DNA of 48,659 bases, from assembly GCA_044342325.1 (NCBI GenBank), contig JBIIPZ010000024.1, positions 1-48,659 on the forward strand, in the 5' to 3' direction. How positions within the stretch are numbered: the stretch's first letter is position 1; every line of letters begins with the position of its first letter. Shown piece by piece: positions 1 to 48,659 of this stretch. The position numbers were made by a program, and so were the translations under genes. The DNA is from Terrimicrobiaceae bacterium. GTDB lineage: Bacteria; Verrucomicrobiota; Verrucomicrobiia; Chthoniobacterales; Terrimicrobiaceae. The notes under the pieces were generated by a model. The model had not been told where the DNA came from and ran no database searches. It saw nothing but the letters and a program-made list of their open reading frames with translations.

Positions 1-1
1 T

Positions 2-319
2 GACAAGCCCGCCTTTCGTCGGAAACTACAAACGCTGCACAACCCAAAACTGAGCAAAAACGCCATGTCACTCGCCGAACAATTCCGCCAAGAAGGTCGC
101 CAAGAAGGTCGCCAAGAAGGTCGTCAGGAAGGTCGTCAGGAAGGTCTGATCTTCTCAAAGCAACAAGACATCCTCGAAGCGTTGGAAATCCGGTTCCAGC
201 GGGTGCCAGAGGGGCTGCGTGAGGAAATCGAGTTGATCGCCGATACTGCCAAGCTACAAGAATTGCACCGCGCTGCAATCCGTAGCGCCACGCTCGAAGA
301 ATTCGCTGCAGAGCTTTAA
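2..319 (+). CDS. 3' part of an Rpn/YhgA-like (recombination-promoting nuclease/putative transposase) protein, truncated by the window edge
   Basis: The frame is open from position 2 (DKPAFRRKLQTLHNPKLSKNA-MSLAEQFRQEGRQEG...). The M-S/T-L/I-A-E..RQEG motif with QEG repeats and the L..RF..VP...I tail are typical of Rpn-family C-termini. Confidence 0.7.
   Translation, partial: DKPAFRRKLQTLHNPKLSKNAMSLAEQFRQEGRQEGRQEGRQEGRQEGLIFSKQQDILEALEIRFQRVPEGLREEIELIADTAKLQELHRAAIRSATLEEFAAEL
86..145 (+). repeat. Coding tandem repeat, 5 x 12 bp (RQEG)
   Basis: CGCCAAGAAGGT x3 followed by CGTCAGGAAGGT x2. Confidence 0.95.
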
Positions 320-324
320 AGCCG

Positions 325-572
325 GGAGGGCCATCCTCCGGCATGGCCCAAATATTCCCACGAAAGCTGCCGAATCACTCCCGGAACTTCTCTGCCCAAA
401 AAACTCCCGATCCACACCCGGCACCAGCGCGGTCGAGACGACCATGCCTCTCCCGGACGCCGCTTCTCTCCAGCCCAGGGCGCTACGAGCCGGAAGCGTG
501 CCTGAAAAATGTGTCATGCGAGGACGATGAACCCTCCCTAGTTACGAATCGCGCGGCAGCGCGCCACTCCAC
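325..572. repeat. Cluster of degenerate GGAG-type REP-like palindromes
   Basis: GGAG-GGCCAT..ATGGCCC (~325-349); 428-454 reverse-complements to GGGAGAGGCATGGTCGTCTCGACCGCG, similar to 32591-32613; 549-572 reverse-complements to GGAGTG-GCGCG-CTGC-CGCGC. Confidence 0.5.
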
Positions 573-623
573 CTAAAAAATGATTTTGCTAACCATGACT
601 TTGTCAAACCACCCCCCCGCCCC

Positions 624-1528
624 TCAAACATTCCGGGCCAGCCGGAACCAAATCATGCCGTGTGGGTTTTCCGGGGTGCATGTGAAGCAGAAGTATGGGT
701 ATGGGGAACTGCCATTGATGTGTTTTCTACAGCCTCCGCGGATTCGGTGTGGTGTTCCGCTTCCTTCGGCGTCCCAGCACCATTCCCAATCGGTATCGCT
801 CATGAGGTGGACTCCAAGCTCCGCTCCCGAATGGCACAAGGGGTGATCCTCCGGTGCTTGGCCTTCCACCATGACACCTGCCGCGTTCGGCGCGCTGCCG
901 GTATTCGTCGAGGGGTTGTTTTGTGACAATGGTCCACCGCGTGCCGTCCATTCCCATTCAATGTGACTTGGCAATCTGTAGCCGTTGGCCTTGGCATTCA
1001 TGCTGATTTCGAAAGGTTCCACCGAGCCGTGCACCCTATGCCGGAGGGTCTCGCCTTTTGCTGAATACACCTGCTGAAAGCCTTCGTGTTCGCTCTTCGC
1101 ATTGCACCATTTGAGCGAATCGCTCCAGCTGACCTGCGCCACCGAAGTCCTGTTGGCGTGGAAGTAGCGGCATCTATCTCATAGCCGTGTGCCAATCCCC
1201 AAGCTCTCACCCACTCCCATTCCTCGACGAGCACAGGATATTTTCCGATTTCGAAGGAAGGCACCCGAGCGTCGGCAAATGCTGAATCGCTCGGCAAATT
1301 TCCTCCCGGCACCTCCAGCAGAACTGTGCCGTCCACTGTGAACTCGGATGGCCGCGCAAATGCCAGTAGCAATCTTTTCCTGTCACCCAGCTTGTTGATT
1401 CCCAATTTTTCCAGATCGCTGTCGTCTAGATAATTGATAATATCGTCCTTGACAGCTTGATCTGCAAAAAGAGGCATGAGGTGCTCGAGCTTTGTTTCCT
1501 CGAGGATCGCCTTGAGCCGGTTTTTCAT
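624..1528 (-). pseudogene. SAM domain + FGE-sulfatase-like domain protein, split by a 1-nt frameshift near 1143-1147 (pseudogene or sequencing error)
   Basis: ORF 998..1567 carries the SAM domain and the FGE N-part (true start ATG 1528). ORF 624..1142 continues with VSWSDSLKWCNAKSE...GYRLP...WEWCWD...FRLAR. Colinear with the paralog at 1533..2441. Confidence 0.8.
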
Positions 1529-1532
1529 CCCG

Positions 1533-2441
1533 TTATGACTGGGTGCTTCGGGCCAAGCGAAAACCAATGACGCCGTAGCGGGTTTCGGGACTTCGGCTTA
1601 TGCGGTAACACACCGTGCTTTCGCCTTCTTTGTTTCTCCAACTGCCCCCGCGTATGCGGTGCGCGTAGCCGCTCTCGTCGAGATCCCAGCACCATTCCCA
1701 CACATTTCCGCTCATGTCGTGAATCCCAAGCTCGTTCGCCGCCTTTTTGCCAACCGGCTGGACCGAGCCTGTCGAGTTTTCTTCATACCATCCGACATCC
1801 GTTGGAGTATTGCTGCCGCTAAATTTGTAGCCCTTGCTCAGAGGACCGCCGCGAGCCGCCCATTCCCACTCCGCCTCTGTGGGAAGGCGGTAACCATTCG
1901 CCCTCTCGTGTCTTGTGATGAGCCGTGATCCATCTGGGCCAAACTCGCCGCTTCGGTAAACTTTTCCCTCCATGTGGTAGACGGGTCGCAGTAGCTCATG
2001 TTCGCTCTTCGCGTTGCACCATTTGACCGCATCATACCAGCTCATGTGCGTGATGGGATGCCAACTGCCTTTGGCTTGGCCCGCTCCGAGTTCATAGCCG
2101 TTAGCCAATCCCCAGATGCGCACCCATTCCCACTCATCCTGCATCACGGGATACTTCCCGATTTCAAACTCCTCGACATGCAGTCCCGCCAGCTCCGAGT
2201 CTTCAGGTAGAATCCCGGCGCTGACGGTGATCATCACGGTGCCGCCGAGAGGCAGGTCGATATTGTAGGCAAAAGCGGCGAGTAGTCGCTTGCGGTCGCC
2301 CAGCTTGTGAATCCCGAGTTCCTTCAAGTCGGAGTCCGTCAACTTCGTCAAAATATCATCCGTGATGCCCTGCTCCGAAAAGCTCGGCAGCAAATGCTCC
2401 ATTTTCTCCGACTCTAGAATTGCGGTGAGTTCTTTGCCCAT
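1533..2441 (-). CDS. SAM (sterile alpha motif) domain + FGE-sulfatase/SUMF1-family (CLec-fold) protein
   Basis: N-terminal LLPSFSEQGITDDILTKLTDSDLKELGIHKLGDRKRLLAAF fits the SAM pattern. The C-part has GKYPV, SWYDAVKWCN, YRLPTEAEWEWAARGG, NELGIHDMSGNVWEWCWD, RGGSW and GFRLAR. Start placed at ATG 2441 by comparison with the paralog. Confidence 0.9.
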   Translation of the reverse strand: MGKELTAILESEKMEHLLPSFSEQGITDDILTKLTDSDLKELGIHKLGDRKRLLAAFAYNIDLPLGGTVMITVSAGILPEDSELAGLHVEEFEIGKYPVMQDEWEWVRIWGLANGYELGAGQAKGSWHPITHMSWYDAVKWCNAKSEHELLRPVYHMEGKVYRSGEFGPDGSRLITRHERANGYRLPTEAEWEWAARGGPLSKGYKFSGSNTPTDVGWYEENSTGSVQPVGKKAANELGIHDMSGNVWEWCWDLDESGYAHRIRGGSWRNKEGESTVCYRISRSPETRYGVIGFRLARSTQS

Positions 2442-2545
2442 GCCGGAAAATACCAAGCCTTCCCCCGCGTCAAAGGTGGGTATTCCCCGAATGAAAACAA
2501 GGAAGTCGCGGGGTAATACCAAAAGCTGAATGCTTTTAGACTTAC

Positions 2546-2605
2546 TGTAGCGGCGGTCTATGACCGCCGATGGTTAACTCCGACGCTCATAGAGACGCCG
2601 CTACA
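2546..2605. repeat. GTAG-type REP doublet (REPIN-like)
   Basis: TGTAGCGGCGGTCTATGACCGCCG...CGACGCTCATAGAGACGCCGCTACA: two inverted, GTAG-initiated palindromes. Confidence 0.8.
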
Positions 2606-2667
2606 ATTTAAAACGGCGCGCTAAAGTTGAAAACCTAATAGATACTGGTATAACCCTTCTGCCCCGA

Positions 2668-4932
<2,265 letters not shown>

Positions 4933-4994
4933 TCAAAGCAAACCACGCCGCTGATCGGATTGGGCAATGGCGGTTTGATCGAGAGGCTTTGCAC

Positions 4995-5033
4995 ACAAAA
5001 AAAGGCGGGGCATTGCTGCCCCGCCTTTTTTGT
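4995..5033. terminator. Intrinsic terminator downstream of fusA (bidirectional shape)
   Basis: AAAAAAAGGCGGGGCA-TTGC-TGCCCCGCCTTTTTT. Confidence 0.85.
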
Positions 5034-5048
5034 AAGGGTTGATTGAGT

Positions 5049-7205
5049 TTAGGCCTTCTGCTCGAGGATGGCTGCCTTGACCTGGGATGGGACTTCCTCG
5101 AAGTGCGAGGGTTCCATCGAGTAGGACGAGCGGCCTTTGGAGAGTGAGCGGATGGCGGTGGCGTATCCGAACATCTCGGCCAGAGGAACCTCGGCGTTGA
5201 TTGTGCAGAGGTTGCCTTTGGTTTCCATGCCTTGAATGCGGGCGCGGCGGCGGTTGAGGTCGCCCATGATGTCGCCTTGGAACTCGTCTGGAGTCACGTT
5301 TTCGACTTTCATGACTGGCTCGAGCAGGATCGGCTTGGCTTTTTTAAGGCCGTCCTTGAGCGCAAAGATTGCGGCCATCTTGAATGCCATTTCGTTCGAG
5401 TCCACGTCGTGGTAGGAGCCGTCGGTGATGTCCACATGCACATCGATGACGGGGTAGCCAGCGACGACGCCGTTGAGGACCGCTTCCTTGAAGCCTTTTT
5501 CGACAGCGGGAATGTATTCTTTGGGAATGGTGCCGCCGACGACTTTGTTATCGATCGTGAGACCTTTGCCGCGCTCGTTCGGGCGGACTTTGCAGACGAC
5601 ATGGCCGTATTGACCGCGACCGCCGGACTGCTTGACGAGTTTGCCTTCGCCTTCGGACTCGTTGAGGATGGTCTCCTTGTAGGCGATCTGCGGCTTGCCG
5701 GAGTTTGCTTCAACCTTGAATTCGCGCAACATGCGGTCGCGAATGATTTCGAGGTGGAGTTCGCCCATGCCAGCGATGATTGTTTGGCCGGTTTCCTCGT
5801 CTGTGAACACGCGGAAGGTCGGATCTTCTTCAGCAAGACGCTGAAGGGCGATGCCCATCTTTTCTTGATCCTGCTTGGTCTTTGGCTCGACGGCCATGGA
5901 GATAACGGGATCAGGGAACGATGGTGGTTCGAGGAGAATCGGATGATCCTCGTCGCAGAGCGTGTCACCGGTTGTGATGTTCTTGATACCCACAATGGCG
6001 GCGATATCACCCGAGTAGCAGGTGTCGATATCTTCGCGCTTGTCGGCCTGAATCTGGATGAGGCGGCTGATGCGCTCGCGCTTGTTTGTGCGTGGGTTGT
6101 AAACGGTGTCGCCTTTGGAGAGCTTGCCGGAGTAAACGCGGAAGAAAACGAGTTTTCCGACGAAAGGATCGCTCCATAGCTTGAAAGCGAGCGAGCAGAA
6201 CTTGGCGTGGTCGTTCGAGACGGCTTCCATCGGTTCGCCGTTGTCAGGGTTTTGACCCTTGGCTGGGGCAATGTCGAGAGGGCCGGGGAGGTAGTCCACC
6301 ACTGCGTCGACGAGGTATTGAACGCCTTTGTTTTTGAAGGCGGATCCACCGGCGACGGGCACGAATTTATTGGCAATCGTCTGGCGACGGATGGCTGCCT
6401 TGAGTTGCTGGATGCTGATGGGCTGCTCCTCGAGGAAGAGCATGCCGATTTCCTCGTCCAGGTCGCACATTTGCGAGACGAGGTCCTCGTAGGCGGATTG
6501 GGCGATATCTTTCAGATCTTCTGGGATTTCCTCGACCGTGTAGGTCGAACCCATCGCGTCGTTGTCATGGTAAATGACGACTTTCTGGTTGATGACGTCG
6601 ATTTGCCCTTTGAGGTAATCCTCTTTTCCAACGGGGATGAGGACTGGCCATGCGTTGGCGCCGAGTTTCTGGCGCATCGAGTTCACGGCATTGTTGAAAT
6701 CCGCGCCTGTGCGGTCCATTTTGTTCACGAAGGCGATGCGGGGCACACCATACTTGGTGGCTTGGCGCCAAACGGTTTCGGACTGGGGTTGCACGCCTGC
6801 CACGCCGCAGAATACGGCAATCGCTCCGTCGAGAACGCGGAGTGAGCGCTCGACTTCGGCCGTGAAGTCCACGTGGCCGGGAGTGTCGATAATGTTCACG
6901 CGCATCTTGATGCCTTCGTATGCCTTGTAGATGCCTTCCTCTGGGCGCTGCATCCACGAGCAGGTGGTAGCGGCAGAAGTGATCGTGATACCACGCTCAC
7001 GCTCTTGCTCCATCCAGTCGGTGACCGTTGTGCCCTCGTGCACTTCGCCGATCTTGTGGATCATTCCCGTGTAGAACAGGATACGCTCTGTAAGTGTGGT
7101 TTTGCCCGCGTCGATGTGGGCGGCGATACCAATGTTGCGTGTGCGCTCAAGCGGAAACGCGCGGTTCGGAGAGTTCGGGTTCGTGGAGTCGGTCGTGGCT
7201 GCCAT
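5049..7205 (-). CDS. fusA: Elongation factor G
   Basis: [45 protein letters not shown]; follows rpsL-rpsG. Confidence 0.99.
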
Positions 7206-7290
7206 AGGATCGTGTGAGGTTGTGTTTTTTAGATTGTAAGTGGGATTGTTTCGGGAGGGACCGCTTGAGGGTTGAAACCTTTCTCGCGGT

Positions 7291-7330
7291 AAAAAAAGAG
7301 GGCGGTTTTTTCCGGGGAAAAAACCGCCCT
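7291..7330 (-). terminator. Intrinsic terminator-like hairpin between rpsG and fusA
   Basis: Perfect 15-bp arms (7299-7313 / 7316-7330) followed on the minus strand by C-T7. Confidence 0.7.
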
Positions 7331-7341
7331 TCCGAAATTTG

Positions 7342-7815
7342 CTACCAGCGGAAGTGGGCGAAGGCGCGGTTGGCCTGTGCCATCTTGTGCATGTCGTCGC
7401 GCTTCTTGATCGCGTTGCCTTGACCAGCAGCGGCGTCTTTCAACTCGTAAGCGAGAGCATTTTCCATCGGAACTCCCTTGCGGTTGTTTGCAAAAGTCAC
7501 GAGCCAGCGCATGGCCAAAGCGACTTGGCGTCCAGCAGGGACTTCCATCGGCACTTGGTATGTCGAACCACCCACGCGGCGGGATTTGACTTCGAGGCGT
7601 GGCTTCACGTTCTCGATGGCTTTGTTGAGCGTTTCGAGAGGATCGACCGTATCAGTGCCCTCGCGGGTTTTGTCGATAGCGGTGTAAACGATTTTCTCGG
7701 CGATGGATTTCTTGCCGGACTGCATGACGCTGCTGATGAGGCTGGCGACGAGTGGGCTGGCGTAACGGGCGTCCTTTTTGACTTCCTTGTGAATGACTCT
7801 GCGGCGACGGGACAT
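7342..7815 (-). CDS. rpsG: 30S ribosomal protein S7
   Basis: [44 protein letters not shown]. Confidence 0.99.
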
Positions 7816-7854
7816 ATCTTATTGTATCTATTTAAAAATTTCGGTTCTTGGCGA

Positions 7855-8265
7855 TTACTTCTTCTTGCCCTTGGCTCCCTTGTCCTCTTGGCCTGGCTTC
7901 GGACGCTTGGCGCCGTATTTCGAGCGGCCGCGACGGCGACCATCAACCCCGAGGCTGTCGAGTGTTCCGCGAACGATGTGGTAACGAACGCCTGGAAGAT
8001 CCTTGACCTTGCCTCCGCGAACGAGAACGATCGAGTGCTCCTGGAGGTTGTGTCCCTCGCCGGGGATATAGGCGATGACTTCTTGGCCGTTTGTGAGGCG
8101 AACCTTGGCCACTTTGCGGAGAGCCGAGTTCGGCTTCTTCGGTGTGCGTGTCATCACCTGCACGCAGACGCCGCGACGCTGTGGGCAGTTTGCCAGGGCG
8201 GGCGACTTGGATTTGACTTTGATTTTTTGGCGTCCCTTGCGGACGAGTTGATTAATTGTGGGCAT
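7855..8265 (-). CDS. rpsL: 30S ribosomal protein S12
   Basis: [42 protein letters not shown]. Confidence 0.99.
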
Positions 8266-8360
8266 TCTAAATCTCGTTTTCTGACTCGCGTGATTCGATA
8301 GGATTTCCGTTGTCTGAATATTGACAATGGCACACCACCGACACCTTGCGGGAAGCGAGG

Positions 8361-8388
8361 AGGTTAGGGATCATTCCGCGTGTTGCAA
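8361..8388 (-). promoter_or_regulatory. Candidate sigma70 promoter of the rpsL operon
   Basis: Minus strand TTGCAA-N16-TAACCT, about 95 nt upstream of rpsL, preceded by a T tract. Confidence 0.45.
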
Positions 8389-8439
8389 GAGAAAAAAACA
8401 GATTTTTCAATGCCTTCGGATCATGTATTCCATGGGCCT

Positions 8440-8994
8440 ATGAAGAGGATTTCAGCAGGTTTAGTCATGGTGGTTTTGCTGTGCGGTTGCGCCGGTCCTG
8501 CGGTTTACAATCACGCTGGACCCGTCGTGGAGGCTGAGTCTTCCAAGCCCGGAGTAATTCTCGACGCCGAGGCCGAGCGGGAGGCGATCGGGCGCTTTGA
8601 CGCTTTCTTTGGCGATGTCACCGTTGAGAGCATTCGCTCGCAGATAGACGGCTTTTATGCGCCGGATGTTTATTTCAATGACACTCTGAAAACGCTGCGC
8701 GGTCGCCAAGCGGTGGAGGCTTACTTTCTTCGCATGCCCGAGCACACCGACTTTGTGCGGGGCAAAACACTCGATCATTCGCGATCCGGTGCGAATTACT
8801 ATGTCCGCTGGATTCTCGACGTGCGCTACAAGGGTGCGAAGGAAACAGTCAGCACTATGGGCATGACGCTTCTGCGTTTTGACAAGCAGGGTCGTGTCGT
8901 GCTGCACCAGGATTTCTGGGACTCCTCGGCCGGCTTCTACGAGCATCTGCCTGTGCTTGGCGGTGTGATGCGATGGATCAAGTCGAAAATCTAA
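8440..8994 (+). CDS. NTF2/SnoaL-like domain lipoprotein
   Basis: Signal peptide with lipobox LCGC; YAPDVYFND, G...V.AYF and G.V..HQDFWDS match SnoaL_2-type proteins. Confidence 0.8.
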   Translation: MKRISAGLVMVVLLCGCAGPAVYNHAGPVVEAESSKPGVILDAEAEREAIGRFDAFFGDVTVESIRSQIDGFYAPDVYFNDTLKTLRGRQAVEAYFLRMPEHTDFVRGKTLDHSRSGANYYVRWILDVRYKGAKETVSTMGMTLLRFDKQGRVVLHQDFWDSSAGFYEHLPVLGGVMRWIKSKI

Positions 8995-10007
8995 CGCTGC
9001 TGCCTGAAGTGCGCGGCAGGGCGCTGCGGAGCCTTTTCCAGAGTGGATCTCCGGTTCTCTCCCTCGCTCCGATGCAGGATATCACGGACCTTCCGTTCTG
9101 GCGTCTCATGTCCAAATACGGTGGTGCGGATTTGTATTTCACCGAGTTCTTCCGGGTCACTCCACACTATGTGCCGGAGAAAAACATTCTGCGTTCGATC
9201 CTCGAAAATCCCACCGGGCGTCCGGCTGTGGCGCAGATCATCGGCAATGATCTCGAGGCCATGGCAAGGACGGCGAAGGCGCTCGAGAAGCATCCTGTCG
9301 CAGCTATCGATCTCAACCTGGGATGTCCCGCGCCTGTCGTTTACCGCAAGTGTGCCGGAGGCGGGTTGCTGCGCGATCTGCCGAGGGTGGATGCCCTTCT
9401 CTGCGTCTTGCGTGATGCTGTGGAGGGGGCGTTCACGGTGAAGACGCGGATTGGATTCGAAAGCCCCGGCGAGTTTGATGCGCTGCTCGAGGTTTTTTCA
9501 AAACACCGACTCGATTTGCTCACGGTGCATGGCCGCACCGTAGCAGAAAAATATGGCCCGCATGTGCATCTGGACCGCATTGCCCAAGCTGTGCGCTCCC
9601 TGCCATTTCCTGTGCAGGCGAATGGCAATGTGATCTCTGCCGCCAGCGCAGTGGAAACGCTGCAGCAAACCGGCGCGGCGGGTCTGATGATCGGGCGCGG
9701 GGCGATTCGCAATCCTTGGATTTTTTCGCAGATTCGCGACCGCCTGGCCCGGCGTGAGGTGTCTTTGCCGACAGGTCGGCAGGTTCTGGACTATATCTCC
9801 GAGTTATATGAGGCCGTGTGCAGTCCAGGTGTTCCTGAAAAGGCCCAAGTTCAGAAAATGAAAAAATACATGAACTTTCTCGGCGAGGGATTGGAGACCT
9901 CGGAAGCCTTCCTACATGACATCCGCCGCTGCTCCACGCAGGATGAGTTTTTCGCCATTTGCTCGCGTCACCTTGACCACGAACTGGCGATGCCGCTTCA
10001 ACCGTAG
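8973..10007 (+). CDS. tRNA-dihydrouridine synthase family protein
   Basis: LAPMQDITD, IDLNLGCP, TVKTRIG, TVHGRT, NGNV, MIGRGAIRNPWIF. Exact start uncertain. Confidence 0.92.
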   Translation: MDQVENLTLLPEVRGRALRSLFQSGSPVLSLAPMQDITDLPFWRLMSKYGGADLYFTEFFRVTPHYVPEKNILRSILENPTGRPAVAQIIGNDLEAMARTAKALEKHPVAAIDLNLGCPAPVVYRKCAGGGLLRDLPRVDALLCVLRDAVEGAFTVKTRIGFESPGEFDALLEVFSKHRLDLLTVHGRTVAEKYGPHVHLDRIAQAVRSLPFPVQANGNVISAASAVETLQQTGAAGLMIGRGAIRNPWIFSQIRDRLARREVSLPTGRQVLDYISELYEAVCSPGVPEKAQVQKMKKYMNFLGEGLETSEAFLHDIRRCSTQDEFFAICSRHLDHELAMPLQP

Positions 10008-11854
10008 ATGATGAGCTGGATGTTGTCCGGCAGGTTTGCGGCGACCTGGCTGGCTACATTGCCTCGAAGAACCTTGGCGAGGGAGTTGCGGTGCGTGGCT
10101 CCGAGGACCAGGAAGTCGGCTCCGATTGTCGCCGCTGTGTCCACGATGAGCGGCGCGCTCTCTGCGGCTGTTGCAAACAATGGAATCGTCGTGATGCCGC
10201 GTGCTTTTCCGATCTGCAGGGCGGTATTGAGGATCGCACTGACCTCGGGATCATCCCGCCAATTGGTTGGCCCGCCGGAGGACTTTCCTGGGTAAAGCAC
10301 TGCGATTTCTCGAACGCAAAGGACATACAGGGCGGCTTTGCGCAGTTCGGCTTCATCAAATGCAAATGCCAGAGCCGGCGTGAGGCCGCGCACGGAAACC
10401 AGGATTTTCTGGGTTTCCTGGACAGGTTTCCTAAGATTTTCGATGAGCTCTGGTTTGACAATCTGGGCCACCTCGCGGCTGACTGTGAGTGTGGTGATGC
10501 CGCTCAGGCGGCGCGCGTAAGCCCAGAGGCCCAGACCGACTATCAAGACGCAGACGACAAAAAACAACGCGTCATGCTTAGTCTGTGCGAGTGTGAACTC
10601 CACCGCGATCAGGATGAGCGCTGTAAAACCCATCAGCAAACGCTCGGGAACCGACATCAGCAGTTTTTTGTTGGTCGCTGATGATGCAAGATTGATGGCA
10701 ATCGCCCCCACGACGCCGATGGCGTAGAGCGCAGCAAGGCTTTCGAAATTGTCTGTGACCAGCAGCACGACAATCGGAAGGGCTACCGAGATCGCCAATG
10801 GCACCTTTGGCACGCCGAGGCGGTTCAGTTTTGAAAACTGCTTCGGCATGTCGCCCTCGCGGGACATCATGAAAAGAAGGCCCAACAGGGCAGCCACAGC
10901 CGTATTCACCGCGCTGAGCAGGAGGAGGGCGAAAATAATACCGACGATGAGCCCGAAAGCGTTTCCGAAAGTGTTTCCGAAAGCCATGGCTCCGTATTGC
11001 TCGGCCATGAAGCGCAGCGTGTCCTCCTTGCGTTCGACGATCTCCGGTGCGAGCGACTCCGGCAGGGAGAGCATCGCCCAGCCAAGGAGAAGTGTGCCCA
11101 AGCTCACTTCAATGGCGACAGGGATGATTGCCTTGGCCGATGTTTTGCCAATGCGAGGATTCCCTGGAGGCGAGCCCTTGTCGGGTTTCATTGTGCCTGT
11201 GAGATTGGCAATCGCCTCGACGCCGCTCAGGGCGAGGATAACGCCAACGAAGGAAATCCAGATATGTCCCCAGCTTCCTTCAAGGGGTCTCAGGTTTTGA
11301 AAGGTGAGGTGGGGGATGCTGAGTGCTATGATGCCAACGATGACAATCACCGTCGGCAGCGCCAAAGCCACTGCGAGATTGCCGCTGTGTCGGGGGCCTA
11401 GCAAATTGATGGCTCCGATTACCAGAATCACCCCGATCGTCGCCACCATGATGTAGTCCTTCGGGATGCCAAGGTAGCTCATGGCCGCCCATCCGCTGAG
11501 TGCCGCAGTGACGGTGAGGTCTGCCACAAGCAGGAGGGCCGCCACAACCGAGAGGACTTTTCCATGCGCACCGGCTGCCGAGTAGACGCCGCCTCCTTCG
11601 GGGAAGCAGCGGCAAATGACAATGTAGTTCAGGCCCACGAGGAGCGAGAGCACGCAGACGGCTATGATGATCGGAAACGAGGAAAAGCCGATTGCCGCAA
11701 AGGTGAGGCCCAAAACATACGCTTTGCTGGTTCCCCAGTCGCCGTAGAGGAGCGCCGAGGCCCGCTGCCAGTCGAGATTGCGGGGGCGTTGAATAGAGAT
11801 GTTGTCCAAAGTGGGAGGAGTTTTCAACAGAGGGGTGGCGTTGTGGCAAATCAA
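9998..11854 (-). CDS. APC-superfamily permease with C-terminal USP-like domain
   Basis: About 12 hydrophobic segments; GGGVYS and SGVEAIAN motifs; C-terminal ADFLVLGA...LRGNVASQV matches the USP fold. Start uncertain. Confidence 0.85.
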   Translation of the reverse strand: MICHNATPLLKTPPTLDNISIQRPRNLDWQRASALLYGDWGTSKAYVLGLTFAAIGFSSFPIIIAVCVLSLLVGLNYIVICRCFPEGGGVYSAAGAHGKVLSVVAALLLVADLTVTAALSGWAAMSYLGIPKDYIMVATIGVILVIGAINLLGPRHSGNLAVALALPTVIVIVGIIALSIPHLTFQNLRPLEGSWGHIWISFVGVILALSGVEAIANLTGTMKPDKGSPPGNPRIGKTSAKAIIPVAIEVSLGTLLLGWAMLSLPESLAPEIVERKEDTLRFMAEQYGAMAFGNTFGNAFGLIVGIIFALLLLSAVNTAVAALLGLLFMMSREGDMPKQFSKLNRLGVPKVPLAISVALPIVVLLVTDNFESLAALYAIGVVGAIAINLASSATNKKLLMSVPERLLMGFTALILIAVEFTLAQTKHDALFFVVCVLIVGLGLWAYARRLSGITTLTVSREVAQIVKPELIENLRKPVQETQKILVSVRGLTPALAFAFDEAELRKAALYVLCVREIAVLYPGKSSGGPTNWRDDPEVSAILNTALQIGKARGITTIPLFATAAESAPLIVDTAATIGADFLVLGATHRNSLAKVLRGNVASQVAANLPDNIQLIIYG

Positions 11855-11918
11855 ATCTTGGCCCCTCCGCGCCTCTGTTGTCTTGCTTGAAGCCCGCTGC
11901 TGCCTTAGCAGGAGGTGA

Positions 11919-13706
11919 GTGAATATCTACGCGAGAACGACCCGCTATTTCCGCCCCTTTGCTTTGGCCACTGCGGGAGGCGTTGGGCTCACTCTGGTAT
12001 CCATCGGATTCAATCTCCTAAAGCCTTGGCCCTTCAAATTCATTGTCGACGGCGTCCTTGACTCGTCGGCTGGAACGGCCGAGACGCGTGTGCTTTTGAA
12101 GGAATGGTTCGGTGCCACCTCGCTATCACTCGTTGTTTTCTGGCTCTGCCTCGCGATGGTTTTGATCAGCCTCCTCGCAGGCTTGGTGAATCTCGGCTCG
12201 AATTACCTTTTCGTCCGCGTGGGGCTCCAGTCTCTGCTGAAGCTGCGCACGGATCTCTACACGGCTTTGCAAAACCTGCCGCTCAAGTTCCACGACTCCC
12301 GTCGCAGTGCAGACTCGAGTTTCCGCGTGGCCTACGACTCGCAGAGTATTCAAACGATTTACAACAAAGGTTTCGCGACCGTGCTGTCATCTGTCGTCAT
12401 GCTGGTGGCGACTTTTTTTGTGATGGTGCGGATGAATTGGCCTCTCACGCTGGCTTCTCTTGCGATTTTGCCGCCGGTGGTCTGGGCGATCCGCTTCTAC
12501 GCCGTTCGCGTGAGGAACCAATCCACCGACATCCATGAACGCGAGAGCGATCTGCTCACCATCGCACAGGAGGGTTTGAGTCAGATCCGCATGGTTCATG
12601 CTTTCGGGCGCGAGTCCTTCGAGGTCGATCAATTCCGCCGCCGTGCCTCGCGTAGCTTAGAGGCGAACATGAAGCTGAACATGACTTCCGTAGCGAGCGC
12701 CCTAGTCGTGGGAACCCTCATGGCTGCTGGAACCGCGCTTATGTATTACATCGGCTCGCTGCAGGTCATGAATCCCGCAGCGTCTTTCACTCTGGGCGAC
12801 CTGCTGGTTTTTTCCTCCTATCTCCTCATGCTCTATCAACCTCTTGAGCAGCTCACCTACACAGCGTGGGCGCTTGAAGGTGCCGCAGCCGGGGCGCAGC
12901 GCTGCTTCGAGGTTCTGGACCGCCAAGACGATGTGCCCGACGCGCCGGATGCTGTGGATTTGAAAGAGGTGAGGGGACGAATCGAGTTTGCAGGGGTTGG
13001 CTTCGGCTACACGGAAGATCGGGGAGTCCTGCAGGATATCAATTTCACCATCGAGCCCGGCCAGACTGTGGCCTTTGTGGGCGGCACGGGCACGGGTAAG
13101 AGCACCCTTTTGAGTCTCGTGCCGAGATTCTACGATCCCACAGGCGGCACGGTATCCCTCGACGGGCGCGACCTCCGCTCCATCACAAAAAAGAGCCTGC
13201 GCTCACACATCGGCATGGTTCTTCAGGACACGCTCCTCTTTTCAACCACGATTCGCGAAAACATCGCCTATGGGAAACCTGGCGCGACGGATGCCGAGAT
13301 CGAGGAGGCTGCGAGAAAAGCCCAAGCGCTGGACTTCATTCAACGCATGCCGAAGGGTTTCGACAGCCCCGTGGGAGAGCGCGGCGGCCACCTGAGCGTC
13401 GGTCAGCGTCAGCGCATCGGCATTGCCCGGGCCTTTCTCAAAAATGCGCCGATTCTTTTATTGGACGAGCCGACCAGCGCCCTCGATCCCAGCACCGAGC
13501 ACGCCATCATGGGAACAATCTTGGAACTCATGAAGGGCAGGACGACCCTCATCATTACCCACCGGCTTACCACCATTCACGGCCTCGGCCGCATCGTGGT
13601 GCTTAAAAATGGAAGTGTTGTGGAAGATGGATCCGGTGCGGAGCTCGTCGCGCGCGGTGGAGCGTATGCGGCCCTCTATCGCGATACCATGGCCCAGAGC
13701 GGGTAA
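11919..13706 (+). CDS. ABC exporter, fused permease/ATPase (MsbA-like)
   Basis: N-terminal TMD, Walker A GGTGTGKST, signature LSVGQRQR, Walker B LLLDEPTSALD; GGAGG before a GTG start. Confidence 0.95.
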   Translation: MNIYARTTRYFRPFALATAGGVGLTLVSIGFNLLKPWPFKFIVDGVLDSSAGTAETRVLLKEWFGATSLSLVVFWLCLAMVLISLLAGLVNLGSNYLFVRVGLQSLLKLRTDLYTALQNLPLKFHDSRRSADSSFRVAYDSQSIQTIYNKGFATVLSSVVMLVATFFVMVRMNWPLTLASLAILPPVVWAIRFYAVRVRNQSTDIHERESDLLTIAQEGLSQIRMVHAFGRESFEVDQFRRRASRSLEANMKLNMTSVASALVVGTLMAAGTALMYYIGSLQVMNPAASFTLGDLLVFSSYLLMLYQPLEQLTYTAWALEGAAAGAQRCFEVLDRQDDVPDAPDAVDLKEVRGRIEFAGVGFGYTEDRGVLQDINFTIEPGQTVAFVGGTGTGKSTLLSLVPRFYDPTGGTVSLDGRDLRSITKKSLRSHIGMVLQDTLLFSTTIRENIAYGKPGATDAEIEEAARKAQALDFIQRMPKGFDSPVGERGGHLSVGQRQRIGIARAFLKNAPILLLDEPTSALDPSTEHAIMGTILELMKGRTTLIITHRLTTIHGLGRIVVLKNGSVVEDGSGAELVARGGAYAALYRDTMAQSG

Positions 13707-13716
13707 CCCGCTGTCT

Positions 13717-14439
13717 TCATTTTGCCGCCTTCTTAGGTTTTGTCGCCTTGGCCTTAGGAGCTGCTTCCTCTGGTGCCGCAGCCTCCTCAGCGGGGGCTTC
13801 AGTCGCGGGTGCGCTCGCTGGCTCCTCGTCCGCTGGCGGTTGATCACTTTTATCGGTCGAGAGCAAGGAATCCACAAGCGCCTGATTGGACTCAGCGGAT
13901 TCCGCTGCAGGCTCGGCCTCCGCTGGACTTTCTTTGTCGCCTGAGAGCAGGGAATCTATGAACGCCTGATTGGAATCAAAAGATTCTGCAGAAGGCTCCG
14001 CGGGAGCGTTCTGAATTTCTGGAATCAATGGCGCAAAAGTTGGCTTCGGCGGCGGCGCGGGACGCTCGAATGTCGCAGACTGGTCGCGCTCTGGGAGCTC
14101 GGACAGTAGGCGGTCAACGATTTCAAAAATCTCTTCTTCGACACGCACAGGATTGCTTTCCTTCAAGACAAACATCGACCGCTTGTCCTCATCCGGAAGT
14201 TCCGTCCAACCTTGTATGCTGTAGTCCTTCGATGTTCCGGTCTGCCGTGCTTGGATCGAGGCCTTCGTTTTGGCGACACCCGAGGCATTCTTAAGAACAA
14301 TCTGCAGCGAACCCGTGCGCTCGCTGAAGTTCACTGAGCGCTGAAAACCCCACGAGCCGCCGCCAAGTGGGGGCGAGGAGAGTGCGTCTTTGATGAACGA
14401 TTCCGCCAAATCGACAAAACCAAATGAGGTTATTTTCAT
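13717..14439 (-). CDS. Hypothetical protein with a low-complexity Ala/Glu/Pro tail and an internal 28-aa duplication
   Basis: Fills the intergenic space with an ATG start; no family recognised. Confidence 0.65.
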   Translation of the reverse strand: MKITSFGFVDLAESFIKDALSSPPLGGGSWGFQRSVNFSERTGSLQIVLKNASGVAKTKASIQARQTGTSKDYSIQGWTELPDEDKRSMFVLKESNPVRVEEEIFEIVDRLLSELPERDQSATFERPAPPPKPTFAPLIPEIQNAPAEPSAESFDSNQAFIDSLLSGDKESPAEAEPAAESAESNQALVDSLLSTDKSDQPPADEEPASAPATEAPAEEAAAPEEAAPKAKATKPKKAAK

Positions 14440-14566
14440 AGTCCAACTGCATCAACATCCCAATCCTCTCGCGGTGTCAAGTTTGTGATGGGGGAAGCTT
14501 GAATGCCGGAATTCTTCTGGTAGCATCACAAGTTGGATGTATTTATCTTCCTCCTGCTAAGACCTG

Positions 14567-15964
14567 ATGGCTCTTGACCGCATATTGATTGTTGATGACA
14601 CCGCGATTATTCGCAAATCCCTCGAGGAGCGACTGCGGGGCAAGCGGTATGCCGTTTCCACGGCGGGGTCGATTGCGGAGGCCGAAAAGCGCCTCGCGGC
14701 CAATTCGTTTGATCTCATCTTCCTCGACATGGAATTGCCCGATGGCGACGGGCGAGTCTTCATCGAACGCGTCTCCCACAATGACAATAAACCGCTTGTA
14801 GTAATGATTACTGCAAACGGATCGATCGAATCCGTCGTGGAGTGCATGAGGTTGGGGGCTTTCGATTACCTTCCCAAGCCGTTTGCGATGACGCAAATCG
14901 ACCTGATTCTCAAGAAGGCCGCCGAGTTCCAGCGTGCGGTTCGCGTCACGGATTTTCTCAATCGCGAAAGCGTCGCCCGCCGCGAGATCATTGGAAACAG
15001 CCCTGCCATCACCCGCTTGAAAGATCTCATCCATCGTGTCGGCAGGACCAATGCCACGGTCATGATCAGCGGCGAAAATGGAACGGGTAAAGAGTTGGTG
15101 GCAAATGAGATTTTTCTCAATAGTCAGCGAGCGAACAAGCCCTTCATCAAGGTTAACTGCGCCGCCATTTCCGAGACGCTCATCGAAAGCGAATTCTTCG
15201 GCCACGAAAAAGGCTCCTTTACTGGCGCGACCGACCAGCGGGATGGCCGATTCGAATTGGCTGATGGCGGCACCATTCTCCTCGACGAGATCAGTGAGAT
15301 CTCCCTCGCCCTCCAGGCCAAGCTCCTCCGCGTTCTCCAAGAGCGGGAATTCGAACGCGTCGGAGGAAATAAAACCATCAAAGTCGATGTGCGCGTCGTC
15401 GCCACTACGAACCGCGACCTTCTCAAGGCAGTTCAGAAAGGCGACTTTCGCGAGGATCTCTACTACCGCCTCAATGTTTTCCCCATCCAAGTCCCGCCAC
15501 TCCGCGAACGCACGGGGGATGTCGAACTCCTCGCCAATCATTTTCTCGAGCGTTTTTCCAAGGAACACGGCATCAAAAGCGGTGGGTTTTCTGAAAGCGG
15601 CATAGCTGGACTGCTCGCCCACAATTGGCCCGGCAATGTGCGCGAACTCCAAAATGTCGTCGAACGCGCCGCCATCCTCGCCGAGGAAGGAGTGCCCATC
15701 AGCGCCGAACTCATGGGGCTCACCCCGCCAGCGCCCGTTGCTACACCCCAGGCGGCTCCCGTCGTTCAAGAATCCGCTGCTCCGGCTCCCGCTTCGAATT
15801 CCGAAGTGATGCCACTCCACGAACTCGAAAAACGCGCCATCTTCGAAGCCCTCGAGCGCACAAACGGCAACCGCACGCAAGCCGCCGAGCTCCTCCAGAT
15901 CAGCATCCGCACCCTCCGCAACAAGCTTGCCGAATACCGGGGCGACAACGAGGAAGCAGCCTGA
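14567..15964 (+). CDS. Sigma54-dependent response regulator (NtrC/AtoC family)
   Basis: Receiver domain (ILIVDD, LDMELPDGDG, KPF), AAA+ GENGTGKE, ESEFFGHEKGSFTGA, DLYYRLNV, WPGNVREL, and a Fis-type HTH. Confidence 0.96.
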   Translation: MALDRILIVDDTAIIRKSLEERLRGKRYAVSTAGSIAEAEKRLAANSFDLIFLDMELPDGDGRVFIERVSHNDNKPLVVMITANGSIESVVECMRLGAFDYLPKPFAMTQIDLILKKAAEFQRAVRVTDFLNRESVARREIIGNSPAITRLKDLIHRVGRTNATVMISGENGTGKELVANEIFLNSQRANKPFIKVNCAAISETLIESEFFGHEKGSFTGATDQRDGRFELADGGTILLDEISEISLALQAKLLRVLQEREFERVGGNKTIKVDVRVVATTNRDLLKAVQKGDFREDLYYRLNVFPIQVPPLRERTGDVELLANHFLERFSKEHGIKSGGFSESGIAGLLAHNWPGNVRELQNVVERAAILAEEGVPISAELMGLTPPAPVATPQAAPVVQESAAPAPASNSEVMPLHELEKRAIFEALERTNGNRTQAAELLQISIRTLRNKLAEYRGDNEEAA

Positions 15965-15974
15965 TTTTTTCGCA

Positions 15975-16004
15975 TTGACACCATCCCCTCGCGGAAGCCA
16001 TTCT
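15975..16004 (+). promoter_or_regulatory. Candidate sigma70 promoter; implies a leaderless or near-leaderless mRNA for the ORF at 16013
   Basis: TTGACA-N18-CATTCT, ending 8 nt before GTG 16013. Confidence 0.55.
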
Positions 16005-16012
16005 CCGCGCCC

Positions 16013-16417
16013 GTGTCTACGCTCCGTCGAAAAATCCTCGCTTCCTGCGGCCAAGTCATAGCCGCCGTAGCGTTGTTTTTTATCATCGGTGGCCACTGGG
16101 GAGTCCTGCAAACCGTGGCCTGGGCGAACATGATTTGGACCTACTCCACGCAGGACGGCTCAGTCCTTGCCGGTGCGAAAAAAACCTTCGATGGCGAGCA
16201 CCCCTGCAACATGTGCGATTCGATCAAGGAGGCCAAAAAGCAGGAAAAGAAAGCCCCCGAGATTTTGTCGGCCACCAAGAAAATCGAACTCTTCGCCCTC
16301 AACGATGCCAACCTCCTCCCCGTGCCCGTGAGCGCCCCGTTCCAATTTCCTCTCCCCCGGAATCTCACGGCGGAATCCCGCCCGCATTCCCCAGCCACTC
16401 CCGTGCCCATAGCCTGA
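16013..16417 (+). CDS. Small membrane protein with CxxC and Pro-rich C-terminus upstream of a TonB-dependent receptor (DUF2946/CruR-like)
   Basis: N-terminal hydrophobic segment, GGHW, HPCNMC, C-terminus RPHSPATPVPIA; first gene of the TBDR operon. Confidence 0.7.
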   Translation: MSTLRRKILASCGQVIAAVALFFIIGGHWGVLQTVAWANMIWTYSTQDGSVLAGAKKTFDGEHPCNMCDSIKEAKKQEKKAPEILSATKKIELFALNDANLLPVPVSAPFQFPLPRNLTAESRPHSPATPVPIA

Positions 16418-16590
16418 GGCGCGTGATTCTTTTCTAAAAAGCCGGACCCCTCGTCCGGATCAACCCAAGCCTTGGGCGCCGCACATTTCTTCGCGGCCAT
16501 AAAAACCTCGGCCTCCTCTGCGGCATCACTTTTGTGCGTTCGATGTCGAACGCCACGCGGAGGGATGAATATCTAAATATTGTTAAATAA

Positions 16591-18804
16591 ATGAAAAAAA
16601 ATACTTTAAAACAAATTTTACAGCCTTGCCTCGCTTTGGTTGGCGCTCTTTTGCTATCCACGGCAGCAGCCTTTGCGGAGCCTGAGCCATCTCCCTCACC
16701 ATCACCCACTCCTAGTCCTGAAGCCCCTCAAGTTCTTCCGGAAACGGTTGTGACCGCAAAACCAGAGTCTTTGACAAACCCCTCCATTTCAAGCCGCAGG
16801 GAGCAAATTGACGAAACAGTCGGAGCCGGTGAGATCATCGATGCCGAGACCTACAAGCGCGGACGCTCCACGACATTGAAAGACGCCTTGGATTTCGCGC
16901 CGGGTGTATTCGTCCAACCGCGTTTTGGCGCTGAGGAGGCGCGTATTTCGATTCGTGGTTCGGGCATTCAGCGCACTTTCCACGGCCGTGGACTCAAGCT
17001 CTTGCAGGATGGCATCCCAATCAACCTTGCCGATGGAAGTTTCGACTTTCAAGTGATCGAGCCTCTAGCTTCGAAGGCTGTGGAGGTCTTTCGCGGCTCG
17101 AATGGCTTGGAATACGGAGCGACAACGCTTGGTGGCGCGCTGAATTTTATTTCCTACACCGGATACGACGCGCCGTTGCTCGACGCCCGCTTTGAATTTG
17201 GAAGTTTCAATACCTACCGGGCGCAGCTTGCCAGCGGCGATGTGGTCGGCCCGTTCGACTACTATGTGAGCCTCACGCATTTTTCCACAGATGGGTATCG
17301 TGAGCACAGCAGTCAGAACAACCAGCGTCTCTTTGCCAACCTCGGCTGGAAATTCAATAACGAGCTTGAGACCCGCTTCTATGTGGCCGTCGCTCAGACG
17401 GATTCCGAACTCCCCGGCAGCTTAACGGCTGCGCAACTGGATGAGGATCCCACCCAGGCGCAACGCGTTCCGCCGTTTCTGCGTTCGCGTCAACCCGTGG
17501 CGCGTTTCGACTATGTTACCAGCAACTGGAAGCGCGATTACGACCTGATTCGTATCGCGAACAAGACGACTTGGCAGATTGATGACAACCGTCTCAGTAT
17601 CGGTGGCTTCTGGTCGCGCAAGGATTTGGATCACCCGATCCTTTTCGTCATCGACCAGTTGACGAACGATTTCGGTGTCTCCCTGCGCAATGATTACACC
17701 GGCGATTTTATGGGTCATAAAAACAGCCTCATTTTCGGATTCTCGCCAACCTGGGGATATGTCAACGACTCGCGTTTTGTGAACAATTTCGGCGAGCGTG
17801 GAAGTCAGTTTGCGAGCACCGACCAGTTTGCGCTGAATCTGGATTTCTACCTGCAGGAGCAATTCTGGATCAATTCGCAGTGGGCGCTCTGCGTCGGTTC
17901 GCAATTGAACTATGTGCAGCGCACCAGCACTGACAACTGGCCCACGGGCCCCGACAACAGCGATTCCCAAAGCTGGTGGGGAGTCAGTCCCAAGGCAGGA
18001 TTCCTTTATCAACCAGTCAAAGAGGTTCAATTCTACACAGACTTCAGTCGCAGCTTCGAGCCGCCCTCATTTGGCGAACTGGTCGAGGCTTCAAATGGCC
18101 AGGTCGGACTTGTCCAACTCGACGCCCAAACCGGATCAACGATCGAAATCGGCACGCGCGGGCGCTTCAAGCATCTGACATGGGATCTTTGCTACTATTA
18201 TTCCTGGATGCAAAATGAGCTCATGGCTTATGAGATCGCGCCGGGCCTCACGCAAACGGTGAACGCCGACGACACGCGCCATCAAGGAGTCGAGTTCGCA
18301 GCGAACTGGGATATCTTCTACAATCTCTTCACCCAAGAAAAAGCCGACTCGAAGGGCTTTGAAGGAGACTACTCGAGTGAGCAGCCCGATTTCGACCGGG
18401 TTTTGCTGAGGGTAAACTACCTCTGGAACAACTTCGCCTATGTCAACGACGCGGTGTATGGAAACAACCTGCTTCCAGGTATTCCCGAACACTACATCCG
18501 GGCTGAATTGCTCTACGAGCACCCGTGCGGATTCTACATTGGGCCGAATTTCGAGTATGTGCCGGTGGGCTACAGCATCGACTCCGCAGGCACTGTGTTC
18601 ACCGACAGCTATGCACTCCTTGGAGCCAAGATCGGCTGGCGCTCGCCCACGGGCTTGTCGGCCTACTTCGAGGTGCGAAACATTGTTGATACCACCTACA
18701 CCGCGACCTCCGGCGTTGTTGCAAATGCCAATGGACTTGATGTGGCCCAGTTCCTGCCTGGGGATGGTCGTGGGTTTTACTTTGGGGTAGAATATCGCTG
18801 GTAA
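16591..18804 (+). CDS. TonB-dependent outer-membrane receptor
   Basis: Signal peptide, PS-rich linker, TonB box ETVVTA, plug motifs (SIRGSG, LQDGIP, EVFRG, GGALNFIS), terminal GVEYRW. Confidence 0.95.
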   Translation: MKKNTLKQILQPCLALVGALLLSTAAAFAEPEPSPSPSPTPSPEAPQVLPETVVTAKPESLTNPSISSRREQIDETVGAGEIIDAETYKRGRSTTLKDALDFAPGVFVQPRFGAEEARISIRGSGIQRTFHGRGLKLLQDGIPINLADGSFDFQVIEPLASKAVEVFRGSNGLEYGATTLGGALNFISYTGYDAPLLDARFEFGSFNTYRAQLASGDVVGPFDYYVSLTHFSTDGYREHSSQNNQRLFANLGWKFNNELETRFYVAVAQTDSELPGSLTAAQLDEDPTQAQRVPPFLRSRQPVARFDYVTSNWKRDYDLIRIANKTTWQIDDNRLSIGGFWSRKDLDHPILFVIDQLTNDFGVSLRNDYTGDFMGHKNSLIFGFSPTWGYVNDSRFVNNFGERGSQFASTDQFALNLDFYLQEQFWINSQWALCVGSQLNYVQRTSTDNWPTGPDNSDSQSWWGVSPKAGFLYQPVKEVQFYTDFSRSFEPPSFGELVEASNGQVGLVQLDAQTGSTIEIGTRGRFKHLTWDLCYYYSWMQNELMAYEIAPGLTQTVNADDTRHQGVEFAANWDIFYNLFTQEKADSKGFEGDYSSEQPDFDRVLLRVNYLWNNFAYVNDAVYGNNLLPGIPEHYIRAELLYEHPCGFYIGPNFEYVPVGYSIDSAGTVFTDSYALLGAKIGWRSPTGLSAYFEVRNIVDTTYTATSGVVANANGLDVAQFLPGDGRGFYFGVEYRW

Positions 18805-19499
18805 TGAAAGCTTCCACTCTCCGTCGTCTCCACCGCTGGCTCGGGCTGATTTTCAGCCTGAGCATCCTGGCCTCCGCCCTCAGCGGCGTGCTCCATACCA
18901 TCATGGCCAACAAGCAACCACCGCCGCCTGCAGTCAAGCCGAGCGGATCTTTTCTCGATCCTTCAGCGATTCGAATCGGAGTTGCCGATGCCATGAAAAA
19001 TCTTGCGCCGGATTTTGGAAATGTGGCCGCCATCAATCTCAGAATGATCGGTGGCGAGCCATGGTATCAAATCTACGGAGCCTCTCCCGTGCCATCCTAT
19101 GTCAGTGCGTTGGACGGCCGTATCGAGCCCTCGCAGGATGAAAAATACGGAGCCGAGATTGCAGAGAGGTTTCTCGGTGGCGCGAAGGTCGCGAAGACTG
19201 ATTACCTGACCTCCTTCAACAAGGAATACATCAACATTTTTCGGGTGCTCCCGGTTTATCGCTTTGATAGCGAGGATGGCCGAGGGACCCGCGTCTATGT
19301 GAGCACAACCACGGGAAGCGTGACTCGATACACGAATGATCAGATGCAGTTTGAGGCAAATGTTTTCAGCAACTTTCACAAGTTGGCATTCATTCCAGAC
19401 CGCAAGACGCGCGATATCGTGCTCGTCACGCTCACCGGCGGCACGGCCCTCGCGGCTTTGGCTGGTGTTTTCCTGTTTTTCTACACGCGCCGGAAATAA
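18804..19499 (+). CDS. PepSY-associated TM helix protein
   Basis: RRLHRWLGLIF N-terminus, PepSY-like VYRF...VYVS..TG, FHKL and a C-terminal TM; 1-nt overlap with the receptor gene. Confidence 0.85.
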   Translation: MKASTLRRLHRWLGLIFSLSILASALSGVLHTIMANKQPPPPAVKPSGSFLDPSAIRIGVADAMKNLAPDFGNVAAINLRMIGGEPWYQIYGASPVPSYVSALDGRIEPSQDEKYGAEIAERFLGGAKVAKTDYLTSFNKEYINIFRVLPVYRFDSEDGRGTRVYVSTTTGSVTRYTNDQMQFEANVFSNFHKLAFIPDRKTRDIVLVTLTGGTALAALAGVFLFFYTRRK

Positions 19500-19504
19500 T
19501 CCTA

Positions 19505-20098
19505 ATGATCGAAATTTTTCACAAAGGCGGCCCGATCATGTGGCCGCTGTTGCTTGTCTCAGTGGTTGCTTTGACAGTTGTCATCGAGCGCCTGGTCTTC
19601 ATCGCCTTGGAAAAAAAGAACCGCAATCCCGCATTGGTCGGCGATATTTTAACCAAGGTGGAAAACGGGCATGTGGATGAGGCCGCTCGGTTGGGGGAGG
19701 GGTCGAAGGACTTTGTCGCTCGGGCCCTGACCTATGCGCTCACACATCGCGAGAAGTCCTTCAGCGAGGCCATGCTGCGCTCGGCAAATTGGGAACTCAA
19801 GCGCTTCAACCGGGGACTTACCCTCCTCGATACAGCCATCACGCTTGCCCCGTTGCTGGGACTGCTTGGAACCGTGATAGGAATGATCGGGAGTTTCAAT
19901 ATGCTGGGAGGGTCTGAATTGGGCGCCCCCGCTGCGATCACCGGAGGCATCGCCGAGGCACTCATTGCGACGGCATTCGGCTTGGGCATTGCGATAACAG
20001 CCCTGCTGCCATTCAACTATCTCAACGCCCGCGAAGAGGAGGCCCGGCTGGAAATCCAAGATGCCGCCAGCCATGTGGAGCTGCATCTGAAAAAGTAG
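19505..20098 (+). CDS. exbB: MotA/TolQ/ExbB proton channel protein
   Basis: GGPIMWPL, APLLGLLGTVIGMI, GIAEALIATAFGL. Confidence 0.92.
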   Translation: MIEIFHKGGPIMWPLLLVSVVALTVVIERLVFIALEKKNRNPALVGDILTKVENGHVDEAARLGEGSKDFVARALTYALTHREKSFSEAMLRSANWELKRFNRGLTLLDTAITLAPLLGLLGTVIGMIGSFNMLGGSELGAPAAITGGIAEALIATAFGLGIAITALLPFNYLNAREEEARLEIQDAASHVELHLKK

Positions 20099-20101
20099 GC
20101 G

Positions 20102-20518
20102 ATGGATATCCCAAGATTTCGCCAGAAACGCCGGGCCCGAATTGAGATCGTGCCGCTCATCGACATCATTTTCTTTTTGCTGGCGACTTTCGTCTTGGTC
20201 TCCCTCTCCATGGTCAAGCACAAGGGCATCCCCGTCGTTCTTCCAAGCGCCGCCACGGGCGTTCAGCAAGAGCAGAAAGACCATGTGGTGATCAGTATTT
20301 CCGAGGCGGGACAGCTTTACCTCGATAAGAATGAGCTCCAGCCTGAGGAGTTGTATAAAACAATGCGCTCTCTCTGGGAGAAGGACTCCGGGCTCCGGGT
20401 TCTCATCAACGGCGATGAGAATGCCCGCCTCGGCTTGGCTATTCAGGTGCTCGATGAAATCCGCAAAATCGGCATCACAAAAGTCGCTTTTGAAACGACT
20501 CCCAAGCCGGCTCATTGA
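20102..20518 (+). CDS. exbD: Biopolymer transporter ExbD
   Basis: IEIVPLIDIIFFLLATF, VVLPSA, INGDENA. Confidence 0.92.
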   Translation: MDIPRFRQKRRARIEIVPLIDIIFFLLATFVLVSLSMVKHKGIPVVLPSAATGVQQEQKDHVVISISEAGQLYLDKNELQPEELYKTMRSLWEKDSGLRVLINGDENARLGLAIQVLDEIRKIGITKVAFETTPKPAH

Positions 20519-20521
20519 TTG

Positions 20522-21232
20522 ATGCAATACGCCAATTCCGGCTTCAGTGGGCGTCGAAGAATTGTGCTGGGCTGTGGAATCATAGCTGTTGCCCTACACG
20601 CGCTGGTTCTTTTTTGCTGGGATTCACATCCCCGTCCCGTGGAAATCCAAGATGTGGCCGAGGGCTCTGTGGAGGTGGAGCTTTTTGAAGGTCCGCCTGC
20701 CGTCGAGTCGGCTGCGACTGATGAGCCAGCCGAGCCGATAGAAGAGATTCCCCAGCCCGAGCCGGAGCCCTCTCCGCAAGAGGCTCCCTCTGAAATGCCA
20801 ATCCTGCCTGCGCCGGAGCCGCCCCCAGAGCCAATGGCCACGCCTCAACCCTCACCCAAACCTGCCCCTCGCAAAGTGGTGCAAGCATCCACTCCTACAA
20901 AAAAAGGAGTCGCGAATTCCCCAGCATCGGGGGCCCTGACCAAAGGAGCCCCGGAGGGAACCGGTCGCCAACTCATCGGCAAACCCACCTACATCGTAAA
21001 ACCGTCGCCTTCCTACCCAGCGGAATCCCGCTCCGCGCGAGAGCAAGGCCTCGTGGTCCTGAGAATCACCGTCAACGCAACAGGACGCCCGACCCATGTC
21101 GAGATCCTCAAATCCAGCGGATACCCCCGCCTCGACCGCGCCGCCCTCGAAGCTGGCTGGCGTTGCCGAATTCGAAACGCCACCCCCGGCGACCAATTCG
21201 ACGCCCCCCTGCGCTTCAATCTTCAAAATTAG
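20522..21232 (+). CDS. tonB: Energy transducer TonB
   Basis: TM with ALH, Pro/Glu-rich linker, PSYP...EQGLV.L..V...G, SSGYPRLDRAA. Confidence 0.9.
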   Translation: MQYANSGFSGRRRIVLGCGIIAVALHALVLFCWDSHPRPVEIQDVAEGSVEVELFEGPPAVESAATDEPAEPIEEIPQPEPEPSPQEAPSEMPILPAPEPPPEPMATPQPSPKPAPRKVVQASTPTKKGVANSPASGALTKGAPEGTGRQLIGKPTYIVKPSPSYPAESRSAREQGLVVLRITVNATGRPTHVEILKSSGYPRLDRAALEAGWRCRIRNATPGDQFDAPLRFNLQN

Positions 21233-21329
21233 CCGCCCAATCCCAGCGCTCGCTACGACCAAAAATTTGGACGATCGTCCAAAAAAACTGCTCAACGAGT
21301 CTGGGAGCGGCTTGGCGGGTGCAAAAGAA

Positions 21330-21362
21330 ATGCGGGGCCGGGCTTTCACCTCGGCCCCGCAT
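21330..21362 (-). terminator. Intrinsic terminator downstream of sucD
   Basis: ATGCGGGGCCG...CGGCCCCGCAT stem followed on the minus strand by TTCTTTT. Confidence 0.7.
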
Positions 21363-21422
21363 GAACTGGATTCGCGCGGTAGCGCGACTTAAAACTTAAG
21401 ACTTAATTCTTAAAACTCCCCC

Positions 21423-22298
21423 TTACCTCGCCATGCGGCGAAGGAGGGCGTCGGCCATGTCGGCTGGTGTGGCGGCGACTTCGATGCCGGCGGCTTGGAT
21501 CGCTTCGATCTTGCCTGCGGCTGTGCCTTTTCCACCGCTGACGATGGCGCCGGCGTGGCCCATGCGTCGTCCGGGAGGTGCTGTGGCTCCGGCGATGAAT
21601 GCGGCGACTGGCTTTTTGCAGTTTTTGCCAATCCACTCGGCGGCTTCCTCTTCGGCGGTTCCGCCGATTTCACCGATCATGATGAAGGCCTCGGTGCCGG
21701 GGTCGTCGTTGAACATTTTCACGACATCGAGGTGCGATGTGCCATTGATGGGGTCGCCACCGATGCCGACGCAGGTCGATTGACCGTGGCCACGGCTGGA
21801 AAGTTGCCAGACGGCTTCGTAGGTGAGAGTGCCGGAGCGCGAGACGACGCCGACTTTGCCTTCCTTATGGATGTAGCCGGGCATGATGCCGATCTTGCAG
21901 GCGCCGGGAGTGATGATGCCGGGGCAGTTTGGGCCGATGAGGCGGGATTTCGATTTCGCCATGGCGGCTTTGACTTTCATCATATCGAGGACAGGAATGC
22001 CCTCGGTGATGCAGATGACGAGTTCGATTCCGGCATCCACCGCTTCGAGGATGGAGTCCGCCGCGCCCGCTGGGGGCACGAAGATCATTGTGGCGTTGCA
22101 ACCGGTCTGTTTGCGTGCTTCGTAGGTGGTGTCGAAAACTGGGACCTTGCCTTCGAAAACCTCGCCGCCGCGGCCTGGAGTGACTCCGGCGACGACATTG
22201 GTTCCGTATTCCATGCAGGACTTGGCGTGAAAAGCGCCCGACTTGCCGGTGATTCCCTGAACGAGCAGGCGTGTGTTTTTATCAACGAGAATGGACAT
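21423..22298 (-). CDS. sucD: Succinyl-CoA synthetase alpha subunit
   Basis: [37 protein letters not shown]. Confidence 0.98.
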
Positions 22299-22310
22299 GG
22301 TTTTGAGAGG

Positions 22311-23492
22311 TTAGGCTGCGGCTGCTACGACTTTTTTTGCGGCGTCGGCGATATCGGTCGCCGCTGTGAGTTTGAGTCCGGATTCGGAGAGAAGTTTCCG
22401 GCCGGCGTCGACATTAGTGCCTTCGAGGCGCACGACGAGCGGGACGGGCAGGTTGACGGCCTTCACGGCATTGATGATGCCCTGAGCAATAACATCACAC
22501 TTCATGATGCCTCCGAAAATGTTCACCAGAATGGCCTTCACGCGGCTGTCCGCGACGAGGATTTTGAAGGCCTCTGTGACCTGTTGCTCGCTGGCGCCAC
22601 CGCCCACATCGAGGAAGTTTGCGGGTTCGCCGCCGTGGTGTTTGATGATATCCATCGTGGCCATGGCCAGACCTGCGCCGTTCACGAGGCAGGCGATGTT
22701 TCCATCAAGCCCGATGTAGCTGAGGCTGTGCTTGGAGGCTTCGACTTCGCGAGGGTCTTCTTCTTCGATGTCACGGTAGGATTGGACATCCGGGTGGCGG
22801 AAGAGGGCGTTGTCGTCGAAATTGAACTTCGCATCGAGCGCGAGGACTTGGTTGTCCTTGGTGATGACGAGAGGGTTCACCTCCACCATCGAGCAGTCGC
22901 GGGCGATGAAAAGTTTGTAGAGATTCTCAAAAAGCGTCGCGGCATTTTTGAGCAGGGCGGTCGGAATGCCCAGCATCTTGGCGAGCTTGCGTGCTTCGTA
23001 GGGCTGAAGGCCGATGAGCGGGTCAACAGGGAGGTGAAAAATCTTCTCGGGTGTGTGCTCGGCGACGGCTTCGATATCGACGCCACCTTCCGTGCTGGCG
23101 ACGATGACCGGTGCGGAAATGGCGCGGTCGATGAGGATGGCAAAGTAGAGCTCTTTTTGAATTTCGACCGATTTTGCGATGAGCACCTTGCGGACGATGC
23201 GGCCGTCTTCGCCGGTCTGGTGGGTCACGAGAGTTTCACCGAGCATCTTGGCTGCGGTATCACGAATCTCGGCGGGCGTTTTGCAAAGATGAACGCCGCC
23301 TTTGAAGCCGTTTTTAAATGTCCCTTTGCCGCGGCCGCCGGCGTGAACCTGGGCTTTGATGACGAGGTCTTGAGTGTTCAAGGAAGCAGCGATTTTCTCG
23401 GCTTCCTCCGGCGTTGAGGCAACTCCACCGGGGCTGTTGGCGACGCCGAACAGGTCGAGGAGTTCTTTGGCTTGGTATTCGTGGATATTCAT
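22311..23492 (-). CDS. sucC: Succinyl-CoA synthetase beta subunit
   Basis: [49 protein letters not shown]. Confidence 0.98.
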
Positions 23493-23564
23493 CTGGCGGT
23501 TTGGAAAGCGCGAAGGATAGCCACTCCCGAGCCATTTCGGCAATAGCGCAGAGATTTTAAATTT

Positions 23565-24809
23565 TTATGCCTTACCCACGACGGACTCCATTTTATCCAG
23601 CGCTTGGTTCATGGCATCCTGCGGGTGGATCATGCTGGCCAGTTGCGTTGCAGCGTTGGTGGCTGCTGGTGTTTTCAAAAGCCTTTCCAACTTCGCGGCG
23701 AGGTTCCGGGCCGTTATCGCGTTGCGGGGCAAAATCTCGGCGATACCGAGGCGCCGCAAGCGGGCGGCGTTATCCGGTTGATCAAAGGAGTAGGGGATAA
23801 CCACCGAGGGGAGACCTGCCTTGAGCGCCTCGGCACAGGTTCCGATGCCGCCTGCGTGAACGATGGCACAGGCCTGTGGAAGGATGGAATGCAACGGGGC
23901 GTAGTTTACAGCCAATATGGACTCCGGCAGATTTTGAGGCACGGCGGCGTTCCGTCCGGTGAGGAGAATCGCTCTGCGGCCTAGCATTTGTGCGGCTTCC
24001 GCAGCTGCCTGGTAAAACGATGGCTCGAAATGCGCAACGATCGAGCCAAGCGTGAAAACCACGGGCGGGCTACCGCATTTTAAAAAATCCCGCACCACTT
24101 CGACATCCCCACCTTGATGATAAAATGGAAAACCAGCCTGTATTGTTTCCTTAGGCCAGTCGGGCTGCGGGCCTGCGAGAAAGTCGGGAAACATTGCCAG
24201 CGTGCCAAATGGGGAATGCTTTGCGTCAAAAATCGGATTCGCCCCAGCGGGCAGGCCCAGCGAGCGGCGAAATCGATAATACCCGCCGGCCCACATGCGT
24301 CCCTCGATGCGTCCAAAACAATACGCGAGACGGTGCAGCCATGGACCCAAATGCCGGAATTTGTGCAACCAAGGCGCTGGCGCCAGCACACAGGGGTCGG
24401 TGGCGGAGAGCAGCGAGGTCGGTGCCAGAACGACATTCAGCCATGGGATTTTCTCATCCGCCGCCACGATCGGCGCGGTGTAAAGCAGTTCGCCCACAAC
24501 CAACAAATCCGCTCCTCTGGCCGCGCCACACAAGTCTTCATGAGTTGCGGCGACATCCGCAAAAATCATGTCCCGCAGCAAACGCCGTGGGCCGCGTTTC
24601 AAGTCGAAGTAATAGGCAAGTGACTCCGCATCCTCCGGAATCTCAGGACGGAGCGGATGAAAATCCACGCCGGCCCGTGCCACATTCGCCGCATATCCGG
24701 GAGCGGCAGCCGCCACGACATCATGGCCGCGACGCGCTGCGGCAACCGCCATGGCAAGCATGGGATGCAAATCTCCGAGAGACCCGATGGATGCGAAGGC
24801 GAACCTCAT
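23565..24809 (-). CDS. GT1-family glycosyltransferase (RhlB/MGT-like)
   Basis: GSLGDLHPM, FTLGS, HAGGIGT, FDQPDNA. Confidence 0.9.
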   Translation of the reverse strand: MRFAFASIGSLGDLHPMLAMAVAAARRGHDVVAAAAPGYAANVARAGVDFHPLRPEIPEDAESLAYYFDLKRGPRRLLRDMIFADVAATHEDLCGAARGADLLVVGELLYTAPIVAADEKIPWLNVVLAPTSLLSATDPCVLAPAPWLHKFRHLGPWLHRLAYCFGRIEGRMWAGGYYRFRRSLGLPAGANPIFDAKHSPFGTLAMFPDFLAGPQPDWPKETIQAGFPFYHQGGDVEVVRDFLKCGSPPVVFTLGSIVAHFEPSFYQAAAEAAQMLGRRAILLTGRNAAVPQNLPESILAVNYAPLHSILPQACAIVHAGGIGTCAEALKAGLPSVVIPYSFDQPDNAARLRRLGIAEILPRNAITARNLAAKLERLLKTPAATNAATQLASMIHPQDAMNQALDKMESVVGKA

Positions 24810-24871
24810 TTGGCCTATCCTTGGAGCGCCCGTGCTTAAACAGCAAGGTCTGACGGCTGGAAATTCACAAG

Positions 24872-24919
24872 TTGAGACACGATCTCAATAATTGACGCCC
24901 GCATGCAGTTCCGTATGGT
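24872..24919 (+). promoter_or_regulatory. Palindromic operator plus sigma70 promoter upstream of feoA
   Basis: TTGAGA-N5-TCTCAA (24872-24888), then TTGACG-N16-TATGGT (24892-24919). Confidence 0.6.
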
Positions 24920-24967
24920 AGGTTTAATGTTTGGAGGCATTTCCCAATTCATTTTGAAATCGCAGGC

Positions 24968-25204
24968 ATGAAGCGGACACTCGACAGCCTGAAGGTGGGC
25001 AGCCGTGCAGAAATCGAAGACTTTGCCTCGGATTGTGACCGTGCGAACCGCATGGCTACGCTGGGGTTCATTCCTGGTCGCATGGTGAAAGTAACCCGCT
25101 TTGCTCCTCTGGGAGATCCGATTTCGGTGGAAGTCGATGGCCAGGAAATCAGCCTTCGTCGGGCTGAAGCGCACATTATTCAGGTGAAGAACATCGCTGA
25201 ATGA
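24968..25204 (+). CDS. feoA: Ferrous iron transport protein A
   Basis: RMATLGFIPG, APLGDPI, ISLRRAEA; overlaps the feoB start. Confidence 0.95.
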   Translation: MKRTLDSLKVGSRAEIEDFASDCDRANRMATLGFIPGRMVKVTRFAPLGDPISVEVDGQEISLRRAEAHIIQVKNIAE

Positions 25205-27420
25205 ACGCTCCAACCGAAGCTTCGCCGAAAAAGCGGTCGGGCCGTCCACTGGTCGCGCTCGTGGGAAATCCTAACACCGGCAAATCCACGCTTTTCAACC
25301 GCCTCACCGGCCTGCGCCAGCATATTGCGAATTATCCAGGCATCACGGTGGAAAAAAAATCCGGCCTCCTGCGCTCGGGTGGCATCGAATTGGATATTCT
25401 GGACCTGCCAGGCTGCTACAGCCTCACAGCCGTCTCGAACGACGAGCGGGTGGTGATGGATGTGCTCGGAGGGCGTCGGGGATTGCAGAAGCCGGACCTG
25501 CTGGTCTTTGTGCTCGATGCGACAAACCTCAAGCGCAACCTGCTTCTTGTCTCGCAATGCGCGGAGTTGGGTATCCCTGCGTTGATCGCCCTGAACCAGT
25601 GCGACGCCGCGAAACGAAATGGCATTCGTATCGATGTGGACTTGCTTGCCAAGAGGCTCGGCGTCCCGGTCGTGGAAACCATCGCCACACGCGGCAACGG
25701 GCTCGAGGAGTTGAAGCGGGCCATCGTCACCGCGCTCGATGCCCCGTCCGCTCTTCCCAAAATTCACTGGCCAGACTGCATCACCCACGGATGCGGATTG
25801 CTCCGTGCGGGTTTTCAGGGGGCTGGAAGCAGCGACCTCACCCAAGCCGAGGCGCTGCGCGTCCTTTTCGACAGCGACAGCGTCTTCACATGCGGCGTGA
25901 GCGACAAAGCCTGTGTGAAGAAGTTGCTCGATACCGCACACAAAGAAATTCGCGAGTCCGGCTTGAATCCCGGCTCCGCCGAGGCGGTGATCCATTACCG
26001 CCACCTGGAAACCCTCCTCGACGGCGTGGTCGAGGCCAGCGGACCGCTCGCCCGCTCGCACGACTCCATCGACGCCCTCCTGCTCAACCGCGTGTGGGGA
26101 ACGCTCATTTTCCTGGGTGTGATGTATGTGGTCTTCCAAAGCCTCTACTCCTGGGCTGGGCCGCTCATGGATTTGATCGATGCGGGAACCTCGGCCACGC
26201 AGGATCTCATTCGTCCGCTACTCTCCGCCAACCCGGCGCTGCAGAGCCTGGTGTGCGACGGCATCATTGCCGGAGTCGGCGGCGTGTTGATTTTTCTCCC
26301 GCAGATTTTGATTCTCTTTTTCTTCATCGCGCTACTTGAGGACACCGGCTACATGGCCCGCGCTGCATTCCTTGTGGATAAACTTTTCAGCTGGTGCGGG
26401 CTCAATGGACGCAGCTTCGTGCCGCTTCTCTCAAGCTACGCCTGCGCGATTCCTGGCGTGATGGCCACCCGCACGCTCAGCGATCCCAAGGCCCGTCTCA
26501 CGACGATTCTCATGGCGCCGTTCATGAGCTGTTCGGCGAGATTGCCGGTTTACATTTTGCTTATCGGAACCTTCATCGAGCCACTCTACGGGCCGCTTGT
26601 GGCGGGTGCCGTGCTTTTTGCGATGCACTTTGTTGGTCTCGCACTCGCGCTTCCGCTGGCGTGGGTGCTGAACAGGTTTTTTCTGAAAATCAAAACCCAG
26701 CCGTTCATCCTCGAGATGCCGGATTATCGGGTGCCGACGCTTCGGAATATTTTCCACCGCATGTGGGAACGCGGCCGCGAGTTTGTGCTCCGGGCGGGCA
26801 CCGTCATTCTCGCCTTTTCGATTCTCATCTGGTCGCTCCTCTACTTCCCGCGCGATCCGGAGGTGAAGGAAAAGGCCGCTCAGTCCTTCCTTGCTTCGGC
26901 GGCTCACTCATACGCGCCGGCTGAAATCCAAGCGGCATTGGAAAATCCCGAATCCGACCTCAGCACCGCTTTGACCCACCACATCGACTCAGCCTACATC
27001 GAGCAAAGCTACCTCGGCCGATTCGGCAAGGCAGCGCAGCCGGTTTTCGATCCTGCTGGATTTGATTGGAAGATCACTGTCGGTGTCCTCTCCAGCTTTC
27101 CCGCGCGCGAGGTCATTATCGCGACCATGGGTATTATCTACAACCTCGGTGCCGATGTGGATGAGGGCTCAGACGACCTTCGCAGCGTGCTCCAAAAAGA
27201 AAAATGGACCAGCGGTCCGCGCGAGGGCCGACCAGTCTACACGCTGCCTGTGGTGCTCGGAATCATGGTCTTCTTTGCCCTCTGCATGCAGTGCGGAGCG
27301 ACGGTGGCGATCATTGCCCGCGAACTGAATTGGCGATGGGCCGCGTTTTCCTTTTTTGGAATGACTGCCTTGGCTTGGCTGAGCGCTGTTTTGATTTATC
27401 AGCTTTCGAGCTTATTCTAA
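25201..27420 (+). CDS. feoB: Ferrous iron transport protein B
   Basis: GNPNTGKS, NYPGITVE, DLPG, EDTGYMARAA, PFMSCSARLP, AREV. Confidence 0.98.
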   Translation: MNAPTEASPKKRSGRPLVALVGNPNTGKSTLFNRLTGLRQHIANYPGITVEKKSGLLRSGGIELDILDLPGCYSLTAVSNDERVVMDVLGGRRGLQKPDLLVFVLDATNLKRNLLLVSQCAELGIPALIALNQCDAAKRNGIRIDVDLLAKRLGVPVVETIATRGNGLEELKRAIVTALDAPSALPKIHWPDCITHGCGLLRAGFQGAGSSDLTQAEALRVLFDSDSVFTCGVSDKACVKKLLDTAHKEIRESGLNPGSAEAVIHYRHLETLLDGVVEASGPLARSHDSIDALLLNRVWGTLIFLGVMYVVFQSLYSWAGPLMDLIDAGTSATQDLIRPLLSANPALQSLVCDGIIAGVGGVLIFLPQILILFFFIALLEDTGYMARAAFLVDKLFSWCGLNGRSFVPLLSSYACAIPGVMATRTLSDPKARLTTILMAPFMSCSARLPVYILLIGTFIEPLYGPLVAGAVLFAMHFVGLALALPLAWVLNRFFLKIKTQPFILEMPDYRVPTLRNIFHRMWERGREFVLRAGTVILAFSILIWSLLYFPRDPEVKEKAAQSFLASAAHSYAPAEIQAALENPESDLSTALTHHIDSAYIEQSYLGRFGKAAQPVFDPAGFDWKITVGVLSSFPAREVIIATMGIIYNLGADVDEGSDDLRSVLQKEKWTSGPREGRPVYTLPVVLGIMVFFALCMQCGATVAIIARELNWRWAAFSFFGMTALAWLSAVLIYQLSSLF

Positions 27421-27424
27421 GGAT

Positions 27425-27568
27425 ATGACCTTACTGGAACTTTTTCTCATTCCCCTTGCGATATGTGCATCGCTGGCGTTTCTGCTGCGCGGACTCTGGA
27501 AGCCTCAAATCAAAGCACAGCCCGCCTGCAGCGGAAAATGCTCATGCAAAAACACCCTCCGCAAATGA
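27425..27568 (+). CDS. FeoB-associated Cys-rich small membrane protein (47 aa; not in the ORF track)
   Basis: Manual translation MTLLELFLIPLAICASLAFLLRGLWKPQIKAQPACSGKCSCKNTLRK: one TM plus CxxxCxC. Starts 4 nt after the feoB stop; ATGA overlap with thiE. Confidence 0.8.
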   Translation: MTLLELFLIPLAICASLAFLLRGLWKPQIKAQPACSGKCSCKNTLRK

Positions 27569-28191
27569 ATTTCGATCTTCAAAATCGCCGCCTCTATGGG
27601 ATTCTCGACATGGGCTATGTCGAGCCATCGGAAACAATCCGGGTTGCCACAGAAATGCTGGAGGGTGGAGTGGAAATTCTCCAACTGCGCGCCAAGGGGG
27701 TTCAACCAGCCCAGATTCTCAAGCTTGCCGTCCCTTTGGTTCCGATCTGCAAGCGCTTTGGGGTTCCCTTTATTATCAACGACCATCCTGAAGTCGTCGT
27801 GGAATCAGGCGCCGATGGCCTGCATGTGGGACAGGACGATATCCTAGTGGAAACGGCGCGTGACTTGATCGGGCCGGACAAGATCGTGGGACTCTCCACC
27901 CACAGTCTGCTCCAGGCGGAATCGGCACTCCGCGAAAAGCCTGACTACATCGGCTTTGGTCCGCTTTTTTCAACGCCTACAAAACCGGACTACATGTCCA
28001 TCGGAACTTCGCGAATCAGTGAAGTCCACCGCCTTGTGGCCCTGCCAATTTACTGCATCGGCGGCATCAAGCTCGAAAACCTCCCCGAAGTCCTCTCTGC
28101 TGGAGCGCAACGCGTGGCCATCGTGTCGGGAATTCTCAAGGCCGAAAAAATCGCTGACTACTGCCGCACCTGCCGGGCCGCGTTGGAGTAA
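27565..28191 (+). CDS. thiE: Thiamine-phosphate synthase
   Basis: LQLRAK, FIIND, GLHVGQDD, GLSTH, GPLFSTPTK, IGGI. Confidence 0.95.
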   Translation: MNFDLQNRRLYGILDMGYVEPSETIRVATEMLEGGVEILQLRAKGVQPAQILKLAVPLVPICKRFGVPFIINDHPEVVVESGADGLHVGQDDILVETARDLIGPDKIVGLSTHSLLQAESALREKPDYIGFGPLFSTPTKPDYMSIGTSRISEVHRLVALPIYCIGGIKLENLPEVLSAGAQRVAIVSGILKAEKIADYCRTCRAALE

Positions 28192-28209
28192 AAATCAGCG
28201 GGCTGTTTT

Positions 28210-29205
28210 TCAGGTCTCAAGCTCCTCGGCATCATTCGGCTTTAGCGCGGGTTCGCCCTTTTTTCTCGCAGCGCCCCAGAGCACGACGCCTACACCGATG
28301 AGTATGAGCGCCAGGCTGGCTACCACCGGCAGCGTGATTTTTTCGCCAAGAACAAGGCTCCCTGCCAGCAAGGCCACTGCCGGTGATACATAGAATTTTG
28401 TCGTAACCACCGAGGCCGGCAGGTGCCGCAGGAGCCAATTCATTGCTGTGAAGGCCGCCAAGGAGTGGACGAAAAGGAGAAAGGCAAACGCTCCAAGCGT
28501 GCGGGCGGTAAAATCATCGGCGTGAATTTGGCCCGCTTCCCCGAAGATCAGACCGAGTGCGGTTAAAAGGAGGCCGCCAAAAATCATCATCCAAGCGGCT
28601 CCCGTCACGGGTGAATCCGAGGGCGGTCTGTGCCGGACAAAAATGCTGCCGATGGCAAAAAGAAAGGCAGAGAGAACCAGCAGGAGCACGCCGGTTGGCA
28701 TCGAATCCGCCGAGTCCGCAGTTAATCGCGGCAGCACAATCGCCACCACGCCTGCAGCCCCAAGCAATAGGCCGCCGGACATCATCAGAGAAACCCGCTC
28801 TCCCTTCGGGCGCAGGGCCTCCAATACGGCGACCCAGAGTGGCACGGAGGCCTTGATGATCGCCGCCACGCCGGATGGGACGCCGAGTTTTTCACCCTGC
28901 GTGACCAACCCCACACCGCCAACGAAAAGAAAAAATGCCCCGATCGCCGCGCGCTGGAGGCCCTGCAATGGCAGCAGGAAATGGCCCCGGGTGCAGGCCT
29001 GCCAGGTGATGAGGATCACGCCGGCACAAAAAATGTGCGAGGCGGCGAAGAGAAAGGCGGGCAGGCTTTCAACCCCGATTTTGACAGCCAAGAAATTCAA
29101 CCCGTAGCCGAGATAGACGATCCCGAAGGCCATGATGATCCGCCACAGCGCGGGATGGCCTGCATCAGCGGCGTTCGAAGTTGAATCTGTCGTTGGGACA
29201 ACCAT
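28210..29205 (-). CDS. EamA/DMT-family transporter (YedA-like)
   Basis: About 10 TM segments; AFGIVY..YG.NFLAVK, PSGVAAII, YVSPAVALLAG..LGE. Start uncertain (29205 or 29220). Confidence 0.88.
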   Translation of the reverse strand: MVVPTTDSTSNAADAGHPALWRIIMAFGIVYLGYGLNFLAVKIGVESLPAFLFAASHIFCAGVILITWQACTRGHFLLPLQGLQRAAIGAFFLFVGGVGLVTQGEKLGVPSGVAAIIKASVPLWVAVLEALRPKGERVSLMMSGGLLLGAAGVVAIVLPRLTADSADSMPTGVLLLVLSAFLFAIGSIFVRHRPPSDSPVTGAAWMMIFGGLLLTALGLIFGEAGQIHADDFTARTLGAFAFLLFVHSLAAFTAMNWLLRHLPASVVTTKFYVSPAVALLAGSLVLGEKITLPVVASLALILIGVGVVLWGAARKKGEPALKPNDAEELET

Positions 29206-29382
29206 GAAGGTCAACACCATGCCATGACTGACCTCCTGCGAAAGCCCGAATTCCACAGCATTCGCAGCCTTCGCCGAACATTCGCCAAGGGATATCGAAG
29301 TCGTGTGAACAAAAAACGACATGCCGAATCCGTGTGTTGTTTTTTGGGCAACCGCCATGCTCGCCTTCCTACTGAAACGGGT

Positions 29383-29398
29383 TGGCACGCTGATTGCT
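29383..29398 (+). promoter_or_regulatory. Sigma54 (-24/-12) promoter of amtB-PII
   Basis: TGGCAC-GCTGA-TTGCT, an exact consensus match about 60 nt upstream of amtB. Confidence 0.9.
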
Positions 29399-29456
29399 TA
29401 TTGGGGCTTAGCCCTAGGTTTCACCGACCAAGGACACTCAATAAATCAACACAACC

Positions 29457-30962
29457 ATGCTCATAAAAAACAAAACACTGGCACACCTTGCAGCTGCGAT
29501 TCTCGCGGCAGGGTCTCTCACCCTCTCGGCGGCGTTCGCTCAAGACGCCACCACAACCGTCGTTGAACAAACGACCACAACCACTGTCGTGAGCGAAACC
29601 ACGGCTCCAGCGGAGGCCGCTGCACCGGCTGAGCCGACCATGGAACAGCGCCTCGCTGACCTTGAGGCCTATGTCAACAACTCGGCCCGCACGCCGGATG
29701 TGGCATCCAAGATCGCCGGCCCCGGCCCCGGTCATAATGCGTGGCAGATGGTGAGCACGGCTCTGGTTCTCTTCATGACACTACCCGGCTTGGCCCTCTT
29801 TTATGGTGGCTTGGTGCGCTCGAAGAATGTGCTTTCGATCCTGGCCATGACACTTGGAATCGCTGGACTGGTTACGATTCTATGGTTCCTGTGTGGATAC
29901 AGCCTCACCTTCTCCGGTGGAAACGCCTTCATCGGCGATCTGGCACAAGCCTGCTTCAACGGGATGCTCCCGGGCAATGTCGGCGCGGGCTACTACTGGA
30001 TCTCCGACTACATCTGGGCAATGTTCCAGCTGACCTTCGCGATCATCACACCAGCGCTCATCTTCGGAGCCACCGCAGAGCGCATGAAATTCTCCGCCGT
30101 GCTTCTTTTCACAGCGATCTGGATGTTTGTCGTTTACTTCCCGCTCGCCCACATGGTTTGGGCTGTTAACGGTTTCATGTGCGGTCCTCTTAATGCGGAT
30201 GCCGGCATCAAGGCGATCGATTTCGCAGGCGGCACGGTGGTTCACATGAGCTCCGGATGGTCCGCTCTTGTTCTCTGCATCATCCTCGGGCCACGCCTTG
30301 GATTCGGCAAAGTCCCAATGCCTCCGCACTCCATGGTTCTCTGCATGGTGGGCACTGGAATGCTCTATGTCGGCTGGTTCGGTTTCAACGCGGGTTCCGC
30401 ACTCGGAGCTGACGCAATCGCTGCAAACGCTTTCACCAACACATTCATCTGCGCTGCCACCGCTGGCTTTGTCTGGGGTGTTGTGGAATGGATTCTCAAA
30501 GGCAAACCGAGCGTGTTGGGTTTCTGCTCGGGCATCGTTTCTGGTCTCGTTGTCATCACTCCCGCAGCTGGATTTGTCACACCGGCAAGCGCGATGATCA
30601 TGGCTGTAATTGCCGGCATCGTTCCGTTCTTTGCGGTCGTTTACCTGAAGAAAATGCTGGGTTATGATGACGCCCTCGACACCTTCGGCGTCCACGGCGT
30701 TGGCGGCACTTTGGGAGCCATCTTGACTGGTATCTTCGCGAGTCCTTCCGCTAACGGGGTCCTGGAAAGCATGAACCTCATGGACGGCCTCCTCCTCAAT
30801 CAGCTCAAAGCCTGCGTCCTGACCATCGTCCTCTCCGTCGTGGCGACAACAATCATCGCCCTGATCGTGAAATACACCATCGGCCTCCGCCCAACTCAAG
30901 AAGTCGAAGATGCAGGTCTCGACACCTCAGAGCACGGCGAAGAGGGCTATCTCATTGACTAA
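29457..30962 (+). CDS. amtB: Ammonium transporter
   Basis: FMTLPGLALFYGG, FQLTFAIIT, DFAGGTVVH, WFGFNAGS, DDALDTFGVH (twin His intact); signal peptide. Confidence 0.97.
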   Translation: MLIKNKTLAHLAAAILAAGSLTLSAAFAQDATTTVVEQTTTTTVVSETTAPAEAAAPAEPTMEQRLADLEAYVNNSARTPDVASKIAGPGPGHNAWQMVSTALVLFMTLPGLALFYGGLVRSKNVLSILAMTLGIAGLVTILWFLCGYSLTFSGGNAFIGDLAQACFNGMLPGNVGAGYYWISDYIWAMFQLTFAIITPALIFGATAERMKFSAVLLFTAIWMFVVYFPLAHMVWAVNGFMCGPLNADAGIKAIDFAGGTVVHMSSGWSALVLCIILGPRLGFGKVPMPPHSMVLCMVGTGMLYVGWFGFNAGSALGADAIAANAFTNTFICAATAGFVWGVVEWILKGKPSVLGFCSGIVSGLVVITPAAGFVTPASAMIMAVIAGIVPFFAVVYLKKMLGYDDALDTFGVHGVGGTLGAILTGIFASPSANGVLESMNLMDGLLLNQLKACVLTIVLSVVATTIIALIVKYTIGLRPTQEVEDAGLDTSEHGEEGYLID

Positions 30963-30976
30963 CGCAGCACTCATAA

Positions 30977-31330
<354 letters not shown>

Positions 31331-31351
31331 GGGATAGTTTGGCATAGTGTG

Positions 31352-31390
31352 AAGCGGCGGGGGAATGTGAGCCCCCGCCGCTTTTGCTTT
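31352..31390 (+). terminator. Intrinsic terminator after the PII gene
   Basis: AAGCGGCGGGGG-loop-CCCCCGCCGCTT followed by TTGCTTT. Confidence 0.8.
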
Positions 31391-31501
31391 CCTTTCGGAA
31401 TATCATCTGGCGCAAATGCAAATGGTTTTTCTAAACCCGCAAAAATTTTTTTCCAACTTTGCCTTGTCCTTCCGCTCCAGTAACGGAAAACCATTTGTCA
31501 A

Positions 31502-32548
31502 ATGACTGAAACCAATCCCTCAGATAAAGGATATCGAATGCCGGCCGAGTGGGAACTCCACGAGGCGACTTGGATCTCCTGGCCCCAGCCTGATTGTAAC
31601 AGCTTTCCGGGATCCTATGATCGCGTCATTTCGACCTTCGTAAAAATGGCGGAGGCTCTCGCGGAATCCGAGATTGTCCGAATCAATGTCAGCAGCGCCG
31701 ATCAGGAGAAAGCCGTTCGCAAGCTTCTCCGCTCATGTCCCCCGGAGCGCGTCGAGTATTTCCATATTCCAACCGACGAACCCTGGTGCCGCGACCACGG
31801 GCCCATTTTTGTAAAGCGCGACAAGTCGCCGCAGCTCGCTGTGCTGAATTTTGGATTCAACGCCTGGGGCTACAAACTCTCGCCCTTCGACGAAGACAAT
31901 GCCGTGCCGCCCGCCGTTGCAAAGGCTCTGGGCCTGCCCATTTTCAACTTCGAACATTTTATCCTCGAGGGCGGCTCGATCGATACCAATGGCCAAGGCA
32001 CGCTCCTCACCACCGAGAGCTGCCTGCTCAATGCAAACCGCAATCCCACGCTCGACCGCACGGCCATCGAGAAAAAACTCCGCGACAAACTCGGGGTAAA
32101 AAAAATTCTCTGGCTCGGCGATGGCATCGAGGGCGATGACACGGATGGCCATGTCGATGACATCACGCGTTTCATCGGCCCATCCACCGTCATCACCGCT
32201 GTGGAGGAGGACGAACACGATCCAAACTTCGAGCCGCTCCAGCAGAATCTCGATCGCCTGCATACCATGCGCCTTGCTGATGGCGAGCCGCTCCATGTGC
32301 TCACGCTGCCCATGCCGACACGCATCATGCGAGACGGTCAGCGTCTGCCCGCGAGCTATGCAAATTTCTACATCGCGAACTCGGTCGTTCTTTTGCCTGT
32401 CTTCAACGAGCACAACGACTCATGGGCGGTCTCTGCTTTGCACGAGGCGTTCCCCGACAGGCGCATCGTCCCGATCGATTGCCGCGAGCTCATCTGGGGG
32501 CTTGGAGCCTTCCATTGCCTCACCCAGCAGCAGCCTCAGGCATCCTGA
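31502..32548 (+). CDS. Agmatine deiminase / peptidyl-arginine deiminase family protein
   Basis: RMPAEW, WCRDHGP, LEGGSI, DTDGHVD, ASYANF, GAFHCLTQQQP. Confidence 0.95.
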   Translation: MTETNPSDKGYRMPAEWELHEATWISWPQPDCNSFPGSYDRVISTFVKMAEALAESEIVRINVSSADQEKAVRKLLRSCPPERVEYFHIPTDEPWCRDHGPIFVKRDKSPQLAVLNFGFNAWGYKLSPFDEDNAVPPAVAKALGLPIFNFEHFILEGGSIDTNGQGTLLTTESCLLNANRNPTLDRTAIEKKLRDKLGVKKILWLGDGIEGDDTDGHVDDITRFIGPSTVITAVEEDEHDPNFEPLQQNLDRLHTMRLADGEPLHVLTLPMPTRIMRDGQRLPASYANFYIANSVVLLPVFNEHNDSWAVSALHEAFPDRRIVPIDCRELIWGLGAFHCLTQQQPQAS

Positions 32549-32590
32549 CCACTGCCCTGGCTTATGAATCCCGCTGCCGCGCGCAAGAGG

Positions 32591-32689
32591 GGAGCACGGT
32601 CGTCTCGACCGTGAAAGTCACTCGCGCCGCCACCTCATAGATTCCCAAACCACATCTTGCGCCAACACAGCTGAGACGGCCATGCTCCC
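32591..32689. repeat. GGAG-type REP doublet (REPIN-like) between convergent genes
   Basis: GGAG-CACGGTCG-TCT-CGACCGTG plus an inverted partner (reverse complement GGGAGCATGGCCGTCTCAGCTGTG). Confidence 0.75.
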
Positions 32690-32720
32690 TTGAGACGCCG
32701 CTTCGCGGCTGAAAGATGGG

Positions 32721-33887
32721 TCAAGCCGGAGGTCGACCCTCCAACGATTTCGTGCTGCCGCGTGAGTCAGCCCTTTTCAGAAGGAACGAGGCGATGGCGC
32801 GGGAGGCGGAAGGCTTTTGAATCTGGACGAGATTCTTCCGCCAGGTCCGCCAGAGGGCGGCTTCGTTCGCCATCGCGCCTTTCACAATATGCAGGATGTC
32901 CGCAGGGCTGTTTGAGGCCAGGGCGCCAATAGCGGTCTGCTGGATGAGGGCGATGTTGCCCTCCTCCTGGCCAGGAACAATGTGATTCACCACAAATGGA
33001 ATCTGCGCTGCGATGGCCTCCTGCACGGTCGCGCCGCCGGCTTTGCCGATGAAAATATGATGCGATCCCATGAGATCTGGCATTTTGTCGGTCCAACCGA
33101 TTAGGTGCCCTCGCTTTGGCAGACCCGCACGGGAAAGGGCTGCATGGGCATCCTGCCGCCGGCCGGTGATGACTGTGACACTAGCTTTCTCAATCGTCGA
33201 AAGATGGTTTAGCGTTTCAAAAGCGCGTTGCAGTGGACCGCCTGGAAAAAAGAGCAGTCGCCAGTTGCCATCGTGGGGAGGCGGCGCGGGAATGAACTCG
33301 TCGAATTGAAGGCCGACTGGAAAACCCAGCACATGGATTTGATTTTCTGACACGCCATCGTTGCGCAGAACCTCTGCGGTGGGTTCATCGGCTACAATCG
33401 CTCCATCGCACGGGTAGCGATACCATGTCTGGTTGATCATCGTGGAATCTGTGATGACCATGTAAAAAGGCATAGCCACAGTCGGGTCCACGCGCCGGAT
33501 TCTTTGCATGATGTAGCCGAAGACAGGATAAGTGGATGCGATCAGATCCGGTTGGAACTCCCGCACCAGTGAATGCACAGCGTTCGTGAGCTGCAGCAAA
33601 AGCGGCGCCATGCCCTCGATGACCTTCGGTTGGCTGAGCATCGCAAAAACCATCTTCCAAAGTCGGGGGTAGTTATTGATCGCCGCCGCATAACCGCGCT
33701 GGATGCAGCGGTTCACCACAGGGTTCGTTCGCGTGTAGGGGTCCACCACAAGCACCTCCACATCGCTTCCGGCCTCTGCTTGAAGCGCCTGCTGGATGTT
33801 ACGGGCGGCGGTATTGTGACCCTCTCCCATGCTGGCGGTCAGGATCAGAATACGAACTGGTCTTTTTCTGGATGAAATCACTCGCAA
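32721..33887 (-). CDS. MGDG synthase / UgtP-like glycosyltransferase (GT28)
   Basis: ASMGEGHNTAA, STYP, VITD, GKAGGAT, PGQEEGN. Start uncertain. Confidence 0.88.
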   Translation of the reverse strand: MRVISSRKRPVRILILTASMGEGHNTAARNIQQALQAEAGSDVEVLVVDPYTRTNPVVNRCIQRGYAAAINNYPRLWKMVFAMLSQPKVIEGMAPLLLQLTNAVHSLVREFQPDLIASTYPVFGYIMQRIRRVDPTVAMPFYMVITDSTMINQTWYRYPCDGAIVADEPTAEVLRNDGVSENQIHVLGFPVGLQFDEFIPAPPPHDGNWRLLFFPGGPLQRAFETLNHLSTIEKASVTVITGRRQDAHAALSRAGLPKRGHLIGWTDKMPDLMGSHHIFIGKAGGATVQEAIAAQIPFVVNHIVPGQEEGNIALIQQTAIGALASNSPADILHIVKGAMANEAALWRTWRKNLVQIQKPSASRAIASFLLKRADSRGSTKSLEGRPPA

Positions 33888-34010
33888 GCGATCGTCTCAA
33901 AAAAAACCATGGAATCAAGCAGGCGAAGAGGGCCTTAGACTGAAAAAAGGCGAAAGTTTTCTTTTGCCTTTCAGGAAAAAAACGATTCACTGCGCTAACC
34001 AGCTTCCCCT

Positions 34011-34268
34011 ATGTCCCTTAAAAGCATTCTGGAAAATCTCTCCATACTCCCGCCCAAGGCCATGCTGATGCTTCTTGCCACAGCTGTTTTGTTGGTCGGT
34101 GGCTATTTCTTTACTCTGTATGCGATTCACGGTTTTAGCCCTGATTTTCTAGAGATCAACAAGTGCGTTGAGTCCGGCGGACGCTGGAACTACAAATCGC
34201 GGAGCTGCGAGCAAGTTTACGAGTCGAAAAATTCTTACGACCAGGGCAGAGAGAATTCCTATCCTTAA
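34011..34268 (+). CDS. Small hypothetical membrane protein with a C..GG.W....C motif
   Basis: One TM followed by KCVESGGRWNYKSRSCE. Confidence 0.6.
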   Translation: MSLKSILENLSILPPKAMLMLLATAVLLVGGYFFTLYAIHGFSPDFLEINKCVESGGRWNYKSRSCEQVYESKNSYDQGRENSYP

Positions 34269-34328
34269 CATTTCCGTGTCCATAGGCTGGAGCGGACGGG
34301 CTTGCCACTGGTGTGCCGTGCTGAAAGG

Positions 34329-34556
34329 ATGCAGGCCTCGATGTTGAATCAATTCAGTTCAGCCCAATTTCTGCTCGGGGAATTCCTGTTGCCCTGGGAA
34401 ATTGCGATCGCCACCGTTGGCTTTCTCGCGGCTTGGTTACTGCTTGTTGCTATCGAACAACTCGGTTGGACACGGCATCTCTGGAATCTTCCCCTGCTTT
34501 TCATCGCTCTCGTCATCTTGTTCGGTTCCGCTTTGGGACTCTGCCTCGCACCATGA
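34329..34556 (+). CDS. DUF1656/AaeX-like small membrane protein
   Basis: GEFLLP, RHLWNLPLLFIAL; ATGA overlap with the HlyD-family gene. Confidence 0.75.
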   Translation: MQASMLNQFSSAQFLLGEFLLPWEIAIATVGFLAAWLLLVAIEQLGWTRHLWNLPLLFIALVILFGSALGLCLAP

Positions 34557-35413
34557 ATAAAAGCACCGCCTTCATCGTCACCTCTACGGTTGTTGTTCTC
34601 GCCCTCCTGGCCGCTCTTGGGATGTATCAACGTTATTCCACACAGCCTTGGACCCGCGACGGTCAAGTGCGCGCGAATATCGTGGGCATCGCCAGTCGCG
34701 TCGCCGGTCCCATCGTGCAAATTCCCATCCGCGACAACCAGCAGGTAAAAAAAGGCGACCTCCTCTTCGAGATCGATCCCTCGACCTACATCGCCACCGT
34801 CAACAACTGCGGAGCCAAACTCCAACAGGCCCAAGCAGCCCAGATTCAGGCAAAACAGGAACTCGACCGCCAGACCACTCTCTACCAGACCAAAGTCAAC
34901 GACCTCCGCGATCTCCAGAATGCCCAGGATTCCTATGTCGCCGCCGAAGCCAACACGGCCGCAGCCCAAGCGGATCTTCAGACTGCCCAACTCAACCTCA
35001 GCTACACCAAAATTTTCGCCCCCGTCGATGGCTACCTCACAAACATGAACACCTCGGCCGGCACCTATGTCTACGCCGGCGAGCAACTCCTCGCACTCGT
35101 TGACGCCAGCTCATTCTGGATAGCCGCCTACTTCATGGAAACCCAACTCCACCACCTTCAAGAAGGCGGCAAGGCATCCATCACATTCATCGGTCGAAAT
35201 AACCAACCCTTCGAAGGCCTCATCGAAAGCATAGCCTGGGGCATTTTCGACCCCGACGGCTCCACCGTGGAACTCCTCCCCAAAGTCAGCCAGACCATCG
35301 ACTGGGTGCGCCTCCCCAACCGTTTCCCCGTCCGCATCAAAGTCACAGGAACTCCCCCCATCCCCCTCCGCATCGGCCAAACCGTCTCCGTGTCGACATC
35401 CCCAGCCCGCTGA
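34553..35413 (+). CDS. HlyD-family membrane fusion protein (AaeA-like)
   Basis: PWTRDGQVRA, DNQQVKKGDLLFEID, APVDGY, YFMET, WVRLPNRFPVRI. Confidence 0.92.
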   Translation: MNKSTAFIVTSTVVVLALLAALGMYQRYSTQPWTRDGQVRANIVGIASRVAGPIVQIPIRDNQQVKKGDLLFEIDPSTYIATVNNCGAKLQQAQAAQIQAKQELDRQTTLYQTKVNDLRDLQNAQDSYVAAEANTAAAQADLQTAQLNLSYTKIFAPVDGYLTNMNTSAGTYVYAGEQLLALVDASSFWIAAYFMETQLHHLQEGGKASITFIGRNNQPFEGLIESIAWGIFDPDGSTVELLPKVSQTIDWVRLPNRFPVRIKVTGTPPIPLRIGQTVSVSTSPAR

Positions 35414-35541
35414 AAAAGCAGGCTAGGCCGGCCTCTCCTTTTGGACTGCTGCCCCTGAAAAACGAGTCTATTTTTGCCTTTGTAAATGGAGGCCAATCTT
35501 AGAAACGCATTCCCTCCGTTACAACCGATTTCAGCCACCTT

Positions 35542-35662
35542 AAACTAGGGGTCAGTGTTCATTTTCTTTCAAAATGATTTTTTAGATTTAAAAAATGCAT
35601 AAATATTAATTAAAAAATGGTTTTTCTGAAAAAAGGAGAAAATGAACACTGACCCCCAGTTT
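35542..35662. mobile_element. MITE/REPIN-like element: 26-bp inverted repeats around an AT-rich core
   Basis: AAACTAGGGGTCAGTGTTCATTTTCT ... AGAAAATGAACACTGACCCCCAGTTT, 25/26 complementary. Confidence 0.7.
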
Positions 35663-35738
35663 GAGGGAAAAGAGCGTTTCTCATCTAAAATCATCAAGCG
35701 GGCGCTCTCCAAATAGTTCAGCGGGGGGCGGATTTTTG

Positions 35739-36071
35739 TTAGACCTCGATCGCTTCGCAGACCTCGCGCCAGCCGGTGAAATTCCATTCGTTGGGAAATC
35801 CGGAGCATTGGATTGGTTTGACTGGCTGGATTCGGCAGTCGCGGCCCTCCAGGAAAATGCAGGCACCGTCGGGCTGGTCGGTGAGGGCGAGTCCGTCTCG
35901 GCGGGGGCGGAGTCGGGTGAATTCTTGGATGAAGTCGATTTCCGAGAGACCGAGGAAGTCGGATACGGCGCTTATGTCTGAGTCCGTAAGTTTCACAAAG
36001 CCTGGCCAGCGGCAGCAGTTCGTGCAGCGCTGGCAGGCGTAGCGGGGTGGAGTAGGAGAGTTACTCGCCAA
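35739..36071 (-). CDS. YkgJ-family CxxCxxCC cysteine-cluster protein
   Basis: CQRCTNCC, GACIFL, CRI..KP.QC..FP. TTG start at 36071 is tentative. Confidence 0.85.
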   Translation of the reverse strand: MASNSPTPPRYACQRCTNCCRWPGFVKLTDSDISAVSDFLGLSEIDFIQEFTRLRPRRDGLALTDQPDGACIFLEGRDCRIQPVKPIQCSGFPNEWNFTGWREVCEAIEV

Positions 36072-37125
36072 GCCGTTTTCCGGGCAGGAGGTAGTTGACG
36101 GCATAGTCGCGCACGGCGTCCTCGAGCGAGGTTGTGGGCTTGGTGTAGCCCGTTGCGCGGAGTTTCGAGATGTCCGCGCAGGTGTAGTATTGATACTGGT
36201 GACGGATGTTTTCGGGCATGTCGAAAAACTCGATGTTGGGAGTTTTTCCAAGGGCCGCGAAGAGGGAGTTAGCCAAGTCGATCCAAGTGCGAGCCACGCC
36301 GGAGCCGATGTTGTAGAGACCGCCTGCGTCTTCATTCTCGGCGAGGTGGAGTGTCATCTCCACGGCATCCTTCACATAGACGAAGTCGCGCATCTGGCCG
36401 CCATCGGGGTATTCCGGCTTGTAGCTTTTGAAGAGGCGAATGCGGCCGGTTTTCTGAATCTCATCGAATGCCTTGCAGACGAGGCTGCGCATGTCGCCTT
36501 TGTGAAATTCATTCGGGCCGAAAACATTGAAATACTTAATCCCGATGATGTCGGGCAGGATTTCCTCGCGTGAGGCGTGTAGGTCGAAGAGGTGCTTCGA
36601 GTAGCCGTAGAGATTCAGCGGACGAAAGCGCGAGAGGTCCTCGGTTTTATCATCCATCCCTGCGCTGCCGTCGCCGTAGGTCGCAGCGGAGGATGCGTAA
36701 ACAAAGCGGGCTCCGGAGAAGAGCGCCCAACGGCAGAGGGACTTGGTGTAGGCGTAGTTGTTTTTCAGCACGAAATCGGAGTCCGTGACTGTGGTGGCGG
36801 AGCAGGCTCCCAAGTGAAAGACCGCCGAGAAGCGTCCGAAATGATCGGCATCCTCTTCGATTCCGCTCAAAAATTCATCCGCCGGCACATAGTCCTCGAA
36901 TTTCAGTGGGAGAAGATTTCTCCATTTCTCGTCTTCACCGAGGCAGTCCGTGACAATGATCTGCGTGATGCCGCGTTCGTTGAGGGCATGGACGAGGGCG
37001 CTTCCGATGAATCCGCCGGCGCCAGTCACAAGCACCCGGGCTTTCTCGTGGAGAAGCACATCGGGCGGATTGAGTCTCTTCTCACCGCTGAGGCGGGAAC
37101 GGAGCGGACGGGGTTGGGTTTTCAT
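36061..37125 (-). CDS. hldD: ADP-L-glycero-D-manno-heptose 6-epimerase
   Basis: VTGAGGFIGS, FHLGACSATT, YASSAATYG, PLNLYGYSK, HKGDMRS, YQYYTCAD. Confidence 0.95.
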   Translation of the reverse strand: MKTQPRPLRSRLSGEKRLNPPDVLLHEKARVLVTGAGGFIGSALVHALNERGITQIIVTDCLGEDEKWRNLLPLKFEDYVPADEFLSGIEEDADHFGRFSAVFHLGACSATTVTDSDFVLKNNYAYTKSLCRWALFSGARFVYASSAATYGDGSAGMDDKTEDLSRFRPLNLYGYSKHLFDLHASREEILPDIIGIKYFNVFGPNEFHKGDMRSLVCKAFDEIQKTGRIRLFKSYKPEYPDGGQMRDFVYVKDAVEMTLHLAENEDAGGLYNIGSGVARTWIDLANSLFAALGKTPNIEFFDMPENIRHQYQYYTCADISKLRATGYTKPTTSLEDAVRDYAVNYLLPGKRLGE

Positions 37126-37148
37126 AGTGTCGGTGGTGTCTTGGGGAA

Positions 37149-37790
37149 TCAGTGCAGGTTGATGCCCGCCGCCTCGAGTGTTTCATCGAAGAGGGCGGTC
37201 TTTGGGCCGAAGATGTATTTCGCGCCGGCCACATATTCGCGTGCCTTTTTTTTGTTGCCCGCATGGTTCTCATAGGCGGCCTGGGCGTAATACCACGCCG
37301 GGGAGTTGCCGGGATATTTGATGGCATTCATCACCTTCTTGGCCCGCTCGGTTTCATTGAGACCCAGATCGCAAAGCATGACTTTGAACTGGAGCAGTTC
37401 GTTCCCGGTATCCGTGCCTCTCATGGCTTGAAAATGCTCGCGGGCCTCGGTGTATTTTTTTTCCAGAAAAAGAATTTCTCCGATGTTGTAGAGCGCCGGA
37501 AAAAAACCGGGGGATTTTTTCACGGCCTTCCGAAAGTAGGTTTCAGCCGCGAGAAAATCTTTTTTCCGAGTATAAACGGAACCAATCAGATTTAGAATGA
37601 GCGGATCGTCAGGAAGTTTCTTCTGCAAGACCTCCAACTTGGCGAGGGCTTCGTCATTTTTCTTCTCACCAAAATCAGCCAGCACGGACTCAATTGCTGC
37701 TTGGGTCGACTCCTCGGGCAGTGGAGCGGAGACCTGTCCCCATGCGGTCGCTAGAACCAGTGGAAGTAGTAAAAAGATGAACGGATGCAT
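37149..37790 (-). CDS. Exported tetratricopeptide-repeat protein
   Basis: Signal peptide followed by TPR-like helices (LNLIGSVY...AETYF.KA; LYNIGEILF...Y.EA). Confidence 0.8.
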   Translation of the reverse strand: MHPFIFLLLPLVLATAWGQVSAPLPEESTQAAIESVLADFGEKKNDEALAKLEVLQKKLPDDPLILNLIGSVYTRKKDFLAAETYFRKAVKKSPGFFPALYNIGEILFLEKKYTEAREHFQAMRGTDTGNELLQFKVMLCDLGLNETERAKKVMNAIKYPGNSPAWYYAQAAYENHAGNKKKAREYVAGAKYIFGPKTALFDETLEAAGINLH

Positions 37791-37904
37791 GCGTGCGAAT
37801 GCGGTAACTTTGAAGCGCTTCGCCATAGCGGGCAATCTCAAATCCTTTTGCATCCGGTCGGCAAAGCATTCGCCATCCCCGGCGAAAATCGCTATTCAAG
37901 CGGC

Positions 37905-38393
37905 ATGAACAATCCCGGCGCCGAACCCTTGGAGATCGAACGAAAATTTCTCATCGTCAGTGATGGCTGGCGTTCCTTGGTGGAGGGCACTCCCAAGCGG
38001 CTCTCGCAGGGATACCTCTGCTCGGACTCCCGCAAGAGCGTGCGCGTGCGCATAGCCGGCGAGCGTGCGACTGTCACCGTGAAAGGCGCTCGCGAGGGCA
38101 TCACTCGCTTGGAACTTCAATACGACATCCCCGTGCGCGATGCGGAACTCATGCTGGCTCTGTGCGAGCGTCCTCTCATCGACAAAACCCGCTACATTGT
38201 GCGTCACGACAGCATGAAGTGGGAGGTGGATATCTTCCACGCCGAAAATGAAGGCCTCATGGTCGCAGAAATCGAGTTGGAGCGCGAAGACCAGCCAGTC
38301 AACCTGCCGGATTGGGTCGGCCAGGAAGTTTCCCAAGAGGCCCGCTACTACAACTCCTGCCTCACAAAAAAACCCTACTCGACTTGGAAGTGA
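37905..38393 (+). CDS. CYTH-domain protein (triphosphatase/adenylate cyclase-like)
   Basis: EIERKFL, QGYL, VRVRI, KTRY, WEVD.F, AEIEL. Confidence 0.93.
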   Translation: MNNPGAEPLEIERKFLIVSDGWRSLVEGTPKRLSQGYLCSDSRKSVRVRIAGERATVTVKGAREGITRLELQYDIPVRDAELMLALCERPLIDKTRYIVRHDSMKWEVDIFHAENEGLMVAEIELEREDQPVNLPDWVGQEVSQEARYYNSCLTKKPYSTWK

Positions 38394-38448
38394 GCGTGGT
38401 TGAACAAGGATTTCAGGATTAACGGGAGGGGTTGCTAAAAACTCGGGC

Positions 38449-39504
38449 CTAACCCTCAAACGAAAACGCATAGACCGTGGTGTGGTCGTAGCGCCTTCCG
38501 GGGCGGAGGATGATGTTGCCGAGCGCGGGCGTGTGCACGGCGCCGGGGCAGCCTTGGCATTCGAGGCAGAGGCCTGCGTGTTTGATGTAGGGGATGCCGG
38601 ATTTGCCAACGAGGGTGCCATCGAGAATCGCAGCGCTGTAGATTTGCACGGTGTCCTGCGTAGTGAGGGTGGTCATGGTCAGACCACTGCTCGGATGCCT
38701 TAAAACAGCGGTTCGCGCGAGTTCGCCTTTGGTGGAACGCCTGATGAAATGGTTGTCGCCATGGTTGTTTAAAAGCACGGGAATCGCGTCGCCCACGCGG
38801 CGGGGTTGGTTGAAATCATTCACCTCCGCGGTCACTGGCAATCGATGGCCGAGCAGCGTCATGGATGCGTCGGTGGCGGCGATTTCATCCGAGAAAATCT
38901 GCAGCTCATGATCAAAAATTTCGCCACTGCCTTCGCCGGCGAGATTGAAATACGAGTGGTTCGTGAGGCTCAGCGGCGTGGCCTGATCGGTCTCGGCCTC
39001 GTAGCGGATGACGAGTTCGTTTTTTTGAGTGACTGCGTAAGTCACCGTCACGCGCACATTGCCGGGGTAGCCTTCATCGCCGTCCGGGCTTAGATAACTC
39101 AGACGAAGGACGGCTTCATCGGCGCTTGAGGAGGGCTCGGCTTGCCAGAGTTGTTTATCAAAGCCCGATGGGCCGCCATGGAGATGATTCGGGGCGTCAT
39201 TGGCGGCGAGCTGGAATTCGCGGCCATCGAGTTGGAATTTGGCATCGCTGATGCGCCCTGCAACGCGACCGACTAAGGTTCCAAAATAGGGATGCGGTCC
39301 GAGGTATCCCTCCAGATTATTGAATCCCAGCACGACATCGACCTCGGATTGATCGGGGCGTGTGACGCGAATCGCCGTGACGATGCCGCCGTAGTTCGTG
39401 ATGTCGCACGCGAAGCCTGATCCATTCGAGAGGGTGAACAAATCGGCTTCGCGTCCATCGGGCAGATTGCCGAAGGGGCGGTGTGTTACGGAGGATTCAG
39501 ACAT
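38449..39504 (-). CDS. galM: Aldose 1-epimerase (mutarotase)
   Basis: YFGTLVGRVAGRI, NHLHGG, GYPGN, LTNHSYFNL, GLCLE. Confidence 0.93.
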   Translation of the reverse strand: MSESSVTHRPFGNLPDGREADLFTLSNGSGFACDITNYGGIVTAIRVTRPDQSEVDVVLGFNNLEGYLGPHPYFGTLVGRVAGRISDAKFQLDGREFQLAANDAPNHLHGGPSGFDKQLWQAEPSSSADEAVLRLSYLSPDGDEGYPGNVRVTVTYAVTQKNELVIRYEAETDQATPLSLTNHSYFNLAGEGSGEIFDHELQIFSDEIAATDASMTLLGHRLPVTAEVNDFNQPRRVGDAIPVLLNNHGDNHFIRRSTKGELARTAVLRHPSSGLTMTTLTTQDTVQIYSAAILDGTLVGKSGIPYIKHAGLCLECQGCPGAVHTPALGNIILRPGRRYDHTTVYAFSFEG

Positions 39505-39555
39505 AATTGCAGGTAAGAATTTTTAGACAGAATTAATAGAATTTCAAAATTAACG

Positions 39556-39582
39556 AAAAAAGTCGCCGAGTTCTTCGGCGAC
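39556..39582 (-). terminator. Intrinsic terminator after the TIM-barrel gene
   Basis: Minus strand GTCGCCGA-AGAAC-TCGGCGAC-TTTTTT. Confidence 0.7.
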
Positions 39583-39620
39583 CCTTTTGGTGTATTTTAT
39601 CAGGCCAACCGCCTTGGGGC

Positions 39621-40478
39621 TTATTTTTTGGCTGGGAGAACGGAGGCTTTCCAGGCTTTTTCGATGAGGCCTTTGAGCACGATGGCTTCCTCCCAGCTGT
39701 TGGGGAGGCTGTGGAGGTTGTAGCCGCCTGCGATGGGACCCATTTCGGGAACGACGAAGAGTTCGCGTCCGTCTTGTTTGCCTTGGCGCCAGACTCGGAA
39801 GAGGGCCTCGGCGAAAGGAACCCAATCCTTGATCTCCGGAGTGAGCTTGCCTTTTCCGTCCGTGACGGGAATCTGGCAATGGTGACCGTTGAACGGGCGG
39901 AGGTGAATTTGCTCAACGCGTTGGATGAGCTTAGGCTGGACCAGCAGACGCGAGGCGTAGTTACCGGGATGGAGGTGCTTCACGACGGAGACATGGGAAT
40001 AATCCAGCGTCATGGGCAGGAGTTTGCCTGTCGCTTTGCGGTAGGCATCCGCTAGGGCGTAGGCTTTTTCAGGGGTCTCGGTGCATGTGTCGCGATGGAT
40101 TTCCACTGCAGGTTCGCAACCGATTTTCTCTGCATCCTTCATGAGCTGCAGCGTGAGCTTAAGGGCCTCGGGCGTGAGGGTGTCCTCATCGGCCAACTGC
40201 ACATTGATGTAATGCGCGCCGTTGTCGGCGTTTTCTTTGAGAAGTTTGTGGAATTCCTTGGGGTTGCCCGAGGAGACATAGCCAATGATGACGAGGCCGT
40301 ATTTGTCGGCCAGTTTTTTGAGCTCAGGTGTGGCTGCCGTTGCAAGGCCGTGGAATCCGGCCTCCTTGATGGCGCGGACTTTTCTTTCCAAGGACCATTC
40401 GCTTTTGGCGCTTGGGTATTGGACGAGCGACCACATGGCCGCGATCATGCGAAGTTTGGGAGGGTTTTCTTTTTTCAC
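39621..40478 (-). CDS. Xylose-isomerase-like TIM-barrel protein (sugar phosphate isomerase/epimerase)
   Basis: IKEAGFHG, EIHRD, DYSH, HLR and PEMGP metal-ligand pattern; GTG start overlaps the upstream stop. Confidence 0.75.
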   Translation of the reverse strand: MKKENPPKLRMIAAMWSLVQYPSAKSEWSLERKVRAIKEAGFHGLATAATPELKKLADKYGLVIIGYVSSGNPKEFHKLLKENADNGAHYINVQLADEDTLTPEALKLTLQLMKDAEKIGCEPAVEIHRDTCTETPEKAYALADAYRKATGKLLPMTLDYSHVSVVKHLHPGNYASRLLVQPKLIQRVEQIHLRPFNGHHCQIPVTDGKGKLTPEIKDWVPFAEALFRVWRQGKQDGRELFVVPEMGPIAGGYNLHSLPNSWEEAIVLKGLIEKAWKASVLPAKK

Positions 40479-41365
40479 TTGTTTTTGCCTCGGTTGGGGA
40501 AAGTGAGTTCGGCGATGCCGGACTTGTCGAGGTCGCCGAAACCTTCAGCCACCATGCGGTCGTATTGCTTTTTGGCTGCCTCGGCGAGAGGGAGATTGAG
40601 ACCCTTCTCATGGGCGAGGGAGAGGGCGATGCCGCTGTCTTTCGCCGCATGTGCTCCTGAGAAGAAGCAGGAGTGATCGCGGTTCTGCATATCCTCGCCG
40701 TCGGTTTTGAGAACCTGTGAGTTTGCGCCGGTCTGGGAAAAAACCTCGCGCAGCATGGTGAGATCAAGTCCGAGGGAGGCTCCGAGGCCCAGGCCTTCGG
40801 CGAGTCCGGCGGTATTGATATTCATGACCATGTTGACGAGCGCCTTCACTTGCGCGGCCTTACCCGAGGCTCCGATGTGGCGCAGGGAAATGCTGAGGTC
40901 TTTGAGGATCGGTTCGGCGCGCTGGAAGGCCGCGTCCGTGCCGCCTGTCATGAGATACAGGGTTCCTTCGCGGGCTTGGGTGATGCTTGATGCCATGCAG
41001 GCTTCGAGAGACTCGGCACCGGCCTTGTGTGCGAGGGCCTCGACATCGAGGTGAACCTGCGGCGAGATGGTGGCGCAGTTAATGAAAAGTTTGCCCTTGG
41101 CACCAACCAGAAGGCTGTCGCCCTGTTCGGTGAAAATAGCCCGCATGGCCTTGTCGTCGGTCACGACAGTAATAATCACGCTGGCGAGTTCATTCACGCG
41201 GACCAGTGTTTTCGAGGCCTCCGCACCGATCTCGGCACCCAACTCCACAGCGAGCGGAGCGTGGTTGTCGAAGACAGCGGTGACATTGTATCCTTGATCT
41301 TTGAGTCGGCGCGCCATGTTGGCGCCCATACGACCGACTCCTACGAATGCGATGGTTTCTTTCAT
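40475..41365 (-). CDS. NAD(P)-dependent beta-hydroxyacid dehydrogenase (3-hydroxyisobutyrate DH family)
   Basis: FVGVGRMGANMA, CATISP, KALVN, KDSGIAL. Confidence 0.9.
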   Translation of the reverse strand: MKETIAFVGVGRMGANMARRLKDQGYNVTAVFDNHAPLAVELGAEIGAEASKTLVRVNELASVIITVVTDDKAMRAIFTEQGDSLLVGAKGKLFINCATISPQVHLDVEALAHKAGAESLEACMASSITQAREGTLYLMTGGTDAAFQRAEPILKDLSISLRHIGASGKAAQVKALVNMVMNINTAGLAEGLGLGASLGLDLTMLREVFSQTGANSQVLKTDGEDMQNRDHSCFFSGAHAAKDSGIALSLAHEKGLNLPLAEAAKKQYDRMVAEGFGDLDKSGIAELTFPNRGKNK

Positions 41366-41371
41366 AAATTT

Positions 41372-42193
41372 TTAAGCGGCAAAAAAGGGATTGGCGTGTT
41401 TTTGTTCGCTGACGGTGGTGAGGGGACCGTGGCCGGAGCAAACAATTGTGGCGTCAGGGAGGGTGAGAATTTGTTCGCGGTTGTTGCGCAGCGCATCGGC
41501 GTAGGAGACCATGCCCCCGCCCATTGATCCTGCGAACATCGAGTCTCCTACGATTGCGACAGGTTTTGCGAGGCCTGGGATGAAATAAGTCACACCACCT
41601 GCCGCGTGTCCGCTCGTGAGGCGGGTTTCAACGATCAGGCTGCCAATTTGAAAACCTCGGCCAGCGGAAAATGGCTCCGCTCCGGCAATCGGTTCCTTCT
41701 CGCAAACCCAAGCATGCGCGCCTGTCTTTTCGACCAAGCGATCCAAATCAAAAATATGGTCGGTGTGGATGTGGGTGATGAAAATTTGTTTCACCTTCAG
41801 CCCGCGGCTCGCCGCAAAATCCAGCATCGGCTGGCCATCCGCCCCGGTGTCAAAAAACGCCGCCTCGTTCGTCGAGGGATCCCATACGAGAAACGAATTC
41901 ACCGTCATGTCTTCGAACACGGAGTTGAAGTGCGCGAGGCCATCGATGTCCTCAACGGGAGCGGGTGCGTATCGGTTTTGTGCCAGCGCCAAAAGCGCAT
42001 TGGCTCCCAGACCGAGAGCGGAAGCCACTTTGTGTAGGGCGGCCTCATTCAATGTGCCGGCTTTGAGATTTTCGATCTCTGAAACCGTTGCCCCCGACTT
42101 CGCCGAGAGCTCCTCGTCGGTGAGGGATTGCCCGCGTTGGGCTTTTCCAATGATGTCACTGAAGCTGTCTTCGAGAGGTATGCTGATCGGCAT
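41372..42193 (-). CDS. MBL-fold metallo-hydrolase with an N-terminal HTH-like segment
   Basis: THIHTDH, GHAAG, GDSMF.GS.G, GHGP; N-terminal GQSLTDEELSAKSG...IENLKAG. Alternative start 42220. Confidence 0.88.
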   Translation of the reverse strand: MPISIPLEDSFSDIIGKAQRGQSLTDEELSAKSGATVSEIENLKAGTLNEAALHKVASALGLGANALLALAQNRYAPAPVEDIDGLAHFNSVFEDMTVNSFLVWDPSTNEAAFFDTGADGQPMLDFAASRGLKVKQIFITHIHTDHIFDLDRLVEKTGAHAWVCEKEPIAGAEPFSAGRGFQIGSLIVETRLTSGHAAGGVTYFIPGLAKPVAIVGDSMFAGSMGGGMVSYADALRNNREQILTLPDATIVCSGHGPLTTVSEQKHANPFFAA

Positions 42194-42277
42194 GATTTTT
42201 TGTCTTTCTGAGGCTGACATTCCTATCAGCCAAGGTGTTTTTGTAAACTTCCAAGCAAGTTAGAAAACGGGCGATTC

Positions 42278-43537
42278 CTAACCTTCGACGCGGTGGGTGT
42301 GGCTGTAGAATGTGGCTCGATTGTTGCGGCAGAAGCCTGCCAAGGTGATGCCCCAGCGTTCGCTCATCTCCACGGCCAGAGAGGAGGGGGCGGAGATGGC
42401 TGATAGGATGGGAATTCCTGCACGGGCGCATTTTTGAACGATCTCGAAGGAGACGCGGCCGCTGACCGTGAGGACATCCGCAAGGGCGAGCAGGTTGTTC
42501 TCGAGAAGGAACCCGATGACTTTGTCTACCGCGTTGTGGCGTCCGATATCTTCAAAGATGCACAACACATCGCCACCGGTTGTTGCCGCACTTGCGGCGT
42601 GACAGCCTCCGGTGCCATCGAACTGGCTCTGTCTCCGGCGTGCGTTTTCATGGATGGTTTTTAGGGCGGAGGCGTTGATTGATGCGGCTTTGGAGACTGG
42701 CGTGACACCCTCAAACATTTTCTCCATCGATTCCTTGCCGCAGAGTCCGCAGGAGGATGTGGAGGCCAGACGGCGGTTGGCCGGAGCCATGGCTGAGCCG
42801 GTCAGATCGACTCTGGCAAAGGTTCCAAGAGGCGTCTCCTCCTGTTCATAATTGATGAAGGGCGCGTCATTCACCGCTTCGGAGTGGAGCAGGCCCCGAA
42901 CAAGGAACCGCTCGGCTCCGGGCGTCTGCATCGTCATGGAAAACAGCGAACCATTGACCATAATCTGCAATGGTCGCTCTACGGTGAGGCTGTCCACCAC
43001 GGGCGAAGTTAGGTCGTCCTCTTGGCGAATCGCTTGGAATTTGCGGGTGTGTAAATCAATTGTCTCAAGCTCGGCCTCGCCGCATGCGATGGCTCCGTCC
43101 TCAAGAATGCGGCAACGCAAACCGCCGCGCCCAACAAGAAACGCATTGGCTCCGGGGGCCACGGCTTCGTCCATCCAGTAGCAGGGTTTGCATTCTTCGA
43201 CTCCTTCGAAGACGAGGCCCCCGAGATGGAATTGGAGACCGATGAGGCTGTTCAAATCAACGCCAGAGATGAGGACATTGCGCCGCAGGGTGGAGCAATC
43301 GAGTGATGTCAGGCCGAGGGCGTCGCACATTTCCGAAACCACCTCGCGCGAGAGGAATGTGATCTGGGTTTTTCCGCCGGGTTGTTCATTGTAGTAGCGA
43401 TCCCCAAGGATGCCCTTGCCCGCGTGGCACTCGGCCGTGTTAACGCGGAGGATTTCGTTATTTTGCCGTCCTTGGCCGTGGCGGCCTTTGAAATCATGTC
43501 CGCTGGAGATCCAGATATCGTGAAGTGTGACGCGCAT
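42278..43537 (-). CDS. fdhD: MOSC domain-FdhD sulfurtransferase fusion
   Basis: N-part GILGDRY, LRRNV, ECKPC..MD, GRGGLR (MOSC). C-part ERPL, SSCGLCG, TGGCHAA, EDIGRHNAVDK, SGRVSFEIVQK, SAPSSLA (FdhD). Confidence 0.9.
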   Translation of the reverse strand: MRVTLHDIWISSGHDFKGRHGQGRQNNEILRVNTAECHAGKGILGDRYYNEQPGGKTQITFLSREVVSEMCDALGLTSLDCSTLRRNVLISGVDLNSLIGLQFHLGGLVFEGVEECKPCYWMDEAVAPGANAFLVGRGGLRCRILEDGAIACGEAELETIDLHTRKFQAIRQEDDLTSPVVDSLTVERPLQIMVNGSLFSMTMQTPGAERFLVRGLLHSEAVNDAPFINYEQEETPLGTFARVDLTGSAMAPANRRLASTSSCGLCGKESMEKMFEGVTPVSKAASINASALKTIHENARRRQSQFDGTGGCHAASAATTGGDVLCIFEDIGRHNAVDKVIGFLLENNLLALADVLTVSGRVSFEIVQKCARAGIPILSAISAPSSLAVEMSERWGITLAGFCRNNRATFYSHTHRVEG

Positions 43538-43547
43538 GGTTGTCGTT

Positions 43548-43976
43548 TCAATGGGGGGAGGCGCAACGGCATCCCTCGATCCATTCGCCTTGGCCATCGG
43601 TGTAGGTTTCGCGTTTCCAAATGGGGACGCGGAGTTTGATGGCATCGATCAATTCCCGGCAGGCGGCGAAGGCCTCTTCGCGGTGGGCGGCGGCGGCCCC
43701 GACCCAAACCGCCAGATCGCCCGGCTTCAGGTCGCCAACCGCGTGGATCGCGGCGGCACGGATGCCGAACTTGCGGGAAACTTCTTCAACGAGGCGACGG
43801 CCCTCTTTTTGTGCCAATTCCAAATACGCCTCGTAATGCAGTCCCACGACCTCGCGGCCTTCGTGATGGTTTCGCACACGGCCCTCGAAAAAAACAAATC
43901 CCCCGCAGTCCGGCGATGTGAGCAATTCGCGCAGGGACTCGAAGTCGATGGGGTGGGATTCGATGAGAAACGACAT
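43548..43976 (-). CDS. moaE: Molybdopterin synthase large subunit
   Basis: FEGRVRN, LHYEAY, HREEAF, K..VPIWKRE. Confidence 0.95.
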   Translation of the reverse strand: MSFLIESHPIDFESLRELLTSPDCGGFVFFEGRVRNHHEGREVVGLHYEAYLELAQKEGRRLVEEVSRKFGIRAAAIHAVGDLKPGDLAVWVGAAAAHREEAFAACRELIDAIKLRVPIWKRETYTDGQGEWIEGCRCASPH

Positions 43977-43979
43977 GGT

Positions 43980-44807
43980 TTAACCTCCCGAAAACGGCCT
44001 GAGAAAAACCACCTTGTCGCCTGTGCAAAGGGGGTGGTCGGGTTGGGCGAACTCGTCATTCACAGCGATCCGCACATGGCCTCGAAGACCTGAAAGATTA
44101 TGGGTGTTGGCAAACTCTTCCAAAAAAGCACCCGCTGTTTGCGCGGAGGTGACGACGGTTTCCTCGCGGCGACCACGCTCTTCGGCAAGCGCGCCGAACC
44201 AGCCAATGTGGATTTGCTTTTCTCCCGTCGCGGCGGCGATGTCTTCGGGAGTGTTCATGTTCTCAAGAGCGCGGCGGCAGGATGGAGGCAACTCCAGAAG
44301 CGTCGTGCGTTCTTCGATCATGATGTGGCGAGGGCAGAGGTGATTTCGCTCCGCGTGCCTTTGCAGAATGGCCCGTGCGCTTGGTTCGTAAATCGCGCAG
44401 AGGGGTTCGGGCAATCCATCCGTTGCGCTGGCGTAGGCGATGAATGAGGTTCCATCCGTCCGCGCATCGACGAGTTTGTTGAGAACCTCCGGGGTTACGA
44501 AAGGCAGGTCGCAAGCCATGACCAGCAAGGCGGCATCGGGTTCACGCTCGAATCCGGCAAGGATGCCAGCAAGCGGGCCGGACAATTTTGGATTGTCGCG
44601 CACGACTTCGAGATGCTCGCAACCCTCGGGAGCCGTTTGACCGTCACGCAGCGAGAGGAAGGCTTTTTGACAAACTGGCGAAAGCCCCTGAACAGCCCGC
44701 TGGCCTTGATTCAAGCCATCCGCGCCAATAACCATCGAGGCCTTGTCGCGACCCATGCGGGTGCTGCGCCCTCCAGCCAGCAACAAGCCAAAAAGCGAAG
44801 GCTTCAT
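43980..44807 (-). CDS. mobA: Molybdenum cofactor guanylyltransferase (MobA) fused to a C-terminal MoaD/ThiS sulfur carrier
   Basis: LAGGRSTRMGRDKA, GPLAGI, ACDLP, EPLCAIY, NMNTP; then WFGALAE..G...AVNDEF...GDKVVFLRPFSGG. Confidence 0.88.
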   Translation of the reverse strand: MKPSLFGLLLAGGRSTRMGRDKASMVIGADGLNQGQRAVQGLSPVCQKAFLSLRDGQTAPEGCEHLEVVRDNPKLSGPLAGILAGFEREPDAALLVMACDLPFVTPEVLNKLVDARTDGTSFIAYASATDGLPEPLCAIYEPSARAILQRHAERNHLCPRHIMIEERTTLLELPPSCRRALENMNTPEDIAAATGEKQIHIGWFGALAEERGRREETVVTSAQTAGAFLEEFANTHNLSGLRGHVRIAVNDEFAQPDHPLCTGDKVVFLRPFSGG

Positions 44808-45307
44808 GCGTTGGACTGATAGTCGCTCTTGCCGCCCTGTTTTTCGACGAGACGGATATTGCGTATTTCCATCGCATGCGAAAACACCTTGCACATGTCG
44901 TAAATGGTGAGTGCCGCCACAGTTGCGGCGGTGAGAGCCTCCATTTCAACGCCGGTTTTATAGGTCACTTTCGCCTCGGCCGTGATTTCAAGAAGCCCTT
45001 CGTTCCGCGCTTGAATGGAAATGTGGATGCCCTCGAGGGGGAGGGGATGGCAGAACGGAATGAGGTTCGAAGTATTCTTTGCCGCCATCGTGCCGGCGAT
45101 GATCGCGGTGTGGAAAACCGGGCCTTTCGGAGCCTGGATCTCGCCCTCGATCAAGCGCGAGGCGACCTCGGGAGGTAGCCGCATTTCAGCCAAGGCTGTC
45201 GCAGTCCGGCGGCTGAATGCCTTTGTGGAGACATCGACCATCGCGGGATTATTGGCCTCGTCGAGGTGGCTCCAATCGGCTTCTGGTTTGGTTTCCAACG
45301 AATTCAT
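44804..45307 (-). CDS. moaC: Cyclic pyranopterin monophosphate synthase
   Basis: MVDVSTK, AGTMAAK, LIPFCHPL, TGVEMEAL, IYDMCK, KQGGKS. Confidence 0.97.
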   Translation of the reverse strand: MNSLETKPEADWSHLDEANNPAMVDVSTKAFSRRTATALAEMRLPPEVASRLIEGEIQAPKGPVFHTAIIAGTMAAKNTSNLIPFCHPLPLEGIHISIQARNEGLLEITAEAKVTYKTGVEMEALTAATVAALTIYDMCKVFSHAMEIRNIRLVEKQGGKSDYQSNA

Positions 45308-46500
45308 GCAATCCACGGAAAATAGCGGGCACTTGAGTGGGCCGCAAATCTTTCATCCACTTCGACAAAACCGGTCGAGCCGAGCAATCCCGCAAAGTCG
45401 CCTGAATTTGCAGTTGGCAGTGCTTGAGCGGTTCCATCGCCACGGTCGGCGACAGGAAGAAAAAGCGTCAATCCCTCCGGCCTAGCGAAGTCGCCCAGCA
45501 CCTTTCGGACCTGCGGCGGGGCGGGCGCTTCGCCGCTCCAGTGGCGCAGGGCCGGAATAACATAACGATGCAGGCAGACCAGCGCGGAGACGGGATTTCC
45601 CGGCAATCCAAAAACAACCGGCCCACTTGGCACTTTCCAGACGGCCATCGGCTTTCCGGGTCGCTGGGCCACGCCGTGTAAAATCAGTTCGCCACCCAAT
45701 TCGCCGATGATGTGTGGAACAAGGTCTCGTCGGCCCTTGGAAACGCCACCGGTAATGACCGCGATATCGCTCGCTGAAAAAACCTTTTGGAGCAATGCAC
45801 GCAAGGCCTCCGCTTCGTCGGGCGCATGCGTCAATTCCATTGCGGGATGCCCGGCCAATTGAAGCGAGGCGGCGAGAGTCGGCGCGTTGGTATGACGAAT
45901 CTTCCCCGGCGAGGGCTTTTCACCGATGCCCACCAACTCGTCCCCCGTGCTAATCAAGGTGATGCGTGCCCGATTTGTCACTCGCAGCGACCCGTATCCA
46001 CAAGCCGCTGCTACACTCGTTTCCACAGGGCCAATTCTCACGCCCTCCTTCATCAGAACCTCTCCGGCGGGGTGGTCCGAGCCTTGGCGGTGAATGAAGA
46101 CGCCAGCACGAGGGGCGGCATCATTCCGCAAGACCGCTCGGCCATTTTTGATGTCATACCACTCGACTGGCAAAATACAGTCGCTTCCGACTGGGAGCAC
46201 CGCGCCGGTCATGACTTCGATGGCCGATGAGGGAGCGGATGGAAGCTGCTTTGAAGCCTGCCCAGCCGGGGCCGTTCCTGTGATCTCAAAGGCGCGGTGT
46301 CCCGCTTGAAAATCCGAAAACCTCATGGCGATGCCATCCATCATCACCCGGTCAAATGGCGGGAAGTCCTGATCCGCCCGAATTTCCTCGCGTAAAATCC
46401 GTCCCGCCGCCTCCAGCAGTGGCAATTCCTCGCAGGAAAATCCCTCTCGAATTCGCAGAACTCTGTCTTCCGCCTCGGCGGGGGTGATTAGTGTTTTCAT
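45304..46500 (-). CDS. moeA: Molybdopterin molybdotransferase
   Basis: PPFDRVMMDGIA, MTGAVLP, STGDEL, TGGVSKG, QRPGKP, LPGNPVS. Confidence 0.96.
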   Translation of the reverse strand: MKTLITPAEAEDRVLRIREGFSCEELPLLEAAGRILREEIRADQDFPPFDRVMMDGIAMRFSDFQAGHRAFEITGTAPAGQASKQLPSAPSSAIEVMTGAVLPVGSDCILPVEWYDIKNGRAVLRNDAAPRAGVFIHRQGSDHPAGEVLMKEGVRIGPVETSVAAACGYGSLRVTNRARITLISTGDELVGIGEKPSPGKIRHTNAPTLAASLQLAGHPAMELTHAPDEAEALRALLQKVFSASDIAVITGGVSKGRRDLVPHIIGELGGELILHGVAQRPGKPMAVWKVPSGPVVFGLPGNPVSALVCLHRYVIPALRHWSGEAPAPPQVRKVLGDFARPEGLTLFLPVADRGDGTAQALPTANSGDFAGLLGSTGFVEVDERFAAHSSARYFPWIA

Positions 46501-46536
46501 GCGTTTCTGCCACATTTAGCCTTTGGAGCACTTGGT

Positions 46537-47586
46537 TTGAACAACAATTCCACAACATTCGCGGACGCGCAGGAGCCCGTTCTCAAAGACCTTCTGGCCC
46601 GCCCGCTGAGAGACCTCCGCGTTTCGCTCACCGATCAATGCAACCTCCGTTGCACCTATTGCATGCCCGCTGAGATTTTTGATCAGGAGCATGCGTTTCT
46701 TCAAAAAGACCAACTCATCCGTCTTGAAGAACTGGAGCGCCTCATCGGGGCATTCGTTCGCTGCGGAGTTAGAAAAATCCGCCTCACTGGCGGAGAGCCG
46801 CTCGTGCGTCGCGGCGTGGTGGAATTTCTCGGTTGTTTGAAAAAGTTTCCGGAAATCGAGGACCTGGCCATGACCACAAACGGCCTGCTCTTGCCGACCT
46901 TTGCCTCTGGCCTCGCGGAGGCCGGCCTCCATCGCGTCACGGTCAGTCTTGATGCGTTGGATCCTGATATTTTTTCTCGCATGAACGGACGCGGAAAGCA
47001 TCCGGATCAAGTTCTCAAAGGCATCGAGGCGGCAAAAAGCGCAGGGCTCGCGGTCAAGGTCAACATGGTCGTGCAGCGGGGAGTGAACGATTCGCAAGTG
47101 CTTCCCATGGCGCTTCGTTTCAAGGCCGCCGGGATTCCGCTGCGGTTCATCGAATTCATGGATGTGGGAAACCACAACCACTGGGATTCTGCAATGGTCG
47201 TCAGCGGAGAGGAAATCCTCGCTCGGCTTGCTGCGGAGACCAGCTTTGAAGCCGTGCCACCCGCGCATTTCGGCGAAGTCGCCAACCGCTTCCGCTACAC
47301 CGACGACGGCGTTGAATTTGGAATCATCACTTCCATCTCGCAGCCCTTCTGCAGGAGTTGCACGCGGGCCCGGTTGTCGGCGGACGGGAGATTGTTCACC
47401 TGCCTTTTTGCCAGCAAGGGCCATGATCTGCTTGGTGCGATGCGGGCGGGCAACCCCGATGACGAGGCCCTCTATCAAATGGTCGCCACCCTCTGGCGAA
47501 CGAGGGATGACAGGTATTCCGAGCTTCGCTCCGCTGTCGCTGGCAACACGCCCGCCAAGGTCGAAATGTCCTTCATCGGCGGATGA
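46537..47586 (+). CDS. moaA: GTP 3',8-cyclase (radical SAM)
   Basis: LRVSLTDQCNLRCTYC, LTGGEP, RFIEFM, FCRSCTRARL...C, terminal IGG; TTG start. Confidence 0.97.
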   Translation: MNNNSTTFADAQEPVLKDLLARPLRDLRVSLTDQCNLRCTYCMPAEIFDQEHAFLQKDQLIRLEELERLIGAFVRCGVRKIRLTGGEPLVRRGVVEFLGCLKKFPEIEDLAMTTNGLLLPTFASGLAEAGLHRVTVSLDALDPDIFSRMNGRGKHPDQVLKGIEAAKSAGLAVKVNMVVQRGVNDSQVLPMALRFKAAGIPLRFIEFMDVGNHNHWDSAMVVSGEEILARLAAETSFEAVPPAHFGEVANRFRYTDDGVEFGIITSISQPFCRSCTRARLSADGRLFTCLFASKGHDLLGAMRAGNPDDEALYQMVATLWRTRDDRYSELRSAVAGNTPAKVEMSFIGG

Positions 47587-47599
47587 GGCCGAGCTGCCC

Positions 47600-48364
47600 A
47601 TGATTCTCGCCTTTTTGTTTTTTTGTGTGGCGCTGATCTACTCCAGCGTCGGCTTTGGTGGCGGGTCCTCCTACATCGCCCTTCTGCAGTGGCACGGAAT
47701 GTCGGCCTCAGCCCTTCCCCTCCTGTCGCTCACCTGCAATCTGATCGTCTCCACGCAAAGTTTTATCCAATTCTCGCGGGCCGGTTTTTTTTCCACGCGC
47801 CGGAGCCTTCCATTTGTCGTCCTCTCAGTTCCCGCCGCCTATCTCGGCGGGTTGTATGCGATTAAGGAAACAACATTTCTCATCCTTCTGGCCGCATCGC
47901 TCACAGCCGCCGGAGCCCTCCTGCTTTTCCCAGTGTTCGAGAGCGGGGATCGGCCCGACAATCCGATTCGGCAATGGATTCGGCGCTTCGGGTTTTTGCT
48001 CGGCCTTCCGCTTGGCTTCCTTTCGGGCATCGTCGGAATCGGAGGCGGGATTTTTTTGGCTCCCATCCTGCATTTGGGAAAATGGGCGAAAGCCAAAGAA
48101 ATCGCGGCGCTGGCGGCCTGCTTCATCTGCACGAACAGCTTCGCAGGACTCCTCGGCCAAATGCAAAAAACCGGATGGAGAAACGAGGTTTTCGCGTCCT
48201 ATTGGATGCTCCCCGTGGCCGTTCTCTTGGGCGGATTGGCAGGCTCAAGATGTGGCATCACCATCCTGCTACCACTGCGAATCCGCCAAATCACAGGAGC
48301 CATCGTCCTTTTCGTCGCCTGCAATCTGTGGGTGAAACAACTCGCCGCGTTGAAGGTTTTTTAG
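47600..48364 (+). CDS. Sulfite exporter TauE/SafE family protein
   Basis: YSSVGFGGGSSY and GIVGIGGGIFL internal repeats; about 8 TM segments. Confidence 0.9.
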   Translation: MILAFLFFCVALIYSSVGFGGGSSYIALLQWHGMSASALPLLSLTCNLIVSTQSFIQFSRAGFFSTRRSLPFVVLSVPAAYLGGLYAIKETTFLILLAASLTAAGALLLFPVFESGDRPDNPIRQWIRRFGFLLGLPLGFLSGIVGIGGGIFLAPILHLGKWAKAKEIAALAACFICTNSFAGLLGQMQKTGWRNEVFASYWMLPVAVLLGGLAGSRCGITILLPLRIRQITGAIVLFVACNLWVKQLAALKVF

Positions 48365-48421
48365 ATCGCGGATTAGTTGCTGGTTTATACCAAAAGCAGC
48401 TTGCTTTTAGATTTTTGGAGA

Positions 48422-48522
48422 GGAGCACAGGCGTCTCGCCTGTGTGCAGAGGCGTCCTGTTTGGGTTCGATAAACGCAAGCAAATGGATCAGTCTCCACA
48501 CGGCCGGGACGGCCATGACCCC
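48422..48522. repeat. GGAG-type REP doublet (REPIN-like)
   Basis: GGAG-CACAGGCG-TCT-CGCCTGTG plus an inverted partner (reverse complement GGGGTCATGGCCGTCCCGGCCGTG). Confidence 0.75.
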
Positions 48523-48541
48523 TTCTTTTGCAATGCAAAGT

Positions 48542-48659
48542 CACTACTGTCCGGCTATAAGTTAAACAGCTCCATTTGATTAGAATTCTGACTACTTGGC
48601 TTTTGGGAAGTGGTTTTCATAAGCAATTCATTTAAAGGCATTTTTTCAAACGGGTGAAC
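48542..48659 (-). mobile_element. End of an IS4-family insertion sequence (terminal IR plus last 34 codons of the transposase), truncated by the window edge
   Basis: Minus strand 48659..48555 reads VHPFEKMPLNELLMKTTSQKPSSQNSNQMELFNL*, resembling IS4 (DUF4372-type) transposase tails. It is followed by CCGGACAGTAGTG (IR-like CACTACTGTCCGG) and shows an abrupt AT-rich shift. Confidence 0.75.

Follow-up and report, generated by a model that had tools for sequence, protein, structure and literature searches.

Tandem SAM–FGE-Fold Genes in a Terrimicrobiaceae Bacterium: A Possible Cytoplasmic Binding Scaffold

Results

Organization of the Locus

We analyzed a 48,659-nucleotide stretch of DNA (the window; contig JBIIPZ010000024.1 of assembly GCA_044342325.1) from a freshwater Terrimicrobiaceae bacterium whose genome assembly is 86% complete. 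Near one end of the window lie two paralogous genes, A and B, which join a SAM domain to a domain of the formylglycine-generating enzyme (FGE) type. The features are as follows.

1533–2441, minus strand: gene A, intact SAM-FGE (C-type-lectin-fold) protein; open reading frame of 302 amino acids plus stop, ATG at 2441, TAA at 1535–1533
2268–2417, minus strand: SAM domain of A, residues 9–58 (PF07647 match)
1548–2222, minus strand: FGE-sulfatase/C-type-lectin-fold domain of A, residues 74–298 (Pfam, Foldseek)
1529–1532, minus strand: 4-nt spacer separating the stop codon of A from the ATG of B
624–1528, minus strand: gene B, divergent B-type SAM-FGE paralog, frameshifted; ATG at 1528–1526, read in two frames (1528–998 and about 1152–624)
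1358–1504, minus strand: SAM domain of B (PF07647 match)
1152–1155, minus strand: 1-nt deletion in B (plus-strand GTTG here, GTTTG in intact alleles)
2547–2604, no strand assigned: REP-like palindromic element, intergenic, upstream of A
2–319, plus strand: C-terminal fragment of an Rpn/YhgA-like (Transposase_31) protein at the contig edge, open reading frame of 105 amino acids

The two paralogs are co-oriented and four nucleotides apart, as a preliminary description of this DNA had stated, and the short spacer suggests that they are likely to form a single transcript. Contigs from an RNA library span A and an intact allele of B, without the adjoining intergenic region or the 3′ end of the isocitrate dehydrogenase gene, which hints weakly at expression of the pair. 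The cassette adjoins genes for isocitrate dehydrogenase and EF-G; across SAM-FGE loci, the neighbors also include an autotransporter, UvrD, Amt, an epimerase, an M20 peptidase, and PBP1.

Two further neighbors had been claimed. The REP-like element is indeed present beside the cassette. Its 17-mer core occurs in 61 copies on 22 contigs (allowing up to three mismatches), and metagenome depth is elevated across 2498–2645. Joints such as 605>2580 in sequencing runs X2 and X3 would skip the cassette; their sides are just 23–27 letters long and fall within high-copy REP-like flanks, and we did not count them as a cassette-less form. The Rpn-like gene is represented by only the 105-residue C-terminal fragment at the contig edge. 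This fragment resembles the C terminus of a 410-residue Transposase_31/YhgA-like protein (C3) encoded elsewhere in the genome, which matches PF04754 with an E value of 1.6e-45.

The N-Terminal SAM Domain

In eukaryotes, the sterile alpha motif (SAM) domain is a classic polymerization module; to our knowledge, its roles in bacteria have barely been explored. Both paralogs carry one at the N terminus, with scores above the Pfam gathering cutoffs. For A, the match to SAM_2 (PF07647) has an E value of 4.2e-11 (43.3 bits; cutoff 20.5; 46.4 bits in a separate PF07647 search of the genome) and that to SAM_1 (PF00536) an E value of 5.8e-08 (33.4 bits; cutoff 23). The N-terminal part of B matches SAM_2 at 6.9e-09 (36.2 bits; 37.6 bits in the genome search) and SAM_1 at 30.4 bits. 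The motif to which the preliminary description had drawn attention reads DLKELGIHKLGDRKRLL in A and DLEKLGINKLGDRKRLL in B.

The AlphaFold2 (AF2) model of A places five SAM helices at residues 3–11, 15–23, 28–33, 36–41, and 47–58. In the models of both A and an intact B, the five-helix bundle falls within residues 3–58 with a pLDDT of about 80–95. Matches of the SAM domain of A among sequences in the PDB include ANKS6 (8.5e-07), ANKS3, caskin, and tankyrase. These eukaryotic domains share with A and B membership of the Pfam SAM_1/SAM_2 families, a five-helix bundle (here as a model), and the occurrence of paralogous SAM proteins in pairs. They differ in that the proteins described here are bacterial and join SAM to a lectin-fold domain.

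Two acidic residues (D28 and D38) and two basic residues (R50 and R52) of the SAM domain are invariant in the family. In the light of known SAM polymers, this arrangement is suggestive and would suit head-to-tail contacts. A complex prediction for residues 1–70 of A with residues 1–70 of B, run on family alignments and without controls, gave a score of 0.01 and a mark of 0.32, which speaks neither for association nor against it.

The FGE-Type Domain

An FGE-like domain follows the SAM domain, as had been proposed. Residues 74–298 of A match the FGE-sulfatase family (PF03781) with an E value of 8.2e-35 (121.1 bits; cutoff 23.3); in B, the 3′ piece scores 33.2 bits and the 5′ piece 14 bits. The model of A has a pLDDT of 86.9 and a pTM of 0.77. 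When it was compared with known structures using Foldseek, CarF (5aoh, E = 1.3e-21) and TvpA (2y3c, 2.3e-19) ranked well above the true FGEs (about 1e-12), all with a probability of 1.00. Sequence comparison against the PDB (phmmer) gave the same leading pair, CarF (E = 1.3e-24) and TvpA (4.6e-22).

CarF, a carbapenem intrinsic-resistance protein and the best structural match (TM score 0.77 on the target), is a periplasmic, single-domain protein made by a carbapenem-producing organism and is not known to be an enzyme. CarF lacks a SAM domain and has no known connection in function with A and B. TvpA of Treponema denticola is a surface lipoprotein that is diversified in the variable region (VR) at its C terminus by a diversity-generating retroelement (DGR). 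It shares the FGE-type C-type-lectin fold with A and B, together with the motifs WYDA..WCN, GYRLPTEAEWEWAA, and NVWEWCWD. Unlike TvpA, A and B have no leader and no accompanying reverse transcriptase (RT) or template repeat (TR), and a SAM domain stands in front. The non-catalytic FGE paralog pFGE/SUMF2 (1y4j) likewise has the FGE fold without the catalytic cysteine pair, and its alignment reaches the C-terminal end of A; that protein is eukaryotic, resides in the ER, and has no SAM domain.

The absence of the catalytic cysteine pair, also noted in the preliminary description, was borne out by the family alignment. C142 and C251 are the only cysteines invariant in 84 family members, and neither lies after the RGGSW motif. 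The single cysteine of A beyond RGGSW, C277, is not conserved. Alignments of A to true FGEs end at about residue 256, ahead of the FGE cysteine pair. Variable stretches of the domain lie at residues 201–233 and 267–280. Inspected by eye, the N-terminal sequence of both proteins is charged and lacks a hydrophobic leader, in keeping with the claim that signal peptides are absent, and we take both proteins to be cytoplasmic.

Gene B Is Frameshifted in This Genome

Both paralogs had been described as genes. A is intact, but B is broken: its frame from 1528 stops at 998–1000 after 176 codons, and the remainder of its FGE domain reads in another frame to a stop at 624–626. Column 375 of the B alignment is absent only in the present genome (G000), a 1-nt deletion relative to four close relatives. 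Intact orthologs of 301 amino acids are found in G040 and G047.

Contigs from sequencing runs distinguish the two alleles. The additional T behind position 1152 is present in X4 (26.8 of 26.8) and X10 (5.75 of 5.75) and missing from X2 (0 of 6.27) and X3 (0 of 66.3), which carry the deleted allele; X2 and X3 may share one sampling campaign with X1, the likely source run. Since the deletion is seen in some independent lake metagenomes and the intact allele in others, it is a natural polymorphism in lake populations. An assembly error was rejected, as X2 and X3 were assembled independently with the deletion and X4 and X10 are intact. We also considered a programmed frameshift. With no slippery heptamer visible by eye around this site, and with intact alleles on record, an ordinary mutation explains the lesion more simply.

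B was compared in five close genomes; that of G053 was left out because its copy runs off the contig. It is broken in three of the five, by the deletion in G000, by a different deletion in L017, and by a TAG codon in G044. B is thus dispensable in close relatives.

Selection and the B-Type Subfamily

A is under strong purifying selection, with dN/dS values of 0.06–0.13 among the five close genomes. Outside loop 201–233, the values for B are 0.09–0.18, which indicates that B was constrained until recently. Within the loop they range from 0.29 to 1.14; as nine of ten pairs lie below 1, positive selection on the loop is not demonstrated.

The 84 closest relatives comprise 36 A-type, 42 B-type, and 6 mixed sequences. 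B-type proteins are a widespread, divergent subfamily with hypervariable, degenerate loops on the ligand face. The intact B of G040 is well modeled across its SAM domain and through the initial two thirds of its FGE domain. Its residues 206–232 and 257–276 have a pLDDT below 50, and its Pfam FGE match (41.2 bits) covers profile positions 24–191 only. The stems of the partner clades measure 0.64–0.99, versus 0.19–0.30.

Recurrence of the Pair and Related SAM Fusions

Tandem SAM-FGE pairs were found in G040, G044, G047, G003, G059, and L018, and also at a second locus. Two loci of the genus carry such pairs, as does a metagenome-assembled genome from farther away in the lineage, and the pairing of A and B is not accidental. 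The earlier proposal of a two-subunit system stands to this extent; the second subunit is, however, a pseudogene here and dispensable in close relatives. No partner gene was found next to A2 at the second locus in G000, G040, or G026. A metagenomic protein, P0121, carries the order SAM-FGE-SAM-FGE in a single chain, the first unit being canonical and the second degenerate.

One or more SAM-FGE genes are present in all 13 genomes of the genus. A search of 48 genomes from 15 other genera of the family (E ≤ 1e-20) did not recover the architecture. In a metagenome scan, SAM+FGE reading frames were present at 5 of 76 loci, too few for adjacency statistics. Neighborhood clustering of 23 loci yielded no conserved partner genes besides the SAM-FGE paralogs themselves.

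Related SAM domains (50–67% identical) stand N-terminal to other binding modules. Among 80 SAM matches scanned, 22 were joined to FGE, 15 to BspA-LRR, and 2 to Sel1 alone; 17 had no other Pfam domain, 15 contained several SAM domains, and 9 were of other kinds. G086 encodes SAM-vWA, SAM-PA14, and SAM-DUF5077-like proteins in tandem, and L189 encodes SAM-FGE-Sel1 and SAM-LRR proteins. Judged by their sequences, these genes form a well-defined bacterial SAM subfamily joined to binding modules (lectin-fold FGE, LRR, Sel1, PA14, and vWA). Such SAM-X genes are often in tandem, and those of the SAM-FGE type show a recurrent canonical-plus-variable pattern. We found no published characterization of a protein combining SAM with a non-catalytic FGE/C-type-lectin domain, in line with the preliminary description, which had recognized no characterized system.

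Discussion

Our tentative explanation, plausible though short of an even chance, is that the locus is a two-gene cassette of cytoplasmic, non-enzymatic scaffold proteins that combine SAM with a CarF/TvpA-kind lectin-fold (“FGS”) binding domain. A is best read as the conserved, canonical (constant) subunit and B as the variable one. The SAM domains would drive homo- and hetero-oligomerization and so gather the constant and the variable lectin-fold module into a multivalent scaffold that may act by binding or sequestering a ligand. Because A and B have no catalytic or effector domain, binding or scaffolding would be their whole activity. If the SAM domains do co-assemble, the pair offers a simple model for avidity-based recognition scaffolds without NTPases and would add to the intracellular sensing already known for FGS lectin-fold domains. 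If they do not, the locus is a lineage-specific family of binding proteins.

A role in signaling or conflict had been suggested. A and B could be an NTPase-less intracellular pattern-recognition or neutralizing system whose lectin-fold modules bind phage or invader molecules; the variable loop of B-type proteins would track the invader, and copy gain, loss, and decay would reflect an arms race. The idea draws on precedent. Kaur, Burroughs, Iyer, and Aravind (2020, 2021; PMC7159879; PMC8195603) describe FGS domains that serve prokaryotic conflict systems as C-terminal sensors or “neutralizing” effectors, and a preprint (bioRxiv 10.64898/2026.01.04.697583) describes them as STAND sensors. The conflict systems share with A and B a C-terminal, non-catalytic, TvpA-like FGE domain with the other domain always N-terminal, the absence of a signal peptide, and multiple divergent paralogs. 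A and B differ from them in that neither a vWA-MoxR, STAND, or GTPase partner nor an EAD or Death-like adaptor accompanies them, and effector and DGR are absent as well. Their N-terminal domain is SAM, and term searches within the three sources gave no mention of SAM together with FGS.

Several genomic features also favor conflict. The SAM fusion partners (LRR, Sel1/TPR-like, and FGE) parallel the kinds of sensor found in NLRs, and SAM-NACHT-TPR and SAM-cyclase-AAA_16 proteins occur among the less common relatives. In G273, a SAM-Imm_superinfect gene adjoins a TIR-AAA_16-TPR gene. The other two copies in the present genome adjoin an island of type II restriction-modification, PIN, and RhuM genes and a Fic/SoFic-like gene. 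The family has the look of birth and death, with tandem duplicates, long partner-clade stems, a near-neutral loop, and three independent lesions. Against this, a search of PADLOC-DB 2.0 returned no family for any of five SAM-FGE sequences (A, both pieces of B, and two other paralogs). No NTPase (vWA/MoxR/STAND) is fused to the SAM-FGE proteins or lies beside the examined loci. All four SAM domains in the genome (86% complete) belong to SAM-FGE genes, which leaves no SAM-bearing effector that could be recruited. Presence in every genome of the genus is unlike typical mobile defense genes, the loci sit in conserved synteny amid housekeeping genes, and the loop dN/dS is mostly below 1. With effector, DGR, PADLOC match, and NTPase neighbor all absent, the conflict or signaling role is not supported and stays a conjecture that we consider unlikely.

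The lesions of B invite the argument that it is a decaying tandem duplicate without partnership and that only A matters, alone or as a homo-oligomer. The weak FGE match of B, its poorly modeled C-terminal third, and the long stem of its clade fit this account. It is nevertheless quite improbable, given the constraint outside the loop, the size and conservation of the B-type subfamily (half of the closest relatives), and the pairing of B-type with A-type genes in the distant L018 and G003 and their fusion in P0121.

The strong conservation of A and the occurrence of the family throughout the genus would suit a housekeeping role, in which SAM-FGE proteins are cytoplasmic lectin-like scaffolds for glycan or peptidoglycan precursor metabolism. 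The copy at locus 2 lies upstream of, and co-oriented with, genes for an NAD-epimerase/dehydratase, an M20 peptidase, and a PBP1-type transglycosylase/transpeptidase, an order that holds in G000, G026, G044, G047, and G059; a type-3 copy adjoins genes for a PTPS_related membrane protein and a GT2-YkuD protein (G003, G018, and G050). Synteny among close relatives is expected whatever the function, however, and the cassette in the window lies by isocitrate dehydrogenase and EF-G. The locus-2 copy of G040 lacks the epimerase operon, and the architecture did not turn up in the 48 genomes from 15 other genera of the family. We regard an envelope role as distinctly doubtful.

Database names (“formylglycine-generating enzyme” and “SUMF1/EgtB/PvdO family nonheme iron enzyme”) and the fold shared with FGE imply an enzyme of the SUMF1/EgtB/PvdO kind; this is very improbable given the missing, unconserved cysteine pair, the non-enzymatic nearest neighbors in structure and sequence (CarF, TvpA, and pFGE/SUMF2), and the lack of a DinB-like domain in Pfam searches. 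That the genes are DGR targets, as kinship with TvpA (the second-best neighbor in structure and sequence) and the hypervariable loop of B might suggest, is scarcely credible. The sole RT in the assembly (406 amino acids) is, judged from its sequence, a group-II-intron-type maturase, and the 3′ parts of A, B, and two other paralogs have no second, TR-like copy; the idea was rejected for this assembly, which is 86% complete, so that a missing contig might yet carry a DGR. The variable sites in the loop of B show no preference for adenine, with every base pair represented, and the loop lies outside the C-terminal VR position.

Returning to the binding scaffold, a broader version of it is speculative and rather unlikely: SAM-X proteins (X being FGE/C-type lectin, BspA-LRR, Sel1, PA14, or vWA) would be a bacterial class of NTPase-less recognition scaffolds that capture invader components, with head-to-tail co-polymerization joining one constant and at least one variable subunit into a multivalent intracellular receptor. 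Were this true, the class would parallel, in prokaryotes, the SAM-polymer signaling hubs of eukaryotes, and the null allele segregating at the variable subunit would capture an arms race still under way in lake populations. That allele is a handle for population genomics in lake time series.

Some further observations concern cellular location and origin. The invariant C142 and C251 could form a disulfide, and this, counting against the scaffold, would fit an oxidizing compartment better than the cytoplasm. Twelve FGE relatives on viral contigs (examined from 31 loci) all have leader-like N termini and no SAM domain, and a viral origin was rejected. The closest FGE-domain relatives elsewhere that were examined also bear leader-like N termini, an observation that runs against the scaffold. 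Signal-peptide-like or lipoprotein-like N termini are present in the 11 genome-contig FGE matches examined (of 79) and in the genome's own 1771-residue FGE-Ig-FGE protein.

The Cassette Holds Two SAM-FGE Paralogs, One of Them Broken

The window is an entire 48,659-base contig (C42) from a genome of 2.93 Mb in 78 contigs (86% complete), whose closest named relative is L017, a Terrimicrobiaceae (Verrucomicrobiota) MAG; the metagenomes holding the stretch are from lakes or freshwater. The preliminary description had reported a tandem pair of SAM-FGE genes. This observation was partly confirmed: two minus-strand paralogs lie 4 nt apart and carry Pfam SAM and FGE-sulfatase domains, but the second gene is not intact.

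1533-2441, minus strand: gene A, SAM-FGE protein of 302 amino acids (ATG at 2441, TAA at 1535-1533)
624-1528, minus strand: gene B, SAM-FGE paralog with a broken frame (ATG at 1528, 4 bases past the stop of A; last stop at 624-626)

In A, the SAM domain covers residues 9–58 (SAM_2, E = 4.2e-11; SAM_1, E = 5.8e-08) and the FGE-sulfatase domain residues 74–298 (E = 8.2e-35). The N-terminus of B also matches SAM (6.9e-09); its frame runs for 176 codons to a stop at 998–1000, and the remaining FGE domain continues in another frame to 624–626.

The cassette was aligned with those of four close relatives (G040, G044, G047, and L017; a copy in G053 that runs off its contig was not counted). The A proteins of these relatives are 93–99% identical to that of the window. 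In B, a single base at alignment column 375 (window 1152–1155; GTTG versus GTTTG elsewhere) is absent from the window only. A different base is missing in L017 (column 220), a TAG lies within the WEW motif in G044, and the genes of G040 and G047 are intact (301 amino acids). Independent lesions are therefore present in three of the five aligned genomes (that of the window, L017, and G044). Logan contigs from four sequencing runs were mapped onto window 500–2700. The intact form, with a T inserted behind 1152, was found in X4 (26.8/26.8) and in the RNA-library run X10 (5.75/5.75). Contigs spanning 522–2568 and 877–2568 carried the window's deletion in X2 (intact form 0/6.27) and X3 (0/66.3), two runs that may share a sampling campaign with the probable source run. 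The occurrence of both forms indicates that the lesion is a natural allele; an assembly error was considered and is ruled out by the X2 and X3 contigs. As predicted from sequence, the truncated product would retain the SAM domain, about 50 in-frame FGE residues ending near residue 124, and, after these, an out-of-frame tail.

RNA-library contigs from X10 covered A at 1527–2429 (depth ∼18–22) and B at 835–1478 (depth 5.75), with none over 2498–2700, which is a weak hint of transcription. One X10 contig over A (1527–2116) continues past 1527 with 103 letters that do not resemble the window, so something other than B may sit downstream of A in some strains.

The FGE Domain of A Is a Non-catalytic, Lectin-fold Binding Module

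By sequence, the closest solved structures are CarF (PDB 5aoh; E = 1.3e-24) and the DGR variable protein TvpA (PDB 2y3c; 4.6e-22), whereas true FGEs reach only ∼1e-6, in alignments that end before the catalytic segment. Foldseek with an AF2 model of A (pLDDT 86.9, pTM 0.77) returned CarF at 1.3e-21 (TM 0.77 on target), TvpA at 2.3e-19, and FGEs at ∼1e-12. The catalytic Cys pair had been described as missing, and this held: C142 and C251 are the only invariant Cys among 84 relatives, so the copper-binding pair of FGEs is absent. The domain is a binding module with a lectin fold and no catalytic role. Variability across the family is concentrated in the inter-domain linker (residues 59–69) and in residues 201–233 and 267–280; by analogy with TvpA, we infer that the latter two stretches form the ligand face. 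Elsewhere in the window's genome, a 1771-residue protein with a signal-peptide-like start (L156, G000:C20, 916–6231) is arranged as FGE, 13 He_PIG Ig domains, and FGE. Its FGE domains are 45–46% identical to gene A, and it is an exported counterpart within the same domain subfamily.

One Partner Is Constant and the Other Variable

Among the 84 closest SAM-FGE proteins, 36 have both the canonical loop ([FY]xG[ST][DN]...W[YHF]xxN) and GGSW, 42 have neither, and 6 are mixed. The loop of the divergent B-type varies in sequence and length. Intact B from G040 matches the Pfam FGE profile at positions 24–191 only (41 bits), and its AF2 model (pLDDT 75.8) is confident for SAM and for the N-terminal two thirds of FGE, with residues 206–232 and 257–276 below 50. 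A tree was built from 27 copies at the genus level, an ORF filter having removed the G003 and L018 copies of A. In it, stems measure 0.64–0.99 in partner clades versus 0.19–0.30 in canonical clades, and window-locus B groups weakly (80/67) with window-locus A. The tree fits tandem duplication with faster divergence afterwards.

Pairwise Nei-Gojobori estimates of dN/dS were 0.06–0.13 for A and 0.12–0.29 for B. The excess in B is located in residues 201–233 (0.29–1.14, above 1 in one of ten pairs); the remainder of B gives 0.09–0.18. B was therefore constrained until recently, with a loop near neutrality; positive selection on the loop was not demonstrated by this method in the ten pairs.

Tandem pairs occupy the window locus in G040, G044, and G047, and another genomic context in G003 and in L018, where the two proteins have 300 and 299 amino acids and the genes lie 12 nt apart. 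At a second locus in the genus, G047, G044, and G059 have a pair, and the window's genome, G040, and G026 have the canonical gene alone. A metagenomic protein, P0121 (631 amino acids), joins SAM-FGE-SAM-FGE in a single chain, the first unit canonical and the second degenerate; as a single-member cluster from one 2.9-kb contig, it is supportive rather than decisive.

Distribution of the SAM Domain

Every genome of the genus (13 in total, the window's own and 12 sampled ones) contains one or more matches that extend to the N-terminus of A. In 15 other genera of the family, 48 genomes were searched and, at E ≤ 1e-20, only two had matches, both FGE-only. A phylum-wide sample of 301 genomes contained PF07647 in five, one of them that of the window, where the four SAM matches are all on SAM-FGE genes (A, B, C55:16392–17276, and C48:1803–2702). 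The ESM Atlas holds three SAM+FGE clusters of 56–61 members, most commonly from Verrucomicrobiota.

The first 67 residues of A gave 363 matches at E ≤ 1e-3 among 1.84 billion representatives. A Pfam scan of the 80 listed matches of at least 180 amino acids identified FGE-sulfatase in 22 (one also with Sel1), BspA-type LRR in 15, Sel1 alone in 2, SAM without another domain in 17, and multi-SAM of eukaryotic type in 15. The other nine were two SAM-NACHT (one with TPR), SAM-cyclase-AAA_16-hydrolase, FHA-SAM, two AAA-SAM, SAM-kinase, SAM-OB, and SAM-L12. In another Verrucomicrobiota family, tandem genes encode SAM-vWA, SAM-PA14, and SAM-DUF5077-like proteins, each beginning with SAM (L134, G086:C33, 6229–10323); the trio adjoins TPR and ExbB-like genes. 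L135 (G273:C1, 5545–10649) has SAM-Imm_superinfect (superinfection immunity) two genes upstream of a 1322-residue TIR-AAA_16-TPR protein (Avs/NLR-like). A metagenome contig (L189, 5203–11864) encodes SAM-FGE-Sel1x7 (603 amino acids) and, 2.7 kb on and on the same strand, SAM-BspA-LRR (456 amino acids); an FRG-domain gene precedes the former. What these genes have in common is a binding module placed after a SAM domain.

Genomic Context

REP-like repeats flank the cassette: a palindrome at 2547–2604, whose core has 61 copies on 22 contigs, and a high-depth stretch at 513–612. Metagenome depth at 513–612 and 2498–2645 is up to ∼10–25 times that of the genes, and short-sided joints (605>2580 and similar) connect these flanks in X2 and X3. 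Depth and joints probably reflect further loci that carry this repeat family; a cassette-less form is the less likely reading. Upstream are genes for monomeric isocitrate dehydrogenase and EF-G, a syntenic arrangement shared with G040, G044, and G047. In L017, the homologous 1.9 kb lies in a different context, homology stopping at the REP-like flanks; upstream of the pair is a gene for an 877-residue protein (1123–3759, minus strand) that matches Cas12f1-like TNB and, weakly, RuvC and is a predicted TnpB/Cas12-like nuclease. UvrD and Amt are neighbors in G003 and L018, and L018 also has an upstream autotransporter.

The other two copies in the window's genome adjoin a RhuM/NgoMIV-RE/C5-MTase/PIN island, a Fic (SoFic-like) gene, and epimerase-M20-PBP1 genes. 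The island (L154, G000:C55, 3114–7259) comprises RhuM, LolA-like, NgoMIV-type restriction enzyme, C5 cytosine methylase, and PIN-domain genes, and occupies the place of the second-locus partner in relatives. Type-3 copies in other genomes adjoin envelope-type genes (PTPS_related membrane protein, GT2-YkuD). Comparison of 23 loci revealed no conserved partner gene (NTPase, effector, or other), and PADLOC matched none of the SAM-FGE proteins scanned.

A Putative SAM-Assembled Scaffold

The data support a self-contained pair in which both proteins are non-enzymatic binders, the one constant and the other variable. SAM domains of eukaryotes homo- and hetero-oligomerize; the modules common to A and B would assemble both into a putative multivalent binding scaffold. 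We tentatively favor this reading because the two proteins share a module of that role; the preliminary interpretation, a SAM-assembled recognition scaffold, is partly supported. Against our reading, B is dispensable, the nearest FGE relatives are mostly exported proteins, and C142 and C251 might form a disulfide.

Recognition of invaders as the purpose of the scaffold is unlikely on present evidence. In the portions of the literature covered, TvpA-like FGS domains are C-terminal sensor or "neutralising" modules, with other domains always N-terminal, and occur in association with vWA-MoxR, STAND, or GTPase systems, often also with DGRs (Kaur et al., 2020, PMC7159879; Kaur et al., 2021, PMC8195603); FGE-sulfatase-like sensors are described on STAND proteins (2026 preprint, bioRxiv 10.64898/2026.01.04.697583). 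A SAM (sterile alpha motif)/FGS combination was not found in those portions, and the supplementary tables of these sources could list it. A search for bacterial SAM with FGE-sulfatase or formylglycine, or, at the level of listings, for SAM in an anti-phage context, yielded nothing on the SAM-FGE architecture. A and B differ from the FGS conflict systems in placing a SAM adaptor on the lectin-fold module and in forming canonical-plus-variable pairs; judged from sequence, these features appear new, whereas FGS sensor modules were already known. That B is a mere decaying duplicate, its lesions set against the constraint outside its loop, is quite improbable. That the scaffold serves a lineage function linked to the envelope or to glycans is slightly less probable again. 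Enzymatic activity is very improbable, given the missing Cys pair and the far better structural matches to CarF and TvpA than to FGEs.

The least probable reading, that the genes are DGR targets, is countered by the absence of a template-repeat-like copy from the genome assembly and by its sole RT (L097, G000:C3, 6543–7763, minus strand, 406 amino acids), which adjoins an Rpn-like gene and is read from its sequence as a group-II-intron-type maturase RT. An Rpn/YhgA-like fragment at window 2–319 (plus strand) has a perfect (QEGR)n run that is degenerate in the full-length L097 paralog (8691–9923, minus strand). Direct repeats of 97 nt, 96% identical (6352–6448 and 9813–9909), extend across the RT gene and the greater part of this Rpn-like gene, the second copy lying within the start of its ORF.

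Follow-up and report, generated by a model that had tools for sequence, protein, structure and literature searches.

The locus examined here raises the question of whether a short open reading frame (ORF) at the head of a TonB-dependent uptake operon in a freshwater Verrucomicrobiota bacterium acts in cis as a nascent-peptide metal sensor. Within the 48,659 nucleotides analysed (the window), the 134-aa ORF occupies positions 16013..16417 of the + strand, on which the operon genes, the protein segments and the spacer elements described below also lie, and it has a GTG start and a TGA stop. An earlier note had proposed that this candidate metal-sensing leader is analogous or remotely homologous to the DUF2946 protein CruR, in another phylum; the assignment to Verrucomicrobiota agrees with the last point. 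The GGHW (residues 26–29), HPCNMC (residues 63–68, 16199..16216; a putative metal site) and proline-rich end that it described were all located within the ORF. The ORF has 208 homologues at E ≤ 0.01, and among 14 close relatives its codon positions 1, 2 and 3 carry 44, 20 and 85 variable sites. Judged by such comparison, it is shown beyond chance to be a real, translated gene.

Hydropathy (KD) and AF2 modeling place a hydrophobic helix, a turn at the conserved GGHW and an amphipathic, Trp-rich helix in codons 8–45 (16034..16147). The hydrophobic helix (residues 8–26, KD mean 2.33) is preceded by a basic N-terminus (RRK), and the amphipathic helix (residues 28–45) has a KD value of 0.30. The AF2 model, with a mean pLDDT of 83.8 and 70 residues at 90 or above, predicts a helical hairpin (residues 3–24 and 27–48, pLDDT >90) and gives pLDDT values above 92 across residues 10–80; predicted order stops at about residue 95, and residues 96–134 are predicted to be non-helical. 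Conservation is strong throughout the N-terminal 95 residues and includes the polar helix residues H28, Q33, W37, M40 and Y44; it goes far beyond what an export signal needs, as does the confidence of the prediction. This suggests a stable functional protein and counts against a sensor that acts in cis. The ORF might then encode a small inner-membrane metalloprotein working in trans, for instance a chaperone, acceptor or sensor of copper or another metal that cooperates with outer-membrane importers. In that case its proline-rich end would serve protein interaction or act as a spacer, and the conserved RNA that follows it would be a 3′ UTR or terminator. We regard this, the main alternative, as possible but rather unlikely, in part because of how the C-terminus and the neighboring genes behave across the family.

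On sequence evidence, the ORF is a member of a large, unnamed Verrucomicrobiota family, represented by 1794 clusters at E ≤ 1e-3 in a representative library and found in 70 of 301 sampled genomes. Members share a hydrophobic hairpin of helices with GGHW, a PCxxC motif, a constant spacing of some 62 residues and a late proline-rich motif. Across 67 diverse members, A36, W37, M40, P64, C65 and C68 never vary (C65 and C68 are likewise constant in a 22-sequence set), and P127, P130 and P132 are at least 90% conserved. PCxxC and a late PxP occur together in 252 of 269 family proteins; of these 252, 154 have the two exactly 62 apart and 232 have them 59–65 apart, and in 231 only 1–7 residues follow the proline motif. 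The tail consensus is RxxxPPxPxP / PPP[RK], and PPP[RK] is the usual motif: the last 14 residues contain PPP in 34 and PP in 6 of 41 ORFs from 35 genomes, and PPP is followed by R in 52 of 73 representatives. The proline codons vary from locus to locus, which indicates selection on the amino acids. A proline motif fixed at the extreme C-terminus and at a set distance from the cysteines argues against a stable metalloprotein, since PPP, described in the available text on CutF as its functional motif, is a known translation-impeding sequence. A search for longer, fused forms found none, a weak point in the same direction.

The corresponding segment of the window ORF, RPHSPATPVPIA (residues 123–134, 16379..16414; putative stalling segment), aligns with the PPxPPP[RK] or PPVPVPI of its relatives and, as the earlier note had remarked, lacks RAPP. 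It has diverged to PATPVPIA and has lost the PP or PPP of most family members; tail conservation, which was to be expected of an arrest peptide, is seen at P127, P130 and P132, but not in a polyproline at the ORF's own terminus. Polyproline-type stalling is consequently not expected here, which weighs against the cis-sensor reading.

The claim of remote homology to CruR fared less well. PF11162 (DUF2946; gathering score 23.7 bits) matched neither the ORF, nor anything on the window's contig, nor any of the 67 family members at E ≤ 10, and its sole match in the genome (21 bits) lies on another contig, antisense to a 531-aa ORF. In the reverse direction, an hmmsearch of 20 Verrucomicrobiota loci that have matches of DUF2946 type with the family HMM reached a best E of 0.75, and hhalign of the family with nine Verrucomicrobiota DUF2946 proteins gave a probability of 2.7% (E 0.017) over 16 columns around CxxC only. 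These three comparisons rule out the ORF as a detectable DUF2946 member and count against the cis-sensor reading. The family could still be a true but extremely diverged DUF2946 or CutF-like branch by common descent, and hence a new subfamily. In keeping with this, the elements follow the same order (hydrophobic N-terminus, H-x-C-x-x-C, fixed spacer, proline-rich end, stop), the neighboring genes are of the same kinds, and the nearest named ESM Atlas clusters (0.89, a value that makes their labels a lead only) are annotated DUF2946, DUF6769 or DUF6660. CutF-like proteins are moreover broadly defined in the available text of the literature, comprising 29 sequence clusters (Ozturk et al. 2023; 2025 preprint). 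Given the failed profile comparisons and the lack of RAPP, we consider such descent improbable.

Upstream of the ORF, the promoter that had been proposed was not upheld: a TTGACA at 15975–15980 lacks an acceptable −10 element, and a sigma-70 scan of 15800–16800 returned 0 sites. The stop codon of an NtrC-type activator gene (14567–15964) lies 48 nt before the ORF start, and the two may be co-transcribed. An NtrC-type gene adjoins the ORF upstream in 14 of 33 loci (L002–L014, L034), sigma-70-family genes lie upstream in four (L018, L024, L029, L033) and ECF sigma genes downstream in L094 and L095, all of which would suit a regulator in the membrane that controls a transcription factor in trans, either as an anti-sigma-like protein or as partner of the NtrC-type activator. 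Across 39 loci, however, the upstream genes are heterogeneous, unrelated housekeeping genes. No sigma-54-like site was found near the ORF on the + strand, whereas the ammonium transporter gene at 29383 has a perfect one in front of it, so the activator looks like a nitrogen regulator. Zinc-binding anti-sigma factors carry an HxxxCxxC motif in an N-terminal cytoplasmic domain that precedes the transmembrane segment. The motif of the ORF is instead HxCxxC, placed after the hydrophobic segment, and no anti-sigma Pfam family matched, which argues against the ORF as such a factor; regulation of a transcription factor in trans is, in our estimation, very improbable.

Downstream lies the complete transport system that the earlier note had read as a receptor, a PepSY protein and a dedicated Ton motor. 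Pfam identified a 737-aa TonB-dependent receptor (TBDR; plug and barrel, 16591..18804), ExbB (19505..20098), ExbD (20102..20518) and a TonB with a proline-rich linker and TonB_C domain (20519..21232), confirming the motor. The PepSY assignment stands less firmly: the short, two-TM, 231-aa PepSY_TM-like protein (18804..19499) scores 24.9 bits against a cut-off of 28.8, although PF03929 is present on many of its homologues. NCBIfam gave only generic, sub-threshold TBDR matches for the receptor, which is 53%, 42% and 39% identical to ORF-linked TBDRs of loci L104, L108 and L089; the L108 cluster includes PepSY_TM and CusF-like genes, and that of L089, where the TBDR stands further along the cluster and is not the next gene, includes SCO1 and HMA.

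Synteny of the ORF with receptor genes, another prediction of a leader role, is seen in many genomes. In a set of 40 ORF-family loci drawn from 35 genomes, the gene that follows encodes a TBDR in 14, a MetA-type outer-membrane barrel in five and TonB in two; a TBDR is followed by PepSY_TM in two, and copper proteins (SCO1, HMA or CusF-like) are close by in five. Genomes with two or three ORFs have a different uptake gene behind each copy, and the TBDRs behind the family belong to diverse subfamilies. At L025, the same cassette (TBDR 78.5%, ExbB 81% identical) follows an ORF of just 48% identity. Among close relatives, the ORF and about 150 nt of structured spacer are constant, and the cargo is exchanged exactly after 16570, even behind ORFs that are 96–98% identical. 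The swappable cassette in the window spans 16571..21255; homology to relatives of the PEP-CTERM type stops near 16570 and resumes at 21256. Such exchange, together with the diversity of the receptors, leaves a stable metalloprotein with no constant partner and argues against it. A pair with no evident metal link, a PEP-CTERM protein plus an H-X9-DG pilin-like protein, forms the cargo at many Chthoniobacterales loci and in most of the close relatives, a point against the cis-sensor reading.

The spacer between ORF and TBDR (16418–16590) measures exactly the 173 nt given earlier, and its described structure was substantiated. The segment 16395–16620 folds with an MFE of −63.7 kcal/mol (z −2.70; 2 of 200 shuffles were as good), and the structured portion, 16418..16570, is conserved with the ORF regardless of cargo in close relatives. 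Helices form at 16412–16420/16469–16477, 16442–16458 and 16478–16482/16493–16497, and three of the base pairs in a hairpin (GCGTTCG-ATGT-CGAACGC, 16536..16553) show compensatory double changes (17 cells). Pairing is retained in 96.4% of cells versus 32–44% in slid controls; the covariation score was reached by 0 of 500 shuffles, a result that kinship alone can produce without structure. The last conserved element is the Shine-Dalgarno (SD)-like CACGCGGAGGGA (16554..16565), for which two alternative partners are available, TCTGCG at 16517–16522 and the tail codons of the ORF: in the single-sequence MFE, the codons CCACTCCCGTG (16395..16405), nucleotide-invariant in 14 relatives, pair with 16554–16564. 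From this element to the cargo start is 27 nt in the TBDR type and about 50 nt in the PEP-CTERM type. The C/G ratio peaks at 3.27 in 16280–16357, above the 99th percentile of the window, and distant TBDR-linked loci often have C-rich, G-poor spacers (for example, C/G counts of 63/18 and 98/43). Three observations on this RNA run against the cis-sensor reading. A covariance model of the spacer, run on 69 loci of more distant relationship, found no match where the spacer was expected. In eight folded Chthoniobacterales loci with the PPVPVPI tail type, a terminator-like hairpin with a U-run, 8–9 nt past the stop, could just close a monocistronic gene, and the AT-rich 25–50 nt ahead of the cargo start may hold the cargo's own promoter; both of the latter would also suit a stable metalloprotein.

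Set beside published systems, as far as the available text of those accounts describes them, the locus resembles several. CruR (Bp2923, DUF2946/PF11162) heads cruR-bfrG(crtA)-bp2921 in Bordetella pertussis, and ExbBD/TonB occur in some CrtA operons, giving cruR-crtA-PepSY_TM(-exbBD-tonB). The order in the window, uORF-TBDR-PepSY_TM-exbBD-tonB, matches these copper operons, with the PepSY_TM protein short and below the cut-off. Shared with CruR are a small first-position ORF, a long intergenic region (162 nt for CruR, 173 nt here), a TBDR and a PepSY_TM-type gene, as well as a hydrophobic N-terminus, a cysteine pair, a near-terminal proline-containing motif and a conserved distance between the two. 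The differences lie in the host (Proteobacteria versus Verrucomicrobiota), in the tail, in the Cys-to-tail spacing (about 46, C93 to R139, versus about 62) and in order, CruR being reported as poorly structured and undetected whereas the N-terminal 95 residues here are highly conserved and confidently folded in the AF2 model. The C-terminal RAPP of DUF2946 proteins stands about three residues from the end; PATPVPIA takes its place here, and PPxPPP[RK] or PPVPVPI in the family. RAPP/RGPP arrest peptides are likewise small uORFs with a localisation signal and a C-terminal arrest motif, ahead of metal-homeostasis genes for TonB-dependent receptors, PCuAC, YcnI and PepSY proteins (EMBO J 2025, PMC12992588), but their defining tetrapeptide, RAPP or RGPP, is missing from the window ORF and the family consensus alike.

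The tail on which CutF of Rhodobacter capsulatus stalls, ...GPPPRL, resembles the PPPR-x(1–4) of the ORF family, and the two share a length below 150 aa, a Cys/His metal motif, an extreme C-terminal proline repeat and a downstream RNA structure involving an SD-like sequence. A metal-homeostasis gene lies downstream of CutF and needs it in cis, a relation for which the ORF is a candidate parallel, and TonB-like and CusF neighbors are reported for CutF-like genes, as in the ORF family. CutF differs in its cleavable Sec signal, its CxxxC and its target, a multicopper oxidase controlled via a short stem-loop over a real RBS. The rule for CutF-like proteins (PP within the last 15 residues) fits the family, in which 40 of 41 genome-derived relatives have PP or PPP, but not the window ORF, despite its 134 aa and Cys/His motif; the available text supplementary files on CutF-like proteins contain no Verrucomicrobiota term.

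A cis-acting sensor would work as follows. While the proline-rich end is being decoded, residues 96–134 would occupy the exit tunnel and the membrane hairpin and CxxC helices (residues 3–95) would just have emerged. Metal bound to His63, Cys65 and Cys68 could alter folding or pulling force and thereby ribosome dwell at the ORF end. A ribosome on 16395–16417 would decide the spacer fold, in which the partner of the SD-like element would be either the tail codons or 16517–16522, and ribosome occupancy may also gate Rho loading on the C-rich stretch 16280–16540; either route would set TBDR-PepSY-ExbBD-TonB expression. In the available accounts, CruR arrest is lifted by metal whereas CutF arrest is triggered by it, and the direction of the response here is not predictable from sequence. 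The analogy drawn by the earlier note, as distinct from the homology, finds its evidence at the level of the family: the invariant cysteine pair, the conserved proline motif and its spacing, the first position before uptake or copper genes, and the structured or C-rich spacers. We therefore give about an even chance to the ORF heading a metal-uptake operon and sensing metal, probably copper, in cis through its nascent peptide, in analogy to CruR and CutF. If so, Verrucomicrobiota may have realised the logic of CruR and CutF with a protein family that is unrelated or has diverged beyond detection.

The leader ORF lies on the + strand at 16013..16417, starts with GTG, and encodes, just as the earlier note had described, 134 residues that include GGHW and HPCNMC and end in RPHSPATPVPIA. 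The spacer behind it has exactly the claimed length of 173 nt and, folded together with its flanks, yields a z of -2.70, with 2 of 200 shuffles equally good. The same strand continues with genes for a TonB-dependent receptor (TBDR; 16591-18804, Plug and barrel domains), a 231-aa PepSY_TM-like protein (18804-19499), ExbB (19505-20098), ExbD (20102-20518), and TonB (20519-21232). Pfam bore out this proposed order for the TBDR, ExbB, ExbD, and TonB, but the PepSY_TM match fell below the cut-off (24.9 versus 28.8 bits); PF03929 is found on many homologues of the 231-aa protein, and the name PepSY domain protein on some. FeoB, a ferrous iron transporter whose gene (25201-27417, +) lies 4 kb past the Ton cassette, is context for metal uptake genes only. 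Elsewhere in the window, two adjacent ORFs on the minus strand (627-2522) join SAM (sterile alpha motif) and FGE-sulfatase domains, which is unusual in bacteria.

The promoter postulated before the leader ORF was not borne out: TTGACA is present at 15975-15980, yet a promoter scan detected no sigma-70-type site in 15800-16800. The leader ORF starts 48 nt past the end of a gene for an NtrC-type sigma-54 activator (14567-15964), and no sigma-54-like site was found on the + strand of 15800-16800. Because a perfect sigma-54 consensus, TGGCAC-N5-TTGCT (29383-29398, +), stands 59 nt before the gene of an ammonium transporter (ORF 29457-30959), the activator probably serves nitrogen control, and it may act at that promoter rather than on the neighbouring leader ORF. 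Public RNA libraries (four runs, of which X3 and X4 gave identical output and may be one data set) contained 6-10% of sampled words, all in short contigs of relatives. These contigs, which carry no information on where transcripts end, from which strand they come, or how abundant they are, overlap segments of the activator gene and of the leader ORF; one of 213 nt corresponds to 15901-16113, and another stops matching the window at 16564 and then runs into different downstream sequence.

Among 14 close relatives of the leader ORF, 44, 20, and 85 sites vary at codon positions 1, 2, and 3, respectively, and 44 codons show purely synonymous change, which shows that the frame is translated. Homologues number 208 at E<=0.01 (clusters at 90% identity), and a representative library of 1.84 billion proteins yielded 1794 at E<=0.001 (clusters at 50% identity), 650 of them at E<=1e-10. 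Judged by record titles, the relatives come from Terrimicrobiaceae, Chthoniobacterales, and further Verrucomicrobiota. A family model matched 70 of 301 sampled Verrucomicrobiota genomes, about one quarter of the sample, at one to three copies each; the window's own genome holds one. No Pfam or NCBIfam family matched the leader ORF, and no longer fused forms were seen in a search that constitutes weak evidence on this point.

Conservation across 67 diverse members centers on A36, W37, M40, P64, C65, and C68, which are invariant, and on G26, Q33, Y44, T58, F59, G61, P127, P130, and P132, each at least 90% conserved. AlphaFold2, run on this 67-member alignment (mean pLDDT 83.8), predicts helices at residues 3-24 and 27-48, forming a hairpin that turns at the conserved GG, followed by helices at 51-58, 66-80, and 82-95, with a non-helical stretch over residues 96-134 (pLDDT 60-79). 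Helix 1 is hydrophobic (KD 2.33, residues 8-26), and helix 2, rich in Trp, is amphipathic (KD 0.30). A Foldseek search of the model against the PDB returned no match at E<=0.001.

Beyond the predicted helices, the family keeps a proline-rich end at a nearly fixed distance from its cysteines. PCxxC and a late PxP co-occur in 252 of 269 family proteins, a redundant set in which close relatives are overweighted. Counted from the second Cys, the late PxP lies at a distance of exactly 62 residues in 154 of these 252 and of 59-65 in 232, and 231 end one to seven residues after the motif. The usual C-terminus reads P-x-PPP-R-x(1-4)-stop; in the last 14 residues of 41 ORFs from 35 genomes across the phylum, PPP occurs in 34, PP in six, and neither in one. 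Among 143 representatives with PCxxC, the corresponding counts are PPP in 73 (R following directly in 52), PP in 47, PxP in eight, and none in 15. Proline codons vary between loci, and selection therefore acts on the amino acids. Chthoniobacterales ORFs end in DAPPVPVPI[AT]DLV, and the window's ORF and its nearest relatives end in SPATPVPIA-stop. Conservation of the C-terminal R/P residues, a check named in the earlier note, holds as a proline-rich end family-wide; the window's clade has diverged and lacks consecutive prolines.

This architecture recalls known copper-linked leader ORFs. [quoted passage not shown] In the same sources, cruR comes first in >40% of cruR-crtA-PepSY_TM operons, the published systems nearest in organisation to ours, and some of these include exbBD-tonB. 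RAPP/RGPP uORFs before TBDRs are reported there as universal in Gram-negative bacteria (PMC12992588), and 29 clusters of CutF-like proteins are catalogued, chiefly from Pseudomonadota and Bacteroidota. Our literature searches turned up no work on such a family in Verrucomicrobiota, and members may already be included in the large lists of the CutF-like catalogue.

The supposed kinship with CruR and DUF2946 stood as a matter of build and failed as a matter of membership. PF11162 did not match the leader ORF, nor any of 67 relatives at E<=10; of 201 Verrucomicrobiota genomes, 4 contained a match above its cut-off. Nine Verrucomicrobiota DUF2946 proteins, aligned for comparison, have classical [HD]xCxxC...R[AG]PP ends; the family HMM did not recover these (best E 0.75), and hhalign of the family against the nine gave a probability of 2.7% over 16 columns around the cysteines. 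We therefore rejected DUF2946 membership on the PF11162 searches, the family HMM, and hhalign, and regard the leader ORF as apparently built like a DUF2946 protein without demonstrable membership. True descent from DUF2946, diverged beyond detection, would account for the shared build, and the nearest named ESM Atlas clusters (0.89) carry DUF2946, DUF6769, and DUF6660 labels, which serve as a lead only; given the same searches, we consider such descent unlikely. The only PF11162 match in the window's genome, a weak one elsewhere than in the window (L001), is antisense to a 531-aa ORF and was discarded.

The genes behind the leader ORF vary widely. In a first set of 33 related loci from species-representative genomes, several too short to judge cargo, phmmer located the window's cassette in six (L002, L004, L005, L006, L008, and L025). 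ORFs of 271-280 and 224-230 aa replace it in seven close relatives (L003, L007, L009, L010, L012, L013, and L014) whose leader ORFs are 76-98% identical. Two of the seven were scanned: L009 encodes a sub-threshold PEP-CTERM end and a prepilin N-methyl protein with an H-X9-DG motif, and at L013 the N-methyl protein alone matched. At more distant Chthoniobacterales loci, a PEP-CTERM protein occurs in nine and an N-methyl/DUF1559 protein after it in ten.

For a second set of 40 loci in 35 genomes, hand-picked non-randomly from 81 family-model matches, the next same-strand ORFs were scanned. The linkage to a TBDR that the earlier note proposed to check in homologs was seen, with the TBDR as first downstream gene, in 14 of the 40 (L087, L092, L099, L104, L107, L108, L109, L113, and L118-L123, with L122 by BLAST only). 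The first downstream gene encodes a MetA-type outer membrane barrel in five (L097, L101, L103, L112, and L117), TonB in two, and an ECF sigma factor in two; an N-methyl/DUF1559 protein comes first or second in six, ten have other, unknown, or no downstream genes, and at L089 a second family copy is followed by cytochrome c, SCO1/SenC, HMA, and TBDR genes. Genes upstream of family members are unrelated housekeeping genes. An anti-sigma-like role for the leader ORF would suit the two ECF loci; we considered it and set it aside as highly improbable. At those two loci (L094 and L095, in genomes G093 and G279), the ECF sigma factor gene takes the place of a transporter, and TonB follows both the second G279 copy (L105) and the copy in the same-genus genome G132 (L106).

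Copper-type proteins are encoded at 5 of the 40 loci (L089, L107, L108, L111, and L123). At L107, a SCO1-CusF fusion lies immediately upstream of the leader ORF, and at L092 and L108 PepSY_TM follows the TBDR. L089 (G123:C6:66465-76842, minus strand, 7884 -> 1017) is the clearest copper context found, with a tandem family pair, cytochrome c, SCO1/SenC, an HMA-domain protein, a TBDR, and a histidine kinase. Aligned along its full length, the window's TBDR shares 53%, 42%, and 39% identity with those of L104, L108, and L089, loci whose neighbours include CusF-like, PepSY_TM, SCO1, and HMA proteins, and because of this resemblance we propose copper for the window's cassette.

The window and PEP-CTERM-type relatives share homologous DNA across the activator gene, leader ORF, and spacer as far as ~16570 and again from 21256, 24 nt past the TonB stop; the 4.7-kb cassette has thus given way to one of 1.56 kb. 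Bounded by the conserved leader spacer at one end and the sucD-side flank at the other, the exchange has the pair of PEP-CTERM and H-X9-DG prepilin-like genes on its 1.56-kb side. Window 16571-21255 is replaced exactly by 7557-9117 in L009, and likewise in L010 and L014; L003 differs again. L009 also has a perfect 32-nt palindrome (7566-7597; AAATGTTCGATGTTTA / TAAACATCGAACATTT) past the conserved spacer and ahead of the PEP-CTERM gene start; it looks like an operator and is not kept in L010 or L014. L025 presents the reverse case, in which the same cassette (TBDR 78.5%, ExbB 81%, ExbD 74%, and PepSY-like protein 66% identical to the window's) follows a leader ORF of only 48% identity; the association between this cassette and the family has therefore arisen or persisted over widely divergent leader alleles. 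The L025 TBDR homologue matches in two pieces that lie in different frames within 7614-9696 (7614-7949 and 7963-9696), which may mean that the gene is frameshifted or a pseudogene, or that the assembly is wrong there.

RNAalifold predicts 43 pairs in the spacer from 14 relatives. Compensatory double changes affect three pairs, all inside the hairpin 16536-16553, whose variants are GCGUUCG/CGAACGC, GCAGCC/GGCUGC, and GCCGCCC/GGGCGGC. With the structure as we specified it, 96.4% of cells pair, versus 32-44% with slid partners, and the observed covariation score was reached by 0 of 500 shuffles, although kinship alone can beat every shuffle without structure. The last conserved spacer element is the SD-like CACGCGGAGGGA (16554-16565), which pairs with 16517-16522 in the consensus fold and with tail codons 16395-16405 in the single-sequence MFE. 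We rejected it as the cargo's own SD: the cargo start lies 27 nt further on in the TBDR type and ~50 nt in the PEP type. The tail-codon/SD-like helix is compatible in 94.3% of cells with zero double changes. Codons 129-133 are nucleotide-invariant in all 14 sequences, with 85 of 134 third positions varying elsewhere; by a rough estimate, five consecutive silent third positions would arise by chance at ~0.007, which hints at RNA-level constraint on the tail codons.

C-rich, G-poor skew is typical of Rho loading sites. The C/G ratio peaks at 3.27 in 16280-16357, which exceeds the window's 99th percentile, and remains at 1.5-1.9 along most of the spacer; at distant TBDR-linked loci, spacers measure 38-212 nt and are often C-rich and G-poor as well. 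Rfam matched no family in 15800-16800, save a chance lncRNA match at E 0.28, and no intrinsic terminator was found on the + strand of the spacer. A covariance model of the spacer (R1) gave two weak matches among 69 more distant loci (E 0.024 and 0.71), neither beside an ORF homologue, so that the element as modelled is specific to the window's clade. Eight folded Chthoniobacterales loci with PPVPVPI tails (L017, L020, L024, L026, L027, L029, L030, and L033) have a different conserved hairpin, ACGCGGA-GUGUU-UCCGCGU, and a U-rich run 8-9 nt past the stop; this resembles an intrinsic terminator or attenuator, close enough to the stop for a terminating ribosome to reach it.

The ribosomal exit tunnel is 30-40 residues long; in the predicted structure the ordered part ends near residue 95, and the remaining ~39 residues would span the tunnel. 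This geometry fits the reading we find best supported and give an even chance of being correct, namely that the leader ORF is a cis-acting nascent-chain metal sensor. We favour it because the family's invariant His/Cys site, its fixed ruler, a proline-rich end that would impede translation at the stop, and structured or C-rich RNA ahead of envelope uptake genes are components that operate in CruR and CutF. The ribosome would pause at the proline-rich end, metal would alter the pause, and ribosome occupancy of 16395-16417 would re-fold the spacer or block Rho. Serious points against a cis-acting sensor are the unusually conserved and well-folded N-terminal domain, the window member without PP, the non-metal cargo of many relatives, and the plain terminator after the ORF in some clades. 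A product acting instead as a stable trans-acting membrane metalloprotein would sit readily with that N-terminal domain and less so with the ruler and proline-rich end; we hold this to be possible, with doubts.

Compared with CruR and CutF, the logic of the cis-acting sensor is alike, but the family's sensor domain is different and much better conserved, its ruler and tail differ, and it adds a clade-specific putative riboregulatory RNA as well as clear exchange of cassettes downstream of the leader. A more ambitious proposal, tentative when all its parts are taken jointly, is that the family is a portable platform that evolved in Verrucomicrobiota independently of DUF2946. A nascent-chain metal sensor inserted in the membrane (helix hairpin, HPCxxC, 62-residue ruler, and polyproline or PVPI arrest tail) would be coupled to structured RNA, and recombination would swap the cassettes behind it: TBDR-PepSY-ExbBD-TonB, PEP-CTERM/pilin-like pairs, outer membrane barrels, copper chaperones, and ECF sigma factors. 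Arrest in the window's clade would be PP-free, with a new arrest sequence coupled to tail-codon/spacer pairing.

Metal-sensing leader peptides (CruR, CutF, and RAPP-type uORFs) are a recently found post-transcriptional layer, described mainly in Proteobacteria, Bacteroidota, and Actinomycetota. The leader-peptide principle would extend to Verrucomicrobiota through a large unnamed family whose sensor domain and putative arrest tail differ from known ones, and, if the platform proposal is true, one sensor design would gate many different envelope functions. Natural experiments are offered by relatives with PPPR, PPVPVPI, or PATPVPIA tails, by one leader with several cargos, and by one cargo behind divergent leaders. 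For the otherwise unassignable TBDR-PepSY-Ton cassette of these abundant freshwater bacteria, the finding points to copper.
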